From a virus: 64,000 nt of DNA. Under the pieces are notes generated by a model. That model was not told where the DNA came from. It saw nothing but the letters and a program-made list of their open reading frames with translations, and ran no database searches. Shown piece by piece: positions 1 to 64,000 of this stretch. The number at the start of each line of letters is the position of its first letter. The first letter of the stretch is position 1. Both the position numbers and the translations under genes were made by a program. The stretch is from the IMG/VR virus record IMGVR_UViG_3300044684_000361, positions 17,419 through 81,418 of that record. The stretch is one strand, 5' to 3'.

Positions 1-17
1 TTCCGGGGGAGCAAGGG

Positions 18-338
18 GTGATCGATTTTCTCTTTGTGTGTAGCCAGAACTACCAGCGTAGCCCCACGGCCGAGCACGTGGCGCGTGCGCTTGGCTACCT
101 GGCGGATAGCGCAGGCTCGGATCGCCCCTGTGCAGGGCGGCCACTGACGCCAGCGGCAATAGCGCGAGCCGATCGGATTGTATGCATGGAGGAATGCCAT
201 GCGCAGGCTGTCGCAAGAATGGTTCCTGCCCGCGCTCAGGATATCGAGGTGTGGCACATCTCAGATGAGTACGAATACTGCGCGCCGGAACTGATCCGGC
301 TCATCCAAGAGCGTCTAGGAGCAAAAGATGTGGGTTGA
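18..338 (+). CDS. low-molecular-weight protein tyrosine phosphatase-like protein
   Basis: P-loop motif FVCSQNYQRSPTAE (C-x5-R-S), ADRIVCMEE, C-terminal acidic loop ISDEYEY; GGAG upstream of GTG. Confidence 0.8.
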   Translation: MIDFLFVCSQNYQRSPTAEHVARALGYLADSAGSDRPCAGRPLTPAAIARADRIVCMEECHAQAVARMVPARAQDIEVWHISDEYEYCAPELIRLIQERLGAKDVG

Positions 339-921
339 AAGAAGTCCGCGCCGGTTTGATTTCTGTGGCTGCCCTCCGTGTGGCCTGTGCTATGTCTGGG
401 TGGATGAGGCCCCGCCTGATGCCGTGACCACGAAAAAACCGACCTTCGAGGAGCAGATGATCGCGCTCTATGGCGCGGACAAGCCCCGCCCTGCCACTCC
501 CGAGGAGTATGAATTGGCTCATGCGTATCGAGCCAAGGCGCGCAAGGAGTTCGATGACAAGATCGATGCCATGATGCGCAAGCAGGATGAGGAACAAGGG
601 TGGCAACGCTTCCTCGCCCAGAAGCCAAGGAAGGTTACGGTGTACAAACCTCTGAATGCGGTCACGTTGGATTCCATCGGAGGCGAGGAGTTGGAGCGAC
701 GGATCGCAGCCGAGCAGGGAAAGAAGCAAGAACAGAAAGTTGAGCAGCAGCAAGCATCCAGGCCTTTTCCTGCCCAGCAGACTATGCAGAGACAAATGCA
801 GAGCGTCGCGATCGGAGTCTTGGGTGGCGGGGCTTCCCCTGCCTGTGGAACGACGCGCTATGACTATCAGAGCGACAGGATGCAGGTGTGGGATGGATAC
901 CGGTGGGTCCCGCAGTACTGA
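328..921 (+). CDS. hypothetical protein
   Basis: 197-aa ORF overlapping previous stop, AGGAG RBS, N-terminal Cys cluster. Confidence 0.6.
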   Translation: MWVERSPRRFDFCGCPPCGLCYVWVDEAPPDAVTTKKPTFEEQMIALYGADKPRPATPEEYELAHAYRAKARKEFDDKIDAMMRKQDEEQGWQRFLAQKPRKVTVYKPLNAVTLDSIGGEELERRIAAEQGKKQEQKVEQQQASRPFPAQQTMQRQMQSVAIGVLGGGASPACGTTRYDYQSDRMQVWDGYRWVPQY

Positions 922-927
922 AATAAG

Positions 928-955
928 TTGATTCGTGTACAGATACCTGTACACT
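928..955 (+). promoter_or_regulatory. sigma70-like promoter with overlapping palindromic operator
   Basis: TTGATT-16bp-TACACT; inverted repeat GTGTACAG-atac-CTGTACAC at 935-954. Confidence 0.6.
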
Positions 956-991
956 TTGCGCGCGCGGATTGTTATTTCTTTATAGGAGGAA

Positions 992-2458
992 ATGCACTTG
1001 TCAGAAACACTACAGAACGTCGGCCGCAAGCTGGTGGCGGACGTGGAGCGTACTGGCGATAAGATCATCATCCCAAGCGGGGTGACAATCGATCAGGTCA
1101 TCGACCTGCTCAATCGCCGCAAGAAGTTCGAGGAAGAAGAGACCGTCATCCGCCGCACTTTTCCGGTGTTCCCGCTGGATGGTGCCGTGGCGCTCGATCG
1201 CGCGCTGAACTCTCTTTACGGCTGGGCCCCGGCGATCGCAACGCCCGGCTTCTTCACCAGTAACCCACCGCAGCTCATTCAGGTGAACGTGGGTCCCAAT
1301 GAGGTGAAGTCTGTCCCCTGGGGACGCTTCAAGCTGCCCAATGTCGAGGGCCACGTGGATACCTCGATCGATCGCGGCGACAGCGGCTGCCTCGTATTTC
1401 AGGTCGTGGCGACCGTGAAGCGCAAGAATGAGCCCGAGATCAACAAGCTCTTCGAGGTGATCGGCCAGGAGATCAAGGCGCACAGCATCTACCGGGGGAA
1501 GGCGATCAAGATCCGCTTCCGCGACGATGAGGGTGAGCCGCTGCCCATGCCGAAGCCTGTCTTCTTGGATACTTCGTACATCAGAGAGGACCAGCTGGTG
1601 TATTCCCGCCATGTGATGGATGCGGTGAACACCAATCTCTTTACGCCGATCCGGCGTGCCGCCGACTGCATCCGCAATAAGATCCAGTTGAAACGCGGTG
1701 TGATCCTGGGTGGTGTGTATGGCACCGGCAAGACCCTCGCGGCAGCAGTCGCGAGTAAGATCGCGGTCGAGACCGGCATCACGTACGTCTATGCGGAACG
1801 CGCCGATGAACTCAAGGACGCCTTGGAATTTGCCAAACAGTATCAGTCGCCGGCTTCCGTGGTGTTCGTTGAGGATATCGACCGGGACATCACTGGCGAG
1901 CGCACCCATGAGATGGATGCCGTCCTCAATACCATCGATGGGGTGGACGGCAAGCACCATAACATCATCGTGGTGCTCACCACGAACGCCCTGGATAAGG
2001 TCCACAAGGCCATGCTTCGCCCTGGGCGCTTGGATGCGGTGATCAATATCACTCCTCCGGATGCAGAGGCCGTTGCTCGCCTCATCGTCAATTACGGTGG
2101 TGGCTTGATCCGCAAGGATGCCAACCTGACTGAGGTGGGTAAGGTTCTGGATGGCCAGATCCCTGCCGTGATCGCGGAAGTGGTGAAACGAGCCAAGCTC
2201 TCGCAGTTGGCGATCCAGCCAGAGGGCACCGAACTGAACGAGATTACCCCAACGGCCCTTCTGGAGGCGGCGCACACCATGGCGATGCAGATCGATCTGC
2301 TGCGCGGTGAGCAGCCTCGCAAGGATCACTCCTCGCTGGAGGAACGCATCATCAAGGTCATTCAGGATGGGCTGTCGGAGACGGGCACGGTCACCGAGGA
2401 GACCCAGGGTCGTTTGCGCAAGCTCGACAAGGACATTCGCCAACGGCTGGAGATGTAA
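992..2458 (+). CDS. AAA+ ATPase (classic AAA clade)
   Basis: Walker A GVYGTGKT, Walker B VVFVEDID, second region of homology TTNALDKVHKAMLRPGRLD; RBS TAGGAGG. Confidence 0.9.
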   Translation: MHLSETLQNVGRKLVADVERTGDKIIIPSGVTIDQVIDLLNRRKKFEEEETVIRRTFPVFPLDGAVALDRALNSLYGWAPAIATPGFFTSNPPQLIQVNVGPNEVKSVPWGRFKLPNVEGHVDTSIDRGDSGCLVFQVVATVKRKNEPEINKLFEVIGQEIKAHSIYRGKAIKIRFRDDEGEPLPMPKPVFLDTSYIREDQLVYSRHVMDAVNTNLFTPIRRAADCIRNKIQLKRGVILGGVYGTGKTLAAAVASKIAVETGITYVYAERADELKDALEFAKQYQSPASVVFVEDIDRDITGERTHEMDAVLNTIDGVDGKHHNIIVVLTTNALDKVHKAMLRPGRLDAVINITPPDAEAVARLIVNYGGGLIRKDANLTEVGKVLDGQIPAVIAEVVKRAKLSQLAIQPEGTELNEITPTALLEAAHTMAMQIDLLRGEQPRKDHSSLEERIIKVIQDGLSETGTVTEETQGRLRKLDKDIRQRLEM

Positions 2459-2459
2459 A

Positions 2460-2558
2460 GACACTCCTGGGGATTAGCTTTATTCGAGTGTCGCACTGGA
2501 CCGCCCGGAGGAGGCCCCAGCTCCGGGCCGTTCCAAGAGAGAGGACAACAACCTTGTC
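2460..2558 (+). promoter_or_regulatory. putative structured leader (two hairpins with complementary loops)
   Basis: GACACTC/GAGTGTC and GCCCGGAG/CTCCGGGC stems; loops contain CTGGGG and CCCCAG. Confidence 0.4.
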
Positions 2559-2733
2559 ATTGTCTGAGGAACTGGTTCATTTTCGATATCCACTCCCTGT
2601 CTGGGCAGCCATGCGGGATCGGGAGATGACTGCCGCCTTGATCAAGGCCGAAGAAGAACATCTGGCCTATCGGCGATTTCGTATCGGATTGGCTCATATC
2701 TTCGCGATGCCTCAAAGATTGGAGAAACGCTGA
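2554..2733 (+). CDS. hypothetical protein (probable TTG start)
   Basis: 3' part of ORF 2488..2733; GAGGA RBS precedes in-frame TTG at 2554. Confidence 0.45.
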   Translation: MSLSEELVHFRYPLPVWAAMRDREMTAALIKAEEEHLAYRRFRIGLAHIFAMPQRLEKR

Positions 2734-3066
2734 ATGCCTGCTTACCTTGTCACGAATCGTGAAACCGGCTCCCGCGATCTGGTGGTGGCTGATACGCCCG
2801 CACAGGCTCTTCGTTTTATCTCGGAACGGGTGTTGACCGTGTCTACCCTGAAGGGTGAGGACGTGGCTATCCTTGTTGCGGAGGGGCTTGCTCCTCAGAA
2901 CGCCAGGAAGGCACAAAAGGAGATGGACTTGACGCCGCCTCCTGCTGGGCCCACGACGTACCTGCCGATGTACACGCATAAGACGGGCTGCGCGGCCGAT
3001 CCCTGGACCCCGATAGGCCAGAAAGATTGCCGCTGTATGAAGCTCGATATCCCTACGGTGATGTAA
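2734..3066 (+). CDS. hypothetical protein
   Basis: 110-aa ORF directly abutting previous stop, GGAG upstream. Confidence 0.6.
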   Translation: MPAYLVTNRETGSRDLVVADTPAQALRFISERVLTVSTLKGEDVAILVAEGLAPQNARKAQKEMDLTPPPAGPTTYLPMYTHKTGCAADPWTPIGQKDCRCMKLDIPTVM

Positions 3067-3149
3067 GCCCCGTCAGGGGCGCAAGAAGAATTTCTTTATA
3101 GGAGGACGCAACCGATGAAGTATGACCTGCACACAAGGGGCGGGAAGCC

Positions 3150-3347
3150 ATGGGCGAAAGTTCTCCAGAGACCGAGGCCATTCAACACGGGATACGCAGC
3201 ACGTATGTCAATCTGAAGTGTCGCTGCGCGACCTGTAAGAAGGCCAATTGTGACTACATGCGCCCCTACATGAACGAGTGGAAGCACAAGCGTTCACCAC
3301 GGGGGTATCCACAGAAACGTAACCGCAAGGGGAATAATGATGGATGA
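3150..3347 (+). CDS. small Cys-rich (putative Zn-binding) protein, possibly frameshifted at 5' end
   Basis: HGIRSTY..CRCATC..A motif; the strong RBS at ~3100 serves an ATG (3115) in another frame. Confidence 0.5.
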   Translation: MGESSPETEAIQHGIRSTYVNLKCRCATCKKANCDYMRPYMNEWKHKRSPRGYPQKRNRKGNNDG

Positions 3348-3368
3348 ACTTCAACTTCTGCAGACCGC

Positions 3369-3680
3369 ATGATTCGGGAGACGTTGATGGCTGACGACAA
3401 GAATCTCCGGCCTCTCTATTCGCATCTGTACTTCGTGCAAAATGAGACCGATAGTCGAATGGAGATGCGGATCATGATCCCGGAGGTCTTCGGCAAGGAT
3501 GCCGAAGATTATCGCGTGATGTGTTCCATTCCCATCTCTCTCTATGAGATCCCTGGCGTTCCGCAGCTCTTTGCCGAGGCCGGCGCCAAGATCGCCCAAC
3601 AGTATTTGGCGGTGGCCTGCAATATTCAGTTCGAGGGCGGGCTACAGACCGTTGTTGTAGACAAAAATCCCTCCAACTGA
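3369..3680 (+). CDS. hypothetical protein
   Basis: 103-aa ORF in co-directional gene string. Confidence 0.55.
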   Translation: MIRETLMADDKNLRPLYSHLYFVQNETDSRMEMRIMIPEVFGKDAEDYRVMCSIPISLYEIPGVPQLFAEAGAKIAQQYLAVACNIQFEGGLQTVVVDKNPSN

Positions 3681-3695
3681 CGAGGAGACAGTCCA

Positions 3696-4085
3696 TTGTA
3701 TTTTGCATTGGGTGTGTTGAGTTTTGTAGTGGCGTTTCTCTTCGGGGTGGCGCTGGGGCAGGGGATGCATCGCAAGGAGGTGATGGATCTGAAGCTGGAG
3801 ATAAGCCGTCTTGAAAAGTACCGAGGGGCCTGGATTGATCAGGCCATGAAGTACCGCCTGGAGTTGCGTAAACTTCAGGTGGCTCTGGAACGGCGACAGA
3901 GAAAGATTGAGCGGTTGAAGGTCAGGATCGGGCAGACGGTGACGGACTTGTCCTGGCTGAATCGAAAGATTCAGGAAGATCTAGCCCCAACTCTACCGCC
4001 TCCTCCTGAGACAGCCTCGACCGCAAGCGGTCAATTGCCCCTTGAGCAATCCGCCGATGCAGCTCACAGCAGGGGCATTGGGTAG
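3696..4085 (+). CDS. membrane-anchored coiled-coil protein
   Basis: hydrophobic N-terminus then heptad-like region; GAGGAG RBS. Confidence 0.6.
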   Translation: MYFALGVLSFVVAFLFGVALGQGMHRKEVMDLKLEISRLEKYRGAWIDQAMKYRLELRKLQVALERRQRKIERLKVRIGQTVTDLSWLNRKIQEDLAPTLPPPPETASTASGQLPLEQSADAAHSRGIG

Positions 4086-4124
4086 CGCAGGAGGCGATCC
4101 CGCGCAGCGCGAGGAATAGCTCCC

Positions 4125-4256
4125 TCACACCTTGGGCATCACCTTCTGGATCTCTTCTTTGAGGCTCCTTTCGATGTCGGCCAATTTGCCGGCCAGCTTC
4201 TGATCCGCAAGCCACCCGGCCGCGAAGCCGATCACGAAGATGATCACTGATGTCAT
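4125..4256 (-). CDS. small membrane protein
   Basis: MTSVIIFVIGFAAGWLA..., 43 aa, ATGA overlap with Rz-like gene. Confidence 0.55.
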   Translation of the reverse strand: MTSVIIFVIGFAAGWLADQKLAGKLADIERSLKEEIQKVMPKV

Positions 4257-4762
4257 GGGTAATGCCTCTGATATTCGCGAAGTTGGCTGCTTACTTGGTC
4301 GGCGCTCGCTCCAAGAGCTTGGAGCATTGCGAGTCGATCGAGGGAGACTGTAGGATCTCCCGCAGGCACTGACTGAAGAGGTTGGGCGGGGGTGCCGGGA
4401 GGCGCATCTCCGGGCTGGGCGGGGTGGGCCTCGGGCAGATCGGCGCTCCCACCGTGTGTATCGTGGCACAGCTCGCGAGCAGTGGTAATAGGATGCTGGC
4501 CTTGATAAGCGATGCTGTCTGCACGTTCTTTCGCATAAGCCGCTTCCGCTGCCTCCGCCCGCTGCTTCAATTGCTCGGTCACCTGCGTGGCCGCGTCCTT
4601 CAGCTGCTGGAGGGCCTGATCATCGCGATGCTGCTGCTCGCTGACTCCTTCATCGATCAGGTGATGCTCCCACAGATGTACCGCAAGGGCCACCAAACCG
4701 ATCATGATCACCTCCAAGATCCACCCCGGGATGCCGGTCTTCCCGATAAGCCATGCGATCAT
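4253..4762 (-). CDS. i-spanin (Rz-like)
   Basis: N-terminal TM helix, periplasmic coiled coil, single Cys; downstream of endolysin/holin. Confidence 0.75.
   Translation of the reverse strand: MIAWLIGKTGIPGWILEVIMIGLVALAVHLWEHHLIDEGVSEQQHRDDQALQQLKDAATQVTEQLKQRAEAAEAAYAKERADSIAYQGQHPITTARELCHDTHGGSADLPEAHPAQPGDAPPGTPAQPLQSVPAGDPTVSLDRLAMLQALGASADQVSSQLREYQRHYP
4291..4536 (-). CDS. o-spanin lipoprotein (Rz1-like), embedded in Rz
   Basis: lipobox LLASC, Pro-rich mature part, fully nested in another frame of the Rz-like gene. Confidence 0.75.
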   Translation of the reverse strand: MRKNVQTASLIKASILLPLLASCATIHTVGAPICPRPTPPSPEMRLPAPPPNLFSQCLREILQSPSIDSQCSKLLERAPTK

Positions 4763-4772
4763 ACTCTATCCC

Positions 4773-4967
4773 TCACTTCTGGGTGGCACGCCAAAAGATC
4801 GCTGCCGCCCCGACGAGGCGCAGGACCGCATGCCAGTGTGGCCAAGGCAGGAGATCCTTGAAATCCTGTTCATAAGGGGTGAGATCCACGACCGCGAGCG
4901 CCCCCAGGATGGTGGCGACAGTTTTCTGTCCGTGAGCGGCCCAGTAAGCCTTGATCGTCTCGATCAT
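4773..4967 (-). CDS. putative holin
   Basis: 64 aa, two hydrophobic segments, between endolysin and spanins. Confidence 0.55.
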   Translation of the reverse strand: MIETIKAYWAAHGQKTVATILGALAVVDLTPYEQDFKDLLPWPHWHAVLRLVGAAAIFWRATQK

Positions 4968-5392
4968 GAGGGTGCCTTCAAGGAGAGGTTAAAGATCTTC
5001 AGGAGCCGCCTGGACCAGCCTCTGGCATTGTGGGCCCAGTTCGGAAGGCTGGCCAGATATTGGATATGCTCGGCCTGGAAGCCGACTGCGAACTCCAGCG
5101 CAGGCAGGCCCGAATACATCTGAAGCCATCGCTGGGGATTGCCTCCATTGATGGCGCTGTCAAACACGAGGAGCGCCTCTGTCCAGGGAAGCTTCTCACA
5201 GCCATGGGTAGCCCAGTAGTCCCGCTGGTAGAGAAACTTCGCGCGCTCCAAGGTGAGATTCGCGATGTCCTCATTCGGGTAGCGTCGCTTGGATATCCCG
5301 TACTTGGTCTCGCCTCCGGGGTCTTGTGGATCGTTGACATAGCCGCCCTCGATCCCCACGACCATGGCGAAGGCGGCATCAAAGTAACTCAT
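4964..5392 (-). CDS. endolysin, glycoside hydrolase family 108
   Basis: signature EGGYVNDPQDPGGETKYGIS, YQRDYW, C-terminal GWSRR. Confidence 0.9.
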   Translation of the reverse strand: MSYFDAAFAMVVGIEGGYVNDPQDPGGETKYGISKRRYPNEDIANLTLERAKFLYQRDYWATHGCEKLPWTEALLVFDSAINGGNPQRWLQMYSGLPALEFAVGFQAEHIQYLASLPNWAHNARGWSRRLLKIFNLSLKAPS

Positions 5393-5562
5393 GGCCTTTG
5401 CCTTTGTAGGTTATTTCGTTCCAGCGTTTTCCTTCGACTAGCCACTCCTGCCTGATGATGACATTTCATGCAAACGTGGCTTACTTTGTTCTCTTCCGGT
5501 TTGAACCGGAAAAAAGCCGCTATATCTTTCTCTTTCCAACATTTGCGACAGATCAGCCTCAT
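5389..5562 (-). CDS. small zinc-finger protein (not in ORF track)
   Basis: MRLICRKCWKEK...VCMKCHH, 57 aa, ATGA overlaps at both ends. Confidence 0.6.
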   Translation of the reverse strand: MRLICRKCWKEKDIAAFFRFKPEENKVSHVCMKCHHQAGVASRRKTLERNNLQRQRP

Positions 5563-5735
5563 TTCTTGGTGTTACTCGTGTAATAGCGATAACTCGCCCG
5601 AGCCACAATCAGACCCGCCACGGACAGCGCAATCCGCAGGATCATGTCAACCGCAGGTAACCAACTCACAATCGCTGCTGCCCCCGTGAATGTCAATCCA
5701 ATTGCTGCGAGCCAGTGGCGGATGTGGTCCATCAT
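5559..5735 (-). CDS. putative holin/antiholin (two TM segments)
   Basis: MMDHIRHWLAAIGLTF...YYTSNTKK, 58 aa, basic C-terminus, ATGA overlap. Confidence 0.55.
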   Translation of the reverse strand: MMDHIRHWLAAIGLTFTGAAAIVSWLPAVDMILRIALSVAGLIVARASYRYYTSNTKK

Positions 5736-6073
5736 CGCAGCCCTCCGGTCATGGGCTGCTGTTGGCTCACTGGACTCCCTTGGGGCTTCGCTTGGGGCCC
5801 CAATGCCGAGATCTCCTTCTGGAGCCTCATCCACCATGAGCTGGCTGGTCCCCCAGATGCGTATTTCCCAGCGAGCTGTCGCCGTTTCTCGGACAAGGCG
5901 ATGGCGATTGCCTGCTTGCGATCCTTGACGATCGGGCCCTTCTTTGACCCGCTGTGCAGTTCGCCATGTTTGTACTCGTGCATCACCTTCTGCACCTTGC
6001 CCCCCACTGCATACTTCCTCTTCAGTCGAGTCAGTTGAGGACTCACCAGCGGACCCAGATTCGTGCTGTTCAC
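5732..6073 (-). CDS. DUF6496-like small basic protein
   Basis: KVQKVMHEYKHGELHSGS..VKDRKQAIAIALSE matches my recollection of the family. Confidence 0.7.
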   Translation of the reverse strand: MNSTNLGPLVSPQLTRLKRKYAVGGKVQKVMHEYKHGELHSGSKKGPIVKDRKQAIAIALSEKRRQLAGKYASGGPASSWWMRLQKEISALGPQAKPQGSPVSQQQPMTGGLR

Positions 6074-8028
6074 GGTTGCTCACCTTGGTCTACCCCATAC
6101 TTTTGGGCTAGCGCTGCCTGTGTGCCCTTCAGCGCCGCCACCCCAGCCCGTTGGTACCGAGGAGTTTTCGCTAACAAATTCTCCAGAGTCTGTAGGGCCT
6201 GGGCGGCCTGTTCCGGATCGGGAGAAGAAAGAATCCGCCCCGCCTGGGAGGCCACACCTTGATTCCACATCGAGCCACTCATCATGCGGATGATCCCGTG
6301 GATGGCAGCGCCGGTCCAACTGTGGCGTAGTTGGGAGGCAATGGTGGCCATCTTGCCGATGTCTTCCGGAGTTGAATTCTCAAAATCCTGCGCCGCCTCC
6401 AGACGGCGGAAGGTCTGCGAGCCACTCAGAAGTTGCTGGTTATTCCTAAAGATCTTGCTCTCCAGCTGCAGACCCTTTACGAAGGTATCGAACTTGGATT
6501 GATCGTTGTCGAAGAGCGTGCGCAGGAGCTTCTGCTTTTCTGGGCCACCCAGGATATCGGAAGCGATGTTGGTGTTGCGACCGCTCATCTGGTATTGAGT
6601 GAGGAGCCGCTCAGCCACTCCCTGGCGCAGGGCATTCTTGGCTGACTCTGACAAGCCGGAAACATACTTTTGGGCCTGCCCTTGCGACATGTTGAAGAAG
6701 CTGTCCTTGCCGGTGCCCTTGCCGAACTGGTTTGCATCGATGACCTCTGAGTCATCCCCATAGGTCTCGGAGGCCTTCTTGAAAGAAGGGCTGATCTCCT
6801 TCAGACGATCTACCAGCTCGTTCTTGGCGTTCTTGAGAGCAGCCGCGAGGTCCCCTTCACCACCCTGGGCTCCCTGGCCTGACTGAGCCCGGTTATAGAG
6901 CTGTCCGATCTTGGTGTTGAGAGCCCGCTGGAGGAAGTCGAGGCTGCGCACGTCGGGAGCGGTCCCGGTACGCACCCATTGCGGCTCTCCTTGAGGCGGC
7001 GGCAGGAGGTTCTCGCCTTGAGCCCCGGGGCGCGGCATGATCGATGGTGATGGAGCATAGATATCCGCCAGTGGCGGAGTGCTCTTGCCCATCCGGGCGT
7101 CCAGTGACCGGACCGAGGCATTCATCTGCTTCGCTTCCTGATAGACCCGTGCGATGTTCGGATCTTCCAGCAGATTCCAGATCTTCTCATCCATGACGGG
7201 CTGAGGATCATTGCGTACCGCCTCGTAGTTGGCTTTGGCATTGCTGCTGCGGGCCTGGGCGAGAGCATCGCCAAACAAACCGGCATCGGAATTGGCCCCT
7301 AGCGCATCGCGCGTCATCTGCGGGACCCGCGTCTTGGTATCCGCGAGAGTGCCCAAGCGATCGGCTTGGATCGTCGTGGCTGCCCCGCCTGGCTTATTGG
7401 CCAATACCTCACCTGTAGCCCGGATGTTGGGCCCCACATCGGTGAGACGCATGGGGATACCTTCCTCATTCGCCGCCTTCACATCCTGAGTGGCCGCTGA
7501 CCAAGGCCGATTGTCCTTCTCAAGGCGCGCCTGGATCTTGGCGAGAGCTTTGGCCGTATCCCCACGATTCATTCCGCCTGGAGCCGCAGCCGGATTGAAG
7601 GAAACATCCCCATAACCACCGGGGATCGGCATCTTGGCCCCGGCCAACATGGATTCCACTGCATGAGTTACCTGCTCTGTCGGAGTCTCCGGATGCGGCA
7701 AGACCTTGTTCATGTAGCCTGCGACAGCCTGGGAGGGGAGTTGCTGCTTGTATTTGTCAGGCAGAGCGTAGTTGAGCGTCGCCATCGCGGCATCGGGGAT
7801 GATGTTAACCAGCTGATTGGCGGCGTCCGGAACCGCGCGAGCGGCCAATACAGCCTGCCGGCCATAGCCCCCTAAGTACTTCTGATCGAGATCGCGCAGC
7901 TGTTGCAGAAAGCCAGGAGACTGCTGCTGAGGCTGCTGTTGGGGTGCAGCTCCCACGGGTTGGGCCGAGGCGAGATCAAACCCCCCCTGGGTGACCGGCT
8001 GAGCAGAGCTGAGATCAAAGTCACTCAT
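6070..8028 (-). CDS. putative internal virion/DNA ejection protein
   Basis: 652 aa, helical Ala/Gln-rich, last of four large genes after the tail nozzle gene. Confidence 0.6.
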   Translation of the reverse strand: MSDFDLSSAQPVTQGGFDLASAQPVGAAPQQQPQQQSPGFLQQLRDLDQKYLGGYGRQAVLAARAVPDAANQLVNIIPDAAMATLNYALPDKYKQQLPSQAVAGYMNKVLPHPETPTEQVTHAVESMLAGAKMPIPGGYGDVSFNPAAAPGGMNRGDTAKALAKIQARLEKDNRPWSAATQDVKAANEEGIPMRLTDVGPNIRATGEVLANKPGGAATTIQADRLGTLADTKTRVPQMTRDALGANSDAGLFGDALAQARSSNAKANYEAVRNDPQPVMDEKIWNLLEDPNIARVYQEAKQMNASVRSLDARMGKSTPPLADIYAPSPSIMPRPGAQGENLLPPPQGEPQWVRTGTAPDVRSLDFLQRALNTKIGQLYNRAQSGQGAQGGEGDLAAALKNAKNELVDRLKEISPSFKKASETYGDDSEVIDANQFGKGTGKDSFFNMSQGQAQKYVSGLSESAKNALRQGVAERLLTQYQMSGRNTNIASDILGGPEKQKLLRTLFDNDQSKFDTFVKGLQLESKIFRNNQQLLSGSQTFRRLEAAQDFENSTPEDIGKMATIASQLRHSWTGAAIHGIIRMMSGSMWNQGVASQAGRILSSPDPEQAAQALQTLENLLAKTPRYQRAGVAALKGTQAALAQKYGVDQGEQP

Positions 8029-9491
8029 CGCACAGGCTCAAAGCTCTTTCCATCTGGGGCTACATAGGCCATGTTGCCTTTAGCATCCTTGTGCAGCGCC
8101 CAGCCCTCGGCATTGGTCAAAGGCGGGGTGGCATGCTGGCCGCCCAGGACCTTATTGGTGATCGGGTTGTCAGTCACCTGGGACATCAGGAGCTTCTCGA
8201 AGGGCCCGTAGTGTTTGTCCAGTTCCGCTGACTCGTACTGGTGTTTCAAGCCGCCCAGCTGGCCTGCCAGGAGCTTCTGTTCGGTATCGATGGCCCCACT
8301 CATGACGGCGGGGCTGTTCATGTTGGGGACGTGCTTGGCCGCCTCCACACGATCGGTCACGCCCCCGCTTCGGGCCACGATCGCATTGATCAACTCATCC
8401 TGAACGATCTGCTTGGCGGTATCGAAGTTGGTCGGGGCGGGATTGCCGGTCTCAGCGGCCCACCACTGGCCGACTTGGTTCACGCGCTTCATATCGCCAT
8501 TGTTCAAGGCATCCGACAGCTCACGCAGGGTGTCCAAGTGCGACATCGCAACGTTCATGGAGCGCACCTTGGACCCTGGGCTATTCTGTGCCCCGCTGAA
8601 CCATTCCTTGGCGGCTGACTGGATGGTGGGATATTTCGTGGCCTGGTAGTCCGGATTGATCTCCATCACCCGGCCATTCAAGGCAAGACCCATCGGGGAG
8701 CGGGCAACCATGCCACTGGGAGGGGGCATCTGATAGTGCGCAATCGCCTCGGCCTGCTTCTCCAAGCCTCCCGAGGCATCCATCGCTTCCAACTGGGCCT
8801 GCAGTTTGCTCTTGGCGACAGCCCCGGCCTCCTGGGCCTTCTCATTGATCAGTGCCTGGTTTGGCGTGGCCTGACCATTGACATTGACTTGTACGGGCTT
8901 GTTCTGCGCGGCCATGATAGCGCTCTGCATGGCGGTATCGCGCCCCAGGGCCGCATTCATCGCGGTGGAGGCATTGCCCGAGAGCTGCTGCCCGCGTTGG
9001 ATCATGTTCTGGGCGAGTTGGGCTTGCAGCTGATGCGCCATCATGCCGGCCTGGGCCGCATCGATGCCGTACTTCGCCATGAGTTGCTGCTTCATCAGCT
9101 CCCCCTGGCGTTGCTCCTGTAGGTTCTGAGCCGCTGCCTGGCCTGCAGCAGCCCCTACTCCTGCCATCCCCTGGAGAGAGGGCTTCTCGCCCGCCATGGC
9201 GCTCATGACCCGTAGCGCCTGCTCCTTGGGGCCTGGAGAGTACTGCAAGCTTCCCAGGCGCTCCTGGGTCTTAAGCAGCAGGTCTTTCAACGCGGAATAG
9301 TCCGCGCCTTGCTCGTTGTACGCCTTGGTAGCTTGTTCATATCCCTGATTGGCAATGCCTTGCCCCTGCTCCATCCGTTGCCGCTGCAGCTCATAGCTCT
9401 GATTCGCCGCCTGCATCAGCGGCAGAAGGTTGGTGCGGGTATCAGCCGTCGCCTGAAGTGGACTGTAGCCCGGATCGGTTATGTCAACCAT
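8025..9491 (-). CDS. putative internal virion/DNA ejection protein
   Basis: 488 aa, Ala/Gln/Met-rich coiled coil; position. Confidence 0.6.
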   Translation of the reverse strand: MVDITDPGYSPLQATADTRTNLLPLMQAANQSYELQRQRMEQGQGIANQGYEQATKAYNEQGADYSALKDLLLKTQERLGSLQYSPGPKEQALRVMSAMAGEKPSLQGMAGVGAAAGQAAAQNLQEQRQGELMKQQLMAKYGIDAAQAGMMAHQLQAQLAQNMIQRGQQLSGNASTAMNAALGRDTAMQSAIMAAQNKPVQVNVNGQATPNQALINEKAQEAGAVAKSKLQAQLEAMDASGGLEKQAEAIAHYQMPPPSGMVARSPMGLALNGRVMEINPDYQATKYPTIQSAAKEWFSGAQNSPGSKVRSMNVAMSHLDTLRELSDALNNGDMKRVNQVGQWWAAETGNPAPTNFDTAKQIVQDELINAIVARSGGVTDRVEAAKHVPNMNSPAVMSGAIDTEQKLLAGQLGGLKHQYESAELDKHYGPFEKLLMSQVTDNPITNKVLGGQHATPPLTNAEGWALHKDAKGNMAYVAPDGKSFEPVR

Positions 9492-10980
9492 AGCTGGCCG
9501 CCAGTGGCGAGTAGGTGCGCCTGGGGAGTGTCAGGGTCTTGCGGGGCTGGCCACCCCGAGCGGCCGGATAGGGCGCAACGCGGGTGCCATAGGGGATGAC
9601 GCCTTGGATGCCCCGCCAGCCAGGCAGATAGGAAGGGCCGCCGCTTGCCATCTTGATATGGCCGCCCTTCTTGGCGCCGCCGAAGATGTTACCGAGGTTG
9701 CCGATGATGCTCCCCAGCTGCTGGCCCGAGACCGCGCCCCCAACGAGGTTCTGGAGGCCGCTGGAGGATTGGGCATAGGGCGAGTAGTTGTAGTTCGTCA
9801 CTCCATAGGGAACTTGGATGCCCTGCAAGGCCCCTTGCATGGCCTGGGAAGCGGCCAGCGGGAAGTTCGCCTGCTGTTGGAACTGCTGGTAGGGGACGTT
9901 GTAGTTCGCCTGGGTCTGAGCCTGCTGTTGCTGGCCCATCTGATTCTGCAGCGTCGCCTGGTTCAGGGTGTTGTTGAGCGCCGTGGTGCCGAGATTGCCA
10001 AGAGTATTCGCTCCAGCCAGTTGAGTCCCCACCCCGGCGTTCTGGAGGTTACCCGCGCCCAGGCCCAGGTTGCCGTAGAGGCCCGCTCCCGATAGGCCAG
10101 TTTGTTGGGCCGCGTTTTGAAGTCCGCCAGCAGTGGACCCCAGCCCCGCCGTAAGACCAGCCCCGTAAAGCCCCGTGCCTTGAGCTGCATTAGCCGCGTT
10201 AGCGGCAGTGCCAGCCAGGCCTGCGAGAGCCTGCTGTTGGGCCTCGGCCCCTCCCAGGGCGGTATTAAAGCCACTAGCCAGGAGGGAAGAGTTCGCCATC
10301 TGCTCATTCAAGTTCTCCGCAGCTCCGAGTTTCTGAGCATACTCACCCTGACGGGTGCTGCCCAACACCTGGCCGGCTTGCGTGAACTGATCCTGTAGAG
10401 CAGGCAGCACGTTTTGATTGAAGTTCTGCGCCGAGAGTTGGTCGGTCGCATTCACCACATCCTTCATGTAAGGGTTCATGAACTGCCCCATCTGAGAGGA
10501 GATGGGAGCTGCTGCCCCTTGAAGATATGGATTCGCCGCCTGCATGGCATTGGGTTGCCCCAATGCGCTTTGGATACCGCTTTGTGCCGACTGCAGGTAA
10601 GGATTGGCCGCCTGAAGCGCATTCGGCTGACCAAGAGCGCTTCCTGCCGTATTGCTCGCGGCTGACAGAAAAGGGTTCGCGGCCTGGAGCGGGGACTGCT
10701 GCCCCAGCGCATTGGTCGCAATGTTCGCTCCCTGCAGCGCCTGGTTCGTTCCCAGGCCCTGGGCCCCCTGCACTGTCTGATAGGACTGTTGTTGGTCGCC
10801 TGAGAGGGGCGCAACCTGGGGGCCTCCGTAGATCTGCGGACCTTGGTTCGCCCACTGAGCCGCATTCTGGAGGATGCCCTGGGTGTAATCCGTATACCAC
10901 TGAGGAAGAGTGGTCGAGGATTGGTTCAGCGTCTGCTGATACTGCATCGGCTGCTGCGAAAGAAATGACGTCAAACTCAC
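9484..10980 (-). CDS. putative internal virion/pilot protein
   Basis: 498 aa Gly/Ala/Gln-rich with ALGQPNALQAANPYL-type tandem repeats. Confidence 0.65.
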   Translation of the reverse strand: MSLTSFLSQQPMQYQQTLNQSSTTLPQWYTDYTQGILQNAAQWANQGPQIYGGPQVAPLSGDQQQSYQTVQGAQGLGTNQALQGANIATNALGQQSPLQAANPFLSAASNTAGSALGQPNALQAANPYLQSAQSGIQSALGQPNAMQAANPYLQGAAAPISSQMGQFMNPYMKDVVNATDQLSAQNFNQNVLPALQDQFTQAGQVLGSTRQGEYAQKLGAAENLNEQMANSSLLASGFNTALGGAEAQQQALAGLAGTAANAANAAQGTGLYGAGLTAGLGSTAGGLQNAAQQTGLSGAGLYGNLGLGAGNLQNAGVGTQLAGANTLGNLGTTALNNTLNQATLQNQMGQQQQAQTQANYNVPYQQFQQQANFPLAASQAMQGALQGIQVPYGVTNYNYSPYAQSSSGLQNLVGGAVSGQQLGSIIGNLGNIFGGAKKGGHIKMASGGPSYLPGWRGIQGVIPYGTRVAPYPAARGGQPRKTLTLPRRTYSPLAASYG

Positions 10981-12851
10981 GGCTTGCCCCCGTTCGCATA
11001 GGCCAACGGATCTTTCTTTGCCTTCATGAATTGCTCACCCTTCACCAGCTTCTTGCCCGCATCCATCCGCAGCCGTCTGCGTAGCTCATCCAGCTTCTTG
11101 GCGCCCGCCTCATTCGATCCATTTCCCAAAAGGGCTACGTCCTGAGCTGTCATGACATATTCCCCATTCGACAGCTTGGCATCGATGTCATCTGAAGTGC
11201 CATCCCCGGGCCCCTGGATGTAGTTGGGGCCGCCTTTACTGGCTGGTGTCAGATGCGGATTCATCGAGGCCGCGAGCGGCCCTTGCTGATGGATGGCTCC
11301 GCCATGAGCCTGCAGCATTGGATGCACGATGGGCCCGGAGGAATTATTCCCCAGGAGAGCGATCAGCTGGCTCAGACTGGGAGAGGTCGTGCTCTGAGTT
11401 TGAGTGGGCGACTGGGCTCCATACTGTTGCATGGGCGAGGATTGAGAGGCAGGTGCGGTAGGGCCTCCCGAGTTGTTCGAGAAGAATTGGTACGGCGTAT
11501 GCGCTTGCTCACCCGCATGGGCATAGTCGATTGTCGGACTCAAACGGGTCCTGGGATCGGAGGTAAAGTTGCCGTACATATTCGAGGCCGAAGGGCCCGA
11601 TCCTTGGAACATCGGCGGTGGAGTTGGCTTGTAATTGGCCAGCATCTGCTGCTGCCCGTTATTGCTGCCCAGGGCGCCGGCAAGCCCAACCCCGCCTCCC
11701 AGGAGCGCTCCCAGGAGAGAAGGATTGCTGAGAAGGCTACTCAAGGCCCCGGAGAGGCCGCTGCCATTGATCCCAGGGATATGGCTCGGGGTCTGCAGGC
11801 TTTGCAGAGCCGGAGACCCGGCCTGTAGAAGATTGTCCCCGTAGGGCTTCACGTTCTCGTTGACATTGAACGAGTTGCCGTTCAGGTCATAGCCCGTGCT
11901 CGGCATATTGTTCTGCAAGGCCTGCTGCAGAGACTGCTGGCTGTCGTTGGGCAGCACAAACTGCTGCATGTCCGGGGTGTTTTGTGAGATCGAGCTGCCC
12001 TCGTTCAACCAACCCGGCGAGGTGTAGTAATTGACATACCCACCACCGTCGAAATGCGGGGTTGCTGCCCGCTCCGAGAACATCGGGCCATTCAGGATAT
12101 CTGCCAGGGAGTGCGTCACCGTTCCACCTTTCGCCATATGGCCATGAGGCCTTACGTTGGACATCCCATGCTGACCCAGAGCCGTGTTGAGTTGCTCGTA
12201 GGATATATCATGGAGCGCAGGGGTCATTTGCTGGATACCCAACGCCTTTAACATGCCAGTTTCCGCAGGGTCCCCTGAATTGCTCGCCTCTCCAACAGCC
12301 CCCCAGTAGTTCGCTTCCCGCTGCAGGTCCTGTGGCGTTGCGTTGTAGCTGTGATTCGCGGCCGGTCCCGGACCATTGACCAATGACTTGGCCATGTTCT
12401 GGTAGTAGCTCGGTTTCAAGACATAGGCCGGGGTCTGCGCATCCATATAGGCAGACAAGGCCATCCCGATAATCGGAGCATACTGAGAGACCGCCGAGGC
12501 CAGTTGGGCAGCCCCGGTCACTCCCGCCTGGGACGCCGCCTGGGACGCCAACTGCGTGGCGGCCAGGGCCGCCTGCGTGTCCCCGGCCACACCTCCGCGT
12601 TGGATTCCTCCATACACACCGAGGCCAGCTCCGAGATCCCCGCCAAACTGAGAGGCTTCCGGGGAGCCGCTGATATTTCCATAGAGTTTCGCCGCGTTAG
12701 CGGCAGCTCCGAGATCGCCTTGCAGGTTGCCCTGACTCAGACCCCCATAGATCCCCAGGCCCAGATTCGCGTCTGTGGCGCCCTGCCCTGCGGCCCCATC
12801 CAGGGAGCTGGCGGGGCGTAGGAAGCTTTGAAGTTGCCCTGGATTGATCAT
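10977..12851 (-). CDS. putative internal virion protein
   Basis: 624 aa; C-terminal GPGDGTSDDIDAKLSNGEYVMTA motif typical of ejection/tape-measure-associated proteins. Confidence 0.65.
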   Translation of the reverse strand: MINPGQLQSFLRPASSLDGAAGQGATDANLGLGIYGGLSQGNLQGDLGAAANAAKLYGNISGSPEASQFGGDLGAGLGVYGGIQRGGVAGDTQAALAATQLASQAASQAGVTGAAQLASAVSQYAPIIGMALSAYMDAQTPAYVLKPSYYQNMAKSLVNGPGPAANHSYNATPQDLQREANYWGAVGEASNSGDPAETGMLKALGIQQMTPALHDISYEQLNTALGQHGMSNVRPHGHMAKGGTVTHSLADILNGPMFSERAATPHFDGGGYVNYYTSPGWLNEGSSISQNTPDMQQFVLPNDSQQSLQQALQNNMPSTGYDLNGNSFNVNENVKPYGDNLLQAGSPALQSLQTPSHIPGINGSGLSGALSSLLSNPSLLGALLGGGVGLAGALGSNNGQQQMLANYKPTPPPMFQGSGPSASNMYGNFTSDPRTRLSPTIDYAHAGEQAHTPYQFFSNNSGGPTAPASQSSPMQQYGAQSPTQTQSTTSPSLSQLIALLGNNSSGPIVHPMLQAHGGAIHQQGPLAASMNPHLTPASKGGPNYIQGPGDGTSDDIDAKLSNGEYVMTAQDVALLGNGSNEAGAKKLDELRRRLRMDAGKKLVKGEQFMKAKKDPLAYANGGKP

Positions 12852-14395
12852 AGGCGCCTCGCCGTATCCACATCGACGTAGAGCACGTTGCGACCCGCCT
12901 GATAGTTACCCCCCTGGGCATTACTCACGAACTGCAACTTCATCTGCCGCGCACTTGCACGGGTGGGCACGATGGTGGAGAACTCCCCCGCCGCCGTTGT
13001 CGGCGGCGATGCAGAAATTGTCTGAGAGCTGACGGTAGTGTAGGGACGCTTGGAGTTCGCCCGAGTCAGTATGTTAACCGTCATATCCCCCGCCTGGATG
13101 AAATCCGGCTCCAGGGAGTCAAGGTGGAGCGTCTTATCCAGAGGTTGCTGGAAGGTCGTGGGCGAGATCACTCCGGTCGTGAAGGAGCTGTTGATCGCAG
13201 AGGTGGTCGCCCCATCGATCTGGTCTGTCCCAACCTCGTGTTGCCAGAGCCGATAGGTGGTGTTGTTGTAAAGATCCACTCCGGTCATCAGCAACCCCGC
13301 CGAGCTGATCTCGTTAAAGACCGCCGCCGAGCGGCCAGAATTCGGCAATGGGGTGTCATACCAGGTATTTTCACGATGGTTATAGATGACCGCCCAGTTG
13401 CATTCTGTGGCGCCAAAGAGCGGCGCACAGAACCAGATCTCCCCCCAGCGGGTATTGCGCACCGCGAAGGCCTTCTGGGAGTACTTTCGATTGAGATTGT
13501 CGAAAAAGAAGTTGATATTCCGTGGATTGGCAACTTCTTGGAGCACGCCGTTGTAGGTCAGGAACCGATCCTGACCGATCCAGAAGAATACCCCCTCCAC
13601 TTCCACCACCGACTGGTAGGAGAGGATCGAGGAGTTATCCGTCAGTATGTCAAACGAAAATACCGGCGCCCCGCCAACAAAATACATCCTGATGACGGAG
13701 TCGATGGACCATAGTAATGCGGATGGGGAGAAGCCGCCGCCGCCGCGCAAAGGCATCGCCTTCACAATCTTCTGATCGGTTACCCGAGCCGCGCCTGATC
13801 CTGCATCCACAAAGTCCAGAGGTTTGTTCGCGACCGACCATTGCACGAGCCCATTGGAGCCGTAGACGAGCGTATAGGGCGGGATGACCAGCACCCCACC
13901 GGTTGCATCAGTGGCAAGCCCCGAGACCGAGGTCAGGGCTGCCGTGGTGTAGATCGGCCCTGCATAGAGGTTCCCGGTAGTAGCCCCATAGGCGATATCC
14001 GCAAGCCCAGGGATCACAAAGGCCAGCACCTGCTGCGTGCTGGAGTTGATGTCGTAATAGGAGGTGATCTGCCAGATGTTATTGGCGTTCGATGTGAAGC
14101 CTCCCGGCGTTCGGTTCGCCGGTACCGAGGTGTTCCCATTCTGGTCGATCGTGTACAGCTCGATGCCACCCGCGTATCCGGAATGGATGTAGGACTGACC
14201 GCTCAACGTCTGCGAGTGTAAGCCTCGGGATATTCCCGTCATGCTTTGCGAGAGTGTCTGATAGCCGCCCATCTTCCTGGGCAGGCCTCTCTGGAACCGC
14301 ATCCACACGCCATCCGTGTAGGCCTTATGACTCAACTCCGGACCATCGCGCTGGATGGCAGGCTCGAAGATGAGCGGAAAGGGCTGCGTCGCCAT
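12848..14395 (-). CDS. putative tail tubular/nozzle protein (P22 gp10-like position)
   Basis: 515 aa beta-rich, MRFQRGLPRKMGGY, EIWFCAP, YNHRENTWY. Confidence 0.65.
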   Translation of the reverse strand: MATQPFPLIFEPAIQRDGPELSHKAYTDGVWMRFQRGLPRKMGGYQTLSQSMTGISRGLHSQTLSGQSYIHSGYAGGIELYTIDQNGNTSVPANRTPGGFTSNANNIWQITSYYDINSSTQQVLAFVIPGLADIAYGATTGNLYAGPIYTTAALTSVSGLATDATGGVLVIPPYTLVYGSNGLVQWSVANKPLDFVDAGSGAARVTDQKIVKAMPLRGGGGFSPSALLWSIDSVIRMYFVGGAPVFSFDILTDNSSILSYQSVVEVEGVFFWIGQDRFLTYNGVLQEVANPRNINFFFDNLNRKYSQKAFAVRNTRWGEIWFCAPLFGATECNWAVIYNHRENTWYDTPLPNSGRSAAVFNEISSAGLLMTGVDLYNNTTYRLWQHEVGTDQIDGATTSAINSSFTTGVISPTTFQQPLDKTLHLDSLEPDFIQAGDMTVNILTRANSKRPYTTVSSQTISASPPTTAAGEFSTIVPTRASARQMKLQFVSNAQGGNYQAGRNVLYVDVDTARRL

Positions 14396-15630
14396 CAGAA
14401 GATGATCCCCCAGATCGTGGAATCCTCGGACGACAGGACGCCCAAGGCGCTTTGGGCCGCTGCCTGATTGGCGGCAGTGAAGACCGCTACGCCAACCGTC
14501 GTGCCGCCCAGATTGGTGAGCGCATTACTTGGGGTGGTCGCGCCGGTTCCTCCCTGGGAGACCGCCAGCGGAATACCGATACCAGCGGTGGCCGCATTCA
14601 CAACGTTGGTGCCGTCGCAGTAAAGGATGAACCGGGCGGCGGAGGTGATCGTAAACTGGGTACTCCCACTGATCTGGGCGCTGGTGCCAATCCCGAGCGT
14701 CCCGCCGCTGGTCTGGTTATCGACCCAATACTGCTGTACCGTGGTAGGGACCTGAATGTTGGTGTTCCCCGCCAAAGCCCCCGTGAATCGATAGGCGACC
14801 TTGTTCTGCAGGTTCGAGGGCAGCACGTAGGTCCCGCTTTGCCCTGCGAGATTCACCACTTGGAAGTTGAAGATATTGGTGTTGATCGATCCCAAGCCGA
14901 TCGTCCACCAGCCCGTTCCATCCGTGACCAGAAAGCATGAGTCATTGACATTCATCGAAAGGCTATTCGCCCCATTGATGAGATCAGACCCGTTAGGGGC
15001 AATGGTAAGGGTGCCGGAGCCAGAATTACGGACTTGGATGTAGAAGTTCGACCCCACCGCGAGAGCGGCCGGAAGCGTGATCGTGCCGGCGCCGCCCACC
15101 CAGTTGAGGAGGTTATCCCGATCATTGACGCCCACCGTGTAAGCGGCATTGAGCGTCGTAACGGCCATCACCTGCTGCAGGAAGGGACCGTTCGCACTCA
15201 ATCCCGCCCCAGCCAAGGCCGCCGCATTGGCGGCCGAAGTTCCGGCACCAAACTGGAACGTGAGCCACGTCCCATTGGCAGTGAGATTGTTGGTGAGCGC
15301 GAAGTAGATCGCAGCGCCTGGGTTGATGCTGGCAATCGTATTGCCCAGGTTATCGGCCACTGTGAAAGCAGTCGATCCGGAATTGAAGACTAGAGCCTTC
15401 TCACCCAGCGAAGTATTCGTGGCGGCCGGCATCTGCAGCGTGCAGCCCGTGCCCAGCGGCGTGATATTCATCAGCTCCGCGAGCACATTCGAGTTGGCCG
15501 GGAAGTTATCCGTAGCCCACTGCAATTGCGTGGTGGTCCCTGCGATCAGGGAGTACGCCGTAAAGGTTGTCGGGCTCGGAAGAATCGTGAGCCCGTTCGT
15601 CAGTGGTGAACCATAGCCTTGCCCAGCCAT
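14395..15630 (-). CDS. tail-associated structural protein
   Basis: 411 aa Thr/Gly/Asn-rich, LAVSQGGTGATT motif, fibre-like repeats. Confidence 0.65.
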   Translation of the reverse strand: MAGQGYGSPLTNGLTILPSPTTFTAYSLIAGTTTQLQWATDNFPANSNVLAELMNITPLGTGCTLQMPAATNTSLGEKALVFNSGSTAFTVADNLGNTIASINPGAAIYFALTNNLTANGTWLTFQFGAGTSAANAAALAGAGLSANGPFLQQVMAVTTLNAAYTVGVNDRDNLLNWVGGAGTITLPAALAVGSNFYIQVRNSGSGTLTIAPNGSDLINGANSLSMNVNDSCFLVTDGTGWWTIGLGSINTNIFNFQVVNLAGQSGTYVLPSNLQNKVAYRFTGALAGNTNIQVPTTVQQYWVDNQTSGGTLGIGTSAQISGSTQFTITSAARFILYCDGTNVVNAATAGIGIPLAVSQGGTGATTPSNALTNLGGTTVGVAVFTAANQAAAQSALGVLSSEDSTIWGIIF

Positions 15631-16311
15631 TTACGGAGGCCCTCCAGTGGATACGCTTTGCCGTGTCTCAGTGGCGCGACCCACGAGATCCTGAATGTCT
15701 TCATTTGAGAGAGCCTTCATGCCCTCATTGAAGAGGCCCTCCCAGACCGGTATACGCTCATCGTTCTTCAGAAACGGAGCGCATTCAAGCAGGCTCGAAT
15801 ACAACAGAACCTCCGGGGCATAGATGCTGATCCAATTCTGCTGGTTCGCATTATCAAGGAGCGCTGGCATCTCCCAGAACATCACCTCGAATGGATAGTT
15901 CTGATCTGGAGTGGGAGCAATCACCCAGTTGTTGTAATCATAATCAGCGAAGTAAAGCGGCGCGCCAGTCACCGAGTCATCCGGCCAGTGGCGACGAATG
16001 AACTCATATGACCGATTGAACATGGGCGTGCGCCTGGTGTACTGCCCCGTCTTCGGATTGAACCGGCCGAAGTTGAAGGAGATGGTCTCACGCCATCGAT
16101 CAGGCTTTGGCATGAGAGGCGTGCCGGCCGTGAAGTTGTTCGTAAGCGGCCTTTGGAATCCCAGGATCTTGACGCCACGGGAGATCCGTCGCTCAGCATT
16201 GTTGATGAGCTTCGGCAGCTGCTGGTAGACGATGGGGTCAGATACCTGACCGCGCTCCAGATAGTTCCGGATGTCTGCCTGCAGAGAATTGAATGTCATC
16301 CCGTCCGGCAT
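15631..16311 (-). CDS. putative head-tail adaptor protein
   Basis: LINNAERRI, IAPTPDQNY, APEVLLYSSLLECAPFLKNDERI. Confidence 0.65.
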   Translation of the reverse strand: MPDGMTFNSLQADIRNYLERGQVSDPIVYQQLPKLINNAERRISRGVKILGFQRPLTNNFTAGTPLMPKPDRWRETISFNFGRFNPKTGQYTRRTPMFNRSYEFIRRHWPDDSVTGAPLYFADYDYNNWVIAPTPDQNYPFEVMFWEMPALLDNANQQNWISIYAPEVLLYSSLLECAPFLKNDERIPVWEGLFNEGMKALSNEDIQDLVGRATETRQSVSTGGPP

Positions 16312-16314
16312 GGG

Positions 16315-16476
16315 TTACTCAGGCTTCTTGGCCTGTTCCTCCACCTGTTTGAGGATCGCTCCCTCCACAGGGCCGGCGATTTTATGAGGCAACTCGCCAA
16401 GACCGGTGACGAGAACTTGCAGCTCAAGCCCGGTCACGGCGAGCATGAATTTATCTTCTGGTTTGACTTCAATCAT
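16315..16476 (-). CDS. small hypothetical protein (not in ORF track)
   Basis: MIEVKPEDKF...LGELPHK...EQAKKPE, 53 aa, fills the gap with ATGA overlap. Confidence 0.55.
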   Translation of the reverse strand: MIEVKPEDKFMLAVTGLELQVLVTGLGELPHKIAGPVEGAILKQVEEQAKKPE

Positions 16477-16796
16477 GGTTGAACGTGTACTCCGATATCG
16501 TCTTTCACCTGATCGGCCAATTCTGCTGGCGGATCAAGAAGGAAATGGATGACCCTGGTGTGATCCTCCAGGGCCTGGATCTCATGCATGGCCGTGCCAT
16601 CGAAATCAAATATCTCGCCGGCCAGGAGGATGTGCCTCAGATCACCGGATTGGACACTGACAGAGCCCTTGAGCACGACGACGTTGTGACATAGCTCAGG
16701 CGTATGTTTATGAGAGGCAAGCGTGTCACCGGATGCATCAAACTCGTAACGCACCCCAACAAGCTTCCCGGAAACGTAATATGAGTAATGAATCAT
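16473..16796 (-). CDS. cupin-fold protein
   Basis: HKH..HNVVVLKGSV...HEIQALED cupin pattern. Confidence 0.7.
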   Translation of the reverse strand: MIHYSYYVSGKLVGVRYEFDASGDTLASHKHTPELCHNVVVLKGSVSVQSGDLRHILLAGEIFDFDGTAMHEIQALEDHTRVIHFLLDPPAELADQVKDDIGVHVQP

Positions 16797-17428
16797 GTAT
16801 ATGAAAAGATGATTCCGCCAGCAGCTCCAACACCAGAGGTTCCAGCGCCAATGCCTGCCCCCGCTCCGCCTGCGCCGTAGGGACCTCCATTGACGCCTGA
16901 AACAGCAGAGCCGCCATTACCGCCGCCTGATCCGGTGGTTCCTGAAGTGCCGGCCCCTCCCGTGGCATTAGCCGCATTGCCTCCCGAGGCTGTTCCGCCG
17001 CCTCCGCCGCCTCGGCCGTTGTTGTAAGCCTGGCCGCCCGAGCCGCCATTGCCTGTCAGCGTGGTGATGGACTTGGTCCCCGAGGAGACACTCGATCCAT
17101 TGCCATTGTTGCCGTTTGCTGTGGCGCCGCTTACTCCTGCAACCTGACCCCCCACGGAATAGTTCAGGGTCAGATTCCAGTCAGGACCAGCCAGGGAAAT
17201 AGAGGAGCGTGAGTAGCCTCCTGCGCCTCCGCCACCCCCTCCATTATTCGCGCAGAGGCTGCCTTGCCCGCCGCCACCAGAAGCCCCGCCACCCCAGACT
17301 TCGATCACGACGTTCTTCGCTCCTACCGGGATCGTGTCCGCTCCGGAACCGGAGGTATAAGTACGCTTGACCGGAGAGAAGGCCACGAACGGGAAAGCCC
17401 CCGCCAGGATGTTGAGGATGCCGGTCAT
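16793..17428 (-). CDS. glycine-rich tail fibre/adhesin tip protein
   Basis: IEVWGGGASGGGG..GGGGGAGGY..GGIIFSYT. Confidence 0.7.
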   Translation of the reverse strand: MTGILNILAGAFPFVAFSPVKRTYTSGSGADTIPVGAKNVVIEVWGGGASGGGGQGSLCANNGGGGGGAGGYSRSSISLAGPDWNLTLNYSVGGQVAGVSGATANGNNGNGSSVSSGTKSITTLTGNGGSGGQAYNNGRGGGGGGTASGGNAANATGGAGTSGTTGSGGGNGGSAVSGVNGGPYGAGGAGAGIGAGTSGVGAAGGIIFSYT

Positions 17429-18804
17429 GAGAGGCCGGCTCCTGTGATCAAACAGGCGTTGGTTGATTGGAACTGAATCGTGGCGATTCCGACGCTAGTT
17501 AAAGTCCGGCTGCCGTTTGTCGTGCCATTCCCAGCCCAGTACATTGTCATCCCGCCGCCCGGGGCGATCGTGTAGTTGTTCGTACTGTTGAGAGCTGTAA
17601 TGGTCACAACGTCTCCAGCGCTGAAGACGTTGGCGGGCACGGTGATGGTCGATCCAGCTACTCCGACCTGCTGGATTTCCTTGCCACGATCAGAGAGACC
17701 CAGCGTGTAGTTACCAGAAACTTGATTGACAGGAGTTCCGAGCCAGCCCAGGGTCCATGCGCTTCCGCCCGCATCTTGTGCCTGGACAGTGCCCTTGAAG
17801 AGGGACACGTTGGAGCTACTGATGTACAGCGCCTCCGTGCCAGCATTGATTACCAGGGCAAGTCCAGCCTGTCCACGGATCGCGATATCGCCAATCGTCC
17901 CCGATGACAGCGCATTCCGATCTCCTATATAACCAAACGATGTTCCATTGCGCTGGAATGCTATATACGGTGGGGCAGTGGAGCTGACAGCCAGTGCCTG
18001 TCCCTGGTTGCTGTTGATCTGCGTAATCGACGAGGTGATACTCAGTGGAGGATAGGTACCGTTATTGCCAATCCACGTTGAGCCATCACCAAAGATCCTG
18101 AAGAAGGAAATGGTAGCAGCCCGATTGAGAACGTAGAAAGCCGTATCACTTGCAGAGGTGCCAGCTTCAACAAGAAGCCCAAAAGAAGCAGATCCCGCGT
18201 TGGCTCCGCTGACAAAGGTGGTCCAGTTGCCTACTGGACCGTTTGCAGTGATCGGAATTCCGCCCCCTGGATTGAAGGTCCAAGGGCCATTTACCGATCC
18301 AGATCCAGTGCCGAGGAAATTGAAGGTTGGATTGTTGGTGGTATCGCCAAAGGAATATAGCGCGGCGCTCACCACCATCTGGGCACCACCGGTACCTCCA
18401 TTTGGGGCGAAAACGATAGACCCATTATCCGATGAGAGATAGATGTTCTGGTCGCGAGAGTCGGCGTCGCCAAGGTATCCAGTCCGGATGTTGTTCGAAT
18501 CACGGAAGGCCAGGTAAGCGATATTGGCCGAGCCTGCTGCCGCTCCTTTCAAAGAGACCAGTTCCCCGCCAGAAGGGCCCGTAACGGCAAGGGTCCGATT
18601 GGCAGCAACCAGACCATTGACCGTGACTGTCCCGGTGCCCAGAAAGTTGACCGGCAGGTTGTCGTTGGCATTGCCGAAGGTAAGCCCGTTTTCGGATGCC
18701 ACAATCAGTCCCTGGCCTGATACCCGATTCACCAGAGAGAAATTTCCGACCCAGCGAACTACCGGATTGCCCCCGGAAGCCGGGCCTTGGAATTTCATAC
18801 TCAT
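17425..18804 (-). CDS. tail fibre protein
   Basis: 459 aa beta-rich repeats (YLAFRDS..GYLGD / YIAFQRN..GYIGD), C-terminal YTLGLSDRGK..LITGAGLS domain. Confidence 0.7.
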   Translation of the reverse strand: MSMKFQGPASGGNPVVRWVGNFSLVNRVSGQGLIVASENGLTFGNANDNLPVNFLGTGTVTVNGLVAANRTLAVTGPSGGELVSLKGAAAGSANIAYLAFRDSNNIRTGYLGDADSRDQNIYLSSDNGSIVFAPNGGTGGAQMVVSAALYSFGDTTNNPTFNFLGTGSGSVNGPWTFNPGGGIPITANGPVGNWTTFVSGANAGSASFGLLVEAGTSASDTAFYVLNRAATISFFRIFGDGSTWIGNNGTYPPLSITSSITQINSNQGQALAVSSTAPPYIAFQRNGTSFGYIGDRNALSSGTIGDIAIRGQAGLALVINAGTEALYISSSNVSLFKGTVQAQDAGGSAWTLGWLGTPVNQVSGNYTLGLSDRGKEIQQVGVAGSTITVPANVFSAGDVVTITALNSTNNYTIAPGGGMTMYWAGNGTTNGSRTLTSVGIATIQFQSTNACLITGAGLS

Positions 18805-19145
18805 GTGATTTCAGCCACCGACATGGTGATATCCAATGAACTGGCAAGGCTGGAAGCCGCCTGGACAACATTAGTGGCATTCAATGTGAGCCTATTCCCC
18901 TCGTCAGCGAGCGTGAGGGACCCCCCGGGCAAAATTGAGCCTCCACTAACCAGAAAAGTCCCATTCTGAGTATCACTGCCTGGAGAGATCGATACGCTCA
19001 CCGTGATGGTAGAACCAGATCGGTTGACGCAAAGCAACCCTGTGATCACAACTCCCGTTGTTACACTTGGGGCCGTGTAGTTGCCCACATTGACCGTGCT
19101 CGTACCAATGGCTGAAGAGCGCAGACTGCGAAGAACAGTTGACAT
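18801..19145 (-). CDS. structural protein
   Basis: 114 aa beta-rich, ends SLDITMSVAEIT. Confidence 0.6.
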   Translation of the reverse strand: MSTVLRSLRSSAIGTSTVNVGNYTAPSVTTGVVITGLLCVNRSGSTITVSVSISPGSDTQNGTFLVSGGSILPGGSLTLADEGNRLTLNATNVVQAASSLASSLDITMSVAEIT

Positions 19146-19146
19146 A

Positions 19147-19467
19147 TCAGGTTCCTGGGATAAAGGTCACGCCATCAGGCGATACGGAGTCAGCTGGGGG
19201 CCAGCCAGGATTTTCCGGAGCAGTTGTAGGAAGTGGCGTGGCCACGGGGGAGTCGGGGCGCACAAACTCCAGCGTGATGTTGTCCGGCTCACGAGGTGGC
19301 AGACGATAGGGATCGTACTCATCCACATCGTCGTTCTTCATGCAGACCTTGAGGCCTGGATAGTTCGGATCATCCACCAACTCATCCAGCGGGAACTTGA
19401 GCCCGCAGCGGGCACACAGTCCGATGCCGTAAGAAGGATGATTGCGAGGATCGATGAAGCGTGGCAT
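19147..19467 (-). CDS. conserved phage protein with CxxC
   Basis: GLCARCGLKF..L..DPNYPGLKVC..D.YDPYRLP. Confidence 0.6.
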   Translation of the reverse strand: MPRFIDPRNHPSYGIGLCARCGLKFPLDELVDDPNYPGLKVCMKNDDVDEYDPYRLPPREPDNITLEFVRPDSPVATPLPTTAPENPGWPPADSVSPDGVTFIPGT

Positions 19468-19469
19468 GG

Positions 19470-20936
19470 CTACCTCGTATAGCAGTAGATACGCGGTTGG
19501 ATGCGCATGGGAGCGTTCTCACGCTCTTCCATTCGGGCGTTATTCAAGCTGCGCTCGGCCTTGGCCTCCAAGATCGGGATGAGCTGAGGGGAGACTTCCT
19601 GAATCACATAGGCCAGGCGCTTGGCGAGGCCATCCACGATCGCCTCCAGCCATCGGTTGGGCACATCCACTCGTTGGGCGAGATCCCCGAGATCCATGAT
19701 CTGGCGGTGCCGCCAGATCACAAGGCAAGCGTTGTTCTGCTCATTGAGTCCTGGGGTGGGCCACAGACGCATGATGGGCCAGGGCTCCTGGCGGTCCAGC
19801 CAATACTGGAATGGGCGGCTCTCGAAGAAGGTATTATTCAGGTTCGCGAAATCATCCCTGGAATAGGGGGCCAATGGAACCTGAAAGAGGGTCTGATAGA
19901 ACGCCACATTGGATGTCAACAGCTGACCCGCCGCCAGAGGATTCGGCGGAACGGGATCGGCGACGATTGACCAGCTCAACGCGGTGGGCGCTCCGTCCAG
20001 ATCAACCAGGGTTGTCTGACCTGCGGACGCATTGGGTTGGGAGGAAGCTACCAATTGGCCATCCGCCCAGACTTGTATGGGGACAGCCGGACCCGCCCAA
20101 GTAACCCCCACGGTATTGATCCGGATCGGGGTGGCTGCCGTGTACGTGGTCGCGGCACTCGACTGTAGCGCACTCTGCTGGCGCAGATTGGCGTTGAGGA
20201 CATCGATCGTGCCGGCCGGCATGGGCACTGCCGCCAAGTGCGCGGTGAATGGCAATACCTGTATGTCAACCGCAAAGAGCTGCGGGCCGCGATTGGCAAG
20301 CTCTGAGGTGAGGAGCATGAACAGCTCCTCACGGGCAATCCGGATCATCTCTTCGGAGATGATCGACGTACGGATCTTGCAGCGATTGAAGGCGCGCTCA
20401 ATCACTTGCGTGAGATTCAACGTCTCCTGGCCGATCACCCCGCTGGTGGTGATCACCTGAGCCTGGGCGTTCCCATCGGCGAAGAAAGTCGGCGCGGCAT
20501 ACACGCTAGTTGTGCCGCCTGAGAGGATCGTAGGAGGCACAGGGAAGGTGCTATTGGCTCCTATGACATGGAGCGCCCCTGCCACCCCCGTGGTATCCGT
20601 GCCGAAGGTGAAGCCTCCAGAACTCTGGGGCGCGAACAGAACGATCTGGTAGGCCTGGCCAGCAATGACCGGGGTCGCTGTCACCCGAAAGGCCGTAAGC
20701 CCTGCGTTGGGCTGTACGGTGATTGGAGCGGAATACACCAATAGCTGCTGGACGCCATCATAGAGCGCCATGACAAACTGCTGAGCAGAGGCAGGATTCA
20801 GGTAAGCATAGAGGGTGGAGACCGTCCCCGAGGACGTGGCGATGAACGGGATCGGCGCAAGGTATGCCCCATCAGAGCCGGAGGGCCCCGTTGAGGTATA
20901 GGTGGAGAAGGTTGGGTCGCCGCAGAGTACGGTCAC
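19470..20936 (-). CDS. putative head completion/adaptor protein with extra N-terminal beta domain
   Basis: VIERAFNRC...ELANRG, YSRDDFANL, RPFQYWLDRQ, DVPNRWLEAI; ~160 aa N-terminal extension. Confidence 0.6.
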   Translation of the reverse strand: MTVLCGDPTFSTYTSTGPSGSDGAYLAPIPFIATSSGTVSTLYAYLNPASAQQFVMALYDGVQQLLVYSAPITVQPNAGLTAFRVTATPVIAGQAYQIVLFAPQSSGGFTFGTDTTGVAGALHVIGANSTFPVPPTILSGGTTSVYAAPTFFADGNAQAQVITTSGVIGQETLNLTQVIERAFNRCKIRTSIISEEMIRIAREELFMLLTSELANRGPQLFAVDIQVLPFTAHLAAVPMPAGTIDVLNANLRQQSALQSSAATTYTAATPIRINTVGVTWAGPAVPIQVWADGQLVASSQPNASAGQTTLVDLDGAPTALSWSIVADPVPPNPLAAGQLLTSNVAFYQTLFQVPLAPYSRDDFANLNNTFFESRPFQYWLDRQEPWPIMRLWPTPGLNEQNNACLVIWRHRQIMDLGDLAQRVDVPNRWLEAIVDGLAKRLAYVIQEVSPQLIPILEAKAERSLNNARMEERENAPMRIQPRIYCYTR

Positions 20937-21009
20937 GAAAGCGCCTCAATGATGGATACACTGAGGCCGCTCAACCCGAGGGGAACATGCCCGCGAAAGC
21001 TAGCGGACT

Positions 21010-21954
21010 TTACCCGATAACATCATCCGGATGCACCCTCCAGGGCTGGTAGCCGATGTTCAACCGGACATCTGTCACAGCCCGCATGGGCACCAGCGGG
21101 ATGAATGAGCCACCAATCCCCTGCATCTCAAAGAGGGAGTTGCTGATGGAGAGCCCGGCCAAGGCCCCCACTCCAACAATCGAGCCATAGACCGTACTGG
21201 AAGAGGCCAGGAAGCCCGGGATCGATCCAGCCGGAACGAATTGGAGATTGCCATAGGTCGTTGTGGTGATCGGAGTGAGCCCGAACAGGGCTCCTGCCCC
21301 CACAAGTTGCCCATAGGCTACAGACTGGCTCTGAAGCGTCTGCCCATAGATAAAGGCGACGAGGGCCGACGAATTGCTCGTATCTCCCGGAGGAGATACG
21401 AACTGATTCATATTGAGCGGAGAGGCAAGTCCAGGCCCTGGAGCCGGGATAAAGCCAACCAACGGGGGGCTCGGAATAAGAGCCCCTGAGATCAGCGATC
21501 CGGAGGCGATGACTCCAGACAGCGGCCCAACCGTGGTAGGAGGCGAATAGGACAGCGGGGGCCCGAAGAACAGGAAATCCCCGCGAGGCTGGGCGCCTCG
21601 ACCCGGTGGGTCCGGTATCCATCCATCATTGACCTGCGTGACGTTCTGTCCCTGGGCAGATCGGAACAGAAACAGTAGCGCCGTGCGATCCGGCTGCCTC
21701 GGGAAATCCGGGCTCTCAACCAAAACAACTTGGTTGTACGGCCACAGAGCCTGTCCATTGGGTACCTGAAAGCCAATCAGGTTGCCCAGGACAGTCGAAG
21801 AGGAAACCAGGGTCCCATTGATGGGACCATTCGGCGTCACGGTCTGCCGGAAAGCCTGCAGCGCCTGCGTCGAGTTGTAGCGGGCATCCGCCCAGCCATC
21901 CCCCTGGACCAGCACGGTGCTGGTGACGGGGTACAGCACCATGCCAGAGGCCAT
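21010..21954 (-). CDS. putative virion protein with SSSTV-type repeats
   Basis: 314 aa Gly/Ser/Pro-rich. Confidence 0.55.
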   Translation of the reverse strand: MASGMVLYPVTSTVLVQGDGWADARYNSTQALQAFRQTVTPNGPINGTLVSSSTVLGNLIGFQVPNGQALWPYNQVVLVESPDFPRQPDRTALLFLFRSAQGQNVTQVNDGWIPDPPGRGAQPRGDFLFFGPPLSYSPPTTVGPLSGVIASGSLISGALIPSPPLVGFIPAPGPGLASPLNMNQFVSPPGDTSNSSALVAFIYGQTLQSQSVAYGQLVGAGALFGLTPITTTTYGNLQFVPAGSIPGFLASSSTVYGSIVGVGALAGLSISNSLFEMQGIGGSFIPLVPMRAVTDVRLNIGYQPWRVHPDDVIG

Positions 21955-21974
21955 AAGGGGGCTACCTCAAGGGA

Positions 21975-22451
21975 TCAGATTTCCTCGAAATAGACTTCTG
22001 ACGAGGCGCTGTAAGAGGCCCCGGGAGCGGCCACCAGCGTCAGATTCCACCGCGAGCCTCCGGAGATCGGAATTCTCTGATCCGGAGTAAAGATGCGCTC
22101 GTATGGGACGATGATCGAGACCAGATCAGAGCCCCAGGCGTTGCCTGCCGTGCCGGGTGTGGTCACGCCTGAATTGCAGGTCGTGGCTGCCGCAACCGTG
22201 TTACGGCGATTGACAGCCCGAGGGGTCTGGCCCGTACCGCCCGAACCTGTGGTACTGCGTTGCTGCATCTGCAGGCGAATGCGCACATCCTGCGCAACAC
22301 CTGAAGTGATCGTGGGGGAGACGGTAAAGCGAACCGAATGGATGAGGATCGAGACGCCCGCTGCGGCCACGAACTCCCAGATGTCCTGTACGGCATTGGT
22401 GACCGTCAGGTTCTCGAATCCCACTACGTAAAGCAAACCGGAAGCGGCCAT
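21975..22451 (-). CDS. putative virion protein
   Basis: 158 aa beta-rich, GAGG RBS. Confidence 0.6.
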   Translation of the reverse strand: MAASGLLYVVGFENLTVTNAVQDIWEFVAAAGVSILIHSVRFTVSPTITSGVAQDVRIRLQMQQRSTTGSGGTGQTPRAVNRRNTVAAATTCNSGVTTPGTAGNAWGSDLVSIIVPYERIFTPDQRIPISGGSRWNLTLVAAPGASYSASSEVYFEEI

Positions 22452-22459
22452 ACTAACCT

Positions 22460-23083
22460 CTAGGTATAGACAAACCTGTAAGTTGGAATCGTAATAATTC
22501 CAAAAGTATTCGTGGCGACGACCCCAGTTCCTGTGAACTGGGAAAGATACAAACTGTTGTTGTTGAACGGCTCAAATCCACCCCCGGCTGCCAGGGACGC
22601 CTCCCCGGTATAGGTCGTGGTGGTATTCGCGTTGAAGGTGACGGAGGAGCCATTCTGGAGAGCTGTAATGGTCGCGGTGCCGCCACTGATGGATACCGTG
22701 ACAGACCAAACGTCATTGTTTGCCCGAGTGATACTGGTAGACGAGCTGATATTCGTCTCCAACCCGGTTGGATCCCAGGTCACTACGTGCGAGGTGAAAG
22801 CACCAACAACGATCCCAAGTCCAGCCCCGGCATTTACTCCAGAGCGAACCAACGCGCCTAGAACGATGTCATCACCATTGCTCGCCCCTCCAGAGGCGAT
22901 GGTGAAGGTAGTCGTGATTGTCGACCCGTAGGTGGCATTGTGGGCAAAGCATGCATACGTGCCTGCCGCACTCGCGCGCCACCCGGTCGCATCTGACTTG
23001 ATCGTGGAAACCGGGATAATCACATTGGCCGGAGTCCAGGGATTATTGGTCGTTCCAGGGGCGTTTAAGGTGAAATCGGCCAT
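22460..23083 (-). CDS. putative virion protein (beta-sandwich/lectin-like)
   Basis: 207 aa Thr/Ser/Gly-rich. Confidence 0.55.
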   Translation of the reverse strand: MADFTLNAPGTTNNPWTPANVIIPVSTIKSDATGWRASAAGTYACFAHNATYGSTITTTFTIASGGASNGDDIVLGALVRSGVNAGAGLGIVVGAFTSHVVTWDPTGLETNISSSTSITRANNDVWSVTVSISGGTATITALQNGSSVTFNANTTTTYTGEASLAAGGGFEPFNNNSLYLSQFTGTGVVATNTFGIITIPTYRFVYT

Positions 23084-24741
23084 CAGAGCACCTGATGCCC
23101 AACAGTTCCAAGCGTGATGCCATGGGCGTTTGCATAGGCCGTCAGGACGTACCCGGTCGAGGGGTCCACCACGTTGCCCCTATTGGCATACGAGTCCACG
23201 ACATCACCACTCACATTCAGCGTGAGGTTGGTAGCGCCATAATGCGTGGCATCGTTCTCAACGCCATGTTCGCTGCAAATGACGTTATTGATTGAGAAAA
23301 GCGTACATGTCTGCCCTGACGCTCCGCTCGCCCAGCGAGGCCCAACCACCGTGTTCCGATACTCCCATCCGGTCCAACTGGAGAAGCTCGCATTGCCGTA
23401 TACCGTGGCAGAAGGGAAGGCTCCATTGTTCGGCCCGATGGTGTTGAACATCATGTTCCAACAGCTCTCGTTCTGATCTGGGTTGTCGCCCGAGCCGCCG
23501 TCATTTCCCTGGTACATCACCATACCACCGGTGCTTATCCCAGCTGCCGGAGATGTGAAGGTGCCTCCTTGTACCCAGGCATGATTGGCGCGCACGCTGC
23601 CTTTGGAATTGTGGCCTTTGATGAAAATCCCGGACTGGATGTTCTTCGGATTCGAAAATCCAGTTATGGTGTTATTTTCCACCACATAGGCACGCATGGA
23701 ATAGGCAATCAGCCCCCCGCCTGACTGCATATTCTGCATGTTGGAGCAGGTGTTGTTTGTAAAGACAAAGTAGTTGTGCATGGTGCCCGTGGCGGCAGGG
23801 AAAACGCCTTGCCAGTTTGACCAGTTGCCGTTTGTGTTATATCCGTTCAGATTGGTGAACGTGCATTCGTAGTACAGCGCTCGGTCGCCGTAATGGAAAA
23901 TGTGAAATTGATCGTGGTTGTTTCCCGAATTGACGGTCGCCCAGTTGGACGGACTGCCGTTGAAGGTGATGTTATGAGTGCAGCAGCCACCGCTTCCCAC
24001 GCCACTTGAGCCGTTGAACAAGATCCAAATATCTGTGCCACTCCAGGCACCGGTGTAATCGATCGTGACGGACTCGCCCGGGTAACCTACCCAGACCTTT
24101 GCTCGGCTGGTCAGGTCGAAGATGGCCGAGAACACATTCATGGCATAGGTGCCATTGCGCAGGAATAGCTGCTTCCCTGAGGTGCTCGCCGCACTGAATC
24201 CGGAAAGAGTCTTCCACGGTGAACCGAAGGAGCCATTGTTGGCGTCGTTGCCATTGACGGCATCCAGCCAGACAAACTTGGTTACATCTGTCTTGTCCGC
24301 GACCACCAAGGTCCACGAGACGCTATATTGGCCAATGGGGTCGGCAGAGCCCGCTGTGCGGCCGAAGTCCTGCGTGGTGACCTGCACCGTGATGGTGTAG
24401 GTTCCGACCACCGGATTGGCCCAGCTCAGAATTCCGTAGTCAGGATCTCCGTAGTGCTGTCCGATGGACATCCCGGCAGGGCCTGAGATGAGCTGATATT
24501 GGAAAGGCCATGCTCCGTACCGCATCCGGATCGGAATCCGCCAAGGAACCCCACTGGGGGCCAGACGAGCCCGCTCCCAGGTATTGGGGTTGCCACCTGC
24601 CAGGCCACCACTATCATTGTCCGGGCGCGGATGAACAATGTCCGGCACAGCAACAGACTGGACGTAATGGCCCGTCTGGAGTTGCCAGTTTGGCGGAGCG
24701 GCAGTGGGGGTGTAGCCCCGATAGGCGCCGAAAAAGCTCAT
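23083..24741 (-). CDS. Ig-like + parallel beta-helix protein (putative depolymerase/adhesin)
   Basis: YQLISGPAGMSI...GILSW (Ig-like), WLDAVNGNDANNGSFGSPWKT, LRNGTY, Asn-ladder repeats (VVENNTI). Confidence 0.65.
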   Translation of the reverse strand: MSFFGAYRGYTPTAAPPNWQLQTGHYVQSVAVPDIVHPRPDNDSGGLAGGNPNTWERARLAPSGVPWRIPIRMRYGAWPFQYQLISGPAGMSIGQHYGDPDYGILSWANPVVGTYTITVQVTTQDFGRTAGSADPIGQYSVSWTLVVADKTDVTKFVWLDAVNGNDANNGSFGSPWKTLSGFSAASTSGKQLFLRNGTYAMNVFSAIFDLTSRAKVWVGYPGESVTIDYTGAWSGTDIWILFNGSSGVGSGGCCTHNITFNGSPSNWATVNSGNNHDQFHIFHYGDRALYYECTFTNLNGYNTNGNWSNWQGVFPAATGTMHNYFVFTNNTCSNMQNMQSGGGLIAYSMRAYVVENNTITGFSNPKNIQSGIFIKGHNSKGSVRANHAWVQGGTFTSPAAGISTGGMVMYQGNDGGSGDNPDQNESCWNMMFNTIGPNNGAFPSATVYGNASFSSWTGWEYRNTVVGPRWASGASGQTCTLFSINNVICSEHGVENDATHYGATNLTLNVSGDVVDSYANRGNVVDPSTGYVLTAYANAHGITLGTVGHQVL

Positions 24742-24745
24742 TCGA

Positions 24746-25303
24746 TCAGGTGCAGTATGTCAACGAATACTGCTGACAGGTCAGGGAGCCGGTGGCCACG
24801 GTCTGCGTGAAGAAACAATCGATCACGTTGGAGACGGTGGAATCAAAGCCGGCGCCCACCACCACGCCGCCCGAGACCGGCAGAGCAAATACGCCGTTCC
24901 CACCGGCAGAACTGGCAGGCGAGCCAACCACAGCAGGGGATGTCCATGTGCCCTGGCCAATCATGGTGGCGTTGGTGGAGTTTCCGATCGAGCGCACGGT
25001 CAACTCGATATCCAAAAACCAGGGAACGTTGGTCTGGGCCGTGGTATTGAGGTTCATGGCCTGGGAGTCGAACACGACGGCTGAACCCACACGCACGTCA
25101 AAGCGTGCCGTGCCTGGGGTGGTGACCACACAGGAGATGATCCCAGCTGCGCGGATGTTGAAGCGATCACCGATCTTCAGGTAGTTAGCCGGGAAGGTGA
25201 ACCGGGCCGCAGGAGGCAAATAGGAGGCAGCCGAGGCGGCCGTCAGGGCATTGCCCGCCACCTGCGCGGTGATCAGTGTTTGAGCCCAACTATTGGATGA
25301 CAT
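24746..25303 (-). CDS. putative virion protein
   Basis: 185 aa beta-rich. Confidence 0.6.
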   Translation of the reverse strand: MSSNSWAQTLITAQVAGNALTAASAASYLPPAARFTFPANYLKIGDRFNIRAAGIISCVVTTPGTARFDVRVGSAVVFDSQAMNLNTTAQTNVPWFLDIELTVRSIGNSTNATMIGQGTWTSPAVVGSPASSAGGNGVFALPVSGGVVVGAGFDSTVSNVIDCFFTQTVATGSLTCQQYSLTYCT

Positions 25304-25315
25304 AGAGAGAGTTCC

Positions 25316-26014
25316 TTACCAGAGCTTGGCGACCATCGCGGAGATGGCAAACGAGGGGGTGATGTTGGTGGAAACCACCAGCGGGGTCTGCAGGATGATC
25401 ACGCCCGCGCCCACCGAGCTGGTGTTGACGGGCGAGCCGTTGGCGGAAGTGGTCGAAAGGGTAACGGTGGTACCGGAGACCGTGCCCACAAAGTAGACCG
25501 TCCCTTCCGTGAAGCCGGAAGGGAGCGTGCCGGTCGCTGTGGGGTAAACCGAAACGCGGTTATTCACCGCGAAGGAGGAGTTCGGAACAGTCAGAACGCC
25601 TGGGGAGGCGGAAGTACAAGTGAACTCCAACGCGGGACCCGCACCCACTGGGCCTGATGCGAGAAGCGTGCCGGCGCCAGAAGAGGCCAATCCGATCCCA
25701 AAGTGAGTGATCGTGTCGCCTGTGACTCCGCATTGGGGAAAATTGACTGCCGCTGCGTTAGAAACGGTGGCCGGCGAAGTGCCCGAGACGTTGAACCCAC
25801 CCGTGGTCCGGGCTACCGCAACCCGTGCATAGTTGGTGTAGGCTGTCTCGTTGGTCGATTGAGTGCCCGCTTCACCCGGATCAGCATTGTGAAGCGAGAT
25901 ATATAGGCTGGTGGCGGGAGAAGTCGCGGTGTTATCAGCGATATTCGCCCAGTTCACGGCCTGAAACATCAGCTTCAGGACGTTGGATTGTGTGCCGTTG
26001 GCAAAACTCGCCAT
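25316..26014 (-). CDS. putative virion protein with inserted beta-barrel domain
   Basis: LYISLHNADPGEAG..NETAYTNYARVAVAR family motif; internal GTLPSGFTEGTVYFV segment. Confidence 0.65.
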   Translation of the reverse strand: MASFANGTQSNVLKLMFQAVNWANIADNTATSPATSLYISLHNADPGEAGTQSTNETAYTNYARVAVARTTGGFNVSGTSPATVSNAAAVNFPQCGVTGDTITHFGIGLASSGAGTLLASGPVGAGPALEFTCTSASPGVLTVPNSSFAVNNRVSVYPTATGTLPSGFTEGTVYFVGTVSGTTVTLSTTSANGSPVNTSSVGAGVIILQTPLVVSTNITPSFAISAMVAKLW

Positions 26015-26089
26015 GCAGGGTGACTCCGTAAGGAACCGAAGTGGCGTAGGCCCTGCATGGGGCAGCCATAAAGATGCGGTACTGTACCG

Positions 26090-26407
26090 CTATAGCCCGG
26101 CGTTCGTCGATAGGGCGTTATTGACGCCAATCGCCCATTCCTGCCAGGTCTTCCCAGTCGGATCAGGGAGATTGAATGGCAGCAGCTGCGGCTCCTGCAT
26201 CACCCGTGTGGCCCAGGCATGGAAACCGTCCTCACCGAGGAGAAAAGGCAGCGCTACCGTATGAGAGATGACATAGACGAAGGCTGCGGCCCAACTCATC
26301 AGGTCCATCCCGTTGGGATTGACGATGTCAGCCTGAAAGGTTGCCCCATAGGGGCCGGTAAGCCCGCCGAGGACTGTTGAACTAGAAGCGAGTATCCCCG
26401 AGGACAC
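26090..26407 (-). CDS. conserved small virion-module protein
   Basis: NPNGMDLMSWA...LPDP..KTWQEWA. Confidence 0.55.
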   Translation of the reverse strand: MSSGILASSSTVLGGLTGPYGATFQADIVNPNGMDLMSWAAAFVYVISHTVALPFLLGEDGFHAWATRVMQEPQLLPFNLPDPTGKTWQEWAIGVNNALSTNAGL

Positions 26408-27169
26408 TTAACACTTGCCGCCCTTCTTCATCGGCGTGCCAACCATGGAGCCCATCTGACCGCCCATCCCGCGAGGTTTCATCGGCTGCTGACCCATTGC
26501 GGCCGTGCCAGCCTGGGGTAGCCCAGGAATGCCTGGCTGAGGGCGGCCCATACTCTTGCCTCCCGTCATCCCAGGCGCATGGCGGATACGCTTCATCCCG
26601 AGCACCGGGGCCCGAGGCATCCCCGTTGGCCGGGCAATCCCGCCCACGGCGAAATGCTTATGCCCGTGCTTACCATGAGGCGGGGCCAGATGGTGATCCT
26701 TTCCATGGGCTCCGGACTTGTGACCGTGTTGAGGATGATGGATGCCCATGCCATGGGGATGGCTTTCAATCCGATGCCCGGGCTTGAAGTGGTTGTGAAC
26801 CGGGCCACCTTTGGCCTTATGGACCTTGCCGCCTCGGCGAGCCTCCATATGTTCGTGGGCCTCGTGGTCCGAATGAGAATAGCCAGTCTGGCTCTCATGC
26901 GGCTCTGAGTCCTCACTAATGAACCCACCCTTGGCATATGCCAGATGGTTTCCCGCAGCTTTGATGTTGAGGTCAGGACCCTTGGCACCAACTGTTGGAG
27001 TGGGGATCTTGGCGGCCGGGAAAGACCGCCCAGGTGGCTTGACTTCGCCGCCCTTGGCAAACTTCGGCTTGTGGCGACTGTAACCGGATACGTGGGTCGT
27101 GCCCTTGGATACAGAACCATGGAAGCCATGCTCGGGCAGGAAGTCCCAACCGGATCGCATCTTACCCAT
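26408..27169 (-). CDS. basic His/Gly/Met-rich disordered protein
   Basis: 253 aa, dense His tract, repeated AKGG motifs. Confidence 0.65.
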   Translation of the reverse strand: MGKMRSGWDFLPEHGFHGSVSKGTTHVSGYSRHKPKFAKGGEVKPPGRSFPAAKIPTPTVGAKGPDLNIKAAGNHLAYAKGGFISEDSEPHESQTGYSHSDHEAHEHMEARRGGKVHKAKGGPVHNHFKPGHRIESHPHGMGIHHPQHGHKSGAHGKDHHLAPPHGKHGHKHFAVGGIARPTGMPRAPVLGMKRIRHAPGMTGGKSMGRPQPGIPGLPQAGTAAMGQQPMKPRGMGGQMGSMVGTPMKKGGKC

Positions 27170-27172
27170 ATG

Positions 27173-27493
27173 TCAAACTCCCAAGGCGCTGCTGGTAACG
27201 ATTTCCAGGGACAGCGTACCGGTGCCCGAGGAATAGGTCACGTTCAACGCGGTAGCCGGCACGTTGACCAGTGATCCTTGTTGGCTGGTGGTGGCGGCAG
27301 CGAAGTTGCTTCCTACCGCAAAGAAGTTTGTCGGTGCCGAAGCCGCGTATGGATCATCCAATGTCTGCGTGATGGTGTAGGTGACTGTCCCTGAGACCAC
27401 CGCATTGATAGCCACGTTGATAGGACCGGCACGCCAATCCAGCGGAACCAGTTGGCTACCTGCCGCCGACAATGTAAAGCGCACCGGGCGCAT
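27173..27493 (-). CDS. putative virion protein
   Basis: 106 aa, YTITQTLDDP motif, GGAG RBS. Confidence 0.6.
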   Translation of the reverse strand: MRPVRFTLSAAGSQLVPLDWRAGPINVAINAVVSGTVTYTITQTLDDPYAASAPTNFFAVGSNFAAATTSQQGSLVNVPATALNVTYSSGTGTLSLEIVTSSALGV

Positions 27494-27504
27494 TCAAAGC
27501 TCCC

Positions 27505-28833
27505 TTAGAACTGGGTATTACCGAACACCAGATGAGGCGTGAGGTTGGTGGCCTGCGACCAGTTGTACTGCGACGGATTCACCGCGATGTAAACGCGCGT
27601 GGTGCCATTGGCAGCCGCCTGGAGCGCATAGGTGCCTCGAACATCACCCGTGGTTGCCGTGGTGGGCCAGGTCAGGTCTGCCTTGGTGAAGCCCGTATTG
27701 GCACCCACCTGGGCATCTGCTACTGCCACGTTCAGATACGAAAAGGTATCCGTACGGATGTTCAATCCAACTACCCCGTTGGAGGTGGCCTGGGTTCCAA
27801 TGCTCACGTTACCCACCAAGCTGGCCGCGCCCGTAACGGCGGACTTGATGGCCTTGAAGGCCTTCTTGCCCGCCACAGCGGTAGTGCCGTTCAAGGTGAT
27901 GGTCTCGGTCATCGGAATGCCGTAGACGTCCCATCCAGAAACCGTCACGGTCACCGTGGTATCACCCGCGTTGGAGCTGACATAGGACAGCACACGCGAG
28001 ATGCCTTGGCGAGGATCGAACAAGAGCGTCGCGCCATCCACCTGATACGGCCAGTACGCGATGCCCACGGCGGGTCCGTAAGGGTTGGCATTGCCGATAC
28101 CCCCATTGGTCACAGCCGATTGTGCCGCCGCATTGATGTACAGATAGTGGTTGGCGTAATCGATCGCCAGGATCTGAGCGATCAGAGGGGCCGTGCCGCC
28201 CGCATTGCCGGCATTCGCGACAATGATGTACTGCCCGGGGACGAACATGGTCTCCGGCTGCACATGGTTGGTGGTCTGTAGCTGAACGATCTGATTCTTA
28301 TTGACCGTCTGCCCCGCATACTGGTTCGGCACCACCCCGTAACCCGGACCCGTCGTGGTGGAGAGCGTGACCGTCGAGGAGGTGAAGGTCGTTCCCGCAC
28401 ACATTCCAAAGTCCAAAGTGAGACCTGCGGTCACCACGTTGGAGGCTAGTATCTGTGGAGGGGTGAAGTATCGATTGCCGTAGACATCCGTTGTCAACGT
28501 CCAAGGCGCGATAGGAACGTTCGAGACAGCCGACTGTACCGTACCAGTCGCCAGGGTAAGGGACGTACCGGCAGCACCTCCCGCGCCCTGGGCGTTCACG
28601 ATGTTGTTCGTGGCCGAGGCGGTTGGGAAGCCATCAACCGTGCAGATGAAATCACTCGCGTTCAGCGCGTAGAAGCGATTGGGGAAAGCGCCCTGGGCGA
28701 TGACAAAGCGATCATCCACGACAGCCGTGCCGTCATTGAAGGCACTGGGCCCGGACTCGTAGTCACGGTTTTGGATCGGGCTTTGGTTCCCGATCGCGAC
28801 CAGCGGGCCGGGAACTACTGTTGGACCTGCCAT
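27505..28833 (-). CDS. putative capsid-associated structural protein
   Basis: 442 aa immediately after MCP; VSGWDVYGIPMTETI..GKKAFK, TATTGDVRGTY. Confidence 0.65.
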   Translation of the reverse strand: MAGPTVVPGPLVAIGNQSPIQNRDYESGPSAFNDGTAVVDDRFVIAQGAFPNRFYALNASDFICTVDGFPTASATNNIVNAQGAGGAAGTSLTLATGTVQSAVSNVPIAPWTLTTDVYGNRYFTPPQILASNVVTAGLTLDFGMCAGTTFTSSTVTLSTTTGPGYGVVPNQYAGQTVNKNQIVQLQTTNHVQPETMFVPGQYIIVANAGNAGGTAPLIAQILAIDYANHYLYINAAAQSAVTNGGIGNANPYGPAVGIAYWPYQVDGATLLFDPRQGISRVLSYVSSNAGDTTVTVTVSGWDVYGIPMTETITLNGTTAVAGKKAFKAIKSAVTGAASLVGNVSIGTQATSNGVVGLNIRTDTFSYLNVAVADAQVGANTGFTKADLTWPTTATTGDVRGTYALQAAANGTTRVYIAVNPSQYNWSQATNLTPHLVFGNTQF

Positions 28834-28845
28834 TCGGGTCTCCTG

Positions 28846-29775
28846 TTAAAGGCCCGGCGTGCCCCAAAGAGCGCGCGGGTCGGTCCAAGAGTGAGGAGCA
28901 TAGCGCTCGCCCAACTTGTACCGGGCGGAATCGGTCTCGAAGTCGCCCTCCATGGAGCGCTCCACACCACGGCGACGAACCATCTGAAGGCCCATCTTCA
29001 CCGTCTCCTTGCTCGCCAGGATGAACCAGGCAGTGTTGGAGGTGAGACGCGCCAGATTGGCTTGGCCGCCCTTGAGCAGACCCATGGCCGGCACCGGGTT
29101 GATGTCATTCACCATTGCGCCGGTACGCAGGACGCTCTTGAGCAGCACCTCACCCTGCAAGAGGTTCGAGGGGCTCAGGACGAGCTTGTAAGGCTCTACG
29201 CGGATTTTGCGGCCCGTGGAGTCCACCGCCGAGCGCATTTGGATCAGTAGCTGTTCCAAGGAGGTCTGGGACAGGGCCGCTGCCGAGGCCAGCTGGTTGG
29301 AGAATGTCAAACCGCCGTAGATCGGGTGCGCGGTATTGATAAGCGAGACGCCGTCGCCGCCGACATACGCGGAGTTGAAGGCGCGGTTGATCGCGTTCGC
29401 TCCCAGCAGCTCTTGAGTCTCGATCAGGGACTGGGTGGCATGCTCGGCGAAGATCTTGCCGATGCGGATATGATCACCGTCCTCAGCCAGGACTTTGGTG
29501 ATGGCGAAGGCCATGCCATAGACCTTGTAGACGTATCGCTGAATGAACAGCGTACCGCCTTGCTGGTAGACATACGGCTGGCCGTCCGGGACTTCCGGAG
29601 CTGCCGTGAAGCCAAACAGCATCGGCTCCTCGTGATAGGCGCGGGCGGTGCCCTTCACTTCCGTGAAGACCTCCTCCCACTCGTTCTTACGCTGGAGCAT
29701 GACGCCGTCATGGACCTTATTCAGGATCGGCTCGACAACCGCCTTAAGGTCTGAACTCCGAATTGGTGCGGCCAT
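28846..29775 (-). CDS. major capsid protein
   Basis: 309 aa; YHEEPMLFGF, GGDGVSL..TAHP, MEGDFETDSARYK..ERY, DPRALWGTPG; position after portal/scaffold. Confidence 0.85.
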   Translation of the reverse strand: MAAPIRSSDLKAVVEPILNKVHDGVMLQRKNEWEEVFTEVKGTARAYHEEPMLFGFTAAPEVPDGQPYVYQQGGTLFIQRYVYKVYGMAFAITKVLAEDGDHIRIGKIFAEHATQSLIETQELLGANAINRAFNSAYVGGDGVSLINTAHPIYGGLTFSNQLASAAALSQTSLEQLLIQMRSAVDSTGRKIRVEPYKLVLSPSNLLQGEVLLKSVLRTGAMVNDINPVPAMGLLKGGQANLARLTSNTAWFILASKETVKMGLQMVRRRGVERSMEGDFETDSARYKLGERYAPHSWTDPRALWGTPGL

Positions 29776-29790
29776 TTACAGCTACTCCGA

Positions 29791-30570
29791 TTAGATAGCA
29801 ACCATGGATCGGCCAACTTGACTGAAGGCGATCTTGACGTAGAGATCCGGGAAGGCATCCATGACATTGCCTACCGGGCTGGAGAAGTCCGGCGCCTGGA
29901 CCACCATGAGCTGGCCCTGGTTACCCGCCGAGTTGAGCAAGCTGATCGCCAGGCGCTGGGCACTTTGGCCAACGGGGACCGCGTTACCGGCCGGGTTGCC
30001 ACCAACGCCCAGATCCGCTGCGTTCAGGTTGAACTGCAGGCCCGTGAGGGCCGGGAAGTTGGTCGTGGTCAGGCCCGAAATGGTACTGACTGCCGCATCC
30101 GCCTGGATCTGATACACGTTCTCCGGATCGTCCCAGACATAGGCGATCGTGTAGGTCCCAGGGTAGGTTTGCTGGCCCGAAGTCCAGAACTTCGAGTATT
30201 GCCGGCGACCATTGAGATCGGTGTATTCGACGCCTGCGAAGGAGCCCAGGAGCTTGCAGAAGCCGTTACCAGCGGCCGACCCCGAGTTGTTACCACCCGA
30301 GGTCATCTGGGCGGGCAACAGAACCAGCTGGTTAGTGGCCACCGTGGCACCGACTGCGACCGATACGGCAGTGCCCGCAGTGCCCGCAGACTGGAAGGTC
30401 GGAACGGAGACCGTGGTGGAGTTGGCACCACGCGCCAACAGCACAGGGGAGCCGTAATAGATGGCCGGAGTCTGTCCTGAGAGCAGGACGTTCTCATATT
30501 GGTTGGAACGCGCCTGACCGCTCGGGTGCCACCGCGCCAGCAAGCCATAAGGGGTCTGAGTCGATGCCAT
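29791..30570 (-). CDS. putative capsid decoration/minor capsid protein
   Basis: 259 aa, GSFAGVEYTD, YVWDDPENVYQIQAD, directly upstream of MCP. Confidence 0.6.
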   Translation of the reverse strand: MASTQTPYGLLARWHPSGQARSNQYENVLLSGQTPAIYYGSPVLLARGANSTTVSVPTFQSAGTAGTAVSVAVGATVATNQLVLLPAQMTSGGNNSGSAAGNGFCKLLGSFAGVEYTDLNGRRQYSKFWTSGQQTYPGTYTIAYVWDDPENVYQIQADAAVSTISGLTTTNFPALTGLQFNLNAADLGVGGNPAGNAVPVGQSAQRLAISLLNSAGNQGQLMVVQAPDFSSPVGNVMDAFPDLYVKIAFSQVGRSMVAI

Positions 30571-30576
30571 TTGAGG

Positions 30577-31158
30577 TTACTCGAAGGTTGGTTCGCGGCG
30601 CTGCCGCGCGTTGATGAACTCACTCGTACCATCGCCCAGGTAGACAGCTGCCCCGCCTTCGCGGGCTGTCTCTTGGATGTACCGGGCCGTCTCGCGTACG
30701 CGCTCCTCTTGCTCGTAGGGACGCTCGTGGTGCGCGATCTTCATGTATTCCTGATAGAGATCGATCGGGAGCTTGAACAACACCATCTCCTTATGGCCGA
30801 TGCAGCCAGCGAACTGGCCTGAATCGATGGTGATGTGCTGCATTCCCGGCATCTCCTCCGGAGTCACTCGCTCGTATCCCATGGCCTCGCGATGGGCGAT
30901 CGGGTCGTATTGGTTGGTTGTGGATAACCAGCAACAGTGATAGCCCGGGATCTCCGGAGGTTGCGGAAGAACGTTGTTGAACATCTCGGTGCGAAAGCGC
31001 GCAATCATCTCGGCCTTGGAGAGGCCGCGCGCATCGGAATGCGTCTTGCGGGCTTCTGCGGCTTTGGTCTGATCATGACGCTCGTTGGTTCGCCCGAGCC
31101 GCTGGCTCTCGATCAGCCGCTCGCTAGCGTCAGTGGTATCGATGGTGTTCTTGGCCAT
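30577..31158 (-). CDS. conserved head-module protein
   Basis: LPQPPEIPGYHCCWLSTTN..GYERV..EMVLFKLP. Confidence 0.65.
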   Translation of the reverse strand: MAKNTIDTTDASERLIESQRLGRTNERHDQTKAAEARKTHSDARGLSKAEMIARFRTEMFNNVLPQPPEIPGYHCCWLSTTNQYDPIAHREAMGYERVTPEEMPGMQHITIDSGQFAGCIGHKEMVLFKLPIDLYQEYMKIAHHERPYEQEERVRETARYIQETAREGGAAVYLGDGTSEFINARQRREPTFE

Positions 31159-32330
31159 TAGTTGGCTCCATTCGCACGGTTGTGTTGTCGGAAGTACTTG
31201 ATCAGCTCATCGCGCTCTTTCTTGTCAGCCGCATTGAGGTTGTTTCCCCATAGGCCCTCTTCTTTCAGATGGGCCACCTGCGCTGGTAGAAGGTCGTGAT
31301 GAGCACTTCCACTTGCATTCGCTTGCCGGCCGGAGCCAGCCACAGCAGGACCACGGGCAGTACGCTGGGCCTGCGGGGCCTGGCGCTGCGGAGGAGCCTG
31401 TTTGTGTTGCGTTTGCTGAACCGTTTCCACTTCGTCACCATCGCCCAGATCGACATCGTCTTCACCGAACAGGTGCGGGAGGGCGGAACGTCCGCGCCTG
31501 TCGAGTTCTTGCCAATACTCCGGCTCGTTGGGGGTGAACCGGGCTTCGGCCTGCATCGCCAGATCTATCGCGTGATAGACGGCGGTTTCTCGGTTTGCGG
31601 GCGAGCCATCCTGGCGGAATTGGAGCCAGGGCTTGTTTGCCTTGAACTGAGTTGCGAGTTGATTGATCTCAGCCTGCCCAGGAAGAGGGCGTTGCTGTGG
31701 TCGCTGGGGCTGGGATGCCCGGGCATTGATCGCGGCTTGGACGCGACCTTTTTCCGATTCCAGTACCGTCTTGCGTGACAGCGCCTGTTCTCGGATCAAC
31801 CTTGCTTGCCGGAGAGCCTCCTGATCGCCCTGGGTAAGGGCCTGGGTCTCCAGGCTTAGAGCTTGGTCAGCATCATTCTGGTATTCGGCAATGCGTCCGT
31901 CAATAGTCAGAAGTCGAGTTTCGAGTGCAGTTCCCTCGACAGCGGCCAATCGCTGGAGGATTTCGAAGTTCTGCTCCAGAGCAAAATCCCGCTCTTCCCG
32001 GAGACGCCGGGCAGCTCTACGATATTGATCCTGCCGTTGTTTGCGGGTCTTCTTGCCATCATGACGGTGATGTTCGTCCTTTCCTTGGCCCTGGGAGCCC
32101 TCTCCCTCCTCATCCAGATCTGCCTCGCCGCCTTCAGCCAGCCGCGCCTCGTGGACTTTCTTCGTGGCGCCTTCGCCATCTTTGGTGGCGCCTTCGTCCT
32201 CGTGGGAACCTCCACCATCCTCACCTTGGTGTTGAAGGCTCTCGTTGCCCTCTTCACCTAGAGCCTGATCGAATACCAGATCCTCGTCATCGCCAGCCCC
32301 TTCTTGTGGGGCGGCTCGTGCAGTTGCCAT
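31158..32330 (-). CDS. putative scaffolding protein
   Basis: acidic N-terminus, long coiled coil, EYWQELDRR; between portal and MCP. Confidence 0.65.
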   Translation of the reverse strand: MATARAAPQEGAGDDEDLVFDQALGEEGNESLQHQGEDGGGSHEDEGATKDGEGATKKVHEARLAEGGEADLDEEGEGSQGQGKDEHHRHDGKKTRKQRQDQYRRAARRLREERDFALEQNFEILQRLAAVEGTALETRLLTIDGRIAEYQNDADQALSLETQALTQGDQEALRQARLIREQALSRKTVLESEKGRVQAAINARASQPQRPQQRPLPGQAEINQLATQFKANKPWLQFRQDGSPANRETAVYHAIDLAMQAEARFTPNEPEYWQELDRRGRSALPHLFGEDDVDLGDGDEVETVQQTQHKQAPPQRQAPQAQRTARGPAVAGSGRQANASGSAHHDLLPAQVAHLKEEGLWGNNLNAADKKERDELIKYFRQHNRANGAN

Positions 32331-32399
32331 GACTCATTCCCGTGGTTGATAATGTTGCCGCGCGAGCAGCTCATCAAACCCCTGAGATGAGTGAAGCGA

Positions 32400-32434
32400 G
32401 AAAGGCGGCCCATCCCCTGGGTCGCCTTTTCTTT
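32400..32434. terminator. intrinsic terminator-like hairpin (possibly bidirectional)
   Basis: AAAAGGCGGCCCA-TCCCC-TGGGTCGCCTTTT with T tracts on both strands. Confidence 0.6.
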
Positions 32435-32871
32435 TACAAGTAGCTCGTGATGGCGAGCGCCACGTCCGCATCCTCGATCTTGCAGATCTGTTGCAGGTGA
32501 TCGAATACGACGAACACGATCTCTTCCTCCTCGTTGAGCTTCACCGAGAAGCGATTGCCGCCAAAACGCGGGATCTGCAGGAAATCCCCGACCTTGAAAG
32601 AAGGGCCTTCCGGCCACGGGCGTCCATCGGCGAAGTGGAAAGCCATCGGGCTGATAGCCACCACTTTCCCTACCGTGCAGAGCTGCACTTCTGATTCCTT
32701 CGCGGACTGGGTAAGCACAATGCCCCCTTTGGACTTTGACATCGCGCGCCTGACTTGCACGATGTAGTTGTTCAGTAGGGGTACTCGTCCATGACGAATC
32801 TTGGGAAAGGCCTCATCCACACTCCGGTAGTCGTACTCGATCGCATGCGCGAGATTCACACCTGATGGCAT
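32434..32871 (-). CDS. groES: co-chaperonin GroES-like protein
   Basis: PL...IVQ..KSKGGIVL...GKVVAI....KVGDF....FGG; start refined to ATG 32871 with GGAG RBS. Confidence 0.8.
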   Translation of the reverse strand: MPSGVNLAHAIEYDYRSVDEAFPKIRHGRVPLLNNYIVQVRRAMSKSKGGIVLTQSAKESEVQLCTVGKVVAISPMAFHFADGRPWPEGPSFKVGDFLQIPRFGGNRFSVKLNEEEEIVFVVFDHLQQICKIEDADVALAITSYL

Positions 32872-32881
32872 AGCTGCTCCG

Positions 32882-33079
32882 TTATTTGAACTTGTCCGCT
32901 TCCTCGTCGGCCGAGAGGTAGTCGCGGATGATCCCCAGGGCATCGTTCAGCCCCGCGTAGTAACCCTGTACATAGCCGAACATGTAGCCCTCTGACTTGG
33001 AGCCATCGGGTTTCCAGGCGACCGCTTTCAACTTCGACTGCTCGATCGCCTTATGCATGTTCTCAATCAGTTGCCTCAC
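32882..33079 (-). CDS. hypothetical protein
   Basis: 3' part of ORF 32882..33139; YMFGYVQGYYAGL; GTGA overlap with upstream gene. Confidence 0.55.
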   Translation of the reverse strand: MRQLIENMHKAIEQSKLKAVAWKPDGSKSEGYMFGYVQGYYAGLNDALGIIRDYLSADEEADKFK

Positions 33080-33360
33080 TGGAAGAGCTTCTCCAGAGCC
33101 TCTGTTTTGGCTGCCTGACCTTTTTGGTATGGCATCCATTCACAGAAGTACCCGCCAGGACGGGCAGCGTCATCCTGAATGAGCAATACTGAGGTGCGAT
33201 TGGTCGCAACCCCATTTGCGTCAAAAACGGCGAGATTTACGCAGGTGTCGCTCCATACACAGGTGACGATAGCAGCCAGCGGCTGTGTTCCATTACGAAC
33301 GATCGTGTCATCAGCGGATGGTGTGAACCACACCACTCTGCCAACTGTAGGAGAGATCAT
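33076..33360 (-). CDS. conserved phage protein (PTVGRVV family)
   Basis: MISPTVGRVVWF...PLAAIVT.V....VNLAVFDANG. Confidence 0.7.
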   Translation of the reverse strand: MISPTVGRVVWFTPSADDTIVRNGTQPLAAIVTCVWSDTCVNLAVFDANGVATNRTSVLLIQDDAARPGGYFCEWMPYQKGQAAKTEALEKLFQ

Positions 33361-33506
33361 TTCCCCCTCCCCCGCATGTGGGGCCGCATGCTCTTGGGAA
33401 GCGTTGAGCCTTTGGGTTGCGAATACGGTTTACCCGTAGTCGCATACTTGTAGCGTTGCGGAACCTTCTCGGAAGGGACGTTCTTTGCTTTGGGGACATC
33501 AGCCAT
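33357..33506 (-). CDS. small basic protein (not in ORF track)
   Basis: MADVPKAKNVPSEKVPQRYKYATTGK...RGRGK, 49 aa, overlaps portal stop and next start. Confidence 0.55.
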   Translation of the reverse strand: MADVPKAKNVPSEKVPQRYKYATTGKPYSQPKGSTLPKSMRPHMRGRGK

Positions 33507-36312
33507 TGGAATCTCCACTTTGTTTGGCCGCCTTCTGGGCGGAAATCTGTTGCTGCTTCAATTCGTTCTGATCCTTGGCCTGCTGGGCGGAGAGGTCGGC
33601 TTTCTTCTCCTCCATGGCCATGGAGTCCTGATGCTCCTGCTGCCGAGCCTGGTGCTCCATCTGCATCGATTGCTGTTCGTGAGCCATCCTCTGGCCCTCC
33701 ACCTGCATCTCGTTGCTCATCCGTTGACCCTCTAGATGCATATCCGCCTGGAGCTGTTGCTGGGTCTGGATCTGCTTCGCCTGCTCCTTCATCTGAGTGC
33801 GAGCGGTCTCGGCCTGCTCGTGCTCGCGGGCAATCGCCAACTTGGTCTGCTGGTTGCCCTGGCTGTCTTGCTGTTTGACTGTGTTCGCCTGCTGACGATC
33901 GGCATGCTCCTGCTCGGCCTGCTTTGCTTTCTGCTGCACTGAGGCCATCTGGGCATGCGAGGGGTCCATCATCGGCGGGGGAAGCATCGCCTGGAGCGCC
34001 TGCTGGATCTTGCCCATGGTCTGGATAGCTCTTTGCAGGGTTTGGTCCTGCTGGGCGAGCTGCATGACCTGGGTGGATGTCTTGGCGAGCATCTGGTCAT
34101 AGAGTTGGCTCAACTGGGGATCATGCTGGGAGTGTTGCGGCAACTCGCCTATGTCAACCTCACCAGCCTGCGGGTCCATGCTTTTTGCCACCTGGGTCGC
34201 ATGCTCAGAGGCAATCTGATGCACCTTGGTGGCGTACCAGAAGATGACATGCTCTTTGAGATTGCCCATGAGCCCCTGCATGGCCTGGGGGTTGGAGCTG
34301 ACCACGGCTGAGAAGAAGGGGTTCTCGTAGAAGTCGCAATGCGCCTGGATATGGGCTTCGTGATCCTGCTGCGGGAAGGCGACGATCGGGCGGCCGAGGC
34401 AGACCGCCACATTCTCGTTGATGGGGTTCATCTGCTGTGGTTCAGGCTTCTGAACCAGAAGATCCTTACCATCGTTGGGGAGCTTCATCTGCTTGAGAAT
34501 CAGCTCCTCCACCTTGCGCATGTCGTAGATGCCCGCGCCGCCCGGGGTGACAGCGAGCTGTAGCGCGCGTTGAGCAACTGTCTGAATCTGGCCGTAGCGC
34601 TGAACTTCGCAAAAAATGTTTGGGTCGGAGACCGGAATGACATCATTCGGGCCCTCGAAATCCTTCTGCGTGACCAGCTGTTCGCCCAGAAGCTCTGTGA
34701 CGACATGGTCATCCAGCCACGTCTTGTTGATACGGTGAAGGATCTTGAGCAGCCGATCCATGGCGTTGTGCATACGCCCATGAATGGCTGAGAAGGCCAC
34801 CATCCCTTGCTCAATGCGGGCGAGGGTCGTGCCCACGGGCACATCACCATTGGCCTGAGCCTCCTCGATCGTGGTCCGGATCACATCCTCGGCTTGCTCG
34901 CCCAGGAGCCCCAGGAGATTCAGAAGGACCGGGGAAGGCGGCCCGAAGGGCACCGGCATGATGATCTTGCGGATGTCATCCTGATCGCCCGAGCCCTCGA
35001 TCTCGGTGACCTCGGTCGGGCCCACCCGGATGTTCTGGCCAGTCCCTGCGGCGGACTTGATCTTGATCATCCCCGCCAGGTTGTTGATATGAGCACTGTC
35101 CAGCAGTGCCCGCAGGGCCCCCGTGGCGGCGATCGACAGGCCCCCAATAATATGGGGCAGCCCGAGTGCATAAGCGCCACGGAATGGGATAAAAGGGAAT
35201 TCAGCGGCCCAGTCGAGGCGCTCCCGGTAGTTGTCGGATTCTTCCCAGTTACGATAGACGGCCAGCAACTCCTTGGTCGTTACGTCAATCGAGATGAGAT
35301 ACGGCAGCGGACCCACCTCGGTGGCTTCCTCCTCGGCAGTCTCGCCTGACTCATCGGGTCGCACATCCTCCTGCAGGCTTTCAGTGTGGGAGCCCTTTTT
35401 CTTAGAATCGCGAATCTCGAAATAGCAGTCGCACTCGTACACCACGCGCAGGCCATCGGGATTGGAGTTATCACTCTCCTTGCCCTCTACCTTGGAGATA
35501 ACCTGCTGTGTCTCGGTCTCTTCCGGCTGGATCGGGGCCCCCATCTCTTCGATGGCGCGGTACATCCCCGTGCGAATACGCCGCTGGAATTCCTGAGCGG
35601 TCATCTTCTGCACGTGGGTGCGTCGCTCAGCGGTGTAATAGTTGGTCGCGGCGTAAGGGAGAATCATGTCATCCACAGGAATCCACTCGTGGGTGACGTT
35701 GCGGATATCGCCGCCTGCCGGAGGCGGGATCAGCTTCATGTACTCATCCCCATCCATGGGTAGGTTCATGAGCATCTGCTCGCATTCGGAGCGAAAATTC
35801 GGCATCAACTGGGTCAGCTGATAGTTCATCCAGCGGGCCTTGCGGCGCGAACGGTCAAGACGGTCAGTCGTGATCGAACCCGCCATATATTCACGCACGG
35901 GCCCGCCTGGCGGAAACAGCTCTTTGATCGTACGAGCCTCGAAGTCGATCGAGGCTTTGGTATACATGGGGTGCGTGACATGGGAGGCGCCCGAGAAGTT
36001 AGCTCCGCCAATGGTCTCTTTCTCAAGACCCATCCGCTTCTTACCCTCGGCGACCTGCTCATCCCGTCGCTTACGGTCTTGGATGTCCTTCTCAATCAAC
36101 TCCACGAGGGTTGTTGAGATGAGTGCTCGCTCCTCCTCGGTCAGCTCTTTGGCAAGGTTGCGATAGAAGTCTTTCGACTCCTCAGATTCGCCGCTTTTCT
36201 TTTCAACGAGACTCGCGGACCCATCCGGGTTTTCCGTGATCTCATAGTCAGATTCTCCGGTATTGGTCTGATCGACCATGCCAGAGAGTGTTTGATCATT
36301 CTGGTCAGGCAC
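33499..36312 (-). CDS. portal protein
   Basis: 937 aa; GASHVTHP, ELFPPGGPV, MNYQLT, PVGTTLARIEQG, PVSDPNIF; Gln-rich C-terminal coiled coil; follows TerL. Confidence 0.9.
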   Translation of the reverse strand: MPDQNDQTLSGMVDQTNTGESDYEITENPDGSASLVEKKSGESEESKDFYRNLAKELTEEERALISTTLVELIEKDIQDRKRRDEQVAEGKKRMGLEKETIGGANFSGASHVTHPMYTKASIDFEARTIKELFPPGGPVREYMAGSITTDRLDRSRRKARWMNYQLTQLMPNFRSECEQMLMNLPMDGDEYMKLIPPPAGGDIRNVTHEWIPVDDMILPYAATNYYTAERRTHVQKMTAQEFQRRIRTGMYRAIEEMGAPIQPEETETQQVISKVEGKESDNSNPDGLRVVYECDCYFEIRDSKKKGSHTESLQEDVRPDESGETAEEEATEVGPLPYLISIDVTTKELLAVYRNWEESDNYRERLDWAAEFPFIPFRGAYALGLPHIIGGLSIAATGALRALLDSAHINNLAGMIKIKSAAGTGQNIRVGPTEVTEIEGSGDQDDIRKIIMPVPFGPPSPVLLNLLGLLGEQAEDVIRTTIEEAQANGDVPVGTTLARIEQGMVAFSAIHGRMHNAMDRLLKILHRINKTWLDDHVVTELLGEQLVTQKDFEGPNDVIPVSDPNIFCEVQRYGQIQTVAQRALQLAVTPGGAGIYDMRKVEELILKQMKLPNDGKDLLVQKPEPQQMNPINENVAVCLGRPIVAFPQQDHEAHIQAHCDFYENPFFSAVVSSNPQAMQGLMGNLKEHVIFWYATKVHQIASEHATQVAKSMDPQAGEVDIGELPQHSQHDPQLSQLYDQMLAKTSTQVMQLAQQDQTLQRAIQTMGKIQQALQAMLPPPMMDPSHAQMASVQQKAKQAEQEHADRQQANTVKQQDSQGNQQTKLAIAREHEQAETARTQMKEQAKQIQTQQQLQADMHLEGQRMSNEMQVEGQRMAHEQQSMQMEHQARQQEHQDSMAMEEKKADLSAQQAKDQNELKQQQISAQKAAKQSGDSNG

Positions 36313-36712
36313 GCGGGTAGGGCTCCACTTCTGGCTTATAGCCGTTATGCAAACGAAGGTTTTCTTTGGCTCCTACACGCACCCTGACCTTAAAAAGGTG
36401 CTGCCGGCTTTCCATGCAGTACCCATATTCAACTTGGGGCCATGTCCGGATATAGATATCTTGTGGCAGCTGATCGATGGTGGATCGCATAGCCGCAAGA
36501 CAAGCCGACAGGCTTTCTCCGATCCATCCCAGAGTTATGAAATCAATACGGTGAGACTGCCAATCGTCCGGCAAGAAGCCGCCTTTGCCAGGCATAACCT
36601 CTTGTATCACTGCATAGGCAGTAGTAAATCCATCAACACAACGATGAGTCCGATGCATGTATTCCCTCAGCAGCGCCTGAGCGCGGAACACTGCAAAGCC
36701 ATTAATAGGCAT
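36305..36712 (-). CDS. hypothetical protein between TerL and portal
   Basis: ORF overlapping both neighbours; lower GC than flanks. Confidence 0.5.
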   Translation of the reverse strand: MPINGFAVFRAQALLREYMHRTHRCVDGFTTAYAVIQEVMPGKGGFLPDDWQSHRIDFITLGWIGESLSACLAAMRSTIDQLPQDIYIRTWPQVEYGYCMESRQHLFKVRVRVGAKENLRLHNGYKPEVEPYPRA

Positions 36713-38339
36713 AGGGATTCGCCGTGGCTGGAGTGGATCTGCGACCCGCATACTTCTCTTGATAGACCGGCATGCGCAGCCAGTTACGAAAGAGCCACAG
36801 GAGCGCCTGAGTGGCAGAGTCCATCAGGTCATCATGGGGAATGGAGTATTCCCCGGCATAGGCGCACATCTGGCCGATCAAGGGCTCGGCCCAGGCGGAG
36901 AAGGTGTTGGCACTACGAGCCTGATCAGCCATGCCCTGGGGAGCACCGCAGGAGGGACAGGTTTCCTCATCTTTGCGGCCGATCTGCCATTGCTGGTGAC
37001 AGCTGCCGCAGGTGCGGATCGCAGTAAGCGGAGCCCAGACGATCTGCTGCACGAACATGGGCGCCACGAGGTTCAACCGCATCAACTTGTCAGCCTTACC
37101 GGGGTTGTAAGGCATGACAGGAACCCCTTCCCGGCGTAATTGCTGGCGCAGGGAGATCCCGGAATTCTTGTCTTCGATCAGGATCAGGTCTGCTTTGCGA
37201 CCCTGGTTGAACATCCGCTTCGGACCAAAGAGCGGGGTGATCTTGGGCACCAAGGCATCAAGCCCATAACGTTTCTCCTTCTCCTTCTTCACCCGCGCCA
37301 CGAGATCAGGGAATCCCAGACGATCCTGCCAGGCATCCAGAAGAAGGATCTGAGGGCGGCCACGCTTCAACTGCTGGATTTCCTGATAGGAGAGATCCCG
37401 CCGCCGATCAAGCGCATCCTGCTCCTCCTTCGGCAGCGGCTCCTTCCAGGCTCCCCAGACAGAGCAGGCGGTGTAGTCGGTCTTGCGTCCTTCCGGGTCC
37501 TTTTTGACATCCACCGCATCCTCGGAGAGGGCGGTATCCAAGGACATCAGCACCACTTCGAAGTCAGGGAGCGGCTCGTTATGGGGCCAGCGCTGCCATT
37601 GGGAGCGCTTGATGACGCCCAGTTCCTCGGCATCCAGCAGCTCACCGGCCAGCTCCTGGCGGCCCAGGCGCGTGCCTTTGAGCACGTTCATCTGCTTGAG
37701 GAAGTTATCCGAGAGGTTGGCTCGGTTCTCTTCCGTGTTGCCGCCGATCTTCTTGATGGTCTTGTCGGCGAAGAAGGTCTTGATCAACTCCTTGGGCTTT
37801 GGAGTGGATGTGATGACGCAGGTGGTGCGCTTGCCGAGGCGGTGGCCAAACTTGGCCTGCTCCCAGGCGGAAACATCATCGATCCAGGCCGCTACCTCAT
37901 CACAGGCGAGAAAATGGCACTGCGGGCCGCGTAGGCGCTCCGATTCCTCGGCGGAGAAGCCGCGCAGAACGGAGTCGTTGTAGAACTGAATGACCGAATC
38001 TGTCTTGTTGTAGTATTTGATCAGACAGGAGGGAACCTGGCGAATGATCCCCGATTCCCCTTCGAAATTGACATACCTGATGTCATTGTGGGTCGGAGCG
38101 ATGATATGGCCGAAGGCCTTGGGATGCTCACATAGCTCCCAGGCGATCCATTGACTCAGGGTGAGGGACTTGCCGAAACCGCGTCCCGCATGGATGAAGA
38201 CCGTGTCATATGTCAATTTGTTGAAATCTATGACCTGCTTGGGCCTCGCCATCTGCAGCCAGCGGGTTCGCCATTCCAACTTAGCGAGATCCCATAAGGA
38301 AAGGGAACCCAGAGTGGCGCGTAGCTCAGCCTCACTCAT
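36702..38339 (-). CDS. terL: terminase large subunit
   Basis: Walker A AGRGFGKS, LRGPQ, Walker B LACDEVAAW, TSTPKP, nuclease SLDTA...IEDK..G..HDDLMDS. Confidence 0.95.
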   Translation of the reverse strand: MSEAELRATLGSLSLWDLAKLEWRTRWLQMARPKQVIDFNKLTYDTVFIHAGRGFGKSLTLSQWIAWELCEHPKAFGHIIAPTHNDIRYVNFEGESGIIRQVPSCLIKYYNKTDSVIQFYNDSVLRGFSAEESERLRGPQCHFLACDEVAAWIDDVSAWEQAKFGHRLGKRTTCVITSTPKPKELIKTFFADKTIKKIGGNTEENRANLSDNFLKQMNVLKGTRLGRQELAGELLDAEELGVIKRSQWQRWPHNEPLPDFEVVLMSLDTALSEDAVDVKKDPEGRKTDYTACSVWGAWKEPLPKEEQDALDRRRDLSYQEIQQLKRGRPQILLLDAWQDRLGFPDLVARVKKEKEKRYGLDALVPKITPLFGPKRMFNQGRKADLILIEDKNSGISLRQQLRREGVPVMPYNPGKADKLMRLNLVAPMFVQQIVWAPLTAIRTCGSCHQQWQIGRKDEETCPSCGAPQGMADQARSANTFSAWAEPLIGQMCAYAGEYSIPHDDLMDSATQALLWLFRNWLRMPVYQEKYAGRRSTPATANPYAY

Positions 38340-38443
38340 GGAAGTGGCATCCCATCATCACTGGCCCGATCCCAGGCCAGGATCTCCTGCCGAAGCTCCT
38401 CCCACAGGATTTCAATGAACCGGTGAAACTCAAGGAAGTTCAT
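38336..38443 (-). CDS. small hypothetical protein (not in ORF track)
   Basis: 35 aa MNFLEFHRF..., ATGA overlaps with TerS and TerL. Confidence 0.45.
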   Translation of the reverse strand: MNFLEFHRFIEILWEELRQEILAWDRASDDGMPLP

Positions 38444-38847
38444 GTAGGAACCGTCTCCTTGAGTTTCTCCGCCAGAATCCGCTCAGTAAGCTGATCAATG
38501 AGCTTCTGTTTCTGCTCCTCGGGGAGATCCTTCTGAGTGGTCTCAACAGCGCGGATGTCACGCCAGCCGCCTCGGGCCCGAAGGACGAAGGAGGCGCACT
38601 GGAAGAACTGGGGATGTTTCTTGTCGATCGCGGCGGCGATCACTTCCGAGCCCACCGCCACCACCATCTCGGAGGTGCCCGTGTCATAGATACGTCGGTA
38701 GTAGCGCTCGAAGTCCTCAAGAGTGATCGAGAGGATGGCGCAGCATTGGGCGGGATCGAGCCCGCAAGCGGCCATTTTTCGGATGTACTTTCTGAACTCG
38801 TCAGTCGGCTCGTGGGGCGGCCGAAGGATGACATCTTGCGAGTTCAT
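38440..38847 (-). CDS. terS: terminase small subunit (HTH type)
   Basis: PHEPTDE.RK....MAACGL, HTH, FVLRARGGW; just upstream of TerL. Confidence 0.75.
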   Translation of the reverse strand: MNSQDVILRPPHEPTDEFRKYIRKMAACGLDPAQCCAILSITLEDFERYYRRIYDTGTSEMVVAVGSEVIAAAIDKKHPQFFQCASFVLRARGGWRDIRAVETTQKDLPEEQKQKLIDQLTERILAEKLKETVPT

Positions 38848-38941
38848 GCCAACGGCTCCCTGGAGCGGGAGCAAAGGGGCATCTGATTGGAACTCGCAAG
38901 GCCCGTGAGGGCGCGATGGGGCCGGAGTCTATACTTGCCCT

Positions 38942-39283
38942 ATGTCGCCAAACAAGATGTGCCCTGACTGCGGGAAGTCGATGAGGCCTGGGCCGCCTCG
39001 GTGTGCAGAGTGTCGGCTGTACCTGAAGTTGTTGCGAAAATCGGCGTGGAAGATCTATCGGGCGATGGGATCACCCGGAGATTGGTACTCGTTCTTTGCC
39101 AGTTATGCTAACCAGAAGATGCCGAACCGGCCGGAGCATCTCAGAATTCGGGGGCGGGCGGGTAAGGGGCGGGTTCGGCCTGCCACTCCTCCAGGGTCTT
39201 CACAGGGGCCGTCTGAACGTAAAACCACTGACGCACCCAGTGGACCCACTCATCCGGAGTCAGATCATTCAAAGGCAGATTGA
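38942..39283 (+). CDS. CxxC hypothetical protein (opposite strand)
   Basis: CPDC...CAEC; 3' half overlaps a minus-strand ORF. Confidence 0.4.
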   Translation: MSPNKMCPDCGKSMRPGPPRCAECRLYLKLLRKSAWKIYRAMGSPGDWYSFFASYANQKMPNRPEHLRIRGRAGKGRVRPATPPGSSQGPSERKTTDAPSGPTHPESDHSKAD

Positions 39284-39425
39284 CCCAGATCATTTTGCCG
39301 GTGTCCTCATCCTGGCGCTGAACCCTGACATAGAGCCCTGCTCCGTATGTCAAACAATATCGGACGAATTCCCATACATCGTAGGTTTCAGGTCTTTGTG
39401 CCATGGGGTTCTCGCAGATGGGCAT
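39141..39425 (-). CDS. hypothetical protein
   Basis: co-directional string. Confidence 0.5.
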   Translation of the reverse strand: MPICENPMAQRPETYDVWEFVRYCLTYGAGLYVRVQRQDEDTGKMIWVNLPLNDLTPDEWVHWVRQWFYVQTAPVKTLEEWQAEPAPYPPAPEF

Positions 39426-39588
39426 AGCACTGCATGACGCAGTTACAGATCGCTTGCTCGGGGCGCCAATCGCTCTTGCTGTAGAGGTGATTCACGATCG
39501 TGATCTCTTCCCCGGCTTTTTCATCTACGCTCGAAACTTCGACGAAATACCCTTCCGGGTAAGTCGTCATCGTCACCTTGATCATCAT
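39388..39588 (-). CDS. hypothetical protein
   Basis: 66 aa, overlaps previous stop. Confidence 0.5.
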   Translation of the reverse strand: MMIKVTMTTYPEGYFVEVSSVDEKAGEEITIVNHLYSKSDWRPEQAICNCVMQCYAHLREPHGTKT

Positions 39589-41264
39589 CAGCCCCGCAGG
39601 AGAATGATCCCGTCTCCGTCTCCCAGTGTAACACCGGCAAAGAGAGCCCCTGAGTTGATAGTCGGTTGCTGGCTACCGGTGAGGAAATGCCACACCCCGG
39701 GGAGCATGGAGGTAGTCACAGTCTGGGAGCCATTGCCCCTCGGATTCACGATCGCAACCCCGCCCGTGAACTGGCGTGACCAGATCCCGAACGTTCCCCC
39801 TGCCCAGGTAGCCGTGCTGGGGCGTGTGGTCAGGGGAAAGCCGAGGTAGCCCCTCGGGACATTCACTTGGGTGAGAGAGTCATCCCCGTACTCGTCATAC
39901 CACCTGAGTGTCGCATAGTCGTACGTGCTGATTGTTCCGGGAGCAAAGTAACCATCGTCCATGAGCGCGGTGCAGAGCCCATAGCGCAGAGTCTGATACT
40001 CCAGGGCGCTGCCGGCCGTGACGTTGGTCGGGGTCCCGTTGACGGGGAAGGAGGAGGGGTGATTGCCATCCGTGGTCGGAAACCGGCATCCCAGGCCTAC
40101 CATCTTGGGCGGCAGGCAGAAATCCATCCCCAGGTAGTAGTTGGCGAGCGTATTGGCCCACCCTGAAGGATCGAGCTTCCCGGTGCTGAAATTACCCGTC
40201 TGGAAAAACTCCCAGGCATTTCCCCCGGCGAACATCGCGCTCTCCAGCAAGCCACCCTGGAGGTTGTCCAGGCCGGAATTGAGGAGGGCCGTCCGGCCAA
40301 ACTGATAAGCGTTGGCGTACTGGCCAAAGTTGCCGAATGCATAGGTGACCGCTCCAGGCTGGTAGAGACCCACCATGATCTGGAACTGGTCGAAGGCGTT
40401 TCGATTACCGCGCGCCATGAGCGGCTGCACGGTGTCGAAGTTGGGGAATCCACCGCCTTGCTGGGCGCCAGGAGCCAGAGTGAGACCATCCAAGGAGGAA
40501 TTTGGAACCGTCCCTGAGCCATCAAGGGCGGCGAAAACGTTATCGAGGAACATTCCTCCACAGGAGGGGGAGGCCATCTGCGGATTGAAGCTGAAGCGAC
40601 TGTCTACCCCGGCAGAGGGTCGAACGACGTATTTGAGCGCAGCATAGTTTCCAAGAGAGCGCGCAGGGCCCTGTGCTCCTGTAGGTGAGCCGGAGGAAGT
40701 CGAACCGTAATTCGACCCACAGATGGATGCCCCCACTCCAGCGTTACCGACTCCGGTAGGCCATGCTGCCGAATAATTGACAAGATTAGTGCCTCCTCCA
40801 GCAGGAGTGATGGTGCCCGTGCCCCCGGTTGATTCATAAAGCCACCAGTTATTGTTTTGGACCAATGTGAAATACTGTTGATACGCCGATCCAGTGGCCA
40901 CCCCGCTCATCATCATCTGGTAGTAGAAGGGCAGACAGCGGCGTGTCTTGGACTTCTGTACCGTATAGCTGGCGTTCTTCAACAGCGCCTGTGTGAGATT
41001 CTCGCGGTCGCGATTCCCGTTGGAATCCCAACCTTCCGTACTGCCATTCAGGATGGCAATGTCGTAAGCCCCGATGGCCTGGATTGCGTTGTAGGCAGCG
41101 GTCCCATTGGCAGCCGTGGTCCAGGCCGGGAATCCAGTCCCAGCGCTTGATCCGTAGCTTTGGTCTCCACCAACGAACACCCCCATGACACGGGGGAAGG
41201 CGAGACCTACTGAAACGACAGTGGTGTAGGCTCTATTTTTTGGCCCGAACCATCTTTGAGTCAT
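39588..41264 (-). CDS. putative glycoside hydrolase (GHL15-like)
   Basis: GMFLDNVF, LRYGLCTALMDDGYF, WYDEY, GYLGFP, GIWSRQFTGGVAIVNP, DGIILLR; start refined to 41264. Confidence 0.65.
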   Translation of the reverse strand: MTQRWFGPKNRAYTTVVSVGLAFPRVMGVFVGGDQSYGSSAGTGFPAWTTAANGTAAYNAIQAIGAYDIAILNGSTEGWDSNGNRDRENLTQALLKNASYTVQKSKTRRCLPFYYQMMMSGVATGSAYQQYFTLVQNNNWWLYESTGGTGTITPAGGGTNLVNYSAAWPTGVGNAGVGASICGSNYGSTSSGSPTGAQGPARSLGNYAALKYVVRPSAGVDSRFSFNPQMASPSCGGMFLDNVFAALDGSGTVPNSSLDGLTLAPGAQQGGGFPNFDTVQPLMARGNRNAFDQFQIMVGLYQPGAVTYAFGNFGQYANAYQFGRTALLNSGLDNLQGGLLESAMFAGGNAWEFFQTGNFSTGKLDPSGWANTLANYYLGMDFCLPPKMVGLGCRFPTTDGNHPSSFPVNGTPTNVTAGSALEYQTLRYGLCTALMDDGYFAPGTISTYDYATLRWYDEYGDDSLTQVNVPRGYLGFPLTTRPSTATWAGGTFGIWSRQFTGGVAIVNPRGNGSQTVTTSMLPGVWHFLTGSQQPTINSGALFAGVTLGDGDGIILLRG

Positions 41265-41565
41265 GCGAGGCACTCCGACTTTGGTCTGCCTCAAGAGTCT
41301 GGATCTTCTTGCGCGCTCCTTCCAGTTGTTCGAGCAGTTGAGCCTTCTCCTCATCGAGGCCCCGGAGCCGCAAGGCCTGGCGACGGATCAAGGCAATGGC
41401 GTCGCGGATCTCATCTGCGAGCCATGCCTCGATTTTGTCGCTGTCCTTCACCCGTCGCGGGTGAGTCTTCACCATATCCCCCACGAGGCGCCTCTCCAGG
41501 CGCTCTGTGATGAGGTTGTAGTCAGCATCCGAGCCCTTTGCAGAGCCAGGAGGGGAGCCAACCAT
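41233..41565 (-). CDS. coiled-coil hypothetical protein
   Basis: 110 aa. Confidence 0.55.
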   Translation of the reverse strand: MVGSPPGSAKGSDADYNLITERLERRLVGDMVKTHPRRVKDSDKIEAWLADEIRDAIALIRRQALRLRGLDEEKAQLLEQLEGARKKIQTLEADQSRSASHDSKMVRAKK

Positions 41566-41583
41566 GCCGGCAGAGCCAGCCGA

Positions 41584-41910
41584 TCAGGCCACTACAACCG
41601 TTGGAGGGTTCGGCTGAACGCTGGCGGTGAATGAGAACTCCGCGCCCCAGGCGGTAGCCCCAAGAGCGGTGACCGCCTGGGCGGCTGCCTCGTAATTACC
41701 CGCCGTGGTGACGCCGAGCGCCGCCAGGGTCACCGCGAGCGGATTCGCCGTGGCCGGGATCGTGGTCATGAAGGGATAGGTCCCGGCCGTGCCCGTTGAG
41801 GGGCGAACGCCCACATTGTAGGAAATGGCGGGAGCAGCCCCTGGAGGACTGTTGGTCGCGGGGACTACGGTGACGGAGGCCGATGCAACATTGACGGTAG
41901 GTGAACTCAC
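41584..41910 (-). CDS. FN3/Ig-like small protein
   Basis: SYNVGVR...GNYEAAAQAV...PNPPTVVVA; GTG start with AGGA. Confidence 0.5.
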   Translation of the reverse strand: MSSPTVNVASASVTVVPATNSPPGAAPAISYNVGVRPSTGTAGTYPFMTTIPATANPLAVTLAALGVTTAGNYEAAAQAVTALGATAWGAEFSFTASVQPNPPTVVVA

Positions 41911-41984
41911 GAGAATGATTCCTGAGTGAGGCGTTGAAAAGTCAGGGCCCACGGCAAACACGGGCCCCGTATGTGCGAATGGGG

Positions 41985-42239
41985 TCAAGAGACAGACTTC
42001 GCAGAAGGAGGGCGTAGATTGACTTCTTCTTCCTGAACATGCTTCAAAGCATCCTTCACGCAGAATTCAAAGAATTCTGCATCATGGATGTTGGTCAACA
42101 TGGATGCGTCCGGCTGTTCAGGCACACCAGGCAGGAGCAGGATGTATGGATAGCCTTTTCCGAAGATATCCTCTACGAGTTTCTGGATCTGCGGAGCCAT
42201 GATATCGGTGGCCCGAGCCAGGGATTTTTCATCCAGCAC
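41985..42239 (-). CDS. hypothetical protein
   Basis: 84 aa, GAGGAG RBS. Confidence 0.55.
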   Translation of the reverse strand: MLDEKSLARATDIMAPQIQKLVEDIFGKGYPYILLLPGVPEQPDASMLTNIHDAEFFEFCVKDALKHVQEEEVNLRPPSAKSVS

Positions 42240-42411
42240 TTTGCTTACTCCTCGCGAATTCAGCCAGGACGCGATTGCGAAAACGAATGGCCTCGGCCTT
42301 GCTCATCGCGGGAGGCAGCTTACCATGGCGTCGATAGTAGTCAGCGGCAAAGAGCGCCATCCTGGCCGCCTGTTTGGCGGCCTTCACTTTTCTACGAATC
42401 CCCTTACGCAT
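42229..42411 (-). CDS. small basic protein
   Basis: MRKGIRRKVKAAKQ..., 3' part of ORF 42229..42603. Confidence 0.45.
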   Translation of the reverse strand: MRKGIRRKVKAAKQAARMALFAADYYRRHGKLPPAMSKAEAIRFRNRVLAEFARSKQSAG

Positions 42412-42718
42412 GAGCCTTGATCCTGCTCGGTGGCACGTAGAAAGGCATGGCGCTCCAGTCCCCCAGAGGCTCCTTCGGTGGCTTCTTCTTGCGCAGAAAG
42501 CACACCGGAATGTAGAGCTTGCCTGCCACCCCGCAATAAGTTCTTTCAATGGGATGAGAGATGCGATGGCACTGTGTGGGACCTGCGGTCCGAAAGCTTT
42601 CAATATTCGTTCCGCCCTTCATCTCAAGGGGACCCATGATGGTCACTTCATCCCCATGAAACCGGGAGCCAGGATTATGCACGATGGCGATCTCGCCCAC
42701 TTCGAAGTTCTCACACAT
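42404..42718 (-). CDS. hypothetical protein (SH3-like)
   Basis: FEVGEIAIV...LRKKKPP. Confidence 0.5.
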   Translation of the reverse strand: MCENFEVGEIAIVHNPGSRFHGDEVTIMGPLEMKGGTNIESFRTAGPTQCHRISHPIERTYCGVAGKLYIPVCFLRKKKPPKEPLGDWSAMPFYVPPSRIKAHA

Positions 42719-43136
42719 ATTCCAACACCTTCTGGCCAGCAACAGCTTTGTTGATATCCGCGATGAGCTTGTCCAACTCATCAGCACGCGGCTTGGGCTT
42801 CTCGTGGCCATGGTACCTTTCCGCGTACTGGCGTAAGGCACGTGCGCAGGCAGCGGCATCATTTTTCCAGTCTGGCTCAAACCCGTGGAGCCGGACATAG
42901 ATCTCATAGGCCGTAAGCCCGAATGCCGTGTAGGCGACACCATCCCACCAATGATATTGGCGAGAGCCAACCTGACGATTCAGAAAATATCCAATCCAGG
43001 CCAATGCACAAGCGGAGCAGAAAGAGTCAGTCGAAGCATCTGACTCAGGGACCGCTCCAGATTCGAAAAAAAAGTCAGCCGGATTGCGCTCGATGTGATC
43101 AGCCGCTTCCGTGATCGCCGTATAGAGATTGGTCAT
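42711..43136 (-). CDS. hypothetical protein
   Basis: MTNLYTAITEAADHIE...CALAWIG. Confidence 0.55.
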   Translation of the reverse strand: MTNLYTAITEAADHIERNPADFFFESGAVPESDASTDSFCSACALAWIGYFLNRQVGSRQYHWWDGVAYTAFGLTAYEIYVRLHGFEPDWKNDAAACARALRQYAERYHGHEKPKPRADELDKLIADINKAVAGQKVLEYV

Positions 43137-43306
43137 GATGCCTCGTCCTCCGCAAAGATGGGATGTTTGCCTAAAGTGGCCCACTTCAGATAGTGGGCAC
43201 GAGTGGAGGGATGGAGCCGCTCCCAAGAAGGGCAATCCGTCCATCCCTTGAACTTCCGATCGTTCTCAAACAGCTTCCTCGCCTTGGTCTCGATGTCCTC
43301 GGTCAT
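43133..43306 (-). CDS. hypothetical protein
   Basis: GGAGG RBS, 57 aa. Confidence 0.5.
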   Translation of the reverse strand: MTEDIETKARKLFENDRKFKGWTDCPSWERLHPSTRAHYLKWATLGKHPIFAEDEAS

Positions 43307-43350
43307 CGCGAGCCTCCCCGTGAAGTTGTTAACCGATAATGTACAGCTAA

Positions 43351-43728
43351 CTAGACACGACGGGGTAGTACTTTCGACCCTGGCCAGGGGCAAGGAAGTC
43401 CCAGACGCGCCTGAAGCTGTTCCCACATCTCCCGCTCCGAGCAGAGCGCCTTGGCGAAGGACTTGCGTCCCCCAGAGATCGAGACACGGTAGCGCTCGGG
43501 GAGGTGGGTGAGCTGATGAGCGTCCCAGTCGCCCTGATGGTGGCCTCGACAGAGGAACATGGTGTGGAAGTGGGAGATTCTACGCCCACCATCGAGAAGG
43601 TGATGGAGTTCAAGATTTTTAACATTCCGAGTTCCTGTGGCCGCCAGGCACGCACAACATCCCATGGGGCGCATCATGTCAATGCGCGCCTGTTCCTCCT
43701 CGGTGGGAGGAGGTAGAGCAGTCTTCAT
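43351..43728 (-). CDS. Ref-like HNH nuclease (recombination enhancement family)
   Basis: GCCAC...ELHHL..G.RISHFHT..LCRGHHQG. Confidence 0.7.
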   Translation of the reverse strand: MKTALPPPTEEEQARIDMMRPMGCCACLAATGTRNVKNLELHHLLDGGRRISHFHTMFLCRGHHQGDWDAHQLTHLPERYRVSISGGRKSFAKALCSEREMWEQLQARLGLPCPWPGSKVLPRRV

Positions 43729-43851
43729 GGGGAAGGCAGTGTAGCGCGAAGAGGAGAGCCCCGGTGCCAGCAACCCTGCCGGGGGCAGGTTTAGGAGGAG
43801 CACTGTGTGGGACAGATGCTCGCCCGCTGTGGCTGCGGGACTTCGGAAAGT

Positions 43852-44031
43852 CTAGTGGAAACCTACGATCTGTTTGCGGCTTTCGATCAGATTATTGGCA
43901 GCCTTCAGCGCTTCGCGCATGAGGCCGATGGCCTCTTCCTTGCGCTCCTTGGAGATTTTCTCGGTCAGGAGCGAGAGCGCCAATTCCAGCGTGGTCTTGT
44001 GATCGGCCAGCAGCTCATCGAGGGTCATCAT
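43852..44031 (-). CDS. hypothetical protein
   Basis: helical, ends KQIVGFH. Confidence 0.45.
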   Translation of the reverse strand: MMTLDELLADHKTTLELALSLLTEKISKERKEEAIGLMREALKAANNLIESRKQIVGFH

Positions 44032-44112
44032 GACTTTCTTTTCAGATTCGGGACGATGTGGACTTCGAGCTGTGGAACGGGATGCCGACATCTTTCGCAT
44101 ATCACGCTTCCA

Positions 44113-44331
44113 TCACTGCGCAGAGCAAAGGTGTGATTCTGACAGCTGCAGGTGGCGCAGCCGCACACCCAGATCGTCTGTCCGGGGTGAGCCGGTACTT
44201 TCCGCAGCTCCGGTCGTGGCCCGCCAATCATCCTCGTACTCGTGACAAAAGCCACAGTAACGATACCGGATATCGTTTGGGTTGTAACTGCTACGCTGGC
44301 AGCGCGGACACGTGTACGATGGAGGGCTCAA
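44113..44331 (-). CDS. small zinc-ribbon protein
   Basis: YTCPRCQRSSYNPNDIRYRYCGFCH. Confidence 0.55.
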   Translation of the reverse strand: MSPPSYTCPRCQRSSYNPNDIRYRYCGFCHEYEDDWRATTGAAESTGSPRTDDLGVRLRHLQLSESHLCSAQ

Positions 44332-44618
44332 GTGGGGATATCCTCCCAGCCCGTCACCTCCAGCTCCACGTGCTTATTGGCTTCTTCGAGGGAGTAGCGC
44401 ATGGCCTCTTGAATGAGGGCTTTGTAACGCTGGAACAGCTCCGGGCGCTCATGCATGGGACGCGCTATGATCCGGGCGATCTCGTAACTATCCACCTTCT
44501 TACCCTCATCGCCGATCAGAACGAAGCGGGTCACCAGCTCGCTGCCTTCCGAGCTGAACACAATACGCATATCGGCCTGAGTGCCTATGGGCTTCGTACT
44601 CTCTTCAATCATTGCCAT
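44328..44618 (-). CDS. hypothetical protein
   Basis: 96 aa, AAGGAG RBS. Confidence 0.55.
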   Translation of the reverse strand: MAMIEESTKPIGTQADMRIVFSSEGSELVTRFVLIGDEGKKVDSYEIARIIARPMHERPELFQRYKALIQEAMRYSLEEANKHVELEVTGWEDIPT

Positions 44619-44941
44619 GACTCCTTCGGCTCCAGGCCCACTCCATCCCGATAGATTTCGCGTTGCTCACGGGAGATGTCAGCCGGGTCCTCACCCGCAT
44701 CGATGCGGCGACGGATTTCGGCCTGGATACGATGGGCATCCTGCTCCAGATCTTTGGCCATCGCGCGCAGCACCTGGGGAAGCCATAGGGCATGGGAAGC
44801 CTTGCCATCCATGGCTGCCTGGGAGCCATACTTGCCATCCATGACGATGCATAGCACGCCTTTGGCCTCGCACTTGGCCCGAAACTCCTCCACAAGGCCT
44901 CTATAAAAGGCTGTGGCCTCTTCTTCTGTTTTCAACATCAT
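44609..44941 (-). CDS. hypothetical protein
   Basis: AAGGAG RBS before MMLKTEE. Confidence 0.55.
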   Translation of the reverse strand: MMLKTEEEATAFYRGLVEEFRAKCEAKGVLCIVMDGKYGSQAAMDGKASHALWLPQVLRAMAKDLEQDAHRIQAEIRRRIDAGEDPADISREQREIYRDGVGLEPKESWQ

Positions 44942-45510
44942 GGGCTCCTTTGGAACATCCAAGGCTCGGTGCGGAAGGTGGGAACTACCTTGCCATTCTC
45001 CCATGGCTCCAGCATCAGGCTCGTACTTTGGAGCTGTGGCCCTTCAAAGAAAAGGACCTGAGCGCCCCGCTCGAACTTGATGCTGTGGATCTGCTCATGG
45101 GTCATGGAGTAAGTATCACCCGCCTTCCAGTTGTCCGTGGTGGGATACCAGAAAGTGGGCGCGTCATCACGGGAATGGACGTAGTCCAAGAGGCCGTTTT
45201 TGCCACACACCTGATTGATGGTGGAGATACACCAGGGCTCACAGAAGTCGCTTCCTCGGCGGAAGATCGTATTGTGTACCTGGCCTTTCAGAACAAGGCA
45301 GGTGAAGTCGAATCGGTGGCTGTGAGGCGTGATGAATTCCATGGTGGTACGTTCGGCGGAAAAGAGACGGACCTTGCCGAACTCCCCACCACCTACAAGA
45401 TGACTCGTCAGCCCGGGAGCGATGTAGTTGCCCAGACGGTTGTGCTTCATGGGCTGGATCGCGGCCAGGATGGCGTCCAGATCCGGGTTCTTGATATCAC
45501 GATCATTCAT
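44938..45510 (-). CDS. cupin-fold protein
   Basis: PHSHRFDF.CLVLKG.VHN ... HEQIHSI. Confidence 0.6.
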   Translation of the reverse strand: MNDRDIKNPDLDAILAAIQPMKHNRLGNYIAPGLTSHLVGGGEFGKVRLFSAERTTMEFITPHSHRFDFTCLVLKGQVHNTIFRRGSDFCEPWCISTINQVCGKNGLLDYVHSRDDAPTFWYPTTDNWKAGDTYSMTHEQIHSIKFERGAQVLFFEGPQLQSTSLMLEPWENGKVVPTFRTEPWMFQRSP

Positions 45511-45715
45511 ATGGAGTTCTCTTGACGCCTTCCTCCACAAACTCAATGGGCCCTCCTGTCAGCTGCCCCTTATCAATCACAGCCTTGAACGCTTTCCACT
45601 CCTCATTACGAAAGACCAGAGTCCCACAGTTCCCCAGGGACAGGGTGCCTTTACCTGCAAAGAGACGTACATGAGTATGGCCACCCAGGGTCTCGTAACG
45701 GAAACGGAACAACAT
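45503..45715 (-). CDS. hypothetical protein
   Basis: 70 aa, GGAG RBS. Confidence 0.55.
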   Translation of the reverse strand: MLFRFRYETLGGHTHVRLFAGKGTLSLGNCGTLVFRNEEWKAFKAVIDKGQLTGGPIEFVEEGVKRTPYE

Positions 45716-46101
45716 TATTGACTCCCTGACTGTGGTACTTCGGGCATTGGCTCGAACCCCATCGCCTTGTCACGGCTGTCGATCGCGGCACGGAGCGCTT
45801 GGTTCTCGGTCCTCAGCCGCTCCACCTCGTTCGCCTCTGCGCTCGCGGCAGCCATTAGACGCTCGATGTCATGCTTGGCGTTCTGCAGCTCCTGCTGGTA
45901 GTTCGCCAGCCCTTCCTCGGCCAGGGAGAGCTCGCGGCGGAGATGGTGGCACTCATCGAAGAGGGCGCATGCATTGCGCCCTTGCTCATCTCGCTCAGCC
46001 TTCCACTGGCGGGAGCCGAGTGTGTATCCTCGCCACGCGCTGTAGTAGATCAGCCCAACCACTGAGAGCCCCAGCAGTGAACTCAGGGCGATCGCGCTCA
46101 T
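45715..46101 (-). CDS. membrane-anchored coiled-coil protein
   Basis: hydrophobic N-terminus then coiled coil. Confidence 0.55.
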   Translation of the reverse strand: MSAIALSSLLGLSVVGLIYYSAWRGYTLGSRQWKAERDEQGRNACALFDECHHLRRELSLAEEGLANYQQELQNAKHDIERLMAAASAEANEVERLRTENQALRAAIDSRDKAMGFEPMPEVPQSGSQ

Positions 46102-46283
46102 GGCTTCTCCTGCTGGCCCGTCGTGGGGACAGAAAGTCGCGTATGTTCGGCGGCCAACGCTGCGCACAGAGTAGGGCATTCCCGCACAGCGGTATTGAAA
46201 TACCACGCCAAGTCCTTTTCGTCGTCGTACCAGTATTCGACGAACAGCTTCACCAGCTTGTCGCGTTCCTCTAGAGGCGTCAT
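46098..46283 (-). CDS. hypothetical protein
   Basis: ATGA-coupled string. Confidence 0.5.
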   Translation of the reverse strand: MTPLEERDKLVKLFVEYWYDDEKDLAWYFNTAVRECPTLCAALAAEHTRLSVPTTGQQEKP

Positions 46284-46528
46284 GGCTCACCACTCACGGT
46301 TAGAGCGCGCATCTTGTCCGCCGCTTCCTTGGCTGCGTTCCAGATCCAATCGACCGGGCACATGCCAGTGTGGCCACGAGGAGAGCCGTCACACTCGTCA
46401 GTCCAGTCCTGAGTGTGGTGATATGACTTGCCCGCGCACGCGACCGCCGAGAGAATCTTGTCGATCTCCGGAACGCCGGTCTCGCCGAAACCGTAGTAGT
46501 AGGCGTTCATTCGTAGCTTTTCAGCCAT
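46280..46528 (-). CDS. conserved phage protein
   Basis: MNAYYYGF.ETGV.EID.ILSAVACAGK.YHHT..W. Confidence 0.6.
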   Translation of the reverse strand: MAEKLRMNAYYYGFGETGVPEIDKILSAVACAGKSYHHTQDWTDECDGSPRGHTGMCPVDWIWNAAKEAADKMRALTVSGEP

Positions 46529-46805
46529 GCTGATCTCCTGCGCTGTCAGGCTTCTCCTGAGTCGAAGACGACGGGGCAGCGTGTATCGAGAGGGGATGTA
46601 CGTACCGCCCCTTCAGCTCGCCGTCCACTTCGATGTTGATTTTGTAGCGCAACGAACGACCCCAACGGCATTGCGTGATGTAGATACCGGGGATTCGGTC
46701 ATACCAGCCGTCTGGACCTCGCTCCTTGCGTGGTCTCAGATACTCGATTTTGTCGCCGAACTGGAAAGATTTCATGACACGGTTACTTGGAGTCTTGGTC
46801 CACAA
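46521..46805 (-). CDS. hypothetical protein
   Basis: co-directional string. Confidence 0.45.
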   Translation of the reverse strand: MWTKTPSNRVMKSFQFGDKIEYLRPRKERGPDGWYDRIPGIYITQCRWGRSLRYKINIEVDGELKGRYVHPLSIHAAPSSSTQEKPDSAGDQHG

Positions 46806-46992
46806 TCACGGCGCGGACCTGCGGGTTGCCGACGATCCTGAAATCCTGCTCGCGCATGCCGGTTCTGAGCTTGCCGATAGCTGATTCGGCAGCTTGCTTG
46901 TAGACCTGATCCAACTGGCAATCGCTGCCCCATGCGCCGAGGTTGGATATCTCCACAGTCACCGTGACCGTGGCGCCTGCTCTATGACTCAT
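46783..46992 (-). CDS. hypothetical protein
   Basis: 69 aa, AGGAG RBS. Confidence 0.55.
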   Translation of the reverse strand: MSHRAGATVTVTVEISNLGAWGSDCQLDQVYKQAAESAIGKLRTGMREQDFRIVGNPQVRAVIVDQDSK

Positions 46993-47179
46993 GCTTCTCT
47001 CCTGCGCTGAGAGAGCTTCTCTGGCGTTCGTCTTCGGCTTCCAGAACGCGCCGAGCAGTCTGTAATTGGAGCTTTATCCCTTTCTCCAGTGCGTCAAGTT
47101 CCTTGAGCGAGATACCAGCCGGTATTTCCAGCTTCGCTACAGCGCCCGGGCCAACAGACCATTGGAAGTAGACGTTCAT
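46982..47179 (-). CDS. hypothetical protein
   Basis: 65 aa. Confidence 0.5.
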   Translation of the reverse strand: MNVYFQWSVGPGAVAKLEIPAGISLKELDALEKGIKLQLQTARRVLEAEDERQRSSLSAGEKHES

Positions 47180-47682
47180 GGCTGTTCCGGTGTTGCGCTG
47201 ACGGCGTTTCTAACTTCCCGCCTCTCGTCCTGCATCCTAATCATCGCGTCGCGGAAATCCCGCTGCCGCTTGACCTCGGCCAGCACGAAATCAGGTGGCA
47301 GGGGAACGGTGGTGGACTTGAGAGTGCCTTCACCGTCGCTCGTGGCGAGCCACATCCGCCCTTCGGCGTAGTCATCGAACACGTGGCCCATGTGCTCGAA
47401 GTAGTTGATGCGCCAATTGTTGAAGGGCTCCTTCTCGCCAAACCCAGAGCAGAAGTAAGCGATGCGCGCTGAGTCGGTGCCGTCTCTGTTCCACTCATCG
47501 ACAGTGCAACCGTACTTGCCGCCGCGACTCTGCGGCTCCAACTCAGCGAGCGCGAGCGCCTTCGTGCGGTCCGGGCCGCAATAGACCGGATACTGGCCGC
47601 CGTTGAGCCAACCCCAGCGATAAGCTGTCACGAGATAGAGTTTAAGATCCTCATAGGGAATCGTGTCAGGATCTGTTTCCAT
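47176..47682 (-). CDS. hypothetical protein
   Basis: 168 aa, YLVTAYRWG...RGGKYGC. Confidence 0.6.
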   Translation of the reverse strand: METDPDTIPYEDLKLYLVTAYRWGWLNGGQYPVYCGPDRTKALALAELEPQSRGGKYGCTVDEWNRDGTDSARIAYFCSGFGEKEPFNNWRINYFEHMGHVFDDYAEGRMWLATSDGEGTLKSTTVPLPPDFVLAEVKRQRDFRDAMIRMQDERREVRNAVSATPEQP

Positions 47683-47785
47683 GCTTATCCCCTTGATGGT
47701 CAGCGCTTGAGTTCCCGCTGAACGCGGGCCTGCTCATGTGCCAGTAGGATTGTCTAGGATCAGAGAGAAGTCAAGCGCGAAGTGT

Positions 47786-47859
47786 TGGATCGGGGAGAAG
47801 GGGTCGAACCCTCGTTATCTGGTCCAAAGCCAGATGTCCTACCGTTAGACGATCCCCGA
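47786..47859 (-). tRNA. tRNA-Gln (anticodon TTG)
   Basis: TCGGGGA/TCCCCGA acceptor, D arm, TCTGG-CTTTGGA-CCAGA anticodon arm, GGTTCGACCC T arm, encoded CCA. Confidence 0.92.
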
Positions 47860-48120
47860 GAAAATCACCTCGATCGTATAGGCCGTGAGCGGCCGGTTCG
47901 GTTTGCCATCAGGGCGAAGGGGGCGGACCTTGGATGTCCTTCGATACTCCGTGAGGGCCCCCTGAAGGGTCTCAAACTTCAGCGCCTCATCCTTGTCCTT
48001 CGTGCCCACGATCTCCCCGCGTCCCCATCGGAAGTCCGGATCATAGGCTTTGACATAGAGCCCATCGAGGTCAGACTCCTCCCCCGTGGCGAGCCCGACC
48101 ATCTTCAGGTAGTAGCTCAT
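47845..48120 (-). CDS. conserved phage protein
   Basis: PLRPDGKPNRPLTAYTIEV; last 15 nt overlap the tRNA. Confidence 0.6.
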   Translation of the reverse strand: MSYYLKMVGLATGEESDLDGLYVKAYDPDFRWGRGEIVGTKDKDEALKFETLQGALTEYRRTSKVRPLRPDGKPNRPLTAYTIEVIFSGIV

Positions 48121-48123
48121 ATG

Positions 48124-48288
48124 TCAATCCTTGAGCACATAACGGATGGCCAGTTCGGCCATCTTCGGAATCGGCCGAAATCCGCACCAGCGGCGGATCG
48201 TCCGCTCCGACTTCCCCAGACGCCGCGCCAACTCCCGCTGACTCATCCCCCTCAAGTCCAAAAGCCGTCTGAGATCACGAGCCGTCAT
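48124..48288 (-). CDS. Cro/XRE-family HTH regulator (not in ORF track)
   Basis: MTARDLRRLLDLRGMSQRELARRLGKSERTIRRW...PIP, 54 aa, ATGA overlap with upstream HTH gene. Confidence 0.75.
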   Translation of the reverse strand: MTARDLRRLLDLRGMSQRELARRLGKSERTIRRWCGFRPIPKMAELAIRYVLKD

Positions 48289-48536
48289 AGTTCTATGTCA
48301 ATCATGGTCCCATGATCTCCTCTGCCCAGGTGTAACTCCCATACTCCCCCCGTCCTCTCCCAGGCCGCCAAAAGCGACTCCACCGCAACCCGATCCGCCC
48401 CTTCCAAAAAAGCCCACAGGTTCGGCTGCGCAATCCCCATCCTCCGAGCCGCCTCCGCCTGGCTGATCCCCTCCTCCCGTATCCACTCCCGGATCACCCG
48501 CCTGATCTGACCCATCATCTGATCCTTGGTACCCAT
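48285..48536 (-). CDS. XRE-family HTH regulator
   Basis: GISQAEAARRMGIAQPNLWAFL. Confidence 0.75.
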   Translation of the reverse strand: MGTKDQMMGQIRRVIREWIREEGISQAEAARRMGIAQPNLWAFLEGADRVAVESLLAAWERTGGVWELHLGRGDHGTMIDIEL

Positions 48537-48709
48537 AAAAGGCCTTATATCATTTTGATATTGGATGGGGAATGGGGCCCCTGTAGGCCACTGTAGCGGT
48601 GTAGCAGTCAGGACGGGGATGGCCCTGGGCCGGGACTGAGGGGTCTTCTGGGACAGAAGGGGGGCTATAGGCCTCAGAAGGGCAAGAGGGGGTGGAGCGC
48701 AGATGGGAC

Positions 48710-49061
48710 CCGGCCAGGCCCCGCCATCGCGCTCCCCCGGGGGTGGGGGTCGGCCCAGTCCTGGCCAGGACTAGCCAGGCCCAGGGCAATAGGCCTAGTC
48801 CAGGCCAGTCAGACGAAGAGAATCAAGAGGTTATGATTTAACATATGATCCATTATACGAAGTTCGTGCTCATCCTCGGGCCTGGCTGATCCTTCGCGGG
48901 CCTTGGCCCAGGCCTGGCCGGGAAGGGCCTGGAGCCCACCCCTTCCTGGCCCTGTACGGCCCCCTCCTGGCCCTGTACGCGATCCTAGGCCCTATCCCAT
49001 CCCTTGGGCCTGGTCCTGCCCATCCTCCTCCTTCCTGCCCTGATCCTGGCCTATCTGGCCT
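48710..49061. repeat. dispersed GGCCTGG/CCTGGCC heptamer array around an AT-rich core
   Basis: many copies; mostly CCAGGCC left of the core, GGCCTGG/CCTGGCC right of it; direct repeat TCCTGGCCCTGTACG x2. Confidence 0.6.
48836..48863 (-). other. dif-like XerC/XerD recombination site
   Basis: minus strand ACTTCGTATAA-TGGATC-ATATGTTAAAT: 11-6-11 layout, XerD arm 10/11 to TTATGTTAAAT, pdif-like XerC arm. Confidence 0.8.
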
Positions 49062-49245
49062 GATCCAAGAGGTGTAGGAGTCGTTGCAGGCTGCAATAGA
49101 GCATGGAGGCTTCGTAGAGGGCGTTGGGGGGGAGTTTGGGATGGTGGCTGAGGTGTTCCAAGGTGGGTTGCCAGGTTTTCAACTCTGTCGCGAGCCTGCG
49201 CAACTTGAGGCGTTCCACCTCGGTGAGTTTTGCATCGATCCTCAT
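49051..49245 (-). CDS. hypothetical protein
   Basis: 64 aa helical. Confidence 0.45.
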   Translation of the reverse strand: MRIDAKLTEVERLKLRRLATELKTWQPTLEHLSHHPKLPPNALYEASMLYCSLQRLLHLLDQAR

Positions 49246-49384
49246 CCTTCACCCCCGTCTAACCCTTGAGCGGCCGTCTTGTCGCCCGTCCGTCAACCCC
49301 TCGTCAAGCCATCCAGAACATTAAGAATTGTCAAGACCCATCCAATCATGGACTTACGTCACAAAATATTTCGTACATCCCCCT

Positions 49385-49412
49385 TTGACGTTGTACAGAT
49401 ACAGAGTAGGAT
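49385..49412 (+). promoter_or_regulatory. sigma70-like early promoter
   Basis: TTGACG-16bp-TAGGAT with AT-rich upstream; spacer contains TGTACAGATAC also seen at 936. Confidence 0.6.
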
Positions 49413-49461
49413 ACCTCTCACTGAATTGACATACCGACCGACCCCACAGGAGATATGAGCC

Positions 49462-49602
49462 GTGGAGATGATCACCCCGAAACTACGTCTTGCCGTGCTC
49501 GCCACCTACGCCCGTGCTGCCCGGCAAGCCAACCCCATCCGTCCAGAAAGACAGGCAACCGCCTGGGCCTTTCGTCTGAATCGCTTCCGTATCCGCTGGT
49601 AA
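49462..49602 (+). CDS. small early protein (not in ORF track)
   Basis: 46 aa after CAGGAG..GAGCCGTG start motif. Confidence 0.5.
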   Translation: MEMITPKLRLAVLATYARAARQANPIRPERQATAWAFRLNRFRIRW

Positions 49603-49622
49603 CCACATAGGACACACGCACC

Positions 49623-50177
49623 ATGTTCACCTACCTCGCTTGCCGATGCCTCGTGACGCACGACCAAGCCGGAAATCCGGTTCCCGTTTGCCCCTGGCAT
49701 CGCAACCCCATCGCCTCGGAAACCTTTATCTTCGTTCCCGCTGGCTCCCTGATCAGCCAGCTGGACCATACGTATCGCGTTCTGAACGTGCATTGCGACG
49801 TCGATGACGACTTCGTCACCGTTGACGAGGACGGCACACCCCTAAGCTTCTGGAAGACGCGCGCCATGCGCTTCACGGACAAGCCCGTTCTCTCCGGACG
49901 TGATTTCCTTGTCTGCCCGGATGAGCACACCAAAAAGGCTCTGTGCATGTTCGTGGGCCATTCGAACTATCCGGTCGGTCTACTCGCCAGCAATGCCTCG
50001 TCCGAAGTAAATGATTCGCTGCGGATGCGTAGCCTCACCCTTGAGGCATCCCGCTCCTACCTCGACCCAAAAGACAAGGCCCACGGCTACTACCTTCCCA
50101 TCGCCGAGCGGTACATAGAGCGCTATCGCGGTCGCCGCTACAGCGAACCCCTCACCACCATCGTCACCGTACCATAG
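49623..50177 (+). CDS. hypothetical protein
   Basis: 184 aa, start-associated motif. Confidence 0.6.
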   Translation: MFTYLACRCLVTHDQAGNPVPVCPWHRNPIASETFIFVPAGSLISQLDHTYRVLNVHCDVDDDFVTVDEDGTPLSFWKTRAMRFTDKPVLSGRDFLVCPDEHTKKALCMFVGHSNYPVGLLASNASSEVNDSLRMRSLTLEASRSYLDPKDKAHGYYLPIAERYIERYRGRRYSEPLTTIVTVP

Positions 50178-50180
50178 GAG

Positions 50181-50232
50181 TGACTCTCTAGGATGGGCCT
50201 GGCAAGGGCTCAGACCCATCCGTGTACGGTCA
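50181..50232 (+). ncRNA. conserved intergenic stem-loop, copy 1 (candidate RNase III site)
   Basis: homologous to 53802-53851 with compensatory changes. Confidence 0.55.
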
Positions 50233-50262
50233 TCAACCCCGCAACCATAGGAGCATTGAGCC

Positions 50263-50544
50263 ATGGCCCGCTGCGCCTCCGTTGAAAACCTGCTCGCTAT
50301 CAAAGATGTAACGCCCGAGATAGCGGGCCTGGACAAGCAACCGACAGTCAAACAGATGAAGAACCGGATGCACGCCGGTCACCGCGAATGCCTCACAGCG
50401 ATTCGGGATGGGAAACAGATCGGTCGCCCCGGGATCACGGCCGGTGAGATTCGCGGTTATCGCGTGATATTGGACACCTTGCGCCGTTGGGGCGCCGTGA
50501 ATGACGCCGGGCTGACCGACATCGGTCGACAGTTACTGTCCTGA
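50263..50544 (+). CDS. hypothetical protein
   Basis: 93 aa, start-associated motif. Confidence 0.6.
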   Translation: MARCASVENLLAIKDVTPEIAGLDKQPTVKQMKNRMHAGHRECLTAIRDGKQIGRPGITAGEIRGYRVILDTLRRWGAVNDAGLTDIGRQLLS

Positions 50545-50646
50545 CCATCAATGAGTACGCCTAGCGTCAAACAGATGAAGCAGCGAATGCTCCCGGCGCA
50601 TTGGCTGGTGCTGGAAGTTCTGTCCGGGTCGAAAGGAGAATTCCAA

Positions 50647-50895
50647 ATGATCACGCATCTAACGTTCGTCGGGAGCGCCGCTGGCTCACCATACTGTGGT
50701 GAACCACGTAATAGCACGGACAAGTATGTACACGGCATGTTTGCGCCGTTGCACAGCAAAGAATTCCGTGTGACGGCTTGTAAGAGTTGCCTGGCTCAAT
50801 ATCTGGATTCGTTCGATGCTGATGAGTCATTGCCGGAATGGGCGGATGAATTGGGCCCCATACAACTCGGGCTATTTACAGGCGAAAAGGAGTAA
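50647..50895 (+). CDS. small Cys-containing protein
   Basis: AAGGAG RBS before ATG 50647; HLT.VG..AG.PYC...C..C. Confidence 0.55.
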   Translation: MITHLTFVGSAAGSPYCGEPRNSTDKYVHGMFAPLHSKEFRVTACKSCLAQYLDSFDADESLPEWADELGPIQLGLFTGEKE

Positions 50896-50904
50896 ATAAG
50901 CACC

Positions 50905-51627
50905 ATGCCACGCATCACCGCAACCCTCCTTACCGCAGAGGATAGCGAGACGGGCCTGACAGGCCTGATCGTTAAAGGCCTGCCACGACCCATGAACGGC
51001 ACGACGAACACCGCTACCGAAGGGCTTCTCATCGCGCACGACCTGATTGAACATGTAAACGGCGTGCAGCACATCGGCACCATCAATGATGAGCTGGAGG
51101 CTTTGGGCGCTATGTGGTACGTGCGCGGCCAACATGGCGATCTACACCGTAATCGGTTGGCCGCTGAATACTCCGTCGAGGACAATATCGCCGCCGATGT
51201 GGTGCAAATGTTCACCGATCACATATTCGGCTCCCCGGTTGATTACTACGGCCGCGTCGGTCGCGACTGCGAACGCCAACACACGCGCGCCTGTAATGCC
51301 GATGAGGCGCTGCGGCTAATCATGCGCATTGCCGCCGACGAGCAACGCCGGGAGTTAGGTAGCTACGCCGCGCAAGCCAAAGCCGGCGCGATGTGGCCCG
51401 CCTATGCCGCCCTGTGCCTGGATCTCATGCGCACGGGCTACCGCAAGGCCTATCGGCGTTGGGAACGCCACGGACGCTTTGCTGCCAACAATGCCTTTTG
51501 GGAAATCGCCTATGCCGTCGATCCGTACGCGAAACACTGTGAGTATGTCGGCCAGCGGTTCCAGCTGACCTATGACAGTCGCGCGGAGAATGGCGAACGC
51601 GCCACCTGTGTTGCACTGGACTGGTAA
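50905..51627 (+). CDS. hypothetical protein (AHD.IEH metal-binding-like motif)
   Basis: 240 aa, IAHDLIEH...DELEALG..WYVRG. Confidence 0.6.
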   Translation: MPRITATLLTAEDSETGLTGLIVKGLPRPMNGTTNTATEGLLIAHDLIEHVNGVQHIGTINDELEALGAMWYVRGQHGDLHRNRLAAEYSVEDNIAADVVQMFTDHIFGSPVDYYGRVGRDCERQHTRACNADEALRLIMRIAADEQRRELGSYAAQAKAGAMWPAYAALCLDLMRTGYRKAYRRWERHGRFAANNAFWEIAYAVDPYAKHCEYVGQRFQLTYDSRAENGERATCVALDW

Positions 51628-51649
51628 CCATTTTTAGGAGTCAACGCCC

Positions 51650-51874
51650 ATGCCTTTCTGTAACACCACCAAACGAGCCATCAACGCCCAAGGTCAATTC
51701 GTCGCGGATCTTGAATCCGCATACGAACATCATCCATTTCCCGACTATCTGGAGCGGCTTGAGAAGGAACGCGCACGCTTGGAACGCATGCAACGATATG
51801 AGGGCGCGTGGATCATTCATCTAACGTTCATCCTCACCTTGGCAGGCATCTTGACGGCCATCTTTCTCCTGTAA
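51650..51874 (+). CDS. small C-terminally anchored protein
   Basis: hydrophobic C-terminus, TAGGAG RBS. Confidence 0.55.
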   Translation: MPFCNTTKRAINAQGQFVADLESAYEHHPFPDYLERLEKERARLERMQRYEGAWIIHLTFILTLAGILTAIFLL

Positions 51875-51899
51875 CAACCAACCATAGGACTCACGCACC

Positions 51900-52307
51900 A
51901 TGGAAACCATAGCAGCTCACATTGCCAGCCTTGTGACCGCTCGCGACAACTGCATCGCCTCCGGAAATACGGAATGGAAACTACGCCATGAGCGGCTCCT
52001 AACAGCGCTCGCTACAGAGTACCTTCCATCGGGTAGCGGTTGGGATCTGGGCACCACAATTGATCTGGACCGCTCCAGTGAGGATTGCCTCATTTTTCAG
52101 GGCCAATATCATCATATGAACAGTGACGGTTTTTATGATGGCTGGACGCGTCATGAAATCTGGGTCCGCCCGCGTTTTGAGGGGTTCAACATTCGTATCA
52201 CCGGACGCAATCGGGCCGATATCAAGGAGTATCTGCACGAGCTATTCGATGTGGCCCTACGTCAAGCCCTAGATCTTTCATTGTACGAACAGGAGCCACG
52301 CAAATGA
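51900..52307 (+). CDS. conserved phage protein
   Basis: LPSGSG.D.G, YHHMN.DGFYDGWT.H...V.P. Confidence 0.65.
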   Translation: METIAAHIASLVTARDNCIASGNTEWKLRHERLLTALATEYLPSGSGWDLGTTIDLDRSSEDCLIFQGQYHHMNSDGFYDGWTRHEIWVRPRFEGFNIRITGRNRADIKEYLHELFDVALRQALDLSLYEQEPRK

Positions 52308-52654
52308 ACGAATTACGCGAATGGAGCGGATCACCTGATCCGCGAGACCCTGACAACTACTGGATTGACGAGGCAACCAACGAACGCGTTAACGCCTCAA
52401 CTGGAGTGCGTACGGCGCTTACCCCGGCAGACCTCAAAGAGATTGAGGAACAATTGCAACGGGCCGAGGCCACGGGCCTTGCGCGCTGCCCCGACTGCGG
52501 CATGCCCACAATCCCCGATCATCAGGGCCTAACGGAAGATGAGATGCGCTGCGATCAATGCTATCGCCACGATGAGGTAAACGAGCGCGAGTCAACGGTC
52601 GCTCGGGAGCGCCGGAACGCTCCCGATGCGGGGGACGACAAAGAAAAGACTTGA
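52304..52654 (+). CDS. zinc-ribbon protein
   Basis: CPDC...CDQC; AGGAG RBS. Confidence 0.55.
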   Translation: MNELREWSGSPDPRDPDNYWIDEATNERVNASTGVRTALTPADLKEIEEQLQRAEATGLARCPDCGMPTIPDHQGLTEDEMRCDQCYRHDEVNERESTVARERRNAPDAGDDKEKT

Positions 52655-52678
52655 CGCCTCTCTCTGTACCTGTACAAT
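52651..52678 (+). promoter_or_regulatory. sigma70-like promoter (CTGTACA family)
   Basis: TTGACG-16bp-TACAAT. Confidence 0.65.
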
Positions 52679-52708
52679 CACTGTCGCACGCATAGGAGCA
52701 ATCGAGCC

Positions 52709-53203
52709 ATGCAATACACGCCTCAGACCGATATCGGATTCGTCCACGCCGTTCACTACCGTGATGCCATGATTCGCGCTTGGGCCAAGCGGTCGGGCCA
52801 CATGAGAAAAAACGGCGCCATGTCCTACCGACCCGAGGAATTGCCCGACTACATCGATCCTCCGACCAATGAGGATCGCTCGCGCGCTGAAGTCCTGCTC
52901 TTCACACTGCGCCCCTTGCCGTACGGAGTATCCTACACGGCCTATCTGTCATCTGACTCACCTCGCATCGTCACTTGGATGGGCGACACGCTAGCCACGG
53001 TGACATGGATCAAATATCGCGAAGCCGCCTATGGCCGCTGCAGCGGGGGCGGCTCGTTCTGGGCTCGTGGCATTGATGGGCGCATCTACTACGGCACTCA
53101 CAACGGCCGTGGCATGTATTGCCGTATGCGCCTGGCCAGGCATCAGCCCACATCCGAAATAGCGGCGCGCATGGCGCGCTCGCTGGCCCGCAAGCAACCG
53201 TAA
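52709..53203 (+). CDS. hypothetical protein
   Basis: 164 aa, start-associated motif. Confidence 0.6.
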   Translation: MQYTPQTDIGFVHAVHYRDAMIRAWAKRSGHMRKNGAMSYRPEELPDYIDPPTNEDRSRAEVLLFTLRPLPYGVSYTAYLSSDSPRIVTWMGDTLATVTWIKYREAAYGRCSGGGSFWARGIDGRIYYGTHNGRGMYCRMRLARHQPTSEIAARMARSLARKQP

Positions 53204-53237
53204 CCTCTTTCATCCACCGCATAGGAGTCATTGAGCC

Positions 53238-53396
53238 ATGCCGAAGCCTGAACCCTCACCGCGCGAAATTGAGAAGCGCCGCTCCATGGAGCGCAGCCAG
53301 GCGCGCGAGACCAAGTATGCCGCCACTCACGGGAAGCGCCCCGATCCACGGCAGCAACCCATGGGCCATATGATCTTGGCCGCAGGTCCGCTGTAG
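53238..53396 (+). CDS. small basic protein (not in ORF track)
   Basis: 52 aa after CATAGGAG..GAGCCATG. Confidence 0.55.
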   Translation: MPKPEPSPREIEKRRSMERSQARETKYAATHGKRPDPRQQPMGHMILAAGPL

Positions 53397-53409
53397 GAGC
53401 CTTACCGTC

Positions 53410-53616
53410 ATGACATTCGAGATTAGCCTTTACGTCAACTCCATGAAACTGGCATATGAGCCAGTGATTGGGCGGCGCACGGTCTACATCACGCTTACCC
53501 TTGGCAAACGGACTCTCTGGCTACAGCGTTGGGAATCGGAGAGAAGTAGCAAAAACCGCAAACCGTTTGCCTTCTCTCGCGACAAACGCATGGCGTGGAC
53601 TGCAGGAGTCAGATAA
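53410..53616 (+). CDS. hypothetical protein
   Basis: 68 aa, TAGGAG RBS. Confidence 0.5.
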   Translation: MTFEISLYVNSMKLAYEPVIGRRTVYITLTLGKRTLWLQRWESERSSKNRKPFAFSRDKRMAWTAGVR

Positions 53617-53804
53617 TGGACCCGATAGCCACATTGATGAGCGTAGAGCGCAACATTACGGCCGGGACCTACCGCGTAGCCCTAGACTATCTCCTGGCCT
53701 ACTACCAATGGCGCGTTCGTGGCGGGCTCGAACCGACAGACGGCGACGCCATTGCGGAGCGATTCGCGCATCAGATACAAGACGGACTCGAACAGGCGTA
53801 TTGA
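53616..53804 (+). CDS. conserved small phage protein
   Basis: MDPIATL...Y.QWR.RGGLEP. Confidence 0.55.
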   Translation: MDPIATLMSVERNITAGTYRVALDYLLAYYQWRVRGGLEPTDGDAIAERFAHQIQDGLEQAY

Positions 53805-53851
53805 CACTCTAGGATAGGCCTGGCCAGGCCGGACCTATCCGTGTTCTGTCA
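53802..53851 (+). ncRNA. conserved intergenic stem-loop, copy 2 (candidate RNase III site)
   Basis: TGACA..GGATAGG/CCTATCC..TGTCA. Confidence 0.55.
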
Positions 53852-53882
53852 GTGCTACTACATACATAGGAGATAACGAGCC

Positions 53883-55034
53883 ATGTCCACTCTCATGCAA
53901 GCCTCTCGTCAATGGGCCACGCGTCCGAGCGATCAACGTTTCACCTCACTCCTTGAGCTGCAGGCAGCGGTGGAGGCAAGCCACAGCTACTCAAAATCCG
54001 TAGTGGTGCCGTCGCGCTCCATTACGGTAATGCCGGAAGGCACTGACCACAAAAGCCTGGCTGTGGTCGGGGCAAACGGCGGGATCGTGTACCCGACTCA
54101 CTGGTCATTCGGCCAGCTGTCGGGCCTGGCAGGCGCTCCAGCGGGCTACCTGCGCAAGCTGCCCGCCGAAATCGCCGCCGACAATCTCAACTACGGGCTG
54201 AAAGTCGCTCGCGACGCGCAAGACGTTGGCGTGCTGCTGTACAAAAATGGCGGCGCCCCGGAGTTGCGCGCGGCCACGGGGCCGGCTTACGGACGCATCT
54301 GGAACAAAGATATCGTGGGGCCTTTGGTGCAGCGGTTCGGAGATGGCCGCACGGGTGACTTTCGCGTGCCGGGAGAATTCGGCAAAGCCGTTGATATCAC
54401 CAAGCAAAACACGACGCTCTTTGCCTCAGACCGCGATATGTTCGTGTTCCTGGCCGATGAGGAACATCGAATCGTGATGAAAGGCCGCAGACCCGGCGAG
54501 TCCGGCTCGCTCGCTCGTGGCTTCTTTGTGTGGAATTCTGAGGTGGGTTCCTCCACGTTCGGGATCGCGCTCTTTTTGTTTGACTACGTTTGCTGCAATC
54601 GCATCGTATGGGGCGCGCAGCAGTATCAGGAAATCCGCATTCGCCACACCGCGAGCGCCGCGACTCACTTGGAAGAGCGCGTGATTCCCGCGTTGGATGA
54701 GTATTCCCGCTCATCTACCGCAGGGGTGGAGCAGGCCATCGCGGCAGCACAACGCAAAAAAATTGATGACTTGGATAAATTTCTGTCGGCTCGCTTCACG
54801 CGCCCGCAAGTGGCGGCCATCAAGGCGACCCACATGGAAGAGGAGAACCGTCCCATCGAAACGTTATGGGATGCAACCACGGCCGTGACCGCTTACGCCA
54901 AGGGTATCCAATGGCAGGATGAGCGCGTAAAGCTTGAGCGCGAGGGCGGAAAGATCCTTCAGCTAGCTGCCAACACACTCCCAAACCTGGCGCAGGCTGC
55001 ATTGGATGGTGACTTTGAGGTGATTGAGGAGTAA
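53883..55034 (+). CDS. DUF932-family protein
   Basis: QWATRPSDQRFTSL, PTHWSFGQL, LRAATGP.YGRI, ASDRDMFVFL, RGFFVWNSEVG, VCCNRIVWG. Confidence 0.85.
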   Translation: MSTLMQASRQWATRPSDQRFTSLLELQAAVEASHSYSKSVVVPSRSITVMPEGTDHKSLAVVGANGGIVYPTHWSFGQLSGLAGAPAGYLRKLPAEIAADNLNYGLKVARDAQDVGVLLYKNGGAPELRAATGPAYGRIWNKDIVGPLVQRFGDGRTGDFRVPGEFGKAVDITKQNTTLFASDRDMFVFLADEEHRIVMKGRRPGESGSLARGFFVWNSEVGSSTFGIALFLFDYVCCNRIVWGAQQYQEIRIRHTASAATHLEERVIPALDEYSRSSTAGVEQAIAAAQRKKIDDLDKFLSARFTRPQVAAIKATHMEEENRPIETLWDATTAVTAYAKGIQWQDERVKLEREGGKILQLAANTLPNLAQAALDGDFEVIEE

Positions 55035-55037
55035 GGA

Positions 55038-55078
55038 GTTTCATCAGGCCCATGGGGAACCGTGGGCCTTTGTGAGAC
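55038..55078 (+). other. intergenic stem-loop with internal loop
   Basis: GTTTCA..AGGCCCATGG-GGAA-CCGTGGGCCT..TGAGAC. Confidence 0.45.
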
Positions 55079-55117
55079 CCCTACATTTTAAATAACCCAA
55101 CCCTTCGGGAGAACAAC

Positions 55118-55516
55118 ATGACACAACAATACATCGAGATTATTCAAACCTCACCGAAAGGAGTGGAGCATGCATCCTGTCTGGAGCTGGACAAGGAAAC
55201 CGGCCAGTTGCGAGTGATCGGCGTGCTCACGCACTGCTATCTCTTTCGCCCCAAGATGGCCCGGGATGCGATTTTGCTGGCCACTTGGGCCAAAAAGTTC
55301 ATGGAGAAATCTCAGGATCTGACACTCCAGCAGCATGCCGTCGCTAAGACGCTCCGGGCCTGTCGGCCCCCCGTGACAGCGGGGACGAACGTCATTCCTG
55401 ATGATAACGCCCGCACAGCGTGGTATGACATGGTAACGGCGTGCATGAAAGGGTTGGAAGTCGATACGAAAGCCATCCGCGAGTTCTGTGACATTGCGGG
55501 GGTGCCGGGATCATGA
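55118..55516 (+). CDS. hypothetical protein
   Basis: 132 aa, GGAG RBS. Confidence 0.55.
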   Translation: MTQQYIEIIQTSPKGVEHASCLELDKETGQLRVIGVLTHCYLFRPKMARDAILLATWAKKFMEKSQDLTLQQHAVAKTLRACRPPVTAGTNVIPDDNARTAWYDMVTACMKGLEVDTKAIREFCDIAGVPGS

Positions 55517-55587
55517 TGCTCCTACGTATCGCGCTGGCGATCCTCCTTGTGGCCATCTGGCTGGCTTTCTGGATGGAGCGCCGCTGA
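55513..55587 (+). CDS. 24-aa single-TM peptide (not in ORF track)
   Basis: MMLLRIALAILLVAIWLAFWMERR, ATGA overlap. Confidence 0.4.
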   Translation: MMLLRIALAILLVAIWLAFWMERR

Positions 55588-55588
55588 A

Positions 55589-55616
55589 TTGAGTTTTGTC
55601 GAGTTCTCTGTACACT
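55589..55616 (+). promoter_or_regulatory. sigma70-like promoter (CTGTACA family)
   Basis: TTGAGT-16bp-TACACT. Confidence 0.5.
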
Positions 55617-55652
55617 GACAGGGGTCTCTTTTACCTATAGGAGGAAGGAACA

Positions 55653-56114
55653 ATGAACTCAGTGACTTCAGTCAAGAGCTTTTCCAAGGCGTATCTCGTG
55701 AGTGCCATGGAAACCTTTGCCAACCGGCGACCGATGATCGAGCGACGTGACTACCCCTCGCTTACTGCCTACTGGCGGGCGCAGAGAAAGGCAGCCCGGC
55801 ACAAACATGACGCGCGTGCGCTATTGCGCTACATCGAGCGCCATCCGGAGATCACCGTGGATCACCTCGTCAACGGAAATTCTGCGGCCGGATTGCCTTT
55901 GAGCATGGCTGATGGGGTCGTGGATCACTCCCCGGCCATAGGCCAGCGCTTCGGTGAGGTATTCCGGGGAGCGGTCTGCCGTGCGGCGGCGGCGGCGATC
56001 TGGGAGAAGGCTTACAGCGAGAATTCCCGTGCAGCCTTCAAAGAGTCTGTTCTGGAGGCCCTGGCGAAGGATCTGGGCCAGGGACTGGTATCTCGACACT
56101 TCAGCGAGCTGTAA
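55653..56114 (+). CDS. hypothetical protein
   Basis: 153 aa, TAGGAGG RBS. Confidence 0.6.
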   Translation: MNSVTSVKSFSKAYLVSAMETFANRRPMIERRDYPSLTAYWRAQRKAARHKHDARALLRYIERHPEITVDHLVNGNSAAGLPLSMADGVVDHSPAIGQRFGEVFRGAVCRAAAAAIWEKAYSENSRAAFKESVLEALAKDLGQGLVSRHFSEL

Positions 56115-56121
56115 GCCCACG

Positions 56122-56340
56122 ATGAAAACAAGCCGCGGGAGCCGTTCGCTGTATGAAGGCATTGCCGAGACCATGCGGCTCAACTGTCCGGATGAGCCCG
56201 AAAGGACGGGGGCGTACGGCCAATGGGAGCAGGACTGCAAAGCGTTGGCGGCTTTCTTTGCAGCCGGCTCCCGTGCCTTTGACACGGAACTCTTTCTGCG
56301 CAACTGTGGGGTGAAGTCTGAAGCGCGATCGCGCATATGA
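56122..56340 (+). CDS. hypothetical protein
   Basis: LA.FF....AFD.ELFL..CG C-terminal motif. Confidence 0.5.
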   Translation: MKTSRGSRSLYEGIAETMRLNCPDEPERTGAYGQWEQDCKALAAFFAAGSRAFDTELFLRNCGVKSEARSRI

Positions 56341-56472
56341 GAAATTGGTGGGGACAGAAAATCAAGGAAAGGAGCGCACAGCTGGCCATCATCCGCCATC
56401 TGACTACTGACTTACGGACTACTCCCCCCACGAAGTGCTCGTGGTGGGGAAAACTATTGAGGAGGATCATTC

Positions 56473-56724
56473 GTGCCAAAACTACGACTTCCGTTGAGCG
56501 ACCACGCCGACCCAGCGGCGCTGAAAATCCTGGGGACCGTGGCCGCAGCCCTGGTGAGGCGCCTCGCTCCGCAGGCGCCGCTGCCGATCACCCTGACAAT
56601 TTCGAGGGCGGAGTTTGAGGCCAATAAAGGCCTTATGTTGGGCGGGAGACTGGACACAGACAGTCAGGTCGTGATCCTTTCCCTGGAAGAGCGTGACAGC
56701 GCAGGAGAGCATAGCCGGCAATGA
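56473..56724 (+). CDS. hypothetical protein
   Basis: GAGGAGG RBS, GTG start. Confidence 0.5.
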   Translation: MPKLRLPLSDHADPAALKILGTVAAALVRRLAPQAPLPITLTISRAEFEANKGLMLGGRLDTDSQVVILSLEERDSAGEHSRQ

Positions 56725-57191
56725 AAATCCTGTTGGTCTGTGGTGGCCGCAGATTCGGCGTGGAACGGCATCGCAATAATGGCGCACTCACCCTCAAGGC
56801 GCAGCGCGAGCGCGTCTTTCTGCACCAGACATTGGACCACCTCTACGTGGAGCGCGGGTTTACCCATCTGATGCATGGGGATGCGGATGGGGCGGATAGC
56901 GTTGCGGGAGCCTGGGCCCGTGGCCATGGAGTGCCGGAAGTACGCGTGCCGGCCAATTGGGATTTCTACGGCACCAGCGCTGGCTTTCGACGCAACATCG
57001 CGATGGCGGAGATGCTGACGAAGCGCTCGAAAGATTCTGACTTTGTGGTGGCCTTCCCTGGGGGTCGTGGCACGGCCGATATGATCATACGGGCTCGACG
57101 AGCGGGCCTGGAAGTGATTGAGGCTTGCGACGCGTCACAGGAACCTCCAGATAGGGCACGAGAGAGCCATCCCGCCGATAGATCTTTGTAA
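56721..57191 (+). CDS. SLOG-family (YspA/DUF2493-like) protein
   Basis: LVCGGR, HGDADGAD, ANW..YG.SAG.RRN..M, VVAFPGGRGTADM. Confidence 0.85.
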   Translation: MKILLVCGGRRFGVERHRNNGALTLKAQRERVFLHQTLDHLYVERGFTHLMHGDADGADSVAGAWARGHGVPEVRVPANWDFYGTSAGFRRNIAMAEMLTKRSKDSDFVVAFPGGRGTADMIIRARRAGLEVIEACDASQEPPDRARESHPADRSL

Positions 57192-57594
57192 TGATTCCAT
57201 AGCGGTCGTGAACCTGACGGAGCTTGTTCCTTTTCGTCGGGGTCATGACCCCTGTGGCATCGATGAGTTCCAGATACAGAGGGGCACTCGCTGAGCCCCA
57301 GGGGCGGGCAACCAAGAAATCCGCCCGGTACGTCACGCCCCCCTCAAGATCAAAAGGAATCTGCCTCGTGAACCAGAGCACGGTACCGGCCCTCCATTCC
57401 AGATCCAGATCCTGGGCAAGACGCGCTTCCAGCTTGCTGGCGTACTTGCGACCCAGGTAGACGAAGGGCTCGTTGTGATATTTCGCTGTCGCCTCACCCC
57501 GCGCTACCGCCCTCATCTCTTCACGAAGCTCTGCCAGTGAAGTGGTGGGTGTTCCTTGGATTTTTTGCAAATCTTTCAGGGTCCAGCGGGGCAT
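57085..57594 (-). CDS. DUF1064-like PD-(D/E)XK endonuclease
   Basis: KYHN......G.KYASKLEA, RQIPFDL, YRADFLV, ELIDATG. Confidence 0.7.
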   Translation of the reverse strand: MPRWTLKDLQKIQGTPTTSLAELREEMRAVARGEATAKYHNEPFVYLGRKYASKLEARLAQDLDLEWRAGTVLWFTRQIPFDLEGGVTYRADFLVARPWGSASAPLYLELIDATGVMTPTKRNKLRQVHDRYGIITKIYRRDGSLVPYLEVPVTRRKPQSLPGPLVEPV

Positions 57595-57818
57595 TTGAAT
57601 GCCTTGCGAAGGGGCTCCAGTTCCTCTCGCTCATACGACTCAATTGCCGCATCGAGGGCAACCCGGAAGTCATTCCCCTGCATCCGGTTCACGAAGTGAC
57701 GCCAAGGGCCCATGATTCCCCACCGAGGCGGGCGTCCAATGGTTCCATCCCAGTGACTATCAAAGAAATGCTCCGCGAGCCACTCCAAGCGCTCCGTATC
57801 AGTCATCCCCTTTCCCAA
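57576..57818 (-). CDS. hypothetical protein
   Basis: DTERLEWL...FR.ALDAAI. Confidence 0.55.
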   Translation of the reverse strand: MGKGMTDTERLEWLAEHFFDSHWDGTIGRPPRWGIMGPWRHFVNRMQGNDFRVALDAAIESYEREELEPLRKAFKCPAGP

Positions 57819-58077
57819 AGCTTGTGATGCCTTGGGCCTCCAGCGTCTTGCGCGCCATATAGTCCTCCCGCTTCAGGCGATCGTATTCGCGCAGGATCGA
57901 GATCATCCGGCTCAGGAAGGCGGGAGACTGCAGTAGGTTCCACAGCTCAGTGCGCACAATCTCCCGCAGCCGCTCCTCACCAATCATCGCTTCTTTCGGC
58001 GTCGCCGCCTTCGTCTGTCCCTGCGCGTTCAGGATCGGAATGAGGATGTTGTTGCTGCTCGTCGAAGGATTTGCCAT
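57799..58077 (-). CDS. hypothetical protein
   Basis: GGAGG RBS. Confidence 0.5.
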   Translation of the reverse strand: MANPSTSSNNILIPILNAQGQTKAATPKEAMIGEERLREIVRTELWNLLQSPAFLSRMISILREYDRLKREDYMARKTLEAQGITSFGKGDD

Positions 58078-58288
58078 GGGCCTCCAGTCTTGCCCGGAAC
58101 GTGCGGGCCTGGTGAACGCGCTCATCATACTCGTGTGTCCCGGGTTCGAAAGAGGCTTGTGTGCGGGCTTCGTAGGCCTTCAGGAGATCCCAGAACGTGC
58201 GGGCCCCTGAGCGTAGGTCCTCCTCCCATCGTCTGGCACATCGGCGCTCCATGGCCTCCATATGAGCTTTATCGCGGTCCTCATTCAT
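57977..58288 (-). CDS. hypothetical protein
   Basis: co-directional string; 3' end overlaps next gene. Confidence 0.4.
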   Translation of the reverse strand: MNEDRDKAHMEAMERRCARRWEEDLRSGARTFWDLLKAYEARTQASFEPGTHEYDERVHQARTFRARLEAHGKSFDEQQQHPHSDPERAGTDEGGDAERSDDW

Positions 58289-58496
58289 GCGGAGGTTTCC
58301 AGTTGAGAGCGGCTGATAGGCGATGCGCGTGAGACGAGGCCAGATGCAAGCGTGCCACCTCCCGGCCACAGGTCGGGACATAGCAGTACAGCACGAGTTC
58401 GGTCTCTGAGACCATCTTCACCCGCAAAGGGGCATTGGCATGGCACCTCGGAGAGAGCACGGCGGGGAAATCGCCACATAGATCACAACCACTCAT
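58281..58496 (-). CDS. small Cys-rich protein
   Basis: CDLC..PRCH..CYVPTC. Confidence 0.55.
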   Translation of the reverse strand: MSGCDLCGDFPAVLSPRCHANAPLRVKMVSETELVLYCYVPTCGREVARLHLASSHAHRLSAALNWKPPHE

Positions 58497-58693
58497 GAAG
58501 GAGCATTCCAAGGCGTGAGCCCCTGTTGCGCGATGGCCTCCAAGAGAGTCATCAGGATCAGCCACAAGACGAACGTGGGCCAGCGCTTCGAAAGGTTATT
58601 CATGCAGAACAAAGCGACGACGGCGCCGAGACCTGATACCCAAAGGTATCCGTAATGCTGGTAGTAGACCGCGCTAAAGGCTTCGATTGACAT
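58493..58693 (-). CDS. small membrane protein
   Basis: two hydrophobic segments. Confidence 0.5.
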   Translation of the reverse strand: MSIEAFSAVYYQHYGYLWVSGLGAVVALFCMNNLSKRWPTFVLWLILMTLLEAIAQQGLTPWNAPS

Positions 58694-58694
58694 G

Positions 58695-58724
58695 TTGACA
58701 TACTAGTCTATGTACCTGTACATT
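58695..58724 (+). promoter_or_regulatory. sigma70-like promoter (CTGTACA family)
   Basis: TTGACA-18bp-TACATT at a strand divergence. Confidence 0.55.
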
Positions 58725-58827
58725 GCCAGCCCCATGAGAGAGCTGATTGACATGATCTTGAATACGCCCGAGCGATTCGATCGGTCGCGGCTTCCGTGTT
58801 GCCTGATTGGTTTATGGGAGGAGGTGA

Positions 58828-59148
58828 TTGATGAGCATGATGAGTTCCGAGGAAATCGAAGCCCTGCCACAGATTCTGAAAGAGGCGATCCTCGGCGGGA
58901 TCACCCAACGGCTGGTCAAAAGCTTGGATCTGATCAAGCTCCTCGCCTTTGGCAGCTCCGAAAAGATGGAGCTGACCCTGATCGTGCGTCACAAGGACTT
59001 CGGTCCCAGAGGCGCCGTCGTAACCGAGGACTCCGCTGACCCGGAAGTCCTGTGCGAGCTGATCCGCAGGATGCTGAAGGCCCCCAAGGATCGCGATCCG
59101 GGTATCGATCAGTACACCGAGAACGGGGAACGGGTGAAGCACCAATGA
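58828..59148 (+). CDS. hypothetical protein
   Basis: GGAGGAGG RBS. Confidence 0.6.
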   Translation: MMSMMSSEEIEALPQILKEAILGGITQRLVKSLDLIKLLAFGSSEKMELTLIVRHKDFGPRGAVVTEDSADPEVLCELIRRMLKAPKDRDPGIDQYTENGERVKHQ

Positions 59149-59345
59149 GCCTGACCCATCAGGAGCTACTCGCCCTCTTTGCGGCCGAGCTGGACCCCCA
59201 GGTGGACATCGTGGCCTGGCACATCCAAGGCGATCCGGATTCCCTTTTCAAGGCTGGAGTGGCCATCGGCTGGGCCATGGGCAAGGGCCTCTCGCCCCAG
59301 GAGGCCTCAGCCTTTCAGGAGTTCGTGGCGAGGAATGAGGCGTGA
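59145..59345 (+). CDS. hypothetical protein
   Basis: 66 aa, ATGA overlap. Confidence 0.55.
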   Translation: MSLTHQELLALFAAELDPQVDIVAWHIQGDPDSLFKAGVAIGWAMGKGLSPQEASAFQEFVARNEA

Positions 59346-59380
59346 AGAGGGGAATTTCGGAGGGAACGAACCCCATTCCC

Positions 59381-59792
59381 AGAGTATGGAAACTCTAGGA
59401 TGAGGAGTGCTCTCCAATTTCGGAGCAGGGACAGGACTGTTTTCCCTGACGCGGTTCTCTTGGATGGCACAGGCCGCCATTCCATCCTCGGGCCACCGCT
59501 TTCACTCGGCCCTAGGCGACTGTGGATGGATTCCCCCAGTGTCGCCTTTTTGGGGTCCCCGTCCGTGGCTGGTGCCTGGTCAAGCGTCCCAGGACGGGGG
59601 TAAACGGTTTCTTGGTGGCGGGCCCGTTTTCATGCCCCATGACCTTTCGTGTACCGGACGACCGGGAACACGACTTGCGAGGGAGACAAGTTCCAGGGGA
59701 AGATACTTCTGGAAATCGTCGGTAGGAGATTCGCGTCGTGCTACCGATAACGGGCCCGGTGAGCTACCAACTCAACCGGGCCCATTTCTTTT
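59381..59792 (+). ncRNA. putative multi-hairpin structured RNA or ssDNA origin
   Basis: about a dozen consecutive inverted repeats, G-U pairs favour + strand, no convincing ORF. Confidence 0.5.
59750..59792 (+). terminator. terminator-like hairpin
   Basis: GGGCCCGGT-GAG-CTACCAA-CTC-A-ACCGGGCCC followed by ATTTCTTTT. Confidence 0.6.
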
Positions 59793-59805
59793 GTACGCCT
59801 GAAGC

Positions 59806-59957
59806 GGGGCGGTTGGCAATGGGGAGGTTTTAACATGCCGATCAGTCGAGAGGATCAGCGCGAGCAAGCCCGCATGGATACGCTGGTTCTGCTGCGAAAT
59901 CCCCGGGGTGAGTAGGTCATGACGAAGGCTATGGTTCGAATCCACCCTGTCCCGCCA
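59806..59957 (+). ncRNA. tRNA/tmRNA-like element with internal 26-codon ORF
   Basis: GGGGCGG pairs with CTGTCCC+G+CCA; T-loop GGTTCGAATCC; two internal helices. Confidence 0.45.
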
Positions 59958-59977
59958 ATTCCAACACGGGGGAGTAA

Positions 59978-60286
59978 ATGAAAAAAACCTTTCCGCACAT
60001 CTATGGGCCTTCCGAGGTAGGTCATGGCGAGGCCCAGTGTGTCTTTTGCTTGGGGACCAACCGGGAAAATGCCATTCTCGATCCCAACCACTGTGAGAAG
60101 TATCAGGAGTACTACCTCTATACCGTGGAACGGTCCCGCCCGCGGGTGGAACAATTTCTGATTGAGAAATATGGCACCGTCACATGGACGGCGGAACAGG
60201 TGACCGATGGCGCGCAGCTCATGGCCGTGACCATGATGGCTGCCTGGTGTGCCGAGCGCGCCTTTGATCCGGAGCCCACGGCATGA
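59978..60286 (+). CDS. hypothetical protein
   Basis: GGAG RBS; H.YGPS..GHGEAQC..C.GTNREN. Confidence 0.6.
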   Translation: MKKTFPHIYGPSEVGHGEAQCVFCLGTNRENAILDPNHCEKYQEYYLYTVERSRPRVEQFLIEKYGTVTWTAEQVTDGAQLMAVTMMAAWCAERAFDPEPTA

Positions 60287-60293
60287 ACTCTCT

Positions 60294-60322
60294 TTGACAT
60301 CCCCTCTCTGATCCTGTACAAC
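60294..60322 (+). promoter_or_regulatory. sigma70-like promoter (CTGTACA family)
   Basis: TTGACA-17bp-TACAAC. Confidence 0.55.
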
Positions 60323-60353
60323 AGCCCTCTGTTTTTAGGGGAGGCTTTTTCAG

Positions 60354-60632
60354 ATGCAAATCATTGGCAAGGGCGGCCACAATGAGTATCTCGTTTCCGC
60401 ATCCGAGGAAGAGTTGGCTCAGATCGCAGGCTATAACTACTCATTCCCGTCTGGGGAAAGACCCGAGGTAGGCCGCAAGATCGCTGTGAGTCGGCTGTGG
60501 AATGCCCTTCAGGTTGAACGCTCGCGGCCTTACAAGCTCAAGGAGATGGCCGAACAACTGCGCTCCGTGGCCAAGTCCGTGGATGCAATCAATGAGGCGC
60601 TGGAGTGTCCGATCATCGGAGACAAGCCATGA
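60354..60632 (+). CDS. hypothetical protein
   Basis: GGAGG RBS. Confidence 0.6.
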   Translation: MQIIGKGGHNEYLVSASEEELAQIAGYNYSFPSGERPEVGRKIAVSRLWNALQVERSRPYKLKEMAEQLRSVAKSVDAINEALECPIIGDKP

Positions 60633-61270
60633 GTGCAGGGGATGGAGATAAACGGAAAGTCTCTACCGATGCGCTGGAAACCCTGGGCACGATCATCGGC
60701 CCTGATGAGAAGCGCGATGCCATCCACCTGGCCGTGGAGCCGGTTGTTGCCAGGCAGGCCCTGAGCCCCGGCGATCACGTCACGGCGGATGGCTTCTATG
60801 CGCAGCCTGGAAGCGATAATGCGGTCGGAATCGTAGATCCATTTCTCAGGCAGGATGTGGCACCTGGCCAACGTTTCTGGCTCGTGGTGTATCCCCGTCA
60901 GATCCATTCTTTGCGACATGTTTGGACTCATCCGGCTTTTCCCGATGCCCCGGACCTGACTGATCTCAAAGAAGTTCAGTCTCATGAGGAGGAGCGGCGC
61001 AAAGCCTCTGAAGCATGGCTTCGAAACTTCTGTGCGCATGCTGATTGCCCAGGATATGAGGCCGTTATGCGGGTACTGCAGGCATGCGCAGACGTTGATG
61101 AGACAGAAGGAGAATATGGCTTCGGTTGTCATGAGTACTCGCATGAGTACCTGCACTTTGCAGGATATGATGCCCATGGCGAGATTCCACCCTCCTTCTG
61201 GGATCATGCAGAGATCGTGCTTGGGCGTAAACTCCATAAGCGGCCCACTTATTTTTCCTGTTCGTGTTGA
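60629..61270 (+). CDS. conserved phage protein
   Basis: RDAIHLAV, GIVDPFL, FWLVVYP..I.SLRHVW.HP, ends FSCSC. Confidence 0.7.
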   Translation: MSAGDGDKRKVSTDALETLGTIIGPDEKRDAIHLAVEPVVARQALSPGDHVTADGFYAQPGSDNAVGIVDPFLRQDVAPGQRFWLVVYPRQIHSLRHVWTHPAFPDAPDLTDLKEVQSHEEERRKASEAWLRNFCAHADCPGYEAVMRVLQACADVDETEGEYGFGCHEYSHEYLHFAGYDAHGEIPPSFWDHAEIVLGRKLHKRPTYFSCSC

Positions 61271-61289
61271 TTTCATGGGATAAGTATCC

Positions 61290-61532
61290 ATGACCAAAAA
61301 AGATGTGTTGCTCGCCTATCACGAGTTTTCTCATGCGGTGGTGCGGGCTTTGAATGAGGCGAAGGTCGCCACGCCCTGGGACGAGTCCGAGACCGCCGTG
61401 GCGGGCGTGATGGTGATCGTAGGCACGAAGGAGGCCGGTGCCCCGCTCGGGGGAAGCTTGAATTTTGATCGGGAGACCGGTGTTTGGTCTATTGATGATA
61501 TGCCCTCTATGGGACAGCCGTTGGAAGAGTAA
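61290..61532 (+). CDS. hypothetical protein
   Basis: 80 aa. Confidence 0.5.
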   Translation: MTKKDVLLAYHEFSHAVVRALNEAKVATPWDESETAVAGVMVIVGTKEAGAPLGGSLNFDRETGVWSIDDMPSMGQPLEE

Positions 61533-61564
61533 TCCCATTTCCTCATCGAAGGAGAACCCTACCC

Positions 61565-61939
61565 ATGAAGTATGTAATCGCGATCGCCCTCCTCACCCTC
61601 TCTGCGGTGGTTCACGCCGAGACGATCACCCTCGGCTCTGAGGCGTGTACAGCCACAAACCTGTGCTTCAACGTTCCGAACGATGCCGGACTGAGCATCA
61701 GCATTTCAAATGCGACGCAGTATGGCCGATTGATCATCTACATCGGTAACGAGATGTACGACTCTGGGTTATGGGCCTATCCCAACCTGGCCAACGCGAC
61801 CCTCTATGACGCGCTCGGCAATCCGCTGCAAGTCTCGATCAGCTTCACGGTCGTGCAGAAACCGTGCGTACGCGAGGGACGCGCGACGGTGTGCCCGCGA
61901 ATGGTGACATTGAACGGAGGCACGCTGACGACGCCCTGA
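61565..61939 (+). CDS. exported protein with Sec signal peptide
   Basis: MKYVIAIALLTLSAVVHA-ET, two Cys pairs, AAGGAG RBS. Confidence 0.65.
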   Translation: MKYVIAIALLTLSAVVHAETITLGSEACTATNLCFNVPNDAGLSISISNATQYGRLIIYIGNEMYDSGLWAYPNLANATLYDALGNPLQVSISFTVVQKPCVREGRATVCPRMVTLNGGTLTTP

Positions 61940-61986
61940 GTACATGTTGGCCGAGCGGATCCACTTTTAGCAACAAGGTACCTGCA

Positions 61987-62538
61987 ATGAACAAGATTCC
62001 GACCATTTTCATCCGCGACATGAGCCGGCAGCCGGCGCTCGTGACGCCTGAGTGGCATCCGGACTGCCTGTGGGTGCGAGATGGCCATGGCATCGCCACT
62101 CGCAAGTACGACGGCACGAGCTGCCTCGTGCGCGACGGCAAGCTCTACAAACGGCGCGAACTCCGGCCCGGAGACGTGGCCCCGCCCGATTTTGAGAGCC
62201 TGGGAACCGATGAGAACACCGGCAAGACGGTCGGTTGGGTACCGGTCGGAGATGGCCCGGAGGACCGCTGGCATCGCGAAGCGATCACCAACGAAAACGT
62301 ACTTCCCTACAATGGCACGTACGAGCTACTCGGGCCAAAGATCCAAGGGAACAAGGATAAGCGTGAAGTGCATGTTCTGCAGGCTCATCACATGGCCCGC
62401 ACCTACCCACTTGCGCCGCGCACGTTCGAAGGTATCAAGGCGTTTCTCGAAGAGAACGTTATCGAGGGAATCGTCTGGCATCACCCTGACGGCAGGATGG
62501 CAAAGATCAAGCGCCGCGACTTCGGCCTGAAGTGGTGA
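61987..62538 (+). CDS. RNA ligase-like nucleotidyltransferase (DUF5565-like)
   Basis: motif I ATRKYDG, TYELLGPKIQGN, EGIVW, MAKIK. Confidence 0.75.
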   Translation: MNKIPTIFIRDMSRQPALVTPEWHPDCLWVRDGHGIATRKYDGTSCLVRDGKLYKRRELRPGDVAPPDFESLGTDENTGKTVGWVPVGDGPEDRWHREAITNENVLPYNGTYELLGPKIQGNKDKREVHVLQAHHMARTYPLAPRTFEGIKAFLEENVIEGIVWHHPDGRMAKIKRRDFGLKW

Positions 62539-62605
62539 GCAACATGTCACCGGACAGTGGGCCCGCGTTCGCGGCCTTGAAGTCCTTCAAGCCGTGGAAC
62601 AAGCG

Positions 62606-62863
62606 ATGAGCATCAAAGTCGAGTGGTTCGATAGCGGGCGCGAGCCGCAATGCGCTCCGGATCCGGACTATCCGAAGGGCAAGGATCTGGACATTTCGGA
62701 CGGCTCCAAGAGCTGTTGCGCCCAACTCCCCTATCCCGCCAAACGCTGTGGCTACTTCGTCGTCGCGTGTTCGAAGTGCGGGATGAGCGTCGCTGTCACG
62801 ACTGCCGGCCGTCCCGATGATCCGCGTTCGCTGCGCATGCCCTGCAAGGAAACCCTCCAATGA
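62606..62863 (+). CDS. Cys-rich hypothetical protein
   Basis: LPYPAKRCG...CSKCG...TTAGRPDDP. Confidence 0.6.
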   Translation: MSIKVEWFDSGREPQCAPDPDYPKGKDLDISDGSKSCCAQLPYPAKRCGYFVVACSKCGMSVAVTTAGRPDDPRSLRMPCKETLQ

Positions 62864-63093
62864 GCAAAGAAGCTCTCTCTGCAGAGCAGGGAAGCCGGTT
62901 GCTGTCCAAGATCCGCCGCGCCGTCGCCGATTACATGGCCAGCGAGGGTTGCTCGTGCTGTCAAAACACTCCGGCACACGAAGAGGCGGCTGCGCGCCTC
63001 GGTAGGTTGCTGTGGGTCCCAGAATACGAGGATGGCTCGGGATATGACTTCGCGCAGTTTCGGACACCGACCAGAAAGGCCAAACGACGATGA
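62860..63093 (+). CDS. hypothetical protein
   Basis: AVADYM.SEGCSCC...Y.DGSGYDF. Confidence 0.6.
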   Translation: MSKEALSAEQGSRLLSKIRRAVADYMASEGCSCCQNTPAHEEAAARLGRLLWVPEYEDGSGYDFAQFRTPTRKAKRR

Positions 63094-63278
63094 ATGAGAC
63101 CATCCAGAGGTTAGGCGAAGACATCGCCTCGGAAGTGATCCAGTACATTGATCGTCACTATCGTGGAATGTGGGATCGCGCGGAGGTCAGCGCCAAGCAA
63201 GTCCTGCATGCCGTGATCGTCCAAGCCGTAACGCGGCGCGTCTTTGTGACAGGTGAGCAGGAGACGCCCAGTGGCTGA
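63090..63278 (+). CDS. hypothetical protein
   Basis: 62 aa, ATGA overlap. Confidence 0.5.
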   Translation: MNETIQRLGEDIASEVIQYIDRHYRGMWDRAEVSAKQVLHAVIVQAVTRRVFVTGEQETPSG

Positions 63279-63786
63279 TCTGACATCGGACCTGCGCTCC
63301 TCGGCTGTCATCAGCGACTGTGGCTTGTACCGATACGCGCTGACACGCGAGATCGATCAAGACTTCGATGATCCGGCCTATCATGGCGGCAGCGTTCTAT
63401 GGGTCATGCTCAATCCGAGCACGGCAGACGCGACCGAGAATGACCCGACGATCAGGCGCTGCATTGGCTTCAGCAAGGCGTGGGGTCGCGATTTCCTGCA
63501 TGTGGTCAATCTATACGCCTACCGGGCGACCTTGCCCAACACGCTCTGGCTCGTCGATGACCCTGTCGGCCCTGAGAACGACAACTACATCGAGCGGCTG
63601 GCTGAAGACTGCAATCTGATCGTCTGCGCCTGGGGCACGCCTGGACCTACCAAAGATCGCGCAAAGCACGTGCGAGGGCTGTTGGAGAATCGTGGTCCGG
63701 TGCATTACCTGCGCATCAACAAAGACGGCAGCCCCGGCCATCCGCTCTATTTGCCGAAGGCACTCAAGCCAACGAGGTGGGTATGA
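63271..63786 (+). CDS. DUF1643-family protein
   Basis: YRYAL.R, MLNPSTAD...NDPTIRRC, VVNLYAYRAT, CAWG, PGHPLY. Confidence 0.85.
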   Translation: MADLTSDLRSSAVISDCGLYRYALTREIDQDFDDPAYHGGSVLWVMLNPSTADATENDPTIRRCIGFSKAWGRDFLHVVNLYAYRATLPNTLWLVDDPVGPENDNYIERLAEDCNLIVCAWGTPGPTKDRAKHVRGLLENRGPVHYLRINKDGSPGHPLYLPKALKPTRWV

Positions 63787-64000
63787 GCAAAGAAGCTCCG
63801 TCCGAGAATGAGCATTTCAACAACCTGCCCCCGGATCAGGCCGAGGCGCTCGCATTGCTGGTGATGCACAGTGACCTCAAATGAGCAGGTCTATCGCGAC
63901 GCGCTTGTCGCCATCCGGGATAGACTCCAATTGCGGCGTAAAAGTCACGAAGACACTCAACGCGACAATGACTACGCATACCAGAACGCGAATGAAGCGC

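Follow-up and report, generated by a model that had tools for sequence, protein, structure and literature searches.

The window analysed here, a 64,000-bp stretch of a tailed-phage genome (positions 17,419 to 81,418 of the 81,418-bp IMG/VR record IMGVR_UViG_3300044684_000361), contains an untranslated stretch of 514–515 bp (48537-49050) between two leftward genes. The gene downstream of this stretch encodes an 83-aa helix-turn-helix protein (48285-48536, minus strand) that matched Pfam HTH_37 at 27.1 bits as well as PHROG helix-turn-helix DNA-binding and repressor families and that was approximately 53% identical in a sister lineage (G001, see below). Next to it lies a gene for a 54-aa Cro/C1-type helix-turn-helix protein (48124-48288, minus strand; Pfam HTH_3, E 1.3e-7; PHROG transcriptional regulators). 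The upstream gene (49051-49245, minus strand) encodes 64 aa and gave no Pfam or PHROG match; its C-terminal motif, LKLRRL...LQRLL..LD..AR*, was seen by eye to end one G001 frame as well.

Within the untranslated stretch, direct reading of the minus strand from 48863 to 48836 gave the dif-like 28-mer ACTTCGTATAA-TGGATC-ATATGTTAAAT, in which an XerC-type arm (48853-48863) and an XerD-type arm (48836-48846), each of 11 bp, are arranged in imperfect dyad symmetry around the 6-bp spacer TGGATC (48847-48852), as in XerC/XerD core sites. The first-pass annotation had reported an 11-6-11 site on this strand and a match of 10 in 11 between its XerD arm and the proteobacterial arm that it quoted, and both statements were borne out by this reading. 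The inner ATAA was intact on the XerC side and was represented on the XerD side by ATAT in the window lineage and by TTAT in the sister lineage. In each lineage, one base of the XerD arm is seldom seen in the collected dif-type sites, and the A next to the spacer in the XerD arm was unusual, being noted by eye in 2 of 116 rows from other contigs (L191 and L268). An identical XerC arm was present in dif-like sites from IMG/VR and metagenome loci (L206, L275, L277 and L309), and the spacer TGGATC was found in no other contig in IMG/VR or JGI metagenome pattern scans. The two XerC-proximal bases of the spacer match those of E. coli TGTATA, as had been pointed out in favour of a XerC-first route, but the match is not limited to these two and extends to four of the six bases; the spacer used in that argument is the E. 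coli one. The site was single-copy in the window at up to three mismatches (any match in 0 of 100 shuffles) and unique in the 81,418-bp phage record.

The region has a single AT-rich peak, at the core (AT 0.70 in a 40-bp window at 48820), in keeping with the earlier description of the core as AT-rich and intergenic. Its supposed position at the point where the two main transcription blocks diverge did not hold, because the 64-aa gene to its right is leftward and a promoter-like site for the rightward block lies at 49385-49412 (plus strand). The core falls instead inside the leftward unit, approximately 400–550 bp from the true divergence region (approximately 49260-49420), which is conserved between lineages.

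On the XerC side of the core, an untranslated, repeat-rich arm of 187 bp (48864-49050), C-rich on the plus strand, contained four copies of GGCCTGG, copies of CCTGGCC and direct repeats of 20–21 bp; direct repeats were located at 48939-48958 and 48960-48979 and at 49030-49046 and 49050-49066. The untranslated arm on the XerD side (48537-48835) was G-rich on the plus strand, carried copies of CCAGGCC in mirror orientation and included a GC-rich island (approximately 48690-48757) with a conserved counterpart in the sister lineage. Of the 56 copies of GGCCTGG/CCAGGCC in the genome, eight fell within the 514 bp, in mirror orientation. The repeated words were lineage-specific, those at equivalent places in G001 being of GGATCG and GGACCG types with the mirror orientation kept. 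Local GC skew inverted at the site, with the G-rich strands pointing inward, equally strong flips being noted at only 0.06% of genome positions, and the arms were able to pair (fold z-score -2.63). Direct reading also revealed a perfect -10-like hexamer within the XerC arm; it had no -35 partner, and no minus-strand promoter-like site was called at the core. No Rfam family scored above threshold for the region, and each of the two lineages had one copy of the E. coli KOPS octamer, which may differ from the word used by the host, near the site and directed away from it. An origin of replication at the site was unsupported, no DnaA box being found in 47000-51000 and no clustering of GATC.

Resemblance to dif and retention in relatives

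Matches to three reference 28-mers from IMG/VR loci (L185, L183 and L206 types) were scored on both strands of the whole 81-kb genome and compared with those in 300 dinucleotide shuffles, a null that keeps global but not local composition. The L185-type reference matched the site at 21 of 28 positions, compared with 17 at the next best place, and a value of 21 or more was reached in one of the 300 shuffles. Corresponding values for the L183-type reference were 23 of 28 at the site and 20 in the best shuffle, and for the L206-type reference, which was picked post hoc, 25 of 28 and 19; every other place in the genome gave 17 or less. With a weight matrix derived from dif-like 28-mers of IMG/VR (77 distinct sequences), the site scored 37.6 bits and the next best genome place -3.6, a comparison that is partly circular because the collecting pattern was written around the two site variants of this phage. 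Scoring against the genome and shuffled controls, which the first-pass annotation had proposed as a check, placed the site far above the rest, with reference-match values reached by at most one of 300 shuffles. The arms match XerC/XerD-type reference sites well beyond chance.

On the same matrix the G001 site scored 33.3 bits, so that the two lineages, at 33–38 bits, lie below the 41–47 bits of other phage-borne dif-like sites. A degenerate pattern fitting the site matched at least 117 IMG/VR stretches and, among 151 sampled genomes, was present in 18, always as a single copy, whereas its reversed control was present in 1; it behaves like a marker of chromosomal dif. A strict pattern was found in 1 of 401 sampled genomes and in none of five named centre genomes. 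Close matches came from metagenome loci. L309 (spacer TGTATC) shared 26 of 28 positions with the site in the window, and L304, L314 and L316, which have the G001 spacer TGCATC, shared 25 of 28 with the site of that lineage. The L316 contig was bacterial-looking when its ORF translations were read by eye.

Retention of the site was assessed from the complete record of the phage itself (G000), the complete record of the sister lineage (G001, with 84% terminase identity) and that of a close relative (G005, 76% complete). A syntenic site was present in G001, where it reads ACTGCGCATAA-TGCATC-TTATGTCATAT, with ACTGCGCATAA as the XerC-type arm and TTATGTCATAT as the XerD-type arm. This site and that of the window agreed at 22 of 28 positions, the aligned flanks being 44–58% identical. 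The syntenic comparison suggested in the first-pass annotation thus found the site kept in the two accessible lineages of true relatives. The six differences avoided a ten-position inner core (P=0.049), which was defined post hoc; against the BLAST-aligned part of the flanks only (69% identity), six changes in 28 were not significantly few (P approximately 0.18, our own estimate). Between G000 and G005, an invariant block of 210 bp (48697-48906), the limits of which were set by exact extension plus alignment, took in the core together with the inner repeats of each arm, and outside it on both sides the sequence was replaced or indel-bearing.

The site was lacking in Caulobacter phage RW, a cultured relative with 63% capsid identity, and in more distant relatives of the phage. 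A 588-aa protein (39588-41354) was rejected as a family marker, being mosaic. The mosaic relatives G011 and G012 encode integrases, and no dif-like site was found in G011-G015, an absence that says little because these genomes share little else with this phage.

Strong dif-like sites were also noted in tailed-phage-like records unrelated to the phage (G420, G428, G417 and G416), none with an integrase; unrelated site-bearing phage records were 108–147 kb long, and seven of the eight site-bearing records that were at least 90% complete gave no PF00589 match. Plasmid relatives of G428 encode ParA and a tail-fibre gene. Two relatives of other site-bearing records, Pseudomonas phage nickie and an Aeromonas plasmid, lacked the site.

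Gene content and the search for integrated forms

The first-pass annotation had described the phage as without a visible integrase, and this description extends to the whole 81,418-bp record, including 17.4 kb beyond the window, in which PF00589 gave no match at E<=1. Searches of G000, G001 and G005 gave no match to the tyrosine recombinase family PF00589, none above cut-off to the serine recombinase family PF00239 and none at E<=10 to PF12375 (XafT, DUF3653), and a Pfam scan of 50 ORFs revealed no recombinase. The same 50 ORFs included a DnaB-like helicase and no DNA polymerase, which fits replication by the host. Neither ParA/ParB nor a plasmid Rep was recognised, the sole ParB_N match (14.6 bits) being below cut-off. 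A Ref-like RecA-dependent nuclease is encoded at 43351-43803; in phage P1, a gene for a Ref-like nuclease is paired with Cre-lox. The phage also encodes its own sigma factor, a lytic-looking feature. No plasmid relatives were found in PLSDB, where capsid matches did not exceed 31% identity, and one plasmid DNA match to the site region, of 38 bp, was noted.

No hybrid dif site or integrated copy was found among terminase relatives, JGI metagenome contigs or contigs from the source runs. A 23-mer comprising the XerD arm and phage flank matched none of the JGI metagenome contigs, in a scan that may omit the phage's own records. Contigs from four runs of one sample crossed the site with no loose end listed, an observation tempered by the tendency of contigs to drop rare forms. 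Contigs bearing close terminase relatives were all phage-sized, with a maximum of 71.4 kb once the phage's own (81.4 kb) is set aside, and NCBI genomes contributed none of the best 36 terminase relatives. The G001 assembly was circular, with a 123-bp overlap. Alignment-motif terminase scans for prophages were set aside, the motifs being generic and the terminases recovered being GTA-like, with 30–43% identity. Terminase relatives from Logan and ENA (P0008, P0017-P0019, P0023 and P0024), with identities of 50–62%, were on contigs of 62–71 kb. In a search of sequencing runs, matches came from soil and rhizosphere metagenomes only (12 runs, 9 studies).

Known Xer systems and possible uses of the site

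Multimer-resolution sites of plasmids, such as cer of ColE1 and psi of pSC101, are acted on by host XerC and XerD; each consists of a core of 28–30 bp with approximately 180 bp of accessory DNA beside the XerC arm, and the replicon encodes no recombinase. The phage site resembles cer and psi in having a core with XerC and XerD arms on a carrier without a recombinase gene, and the repeat-rich untranslated DNA on its XerC side, approximately 190 bp long, may be comparable to their accessory DNA. It differs from them in its carrier, an 81-kb tailed phage, and in the second, mirror-oriented arm on the XerD side. In the tailed phage P1, Cre-loxP serves in cyclisation and in dimer resolution of the circular prophage; unlike P1, which encodes its recombinase, the present phage lacks one and would depend on host enzymes. 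The 11-6-11 core at a sharp inversion of GC skew recalls chromosomal dif, whereas the arrangement differs from that of dif and KOPS in that the E. coli octamer points away and the repeat words differ between lineages.

The literature describes IMEXs that lack an integrase of their own and carry a dif-like attP with regulators beside it, among them CTXphi, VGJphi and TLCphi of Vibrio, the gonococcal genetic island and dif-type double jelly-roll phages (PMC12715192, PMC6744903, PMC4246890); in inovirus and double jelly-roll IMEXs, rstR and xafT are reported to flank attP (PMC12715192). The phage is like these elements in lacking a recombinase and in having a dif-like site with adjoining regulator genes. 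Unlike this large tailed phage, for which no integrated copy was found, those elements are small, filamentous or tailless, or are islands, and are integrated at dif; the phage also differs from TLC-type IMEXs in that no match to XafT (DUF3653) was found, the genes neighbouring its site matching HTH_37 and HTH_3 only.

As judged from its sequence, the phage probably borrows host XerC and XerD by means of a dif look-alike. Our favoured reading, held tentatively, is that the 28-mer may be a true XerC/XerD-type core in a small clade of recombinase-less soil tailed phages and may be used on the phage's own circular DNA. We infer Xer binding, recombination, a role for the arms and a biological purpose along the following lines. 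Each arm would be bound by its host enzyme, XerC or XerD, and recombination would take place between two copies of the site; in one version, circular dimers or multimers of a circularised, host-replicated genome would be resolved to monomers, and in another a terminally redundant genome would be closed into a circle. The repeat-rich arms, of approximately 190 and 300 bp, would serve as accessory DNA, and phage proteins, for example the adjacent helix-turn-helix regulators, may bind them and restrict or time the reaction. Counted in favour of this reading were the resemblance to dif, the single copy, the dif-marker behaviour of the degenerate pattern, the syntenic retention, the 210-bp invariant block, the lack of a recombinase, the phage-sized contigs of relatives, the circular G001 assembly, the lack of a DNA polymerase among the scanned ORFs, the Ref-like nuclease with its P1 parallel and the unrelated integrase-less records. 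The spacers TGGATC and TGCATC differ from TGTATA, the commonest among the collected sites, which would favour recombination between phage sites over recombination with the chromosome. Counted against the favoured reading were the lack of Par or Rep genes and of PLSDB relatives together with the phage sigma factor, the presence of the site in two lineages only and its absence from RW, nickie and the Aeromonas plasmid, the flank comparison by BLAST, and the rare XerD-arm bases together with scores below 41 bits, which could equally mean decay. A bolder formulation, which we regard as doubtful, is that the locus is a recombinase-free 'lox' of a large tailed double-stranded DNA phage, catalysis being left to host XerC and XerD, its core mimicking dif and its lineage-specific, mirror-oriented arms being read by the phage's own small helix-turn-helix proteins; such a 'lox' would circularise or resolve the genome, or would enter and leave host dif reversibly.

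The main rival to the favoured reading is lysogeny of the IMEX type, in which the site would be an attP through which host XerCD integrate the whole phage at chromosomal dif and the small deviation in its XerD arm would make FtsK-driven excision slower. The complete genomes without a recombinase of any tested family are consistent with such a life, as are the regulator genes adjoining the site in the manner of rstR and xafT (PMC12715192), the near-matching and real-looking metagenome dif sites (L309 at 26 of 28; L304, L314 and L316 at 25 of 28) and the integrases of G011 and G012, which point to temperate life among gene-sharing phages. It is nevertheless rather improbable in view of the failure to find an integrated copy, the phage-sized contigs of close terminase relatives with none of the best 36 from NCBI genomes, the 23-mer of XerD arm and flank without a JGI match (own-genome records perhaps omitted), the spacer TGGATC not found outside the phage in IMG/VR or JGI scans and the XafT-like domain that was not found; the source-run contigs that cross the site without a loose end argue weakly in the same direction, as contigs drop rare forms. 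A different view, that the locus is no Xer substrate and serves as an operator or immunity platform for the helix-turn-helix proteins or as an origin combining an unwinding element with iteron-like repeats, its likeness to dif being a relic or convergence, accounts for the clustered, mirror-oriented GGCCTGG/CCAGGCC words and the direct repeats, for lineage-specific words at equivalent places, as expected of a phage-specific binder, for the -10-like hexamer, for arms that can pair and for a skew flip equalled in strength at only 0.06% of genome positions. We consider it unlikely, since the main operator and promoter region lies elsewhere (approximately 49260-49420), the hexamer lacks a -35 partner and a promoter call, DnaA boxes and GATC clusters were not found, and the matches of both lineages to both Xer arms (at most one of 300 shuffles) are left unexplained.

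A further reading is decay, in which an ancestor captured a host dif, for example by aberrant excision, and the copy now drifts without function. Scores of 37.6 and 33.3 bits against 41–47 for other phage-borne sites, one rare XerD-arm base per lineage, more distant relatives without the site and conservation relative to flanks that is only weakly significant under the most conservative count speak for it. We consider such a relic decidedly unlikely, the site having stayed at one place through 16% terminase divergence, with the inner core positions spared by all six changes, in a 210-bp invariant block amid a hypervariable spacer. Chance resemblance in an AT-rich patch could draw on the AT-richness that the core shares with dif and on shuffles that preserve global rather than local composition; it is extremely improbable given 21–25 matches of 28 to independent references, 17 or fewer at every other place in the genome and a second lineage that is also dif-like.

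Among the papers retrieved, Xer exploitation is documented in plasmids, in genomic islands, in filamentous phages and, as a recent addition, in double jelly-roll phages, and two papers on tailed phages (PMC9703825, PMC7326022) concern Xer-like recombinases that are phage-encoded. Full-text literature searches revealed no published tailed phage that uses host XerCD. With its 28-bp core, two arms and two helix-turn-helix genes, the locus is a compact object on which a phage's own control over a borrowed recombinase could be tested. If the site works, the lack of an integrase would no longer allow a tailed phage to be taken as strictly lytic, predictors of prophages or lifestyle that are keyed to integrases would miss such phages, and Xer and FtsK would count among the host factors of tailed phages. 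Taken with the unrelated records of 108–147 kb, the bolder formulation, if true, would turn Xer exploitation into a strategy of tailed phages in general, extending beyond filamentous and tailless elements.

The 28-bp site and its surroundings

Read on the minus strand from 48863 to 48836, the site is ACTTCGTATAA-TGGATC-ATATGTTAAAT, the 11-6-11 arrangement of XerC arm, spacer and XerD arm reported in the first-pass annotation. It was the sole match in the window at up to three mismatches, and any match was found in 0 of 100 shuffles. When three 28-mers from other IMG/VR loci were used as references and identities were counted genome-wide on both strands, the L183-type reference agreed with the site at 23 of 28 positions (top of 300 shuffles, 20), the L185-type at 21 of 28 (runner-up position, 17; 21 or more in 1 of 300 dinucleotide shuffles) and the L206-type, which was chosen post hoc, at 25 of 28 (top shuffle, 19). 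On a weight matrix derived from 77 distinct dif-like 28-mers from IMG/VR, which is partly circular because the collecting pattern was written to admit both phage variants, the site scored 37.6 bits and the second-best genome position -3.6. By matrix and shuffled controls alike the site stood far above the rest of the genome, and the observation that it is dif-like stands. In 18 of 151 sampled prokaryote genomes a similar pattern, with one mismatch allowed, occurred once and only once, whereas a reversed-pattern control matched 1 of 151. The pattern thus marks single-copy sites of chromosomal type.

The location first assigned to the site, at the divergence of the two transcription blocks, had to be revised. 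A leftward 64-aa ORF (49051-49245, minus strand) lies to its right and the promoter-like site of the rightward block is at 49385-49412 (plus strand), so that the 28-mer is inside the leftward unit, in a 515-bp untranslated stretch (48537-49050) with whose sole AT-rich peak it coincides. Downstream of it are two small helix-turn-helix genes on the minus strand, HTH_37 (48285-48536) and HTH_3 (48124-48288). The C-terminal motif of the 64-aa ORF recurs in the sister lineage (frame translation read by eye). This gene evolves fast; its copy in the close relative G005 differs by 13 substitutions, distributed 4/4/5 over codon positions and causing 8 residue changes, as compared with 97-99% identity between the two genomes outside the gene. 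The true divergence region, at about 49260-49420, is conserved between lineages and looks like the real control region. Several GTCAA/TTGAC words (window 49260-49420; locus L011 2290-2460) and a 12-bp palindrome centred on ACGT, which adjoins the promoter-like site, are kept there in both lineages, and the region is probably an operator and promoter.

Gene content and relatives

The source record (81,418 bp, of which the window covers bases 17419-81418; classed linear in IMG/VR, completeness 100% by CheckV estimate) is a tailed phage with genes for a large terminase (36702-38339, minus strand), a portal (33499-36312, minus strand) and a capsid protein (28846-29775, minus strand), tail-like proteins also being encoded in the minus-strand block. 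Searches of 50 ORFs against Pfam and 30 against PHROG identified a sigma factor, a DnaB-like helicase, AAA ATPases, DUF932 and a RecA-dependent nuclease, and gave no recombinase, ParA, ParB, Rep or DNA polymerase, the sole ParB_N match being below cut-off at 14.6 bits. The annotated absence of a tyrosine recombinase held for the rest of the contig, with 0 matches to PF00589 at E<=1 in the whole record and likewise 0 in G005 and in the complete sister genome G001. Nothing exceeded the cut-off for PF00239, the lone match (11.9 bits, with an internal stop codon) lying in a G005 stretch that aligns with the untranslated spacer of the window, and the domain of the Xer activation factor XafT (PF12375) was absent at E<=10. 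GATC is present in 642 copies in the whole record, as compared with 303 expected from base composition.

The expectation that related phages would carry the same site was borne out by G005 (exact) and G001 (diverged, syntenic) and failed for more distant relatives. One further IMG/VR contig carries the exact 28-mer, namely G005, with 89-99.8% identity across aligned pieces; a 210-bp block around the site (48697-48906) is identical in both genomes, and the rest of the spacer contains replacements and indels. A terminase scan gave five loci, among which G001 was the only other long one (71,734 bp, terminase 84% identical, a circular assembly with a 123-bp overlap). The syntenic position in G001, likewise flanked by the HTH gene and the small gene, holds ACTGCGCATAA-TGCATC-TTATGTCATAT (33.3 bits); two JGI contigs, L301 and L310, match this genome at 99.5-99.6% identity. 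The window and G001 sites are alike at 22 of 28 positions, as against 241 of 550 columns in the aligned flanks (70 and 87 in the nearest 150 on either side) or 69% over the 190 bp aligned by BLAST. Because flank identity differs between full alignment and BLAST, the apparent excess conservation of the site is strong or weak depending on how flanks are counted. All six site differences fall outside a ten-position inner core, which was defined post hoc (P=0.049). Caulobacter phage RW (capsid 63%, terminase 42% identical) has the same two-block layout and no site at three or fewer mismatches.

A 588-aa protein (39588-41354) without a Pfam or PHROG family was rejected as a family marker since its family is mosaic. 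It defines a 33-member protein set, some members of which, with He_PIG-type domains, reach about 1000 aa. Otherwise unrelated phages share it mosaically, and its probable function is that of a tail fibre or receptor-binding protein. No such site was found in five mosaic relatives that carry it (G011-G015), two of which have integrases. One of them, G014, is a distant phage without an integrase (27% identity in portal and terminase). Its weaker dif-like site (L339 13434-13461, 15.5 bits, canonical spacer) lies upstream of a leftward gene, in a 490-bp AT-rich gap, and may be only a promoter.

Dif-like sites in other phages and contigs

A degenerate pattern matched at least 117 IMG/VR stretches, and PF00589 was absent from 21 of 24 records above 18 kb that were tested, including 7 of the 8 that were at least 90% complete. 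G420 (110 kb, terminal repeats) has a 47-bit site (L255 6370-6397) that occupies a short intergenic gap within a group of replication genes. Among its relatives is Pseudomonas phage nickie, which aligned with about 40% of a 7-kb query at 71-73% identity. G428 (108 kb, terminal repeats) has a 44-bit site (L317 3330-3357), and its replication genes resemble those of Aeromonas plasmids of 103-135 kb; ParA and a tail-fibre gene are present on one of these plasmids, of 113 kb. Neither phage nickie nor the Aeromonas plasmid has such a site. Further sites occur in G417 (L192 7161-7188) and G416 (L180 7775-7802), both with terminase domains. Thus, strong dif-like sites are sporadic in integrase-less tailed phage or phage-plasmid genomes.

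These four genomes measure 108-147 kb, with sites of 41-47 bits and no PF00589 match; completeness is estimated at 93% for G416 and 100% for the other three, and terminal repeats are present in two, terminase domains in two and ParB_N proteins in three. Separately, a 36,900-bp IMG/VR contig with terminal repeats contains two identical dif-like sites (L190 25-50; L199 14077-14102), which may represent either an array or the borders of an Xer-delimited element.

When metagenome contigs were scanned for the arms with an xxNATC spacer, 23 contigs were found, 21 of them without similarity to the phage. Locus L309 shares 26 of 28 positions with the window site; L304, L314 and L316 share 25 of 28 with the G001 site and have its spacer, and the neighbours of L316 are ORFs resembling bacterial efflux and regulator genes (read by eye). 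The TGGATC spacer was not seen elsewhere in the IMG/VR or JGI metagenome scans for dif-like sites. Judged by these sequences, both phage variants are within the natural range of dif sites.

Flanking arms and candidate roles

Eight of the 56 genome copies of GGCCTGG/CCAGGCC are within the 514 bp, with CCAGGCC at 48714, 48775 and 48800 on the XerD side and once more at 48908, and GGCCTGG at 48879, 48911, 48926 and 49007 on the XerC side, where there are also 20-21-bp direct repeats. Local GC skew flips at the site, the G-rich strand being directed toward it from both sides; a flip of equal strength occurs at just 0.06% of genome positions, and G001 has the same trend. G001 repeats other words, namely GGACCG/CGGTCC and GGATCG, the five copies of the latter all lying on the XerC side. 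This joint change of words between lineages suggests that the arms are bound by a phage-specific rather than a host protein; between lineages, the adjacent HTH protein has about 53% identity. The E. coli KOPS octamer, an FtsK-orienting sequence, is present in one copy near the site in each lineage, oriented away from it. The region showed neither a DnaA box nor a GATC cluster, and had no Rfam match above threshold. A GC-rich island on the XerD side (48690-48757), one of only two spacer islands conserved between lineages, holds short complementary G and C runs and could be bound by a protein or fold within the leftward transcript.

The most economical reading of the sequence is that the site is a working XerC/XerD core. 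The element may instead form a binding platform for proteins other than Xer, or the 28-mer may be a captured dif in decay. Integration at host dif in the manner of an IMEX, an element that lacks its own integrase and exploits host Xer, was raised by the first-pass annotation and is a serious rival; the homologue and contig searches showed no prophage integrated at dif. Of the best 36 terminase homologues, none was from NCBI genomes, and their longest contigs, the phage's own excepted, were phage-sized (<=71.4 kb). A 23-mer joining the XerD arm to adjoining phage DNA had 0 matches in JGI metagenome contigs, and source-sample contigs from four runs span the site, with no loose contig end at the site listed among them.

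In the literature consulted (PMC12715192 among the sources), the elements described as exploiting Xer are plasmids, islands and phages of filamentous, satellite and double jelly-roll type. Two tailed-phage papers (PMC9703825, PMC7326022) concern phage-encoded Xer-like recombinases, and no published description of a tailed phage that depends on host XerCD emerged from a full-text literature search with little coverage of subscription journals. For the putative Xer core the favoured role is action on the phage's own circular DNA, because neither spacer is the one common in chromosomes, every relative was assembled as a free molecule of phage size, the phage appears to depend on its host for replication and the core is surrounded by long accessory-like arms, as in cer and psi. 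In this role the core would serve in multimer resolution or cyclisation of the phage genome.
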